A stretch of DNA of 6,681 nt from a virus (taxonomy: Duplodnaviria > Heunggongvirae > Uroviricota > Caudoviricetes). The stretch lies in the IMG/VR virus record IMGVR_UViG_2609459830_000020, one strand, 5' to 3'. The position numbers and the translations under genes are program-made. Positions 1-6,681 of the stretch are shown piece by piece (position 1 is the stretch's first letter; each line of letters opens with the position of its first letter). The notes beneath the pieces are model-generated. The model was not told the DNA's origin and ran no database searches. It saw nothing but the letters and a program-made list of their open reading frames with translations.

Positions 1-435
<435 letters not shown>

Positions 436-436
436 G

Positions 437-477
437 TTCACAGATAAAATACTCTCCAGGAAACCCGGGGCGGTTCA
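437..477 (+). repeat. Right terminal inverted repeat (IRR) of the IS element
   Basis: Sequence ends ...CCCGGGGCGGTTCA at 477, giving a 5'-TGAACC...-3' terminus on the opposite strand, typical of IS3-family IRs. Exact IR length cannot be fixed without the left end. Confidence 0.6.
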
Positions 478-535
478 AAGCAACTTGCAGCCTCTGTTTT
501 GGCACAATCAAACAAAGGGCGTAAGTGACAAATTA

Positions 536-569
536 CAGGGAGAGTAAAACCTCCCTGCGTTTTTTATTT
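536..569 (+). terminator. Candidate Rho-independent terminator (7-bp GC-rich stem CAGGGAG/CTCCCTG, 8-nt loop, then CGTTTTTTATTT)
   Basis: Perfect inverted repeat at 536-542 and 551-557 followed directly by a T6-A-T3 tract on the plus strand. Lies between the IS end and the 3' end of the integrase gene; may act in both directions. Confidence 0.5.
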
Positions 570-598
570 ACTACGATTGTCTGCTTGCTGGAAGGCGA

Positions 599-1873
599 TT
601 ATTGTTTCTGAGCAAACTCAAACGGCCTGACCATCCCATCCCGGTTTGCATCAAGATAATCTGCCCACCACTGTAGCATCAACCTTCGCTGCTCAAGATG
701 TTTGGCCTTATGGGTATAGGCAGCACGAACGCTGTTGCTTTCCTTGTGGCTCATTTGAAGTTCTACCGCATCTTCAGACCATAGCCCTGATTCAATCAGA
801 GCACTACATGCCAGCGTGCGGAAACCATGACCGCAGATGTCCTGCGTGGTGTCATAGCCCATCTTACGTAGCGCTTTATTGATGGTGTTTTCACTCATGG
901 GCTTGAACGAGTCATAACAGCCCGTAAAAATTAACCCCGCCTCATTACCTTCTTCATAGGTAAGCTGGCGGATCTCTTTCAGTATTTTAAGAGCCTGCCT
1001 GCAGAGGGGAACGAAGTGCTGGCGTTTCATTTTTGCGCCACGCGTGGAATATTTGACGCGCTCAATCGCTTCACGCTTTTCTGGTATTACCCATAACTTA
1101 CTGTTGAAGTCGATTTCTGACCATCGTGCATAGCGGAGTTCACTGGAACGAATGAAAATCAACAGATTGAGTTTAATCGCCAGTGTAGTTAGTCCACGAC
1201 CTTTGTAGGCATCAATACGTTCAAGCAGTAGCGGGATCTCTTCCAGCTCCAGTGCAGGGCGGTGTTCCGTCTCTGGTTTCTGGACAGCGCCTTCCATATC
1301 ATAGGCCGGATTATGACGCATAAGCTTTTGCTGGACGGCATGACGTAGGATCGCGGTGATGTATTGCTTAATCCGCATGGCAATTTCAAGGTAGCCGAGT
1401 GTTTCTGCATTTTTAATCGGAACAAGCAGATCACCCGTATCCAGATCTGAAACGTTGCTGTCGCCAATATCCGGGAATACATAGGTCTCAAGGCGCTTCC
1501 ATACCGTATCGGCGTAATCTTCTGACCATTTTGTTTTGGTGGCAAACCAGCTTCTGGCGACGACACGGAACGAACGGGTTTTATCCCGCTTTTCCTGCAG
1601 CGCTTTTTCATCAGCCAGTTTTTTAGCGTTAGGATCGACTCCCTGAGCAAGCAGCTTTTTTGCTTCATCACGTCGTTGTCTGGCATCAGCAAGAGAAACC
1701 GCAGGGTAAACACCAATGGAAAACACTTTCTGTTTACCATCGAAGCGATAGCCTAACTGCCAGTATTTTGAACCATTGGGATGCACAAGAAGGTAGAGAC
1801 CAAATCCATCAGTGAGCTTGACGGCTTTTTCCGCTGGTCTGGCATTTTTTACTTTAGTATCAGTAAGTGACAT
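599..1873 (-). CDS. int: P4-type tyrosine integrase (site-specific recombinase) of a tRNA-Asn-associated integrative element
   Basis: 424-aa product starting MSLTDTKVKNARPAEKAVKLTDGFGLYLLV, the typical N-terminus of P4/CP4-57-family integrases. Catalytic residues appear present: R in IFIRSSELRYARW, H-x-x-R in GHGFRTLA, nucleophile Y in VRAAYTH. The ATG at 1873-1871 is preceded by GGAGGG with 7-nt spacing. The longer ORF in the track (to 1939) starts in a repeat tract with no RBS. Confidence 0.85.
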   Translation of the reverse strand: MSLTDTKVKNARPAEKAVKLTDGFGLYLLVHPNGSKYWQLGYRFDGKQKVFSIGVYPAVSLADARQRRDEAKKLLAQGVDPNAKKLADEKALQEKRDKTRSFRVVARSWFATKTKWSEDYADTVWKRLETYVFPDIGDSNVSDLDTGDLLVPIKNAETLGYLEIAMRIKQYITAILRHAVQQKLMRHNPAYDMEGAVQKPETEHRPALELEEIPLLLERIDAYKGRGLTTLAIKLNLLIFIRSSELRYARWSEIDFNSKLWVIPEKREAIERVKYSTRGAKMKRQHFVPLCRQALKILKEIRQLTYEEGNEAGLIFTGCYDSFKPMSENTINKALRKMGYDTTQDICGHGFRTLACSALIESGLWSEDAVELQMSHKESNSVRAAYTHKAKHLEQRRLMLQWWADYLDANRDGMVRPFEFAQKQ

Positions 1874-1890
1874 GACGGTTCCCTCCGCGT

Positions 1891-1937
1891 GCTGGTAAAA
1901 CGCAAATCGAACCAGCTTTACCAGCATTTTTACCAGC
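1891..1937. repeat. Cluster of ACCAGC/GCTGGT motifs (GCTGGTAAAA inverted; ACCAGC; TTTACCAGC; TTTTTACCAGC) just upstream of the integrase start
   Basis: Four copies of the hexamer, three direct and one inverted, within 47 bp, located 20-65 bp upstream of the int start codon. Candidate recombinase or regulator binding sites. Confidence 0.4.
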
Positions 1938-2017
1938 AAAGTAGTGTGGGTTCGAGCGATTTTTAACGAACGAGGGTGAACCTGAAGAAGGGAGTAACCA
2001 GTTGATATAAATGCAGA

Positions 2018-2043
2018 AAGCAGACGTCAGTGAACGTCTGCTT
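2018..2043 (-). terminator. Candidate terminator hairpin downstream of tRNA-Asn (10-bp stem AAGCAGACGT/ACGTCTGCTT, 6-nt loop)
   Basis: Perfect 10-bp inverted repeat beginning 10 nt past the tRNA 3' end. On the minus-strand transcript it is followed by TCTGCATTTATAT, which is T-rich but not a clean U-tract. Confidence 0.45.
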
Positions 2044-2052
2044 CCCTTAAAT

Positions 2053-2128
2053 TGGCTCCTCTGACTGGACTCGAACCAGTGACATACGGATTAACAGTCC
2101 GCCGTTCTACCGACTGAACTACAGAGGA
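2053..2128 (-). tRNA. asnT: tRNA-Asn (anticodon GUU), 76 nt with encoded CCA
   Basis: Reverse complement reads TCCTCTGTAGTTCAGTCGGTAGAACGGCGGACTGTTAATCCGTATGTCACTGGTTCGAGTCCAGTCAGAGGAGCCA: 7-bp acceptor stem, anticodon loop CTGTTAA, T-arm GGTTCGAGTCC. The symbol asnT is inferred from adjacency to mtfA as in E. coli K-12; the several asn tRNA gene copies are identical in sequence. Confidence 0.95.
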
Positions 2129-2146
2129 ATCGTGTGAACGGGGCGC

Positions 2147-2175
2147 ATATTACTTAGCGGTACCTTGTCTGTCAA
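2147..2175 (-). promoter_or_regulatory. Sigma70 promoter for the tRNA-Asn gene: -35 TTGACA, 17-bp spacer, -10 TAATAT, GC-rich discriminator GCGCCCC
   Basis: On the minus strand: TTGACAgacaaggtaccgctaagTAATATgcgcccc, ending about 7-8 nt before the tRNA 5' end. The GC-rich discriminator is typical of stringently controlled stable-RNA promoters. Confidence 0.6.
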
Positions 2176-2228
2176 CACTAAATTTCATAAGTCATTTCAA
2201 TTGGTTAATTAATCTGCAAAGTTGTTAA

Positions 2229-3026
2229 TTAATGAACATTCGTCGCCGAAAACGAGTCTGTATCATTAGTGCGATGTAGTCTCTGCAAAGGATCTTGTTG
2301 ATAAAATTGGCAGAAACGTTGCCACAATGAAGGGAAACGAGGAGCAAAAAGTTCTGGGGCGCTAAAGAAATATTCAGAAAGTACGGCAAAACATTCAGCA
2401 GGATCACTGGCAGCATAAGCATCAATGCTCGCCGCATTCTCGCCAACCAATTCGATTTCTTCCTGAATGTTGTTCATTGCAGCATGAAGATCGTGTTCCC
2501 AGCCAGCAACCTCACGCAACGGAATAAAGGGAACTCCGCTGGCGCGATCGCCGTTACGGGTGTCCAGCTTATGAGCGACTTCATGAATAATCAGGTTAAA
2601 ACCAGAAGCATCAAAAGAATCTTGTATATCCAACCAGTTCAAAACGATAGGCCCTTGCTGCCAGCTCTGACCTGACTGAACAATACGTTGGTTATGCACC
2701 AGACCGATATCGTCTTCCCATTCATCATCGACCACAAATGGCGCAGGATAAATTAAGACTTCATGAAAACCATCCAGCCATTCCAGTCCTAACTCCAGAA
2801 CGGGTAGGCAAAATAGAAGTGCTATCCGGCAGCTTCTTAATGAATCCAGTTCAAAGCCCTGTAAAGGAACAAGCCGCTTTTGCTGTAAAAAACGTTCGGC
2901 AAGAGTGACTAATTTGCTTTGTTCCTGTTCCGTCAGACACGTTAAAAGGGGGATCGATAGTGCTTCCTGCCAGGGAAGGGCAGTTTGATGTGCTGATTCT
3001 TGTACTTTCCAGGGCCACTTAATCAT
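2229..3026 (-). CDS. mtfA: MtfA (Mlc titration factor A), zinc-dependent peptidase family
   Basis: 265-aa product starting [23 protein letters not shown] with an HEVAH zinc-binding motif (HExxH). Start chosen at the internal Met at 3026 to match the recalled length and N-terminus of E. coli MtfA; the track ORF extends 13 codons upstream. The RBS is weak. Confidence 0.8.
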
Positions 3027-3075
3027 CGTTTTGCTCGCAAACTCGTCACTTGAACAAAATTGCACGGACAGGGAC

Positions 3076-3084
3076 TGTTAAAAT
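3076..3084 (+). promoter_or_regulatory. Candidate extended -10 element (TGtTAAAAT) for the tRNA-Ser gene
   Basis: TG-n-TAAAAT lies about 35 bp upstream of the mature tRNA 5' end. No convincing -35 at proper spacing, so this is tentative. Confidence 0.25.
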
Positions 3085-3119
3085 GCCAAATTTCCTGGCA
3101 TCATGGCAACCATCTGAAC

Positions 3120-3209
3120 GGAGAGATGCCGGAGCGGCTGAACGGACCGGTCTCGAAAACCGGAGTGGGGGCAACTCCACCGGGGGTTCAAATCCCCCTC
3201 TCTCCGCCA
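3120..3209 (+). tRNA. serU: tRNA-Ser (anticodon CGA), 90 nt with long variable arm and encoded CCA
   Basis: GGAGAGATGCCGGAGCGGCTGAACGGACCGGTCTCGAAAACCGGAGTGGGGGCAACTCCACCGGGGGTTCAAATCCCCCTCTCTCCGCCA: acceptor stem GGAGAGA/TCTCTCC, anticodon stem CCGGT/ACCGG with loop CTCGAAA, class II variable arm. Confidence 0.93.
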
Positions 3210-3253
3210 AAATTCAATCACTTATACATCATTAAGTCAGTGACAAAAATCAC

Positions 3254-3300
3254 ACTTGGAATTACTTGGAATTACTTGGAATATTTTCTTGGAATATTTT
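3254..3300. repeat. Four tandem copies of CTTGGAAT (ACTTGGAATT x2, ACTTGGAATA, then CTTGGAATATTTT x2 overlapping): candidate integrase arm-type (P'-like) binding sites
   Basis: Direct repeats at 3255, 3265, 3275 and 3288, lying 45-90 bp past the tRNA 3' end and overlapping the last codons and stop of the integrase gene. Phage lambda places its P' arm sites in the same position relative to int. Confidence 0.5.
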
Positions 3301-4297
3301 CAGGTAACGGGACATCAAGTGTCGGTGAAACTTTAACCTTCCTGTCATAGATTAGCACTTGCCCCTCGGTTTTGTGACCAGAGAAAAGTTGCTTATCCCG
3401 ACTGCTTCCTTCATAGTCTGAAATTCCTTTCGCCTTCAGATCATGAAAGGTGAAGTCGGTTAAAATACCTGAAATTTTGCCTGCGCGATTTCTTGCTTCT
3501 ACCCACATTTCGTTAAAGCCTTTGTACATATATCGGTTGCCGTATTGATTACTGATTACATAGGCGGATGTTGGTAACTGTTTTGCTTTTTCGATCGCCG
3601 CCTGTAATCGTGGACTCCATGCTTTTATCTGTTTTTTTCCTGTTTTCCCTTGCTGGATAAAGATTCCGTCGTTTCCAATCTGCTCCCATTTCAGCGATAA
3701 CACATCGGAAACCCTCGCTGCACACAGATAGGCAATTTCCATTGCGATAAAAACAGGAAGAGGTGCAACGCTTAATACTGCCTGGTATTCTTTGTCGGTT
3801 ACATATCGTTCGCGGTTTTTGGCCTTGAATTTACTTACACCTGCACATGGGTTAGCCTTCACGTACCCTCGCTCATACCCCCAACTGTAAACGCGGGACA
3901 TACTGCTTTTTTCATGGTTGGCTTGCGTTTTACTCTGTTCCCCTCTCTTGTCCATGTATCGACGGATGTGTTCTGGTTTTATGGAATCTGCCGGCACCTT
4001 ACCGAATACGGCAAGCAACTTTTTTTGATGTTGCAGATAATCTTTTTGTGTTCTTGGACTGAGGTCACTGTAATAGGCGCTGGCGAGGAATTTTTCCCAC
4101 AAGCGACCGAATGTCATTGCACGATCGCGATTATTTACAGTTTCCTCATACTTTTTCCATAAAGCAGCTAAACCATCCTTGATGGCGGTTAGTGTGACAG
4201 ATTCTCTGGATGTTGGTTTCCATACATAACTATATTTATTTGGGTATACATTTGGAGGTAGTTTTTCGTGTTCAGGATTTTTCCTTCGTCTTCCCAT
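3272..4297 (-). CDS. int: Lambda-type prophage tyrosine integrase with N-terminal arm-binding domain
   Basis: 341-aa product. N-terminus MGRRRKNPEHEKLPPNVY parallels lambda Int MGRRRSHERRDLPPNLY. Catalytic motifs: R in CAARVSDV, K in QQGKTGKK, H285-D-L-K288 (Lys where box II Arg is expected), G-H308-K, nucleophile Y317 in LIYDR. The start codon overlaps the xis stop as TAATG. Confidence 0.85.
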   Translation of the reverse strand: MGRRRKNPEHEKLPPNVYPNKYSYVWKPTSRESVTLTAIKDGLAALWKKYEETVNNRDRAMTFGRLWEKFLASAYYSDLSPRTQKDYLQHQKKLLAVFGKVPADSIKPEHIRRYMDKRGEQSKTQANHEKSSMSRVYSWGYERGYVKANPCAGVSKFKAKNRERYVTDKEYQAVLSVAPLPVFIAMEIAYLCAARVSDVLSLKWEQIGNDGIFIQQGKTGKKQIKAWSPRLQAAIEKAKQLPTSAYVISNQYGNRYMYKGFNEMWVEARNRAGKISGILTDFTFHDLKAKGISDYEGSSRDKQLFSGHKTEGQVLIYDRKVKVSPTLDVPLPENIPRKYSK

Positions 4298-4500
4298 TAG
4301 ATTGCACCAAAATTCGGCTCTACCTCGCGTGGTGGTAAAGTTTTATTGCAGGTAAATAGATCCCGGCTGACAATCGGTTTGCCACTACGATTGGTATAGA
4401 ACGGAAGCCCGTTTTCCGTTAACCATTTTCGCTGGTGGCTTGCATATTTGCAGCCCGTTAATATTAGCAATTCATCTTCGGTTAAAAATAAGTTGCTCAT
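4297..4500 (-). CDS. xis: Excisionase-like protein (small recombination directionality factor)
   Basis: 67-aa ORF directly upstream of int, overlapping it by 1 nt (TAATG) as is typical of xis-int pairs. The product MSNLFLTEDELLILTGCKYASHQRKWLTENGLPFY resembles small excisionase-like proteins of lambdoid prophages. The RBS is weak. Confidence 0.6.
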   Translation of the reverse strand: MSNLFLTEDELLILTGCKYASHQRKWLTENGLPFYTNRSGKPIVSRDLFTCNKTLPPREVEPNFGAI

Positions 4501-4517
4501 AGCTATATCTCATAACC

Positions 4518-4543
4518 GCCGCTAACTATATACGGTTAGCGGC
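4518..4543. other. Perfect 9-bp inverted repeat GCCGCTAAC / GTTAGCGGC with an 8-nt AT-rich loop, in the exonuclease-xis intergenic region
   Basis: GCCGCTAACtatatacgGTTAGCGGC at 4518-4543. Not followed by a T-tract on either strand, so more likely a protein-binding palindrome or RNA structure than a terminator. Confidence 0.4.
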
Positions 4544-4558
4544 AATTAGGGTTGAACA

Positions 4559-6679
4559 TTAAAAATCAGCCTGACTCGGGATCAGTTTTTGCCAGATAAC
4601 TGAAACGTATTTTGCCTGGTAACGGGCGTCATCAAGTGCATTATGGCGCTCACCTTCGAATGGAATAGCCGTTCTGGCATCGAAGTCTATGGCTTTCCCC
4701 AGCTCAACGATTGTGCGTACATCGCGATCGTTGTAGTAACGCCACGGGCAGGGGATCCCCTGCCGTTCGTATGAACGGCGCAAAATCGTGTTGTCGAAGT
4801 TGGCTCCATTTCCCCAGACCTGAACAAAAAATTCACCGGAGTTTTCGTCGATAAATTCCCGCAATTGTAACAGTGCATCATCTAACTGGATTTCATCGGT
4901 CATAATGGCAGATTGCGCTTCGCGTGATTGCTTAAGCCACCATTTAATGGTGTCCCGATCAATGACTCCGCCAGCAGTTTCCAGATCGATAGTCTTACTA
5001 AATTCCGGTCCCATATCTCCGGTTTGCGGATCGAAAAATATTGCACCTATTGAGATGATCGGGGCATCAGGATTTTTTCCCATGGTTTCAAGGTCGATCA
5101 TTAGATGGTCACACGTCCTGCTGGTGGATGTGATTTCTTGATGACCGTTCACCTTAATTGAGTGATCTGCCGTCTCGCCAGTTTCATTATCGCTGGCATG
5201 ATGCTGATTGCCGCCAGTGTTCTCCTTGTGTGGATGTTCAGCGCCTTCCATTTTCTCCGGATCATCTTCCTGAACTTCAACCTGATACTCTTCATCGAAT
5301 GTTTCCTGGTATGTTGCGTCGCCCATCACCGCGCCACAATCAGGGCAGTTGCCGCCGCCGGTCTGACCGCAGGCGGTGCAGACTTTTTCCACTTCCTGTT
5401 GCGCCACTGGTTCAGGCTGTTTCGTTTCTGGCTCGTTTTGTAACGCATTTGGGCTGTTTTGTTCCGCTTTTTGGTAGTTCCGTTCCGATTCATGCTGGTT
5501 CTGGTTTACAGAATCGCGGGTCTGGATCCCCTTAACCCATTTCGGATCATTCGGGTCGCTAATCCCTGCAACAAATTCTCCGCGAGAGGCAGCAAGCAAC
5601 TTATCGGCGTCAGGCTGGCTGATATTGGCTGCCTGCATAATTTTGTTTACTTCGTCAGCGGTAACTTTTACCGGCTCTGGTTGTGCGGTCGTGTCAGATG
5701 CACCAGTATTTTGTTGTGAACCTGAGTATGTACTGTTTTTGCGGGCGAAATATTCTTCTTTCGTGATTTCAGTAGCCCCGGCAGCCAGTGCCTTATCCAG
5801 ACCAGAAAGTTTGTTTGCGCGACCGTATTTTTCGCCATCCTTGTCGGTGAAGAGGAAGTAGAACGGCCCCTCACGCTCTACAGATGGTTCGACTTCCACT
5901 TTGCATTCGGTTTTTTCGTTGTCCGGAATTGCCGTTTCCACTGCATCAGTTTCTGGTACTGACGACGAGAGAGTATCAGTTGCGCTCTGATTTGTTCCTT
6001 CATCTTCAAACACGCCCTTTGTAGTCAGGTATTCAGTAATGTATTTGTTCAGTGCCACAGGGTCTTTGTGAATGTCGATCGGACGTTCACGGACAAGGCC
6101 AAAAATAGTCTGGCGGTCGTAGCGAAGGGCATCAGGCTGTTTGCGCATTGATGTCGAGATACGCTTCCAGTCTTCGCGGTCGTTGTCGATAACTTCATTT
6201 TTTGCCCAGCGATGGATGCTGCCGTCAATGTTTCCGGCATCCACATCACCAGGCCAGAGAGCGTAGGCCAGTTCGTCATCCAGTGTTTTCCATGTCTGCT
6301 TGTATTCGCGATGAATGGCAGCAATGACCAGGCTGATTTTTCCTGTTGAATTTTCAGTGTGCTGTTGATTGACTCTGGCGCGGGCGAGATCAACAACAGA
6401 CGTGTATTTTCCGGTTTCCTTGCGTTCACCTTCGCGACGTTTTTTCCAGATGCGCATCTCTGCCTGAATTTCGGGCCATTTGGCACCAGGCTTACATTTA
6501 TGCTTAACCCACCCGATGGCATGCAGCTTAAGCTCCGGATACATGGCGTTAACTTCTGGCATTTTCATCAACGCTTCAACGATATGTCCGTTGAATGTTG
6601 CCATGTCTTCCTGCAACAATTCCTGTGCGCTAATAACCATATCAACGGTGATGTTTTCACATGTGTCGAACTTAACCAT
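4559..6679 (-). CDS. Large prophage early-region nuclease: unknown N-terminal domain, acidic low-complexity linker with a Cys4 ribbon, C-terminal DEDDh (DnaQ-like) 3'-5' exonuclease domain
   Basis: 706-aa ORF. The C-terminal about 180 aa carry Exo I (MIDLETMG), Exo II ([11 protein letters not shown]) and Exo III ([13 protein letters not shown]) motifs. The central region has [17 protein letters not shown] (CxxC-x7-CxxC). The ATG at 6679-6677 is at the window edge, so the true start may lie upstream outside the window. Confidence 0.6.
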
Positions 6680-6681
6680 GA

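Follow-up and report, generated by a model that had tools for sequence, protein, structure and literature searches.

An eroded genomic island and a lambda-like prophage at the two tRNA genes flanking mtfA

The window analysed here, that is, the whole stretch of 6,681 nucleotides (IMG/VR record IMGVR_UViG_2609459830_000020), carries the tRNA genes asnT and serU, with mtfA as the sole gene between them and a different integrase gene on the 3' side of each (Table 1). In Escherichia coli (E. coli) K-12 MG1655 the order is yodB-serU-mtfA-asnT-yeeJ, without any integrase, and identity of the window with K-12 spans positions 2053-3209, including an mtfA copy nearly identical (~99%) to that of K-12, and breaks off right at both tRNA 3' ends. 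The initial annotation of this DNA had described a P4-type integrase 3' of tRNA-Asn, a lambda-type int-xis module 3' of tRNA-Ser and mtfA as the only core gene between them, and had given the K-12 cluster as lacking both integrases; the gene, tRNA and Pfam calls and the MG1655 sequence bear this out, and in the K-12 alignment that it proposed identity ends at the tRNA 3' ends, 2053 and 3209. Its further statement that the two elements lie in opposite orientations holds in the sense that the tRNA genes diverge and the elements extend outward from mtfA, but not for the integrase genes themselves, both of which are on the minus strand. No exact copy of the window was found among the complete genomes compared, the best full-length match being 98% identical and in three pieces.

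Table 1. Features of the window, with the basis of each call
Feature	Position	Strand	Basis or remark
3' part of an IS1203/IS629-like insertion sequence (IS3 family)	1-477	+	rve, rve_3 and rve_2 domains
Island cargo remnant, 3' end of a small hypothetical gene (WP_000042272-like in relatives)	478-598	+	
P4-type tyrosine integrase of the asnT island, 424 aa, intact	599-1873	-	three Pfam domains; annotation of relatives
Spacer between integrase and asnT, island-side arm of attL	1874-2052	.	completely unlike K-12 downstream of asnT
asnT, tRNA-Asn(GTT)	2053-2128	-	ARAGORN and Rfam
mtfA (Mlc titration factor, peptidase M90), core gene	2229-3026	-	Peptidase_M90 E=4.6e-60
serU, tRNA-Ser(CGA)	3120-3209	+	ARAGORN and Rfam; read as rebuilt at attL
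Prophage-side arm of attL	3210-3300	.	four CTTGGAAT copies at 3255, 3265, 3275 and 3288
Lambda-family integrase of the serU prophage, 341 aa, uninterrupted ORF	3272-4297	-	Pfam Phage_integrase
Excisionase (DUF4224), 67 aa	4297-4500	-	DUF4224 Pfam E=2.8e-16; PHROG 1266 'excisionase' E=1.7e-21
Large exonuclease, prophage early-left gene, C-terminal Rv2179c-like 3'-5' exoribonuclease domain	4559-6681, open at window end	-	Rv2179c-like domain E=2.5e-67; PHROG 2082 exonuclease

On the asnT side, the integrase ORF (599-1939, minus strand) was trimmed to the ATG start annotated in relatives. From the N- to the C-terminus it carries Arm-DNA-bind_3 (E=2.5e-28), then Phage_int_M (E=1.7e-24) and, as catalytic domain, Phage_integrase (E=2e-20). 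Each hit passes its Pfam cut-off, the architecture is that of P4-type integrases, and the catalytic R...HxxR...H...Y residues (IRSSELR, GHGFR and MSH...AAY) are kept relative to the integrase of the Yersinia HPI, as read by eye from an alignment of the two proteins (49% amino-acid identity). In nucleotide sequence the gene is 99.9% identical to the integrase annotated in O111:H8 strains. Its start is 180 bp away from the 3' end of asnT, and directly past that end lies a hairpin with an 8-bp stem (2020-2041) that is probably a terminator supplied to asnT by the island.

Beyond the integrase stop codon only 121 bp follow before the island is cut off by IS1203, of which the window includes the C-terminal part of orfB (7-435) and the right terminal repeat, ending at 477; relatives are annotated there with an 'IS3-like element IS1203 family transposase'. 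In the O111:H8 strain 8E, which is without the IS at this place, the match to the window begins only at 478, and an intact CDS of 252 nt (L001:19800-20051) occupies the position of the remnant. Within the remnant, a terminator-like hairpin followed by a T-run can be read by eye at ~538-567. The coordinate 478 at which the initial annotation began its description is the first base past the right end of IS1203.

The complete form of the island family is found in strain PT109, where an integrase of the same type (94% nucleotide identity) lies in an island of 21.6 kb bounded by asnT and, at the far end (L016:44804-44827), by a repeat of the asnT 3'-terminal 24 nt (2053-2076, TGGCTCCTCTGACTGGACTCGAAC), the att repeat of the family; the HPI follows in tandem at the same asnT. 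In the closest O111 relatives of the window, a distal att site of the asnT element was not found, and excision of the element is unlikely for this reason. The extent of erosion by IS1203 varies from strain to strain, and what is left in this lineage is a remnant consisting of an intact integrase ORF and ~120 bp of cargo. Very probably, a genomic island with a P4-type integrase inserted into the asnT 3' end, with the last 24 nt (T-arm/acceptor position) as att core, and has decayed in this lineage, where an IS1203 copy abuts the integrase gene.

Alternatively, the integrase might be a functional 'orphan' recombinase that has been kept for acting in trans on asn-tRNA islands or for capturing new ones. 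Its 424-aa ORF is intact and 99.9% identical across O111 strains while IS1203 repeatedly deletes the neighbouring cargo, tandem islands at asnT are known (e.g., in PT109), and E. coli has four asn tRNA 3' ends that are identical, all of which would suit such a role; yet an intact ORF may merely reflect recent IS-mediated deletions within one clonal lineage, and we regard retention of this kind as unlikely.

On the serU side, the integrase matches lambda Int (PDB 1Z1B chain A; phmmer against PDB, E=7.9e-13) over residues 1-313 versus Int 1-338, an alignment that takes in the N-terminal arm-binding part, and it aligns end to end with the integrases of phages ST64B (58% identity), mEp390 and BUCT708. 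PGAP labels the gene 'frameshifted' in several relatives; because of the end-to-end alignment with homologues, the 341-aa ORF is read here as complete. Compared with the catalytic set of lambda Int (R212, K235, H308, R311, H333 and Y342), the protein keeps the first Arg (AARVSD), HxL, GHK and the Tyr (LIYDR), and has a Lys (FHDLK) at the position of R311. Since this Lys is invariant in the ST64B, mEp390 and BUCT708 integrases, and since a natural Lys at the second-Arg position is rare but known, with Cre R292K retaining activity (PMC2943603), it is probably a family trait rather than a defect.

The excisionase gene lies immediately upstream of int, its stop codon overlapping the int start codon, and the product shares 37-40% identity with the proteins at the same position in ST64B and mEp390 (annotated excisionase in both) and BUCT708 (annotated DUF4224). 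The exonuclease gene next to it is annotated likewise in relatives, where its full length is 2,472 nt. In O111:H8 strain 8E the same int-xis-exonuclease module opens a lambdoid prophage of ~50 kb carrying nleC, at whose far end, just before yodB, stands a 62-nt repeat of the serU 3' part (the equivalent of 3148-3209) starting in the anticodon stem. The initial annotation had suggested a search for distal 3'-tRNA att fragments outside the window, and such fragments do occur in relatives for both elements, the 62 nt of serU in 8E and the 24 nt of asnT in PT109.

Two positions within serU bear on where the crossover took place. The window has G at 3167 and C at 3178, a compensatory pair in the variable arm, where K-12 has A and T; the 62-nt attR copy in 8E is of the K-12 type (A..T), and attL and attR differ at those two positions only. 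The crossover would accordingly lie 5' of the pair, inside a stretch of 19 bp (3148-3166) in the anticodon stem-loop. Because the unoccupied serU of PT109 also bears the G-C pair, the pair by itself is not diagnostic of phage origin, and only the attL/attR difference within strain 8E supports reading serU as a hybrid tRNA gene. The attP of ST64B begins at the same tRNA-Ser position as the serU attR fragment. With a displaced fragment that, in 8E, reaches from the anticodon stem-loop to the tRNA 3' end, and with the gene restored, the site belongs to the anticodon-loop class as defined previously (Williams 2002; Islander class A; PMC4383910); anticodon-loop and T-stem/junction crossover classes, as well as tandem arrays, have been described for tRNA-integrating islands (PMC4383910; bioRxiv 10.1101/2020.11.02.365908). 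Very probably, a lambdoid prophage whose Int is of the lambda family and whose Xis is of the DUF4224 type recombined into serU within the anticodon stem-loop. Its attP would have brought the 62 nt of the tRNA-Ser 3' part, including the G-C pair, that now complete the functional serU; in relatives the displaced bacterial 3' fragment lies ~50 kb off beside yodB.

The prophage-side arm of attL contains four matches to CTTGGAAT, versus 0.35 expected, and none of 200 shuffles reached four. In 43 kb of a relative (L005), only two copies occur, both within ~120 bp of attR. The copies overlap the int 3' end and form three 10-bp units in the window versus two in the three relatives compared; they lie beside the core and are probably arm-type binding sites of Int. 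One could further speculate that the Lys at the R311 position, or the variable number of arm repeats, tunes the balance of integration and excision in this serU-targeting branch of integrases, which, if true, could explain the frequent retention of serU prophages (the ligation defect of Cre R292K being an example). We give this little credence, and retention of the orphan asnT integrase for its usefulness may be a weaker option still.

Are the two modules connected? No similarity could be detected between the two integrases, the two modules have no repeat in common within the window, and the two recombinases have different att cores at different positions within their tRNAs. We also counted both elements in 5,426 complete E. 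coli genomes. The serU module of the window was found in 1,155, the asnT integrase type of the window in 318 and the HPI integrase type in ~2,300 of these genomes, and either module of the window occurs without the other in hundreds of them. The window's asnT integrase type and the serU module are found together in 57 genomes (~53 expected) and the HPI integrase and the serU module in 490 (~470 expected), so that co-occurrence is approximately that of independent insertion. The claim of the initial annotation that independent elements occupy a double hotspot is well supported by these data, and the locus is very probably the product of two separate, site-specific integration events, one in each of the tRNA genes that face outward from mtfA. 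Their proximity reflects no more than the 1-kb distance between two hotspot tRNAs.

Two other explanations were weighed against independent insertion. That one or both integrases are ancestral core genes lost by K-12 would agree with both ORFs being intact in the window; nonetheless, the serU module is absent from 79% and the asnT integrase type from 94% of the 5,426 complete genomes, asnT is elsewhere filled by a different integrase (the HPI type, only 49% identical), tRNA 3' repeats delimit the elements in relatives, and the similarity to K-12 breaks off precisely where the tRNAs end. The probability left for ancestral genes is practically negligible, and both modules are inserted DNA, as the initial annotation had supposed.

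The second explanation is that the modules are the ends of one composite unit with asnT-mtfA-serU as cargo, or that they cooperate to mobilise or delete this cargo, as the initial annotation had considered possible in principle. Indeed, the modules are just 1 kb apart, O111 relatives carry IS1203 in both elements, copies between which homologous recombination could occur, and mtfA is without a match in six of the 5,426 genomes, one of which has a chimeric prophage with the serU attR end joined to an ompW-side integrase. Against this, the modules occur singly in hundreds of genomes and together as often as the product of their frequencies predicts, they have unrelated integrases, different att cores and no common repeat in the window, and the integrases are on the outer side of the tRNAs, so the elements extend away from mtfA, which is ~99% identical to the K-12 copy and present in 5,420 of the 5,426 genomes. 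With the asnT element truncated by an IS in addition, mobilisation or deletion of mtfA and the tRNAs finds no support here, and a composite or cooperating unit is very improbable.

Independent insertion at two textbook tRNA hotspots, then, leaves a core 'islet' of asnT-mtfA-serU amid foreign DNA, and the arrangement of a decayed island and a lambda-like prophage around mtfA is real but ordinary and already known: each of the two tRNAs is a well-known hotspot, and both sites are filled in about one-tenth of complete E. coli genomes (57 + 490). Its significance beyond annotation is small, although the locus illustrates the erosion of an island by IS1203 in O111-type strains. The practical use is in calling the boundaries of elements: the GenBank 'phage' records ON470580.1 and ON470583.1 continue via serU, mtfA and asnT into an HPI integrase, and exact att cores (62 nt for serU, 24 nt for asnT) guard against such over-run phage boundaries.

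The novelty implied by the initial annotation does not hold up against the literature, in which serU and asnT are both documented sites and PAI-serU and PAI-asnT appear as neighbours in a table for the UPEC strains 536 and CFT073 (PMC7545054). There, the same tRNAs around mtfA are filled (PAI VII536 and PAI IV536), with the islands ~1.6 kb apart (PMC7545054). The elements differ: in UPEC, serU is occupied by a 22-kb TcpC island and asnT by the yersiniabactin HPI, whereas here serU holds a lambdoid prophage and asnT an island of another family, truncated by IS1203. The asnT element resembles the Yersinia HPI in that a P4-type integrase lies just 3' of asnT, codirectional with the tRNA, and in that the 3' end of the asn tRNA recurs as a short direct repeat. 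The integrase of the HPI is itself P4-like and acts at a short repeat of asn-tRNA sequence. The cargo is different, with type IV pilin/PilV, TraD, MobQ, RepL and H-NS in relatives carrying the window-type island versus ybt genes in the HPI.

On the serU side, the closest parallel in phage form is Salmonella phage ST64B, with its 58% identical Int, a homologous DUF4224 Xis, a 3'-5' exoribonuclease gene upstream of xis, and an attP whose tRNA-Ser 3' segment has the same anticodon-stem start and lies downstream of int on the opposite strand. ST64B differs in its host, in having (by eye) a GAGAAAA-type arm repeat instead of CTTGGAAT, and in several positions of the tRNA-Ser segment. The ST64B record likens its Int to the integrase of CP-933U, an O157:H7 prophage that is presumably located at serU, and the int-xis module of the window is found in O157:H7 genomes at ~93% identity. 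Lambdoid prophages at serU are known from STEC O145:H28 (PMC7067040), and serU is a reported Stx-phage site (PMC8065619). In the form found in O111:H8 8E, the prophage described here resembles those of STEC in being lambdoid, effector-carrying and inserted at serU, with a cargo that varies among them, nleC in O111:H8 8E and other effectors elsewhere.

Comparison of the window with the reverse-complemented K-12 region showed near-identity from the asnT 3' end to the serU 3' end (2053-3209), with the alignment being lost directly beyond both tRNA 3' ends. The 3' ends of the two tRNA genes face in opposite, outward directions, and the order in MG1655 is yodB-serU-mtfA-asnT-yeeJ, without an integrase. 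Both integrase modules are therefore insertions bounded at the tRNA 3' ends, as the initial annotation had proposed; its description of a P4-type integrase on one side and a lambda-type int-xis module on the other, with mtfA alone between them, agrees with the domain assignments, the PHROG 1266 match and the alignment to lambda Int (PDB 1Z1B). An Rfam scan of the window revealed no RNA besides the two tRNAs. No exact copy of the window was present in any of 5,426 complete E. coli genomes; the best full-length match showed 98% identity in three pieces, and the closest relatives were O111:H8 and O111:H- strains.

Features of the window, with strand and basis of assignment
Feature	Position	Strand	Basis
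IS3-family transposase gene, 3' part	7-435	+	
Integrase, 424 aa	599-1873	-	Arm-DNA-bind_3, Phage_int_M and Phage_integrase domains
asnT, tRNA-Asn(GTT)	2053-2128	-	ARAGORN, Rfam
mtfA	2229-3026	-	Peptidase_M90
serU, tRNA-Ser(CGA)	3120-3209	+	ARAGORN, Rfam
Integrase, 341 aa	3272-4297	-	lambda Int alignment
DUF4224 protein, 67 aa	4297-4500	-	PHROG 1266 'excisionase', E=1.7e-21
Large exonuclease gene	4559 to window end	-	

In the O111:H8 strain 8E, an int-xis-exonuclease module 98% identical to that of the window opens a ~50-kb lambdoid prophage, which carries replication, lysis, head and tail genes as well as the effector gene nleC, and ends just before yodB. At this far end we found the distal repeat that the initial annotation had suggested searching for, that is, a second, 62-nt copy of serU 3' sequence (CGGTCTCGAAAACCGGAGT...CTCTCCGCCA). 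Its first base corresponds to window position 3148, on the 5' side of the anticodon stem, and it extends through to the CCA end. The variable-arm pair of this copy is A..T, the K-12 type, whereas the functional, int-adjacent serU has G..C in both 8E and the window (3167, 3178). This difference between attL and attR (i.e., the int-proximal and distal att sites) therefore places strand exchange within the 19 bp at 3148-3166, which include the anticodon loop. Judging from these sequences, phage DNA would make up the 3' two-thirds of the functional serU gene. This reading depends on attL and attR of a single genome being different, because the pair alone is no proof: the empty serU of strain PT109 has G..C too, and we accordingly rejected the pair as a marker of phage-derived DNA.

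Two records labeled as phages and encoding a 99% identical Int were considered as a source of the free attP but rejected, since they are prophage predictions drawn too long, with serU, mtfA and asnT inside them. Thus, the attP of Salmonella phage ST64B, whose Int is 58% identical to the lambda-type Int of the window, was used instead; it starts at the identical tRNA-Ser position and lies beyond the 3' end of int, on the other strand. The anticodon-centered class of tRNA att sites (Williams; Islander database) covers this type of site (PMC4383910). The literature searched provided no match for ST64B together with serU. The two rejected records, GenBank entries named 'Escherichia phage ... partial genome' (ON470580.1 and ON470583.1), hold, besides the three chromosomal genes, the integrase of the Yersinia high-pathogenicity island (HPI), and one of them also has ybtS; these entries are prophage predictions overrunning attL into the chromosome and the neighboring island.

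The 341-aa integrase aligned over its full length with lambda Int, including the N-terminal arm-binding part (E=7.9e-13). The PGAP annotation labels this gene 'frameshifted' in several relatives (including 8E, 95NR1 and OkiPb01684), and the window has three copies of the 10-bp unit CTTGGAATTA at 3255-3284 vs. two in these three strains. We rejected the possibility that the gene is broken because the extra unit lies 3' of the int stop codon, the reading frame is unbroken, and the integrases of ST64B and of phages mEp390 and BUCT708 align end to end with its product; on the last two grounds, we regard the gene as intact. The interval from serU to the int 3' end contains the motif CTTGGAAT four times (3255, 3265, 3275 and 3288) vs. 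0.35 expected, and none of 200 shuffles contained four copies. In 8E, a 43-kb region surrounding the distal prophage end holds only two copies of this motif, both at most ~120 bp from the attR core. We infer that these copies are candidate arm-type sites of the serU-prophage Int. As a separate observation, Lys288 (window 3434-3436, motif FHDLK) aligns with Arg311 of lambda Int, the second catalytic arginine, and this lysine is invariant across the ST64B, mEp390 and BUCT708 integrases. According to a study of Cre, natural lysines are rare at this position, and the R292K variant retains activity but has a ligation defect (PMC2943603).

On the asnT side, no distal asnT 3' repeat was found in 8E, even at 2-3 mismatches, and PT109 was therefore used to define the island end. 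In the latter genome, an integrase 94% identical to that of the window at the nucleotide level heads a 21.6-kb island at asnT that includes genes for type IV pilin, PilV, TraD, MobQ, RepL and H-NS-like proteins. At its far end, the last 24 nt of asnT are repeated (TGGCTCCTCTGACTGGACTCGAAC), so that the distal repeat sought on this side was recovered as well. Such a T-arm/acceptor position is typical of P4-type integrases (bioRxiv 10.1101/2020.11.02.365908). In PT109 (NZ_CP041031.1, about 1,904,000-1,956,500), the repeat is followed by a second island in tandem, a complete HPI that encodes an integrase of its own. Directly 3' of asnT in the window, island DNA with a hairpin (2020-2041; perfect 8-bp stem GCAGACGT...ACGTCTGC, then TTTCTGC on the tRNA strand) stands in place of the K-12 downstream sequence, and may represent an island-supplied asnT terminator.

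In the O111 lineage, the closest to the window, the asnT island is decaying. Only ~12 kb of it is left in 8E and 95NR1, where yeeJ has been lost and a distal repeat is lacking; pilV is cut by the IS3-family element IS1203 in 02-3334 (O111:H8); and the island is reduced to the integrase plus IS1203 in O111:H- strain 11128. The IS1203 end in the window is at 477, 121 bp past the stop of the asnT integrase; the junction in 11128 is a different one. Given this erosion, what the window retains of the asnT 'module' is an integrase gene that is itself intact but left behind in an island remnant. The distance of IS1203 from the asnT integrase stop codon varies among O111 strains. In 95NR1 and 02-3334, IS1203 also interrupts the integrase gene of the serU element, and an int-exonuclease deletion fusion in 11128 adjoins an IS1203 copy within the exonuclease gene; that is, the element has struck this locus repeatedly and at differing points in these three strains.

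The suggestion that recombination between the flanking elements could mobilize or delete mtfA was not borne out. No similarity between the two integrases was detectable, no repeat common to both modules was found within the window, the att cores of the two elements differ, and mtfA was matched in 5,420 of the 5,426 genomes. One genome with no mtfA match, 2406_w1_hybrid (NZ_CP170374.1, 702,000-742,000), contains a chimeric lambdoid prophage, the tail end of which is the serU attR beside zinT (yodB is not annotated) and the int-xis end of which lies at ompW. This arrangement points to a rearrangement between prophages in which the asnT-mtfA-serU segment was lost; the event is a recombination of two prophages and not an exchange between the elements at asnT and serU. 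Recombination between IS1203 copies, which O111 strains carry in both elements, is conceivable in principle, although no such product was seen.

The serU int-xis module was present in 1,155 of the 5,426 genomes (1,094 at ≥80% coverage), the asnT integrase type of the window in 318 (262 at ≥80% coverage), and the HPI integrase type, at ≥95% identity, in about 2,330, all counts being per genome and uncorrected for phylogeny. Based on a query that spans both junctions, for which ≥80% coverage demands both modules, the integrase pair of the window occurred together in 57 genomes vs. about 53 expected if independent; the HPI integrase and the serU module occurred together in 490 vs. about 470 expected. 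Hence, both tRNA genes are filled in these ways in about one-tenth of the genomes, with no sign of association.

The finding that serU and asnT are both occupied around mtfA is accurate but already known. The HPI integrase, which is 49% identical to the asnT integrase of the window, occupies asnT in other strains; serU is a recurrent site of lambdoid prophages in STEC O145:H28 (PMC7067040) and a reported Stx-phage site (PMC8065619); and UPEC strains 536 and CFT073 carry both PAI-serU (22 kb, TcpC) and PAI-asnT (the HPI), with coordinates ~1.6 kb apart, as tabulated in a review of E. coli islands (PMC7545054).

Follow-up and report, generated by a model that had tools for sequence, protein, structure and literature searches.

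What becomes of a prophage whose integrase carries a lysine at a catalytic position where arginine is the rule? Across tyrosine recombinases the Arg-II residue is R in 99.1% of cases and K in 0.5% (Gibb et al., PMC2943603), and lysine as a natural minority state at this position has also been documented by Kachroo et al. (PMC4499138). Since this minority state is natural and documented, a lysine at Arg-II does not exclude an integrase from the tyrosine recombinases. In the DNA studied here, an earlier note had pointed to such a lysine, K288, and proposed that the integrase may be impaired and the prophage locked in place or, alternatively, that the enzyme belongs to a subfamily tolerating Lys. 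The window, i.e. the whole stretch of 6,681 nucleotides that was analysed, takes in the int end of a lambdoid prophage that sits in serU and contains the following features.

7-435, plus strand: IS3-family transposase fragment, cut by the window edge
599-1939, minus strand: P4-type integrase with a canonical box II (...GHGFRTLA...)
2053-2128, minus strand: tRNA-Asn
2229-3065, minus strand: mtfA
3120-3209, plus strand: tRNA-Ser(CGA) serU, the integration target, as a composite copy at the int-proximal junction (ARAGORN; alignment to the empty K-12 site and to the Sp14 far end)
3272-4297, minus strand: lambda-type (heterobivalent) tyrosine integrase, 341 aa, of the lambdoid prophage in serU (ORF, Pfam, lambda Int alignments, AlphaFold2 and Foldseek)
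4297-4500, minus strand: DUF4224 protein, 67 aa, likely excisionase (Pfam PF13986, PHROG 1266)
4559-6679, minus strand: prophage exonuclease with a C-terminal Rv2179c-like 3'-5' exonuclease domain (homologues Sakai ECs_2770, RM14723 annotation)

The stop codon of the DUF4224 gene overlaps the start codon of int. Its product matches PHROG 1266 'excisionase' (E 1.7e-21) and is 82% identical to Sakai ECs_2772, and on these matches it is likely the excisionase (directionality factor), a function that Asadulghani et al. doubted for Sp4 and Sp14 (PMC2669165). The N-terminus of the exonuclease is cut by the window edge, homologous genes being 2472 nt long. Copies of the integrase 100% identical to ours are found in E. 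coli ECMA0423 and S. flexneri SFBU1023.

The earlier note suggested a comparison of the integrase with the Pfam profile PF00589 (Phage_integrase), which is matched over residues 183-317 with 43.8 bits for a cut-off of 27.1. The protein also matches PF22022 and PF14659 (integrase N-terminal or central domains), both covering the central domain, as well as PHROG 1 'integrase' (E 1.4e-53). Among all PDB chains, only lambda integrase entries were matched in a phmmer search, and the integrase family profile (34 sequences) matches lambda Int residues 1-321 with an E value of 5e-24. The alignment with full-length lambda Int begins at residue 1, and the arm-binding, core-binding and catalytic domains are all present. 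At about 21% identity, the two proteins have in common the heterobivalent three-domain layout, which extends from an MGRRR...LPPN(L/V)Y N-terminus as far as the Tyr nucleophile. An AlphaFold2 model computed from the family alignment (pLDDT 92.7) finds full-length lambda Int chains 1z1b, 1z1g and 5j0n as its top structural matches (Foldseek, E 4e-17, TM 0.67-0.80). Tn1549 Int, XerA/D/H, IntI and Cre come next, and every one of these hits, lambda Int included, has probability 1.00. Lambda also resembles the window in that int adjoins attP with xis upstream, whereas the lambda target is the gal-bio attB and that of our integrase a tRNA anticodon loop.

The active-site residues lie in three segments.

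3713-3724, minus strand: box I segment C192-A-A-R195, where R195 is Arg-I and C192 stands in place of the usual Thr of the 'TGxR' motif (alignment)
3434-3445, minus strand: box II motif H285-D-L-K288, where K288 (AAG, 3436-3434) is at the Arg-II position, lambda R311 (codon reading, alignments)
3347-3376, minus strand: H308 (His-III, 3376-3374) to Y317 (tyrosine nucleophile, 3349-3347) (sequence and alignment)

The 341-aa translation contains ...DFTFHDLKAKGISDYEG... around H285-D-L-K288, encoded by CAT (H285, 3445-3443), GAT (D286, 3442-3440), CTG (L287, 3439-3437) and AAG (K288, 3436-3434). The latter reads CTT on the plus strand at 3434-3436, and the earlier note was right in these coordinates and in observing that AAG is one transition away from AGG (Arg). 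The active-site signature is R195-D198-K218-H285-K288-H308-Y317, and alignment pairs R195 with lambda R212, D198 with D215, K218 with K235, H285 with H308, H308 with H333 and Y317 with Y342. All six active-site residues besides K288 are therefore present, and the canonical Arg at Arg-II is missing, with K288 there instead. Because residues 282-288 'ftfhdlk' align on lambda Int 305-311 'ptfhelr' with posterior 8-9 (phmmer against PDB chains, E 8e-13), K288 corresponds to lambda R311. Relatives that bear R and are 30-40% identical have their Arg in the same column of an FHD[LI][RK]AK motif. The placement of K288 at the Arg-II position, as first proposed in that note, is confirmed. In the structural model K288 belongs to helix 285-294, which is where Arg-II is expected in the tyrosine recombinase fold. 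Relative to lambda Int, our integrase thus has Lys for R311 and, in box I, Cys for T209.

Do orthologues carry Arg or Lys at this position, as the earlier note asked? Lysine occupies the K288 column in 120/120 of the nearest protein clusters (90%-identity clusters, 55-99% identity to our integrase), which come from Escherichia, Salmonella, Klebsiella, Citrobacter, Dickeya, Pectobacterium, Sodalis, Hamiltonella, Gilliamella and other genera. These clusters keep R, D, K, H and Y at the remaining catalytic positions, His-III being H in 119/120. For more distant relatives, 1.84 billion 50%-identity representatives were searched exhaustively with HMMER, which returned 7154 matches. Among the best 150 of these, 119 are full length, and their Arg-II column holds 81 K, 36 R, 1 N and 1 G. 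The two representatives with N or G are apparently decayed. A neighbour-joining tree rooted on lambda Int is crude but gives a plain pattern, with R as the root state of this column, our integrase within a block of 78 adjacent tips (76 K, 1 G, 1 N and zero R) and a second small K-group of six members elsewhere. No one-step change from Lys to Arg was seen in the 120 nearest clusters or in the 78-tip block.

At the codon level, a genome scan using one genome per species yielded 338 integrase relatives. Lysine was found in 80/80 of the best loci among these 338, encoded by AAA in 45 and by AAG in 35, in a scan whose pattern itself included the K motif and is unusable for counting K versus R. Use of both codons implies that Lys was kept through synonymous turnover and, given the uniform lysine of the 120 clusters and of these genomic loci, K288 is not a chance or private substitution. 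E. coli integrase alleles, which diverge at up to 24% of their synonymous sites, have dN/dS values of 0.04-0.10, indicating strong purifying selection on the gene. Members of the K-clade include E. coli O157 Sp14/CP-933U and Sp4/CP-933M, Salmonella ST64B, Pectobacterium ZF40 and Klebsiella KpF5. We therefore hold with high confidence that K288 is the normal, ancestral Arg-II residue of a large clade of gammaproteobacterial prophage integrases of the lambda type. The alternative raised at the outset, a subfamily tolerating Lys, is what the counts in close clusters (120/120) and distant representatives (81/119) support.

Lysine at Arg-II goes together with a second peculiarity. Three residues ahead of Arg-I, the K-group has Cys in 86% of cases (YLCxxR) and the R-group has Thr in 94% (xxTGxR); in the protein alignment, 120/120 close relatives have Cys there. 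Individual phages display the same association, Dobby having C with K, while KS5, LESphi2 and lambda have T with R. This exchange of Thr for Cys in box I is the one outstanding position that co-varies with K288 in the alignments, a small new point. The second, smaller K-group is also mostly without the box I Thr, its six members carrying C, L, T, C, C and L. The association of C192 with K288 could equally reflect shared ancestry.

The integration site also bears on the state of the enzyme. Compared with the empty K-12 serU, phage and host have about 61 bp in common, from about 3149 in the anticodon stem to the CCA end at 3209. In the int-proximal tRNA copy, phage-type G3167 and C3178 replace the A and T of the host, two changes in the variable arm that compensate each other as a base pair. 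They place the crossover within 3149-3166, in the anticodon stem-loop. At the far end, a comparison made on Sakai Sp14 found that the 3' piece of the host tRNA gene, displaced by the insertion, is still there, with 31 bp that exactly repeat the tRNA 3' end. The serU junction is the classical footprint of a tyrosine-integrase insertion into a tRNA gene, in which the phage supplies the working 3' half. The site is empty in K-12, and 1094/5426 complete E. coli genomes contain 80% or more of the segment 3100-4600. On the int side of the core, 46-87 bp from the tRNA end, lies a further feature.

3255-3296, plus strand: four direct CTTGGAATW copies, spaced 10, 10 and 13 bp, across the int stop codon (motif count against shuffles)

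Four matches to CTTGGAATW contrast with 0.13 expected, and 0/200 shuffles reached four. These repeats are candidate arm-type (P') integrase-binding sites; the opposite attP arm falls beyond the window. One 10-bp unit is missing in Sakai and in three other E. coli strains. RefSeq/PGAP labels int copies of 93-99% DNA identity as 'frameshifted', although their ORFs are intact to the same ...KYSK stop; these flags look like an artefact of repeat number at the stop codon, not gene decay.

In 35/60 K-type loci, the int stop faces a convergent tRNA gene no more than about 160 bp away, namely Ser-CGA in 6, Ser-TGA in 7, Leu-TAA in 20, Leu-CAA in 1 and Cys in 1. The hosts of these tRNA-adjoining loci range from Enterobacteriaceae to Aeromonas, Idiomarina and Celerinatantimonas. 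Diversification of target specificity across five tRNA genes requires active enzymes and, combined with the purifying selection, argues that the family is not dead.

The closest known system is Sakai Sp14 (CP-933U in EDL933). Its integrase (ECs_2773) is identical to ours at 333/341 positions (98%), has the same FHDLKAKG and is surrounded by the same neighbours (exonuclease, DUF4224 protein, int, serU, mtfA, asnT) at the same attachment site. It differs by eight substitutions and a one-residue deletion, and the Sakai locus has one fewer 10-bp CTTGGAATTA unit at the int stop. The cargo of Sp14 also differs from that of the window's prophage, of which the window shows only the int end. The integrases of ST64B (Sb28), ZF40 (gp02) and KpF5 are 50-59% identical to ours, with R-D-K-H-K-H-Y, Cys three before Arg-I and, as in the window, an excisionase gene directly upstream of int; they differ in their hosts and in variable C-terminal tails, and ST64B is a myovirus-like mosaic whereas the window's prophage is lambdoid. 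K-type integrases occur in ZF40, which was obtained from an induced lysogen, in KpF5 from wastewater and in Dobby from a kidney stone. Dobby, a Pseudomonas Citexvirus, had suggested the phiCTX integrase as a proven-active Lys enzyme, a lead that we dropped as that protein is not a relative (BLASTP E 0.035) and its box II differs. The record vB_EcoM-606R7 (ON470580, 99.7% identical) was likewise rejected as a free phage, since it includes mtfA, asnT and yersiniabactin genes and is a prophage with host flank, which has no bearing on activity.

Several of these relatives have been caught excised. After mitomycin C, PCR and qPCR across attP revealed circular forms of Sp14 and Sp4, and Asadulghani et al. 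concluded that integrases alone appear able to mediate excision of these prophages (PMC2669165); both integrases carry K, that of Sp4 being 56% identical to ours. Sp14 circles were few and became visible only when mitomycin C was combined with regional amplification, and the low excision of Sp4 and Sp14 was put down to defective repressor and excisionase functions and dependence on neighbouring phages (PMC2669165). For ST64B, whose integrase is 59% identical to ours with FHDLKAKG, excision was quantified by attP qPCR and a second host integrase (IntA) was implicated in reintegration (PMC12455584), while its plaque defect was ascribed to a tail-gene frameshift, not to int (PMC5322425). The excision assays on Sp14, Sp4 and ST64B do not pin activity on one integrase, Sakai having two of K-type. 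The earlier note had held that active close homologues with Lys would speak against a lesion, and the excised circles of Sp14, with its near-identical integrase, are evidence of this kind. The integrase is very probably a competent tyrosine recombinase; for the copy in the window itself, we infer activity from its relatives.

Could K288 nevertheless be a loss-of-function lesion, leaving the integrase dead or nearly so and the prophage fixed in the chromosome? The rarity of lysine at Arg-II (PMC2943603), the single transition that separates AAG from AGG and the low abundance of circular Sp14 DNA (PMC2669165) would all fit such a lesion, which would be expected as a private or sporadic change. 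Yet Lys is found throughout the nearest clusters and the scanned loci, with both codons and no Arg within the clade, in genes of low dN/dS that adjoin several tRNA targets in many genera. Moreover, excised circles of Sp14, Sp4 and ST64B have been detected (PMC2669165, PMC12455584) and Cre with the equivalent R292K change is active (PMC2943603). We consider a lesion very improbable, and the impaired integrase and locked prophage of the earlier note are contradicted by the clade-wide Lys, the selection, the tRNA targets and the circles. It is scarcely credible, too, that K288 is a bystander brought to this column by misalignment while a genuine Arg elsewhere fills the Arg-II role. The low identity to lambda Int and the enrichment of the basic residues R230, K302 and K309 in the catalytic domain of the K-group would leave some room for this, but the H-x-x-[R/K] block is gap-free with high posterior probability, the R-bearing relatives place Arg in the very same column, K288 sits in the appropriate helix of the model, and a comparison of K- and R-bearing relatives over the catalytic domain found no K-group-specific conserved Arg near boxes I or II.

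A working Lys enzyme could also have different, biologically meaningful kinetics, with slower ligation or a longer-lived covalent intermediate resulting for example in low spontaneous excision. Engineered enzymes make this conceivable: Cre R292K, Flp R308K and vaccinia TopIB R223K have the same substitution at the same catalytic position and indicate that Lys can support the chemistry, but they are single changes in Arg-adapted sites, with defects in ligation or in nucleophile choice (PMC2943603, PMC4499138). Cre R292K, active in vivo and in vitro, accumulates the covalent intermediate, i.e. it has a ligation defect, and TopIB R223K keeps about 10% activity (PMC2943603); the Cre defect implies that Lys does not fully stand in for Arg where the active site is not adapted to it. 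The appearance of Sp4 and Sp14 circles only after mitomycin C, at a low level for Sp14 (PMC2669165), would be consistent with altered kinetics, and the persistence of Lys one transition away from Arg suggests that it is preferred or entrenched, not merely tolerated. On the other hand, the authors attribute this low excision to repressor and excisionase defects and to neighbouring phages (PMC2669165), and the C192 co-substitution may restore normal kinetics. Kinetics of this kind are, in our opinion, rather unlikely. We retain the reading of K288 as the regular Arg-II residue of a functional integrase clade.

How would such an enzyme work? Most likely in an ordinary lambda-type recombination cycle, the integrase would recombine attP with the anticodon stem-loop region of serU, the phage-borne 3' part of the tRNA restoring the gene, and the adjacent DUF4224 protein would serve as the presumed excisionase. 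The ammonium group of K288 would provide a positive charge and a hydrogen bond to a non-bridging oxygen of the scissile phosphate, which is the usual job of Arg-II; this role is deduced from the Cre, lambda and TopIB literature (PMC2943603). From the co-variation in the alignments, C192 in place of Thr probably re-packs the pocket around the shorter Lys side chain. The clade differs from the engineered mutants in that its Lys is an evolved state with a linked box I change. It is possible, and we propose it only tentatively, that Lys-II and the box I Cys (C192...R195...K288) form a co-evolved, entrenched alternative active-site configuration; this idea draws on the absence of any Lys-to-Arg reversion in hundreds of diverged lineages, although Arg is one transition away, and on the second K-group, which has also mostly lost the box I Thr.

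The integrase itself is of a known type, identical or nearly so to annotated genes, and in this respect the finding is ordinary and already known. Lysine at Arg-II was likewise documented before; what our analysis adds is which clade carries it. For annotation, the case calls for caution, as an integrase with a non-canonical catalytic residue should be compared with its relatives before it is called inactive. Lysine at Arg-II marks a widespread integrase type: about 20% of complete E. coli genomes have serU alone occupied in this way, and it is the type used by the effector-carrying O157 prophages Sp14 and Sp4. The K-clade offers a natural Lys-at-Arg-II enzyme with a linked Thr-to-Cys change that enzymologists could set beside Cre R292K, which would add modestly to a mechanism already well understood. 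If the entrenched configuration is real, this clade would be nature's answer to the ligation defect of engineered Arg-II-to-Lys mutants and may have distinct cleavage and ligation kinetics.

The integrase of the lambdoid prophage in serU (int, 341 aa) carries a lysine, K288, at the box II position held by R311 in lambda Int, and a cysteine, C192, just upstream of the box I arginine R195. These residues, together with the repeats found at the 3′ end of the gene, are located as follows.

3722-3724: codon of C192, 3 residues before Arg-I in box I
3434-3436: codon of K288, in box II
3254-3297: four direct copies of CTTGGAATW, a 10-bp tandem array over the int stop codon (3272-3274)

Across 117 diverse relatives and the phages checked with them, the residue three positions before the box I arginine co-varies with the box II residue: a box II lysine is paired with cysteine, at times with leucine or methionine, and a box II arginine with threonine. 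The integrase family profile also matched a PDB chain of 401 residues labelled ‘Ribosome-associated translation inhibitor RaiA’ (9i5v_14; positions 80-267, E 3e-4), and here either the label of the chain is wrong or the match arose by chance.

The int genes of E. coli M1/5, 2024CK-00184, 105 and RM14723, at 93-99% DNA identity, are labelled by RefSeq/PGAP as ‘frameshifted’ pseudogenes, and the features so labelled run about 35 nt beyond the stop codon. Translation of the M1/5, 2024CK-00184 and strain 105 copies gave an unbroken ORF with the C-terminus ...PRKYSK*, like that of the window, and E. coli O157:H7 Sakai has such an ORF too. Compared with these four strains, the window has one additional 10-bp unit at the int stop, and the flag probably arises from this repeat-number polymorphism at the 3′ end of the gene. 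None of the four direct CTTGGAATW copies would be expected by chance; these copies are candidates for integrase sites of the P′ arm type.

The surroundings of the prophage end comprise the following features.

4559-6679, minus: exonuclease ORF, listed as 706 aa, starting 2 nt from the window end
2053-2128, minus: tRNA-Asn (asnT)
599-1939, minus: P4-type integrase, the second integrase in the window, adjoining asnT
7-435, plus: truncated IS3-family transposase, beyond the P4-type integrase

Since the exonuclease homologues of Sakai and RM14723 measure 2472 nt, the true start of this ORF lies outside the window. The features from 7 to 2128 belong to a genomic island and form its integrase end; the P4-type integrase has a canonical box II (GHGFR). 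In a near-identical record, GenBank ON470580, two short ORFs annotated as integrase and as site-specific recombinase come after this same tRNA-Asn, and HPI genes come next. This record is entitled ‘Escherichia phage vB_EcoM-606R7, partial genome’; beyond the integrase it holds serU, mtfA, asnT and the yersiniabactin (HPI) genes, so that part of its sequence is bacterial chromosome rather than virion genome throughout.

At positions 3167 and 3178, the prophage-proximal copy of serU reads G...C whereas the empty K-12 site reads A...T, and A...T is also found at the matching positions of the displaced tRNA fragment that Sp14, the Sakai prophage at serU, has at its far end. G3167...C3178 is a compensatory pair of the variable arm, lying on the tRNA half supplied by the phage, and from this difference the crossover is placed in the anticodon stem-loop.
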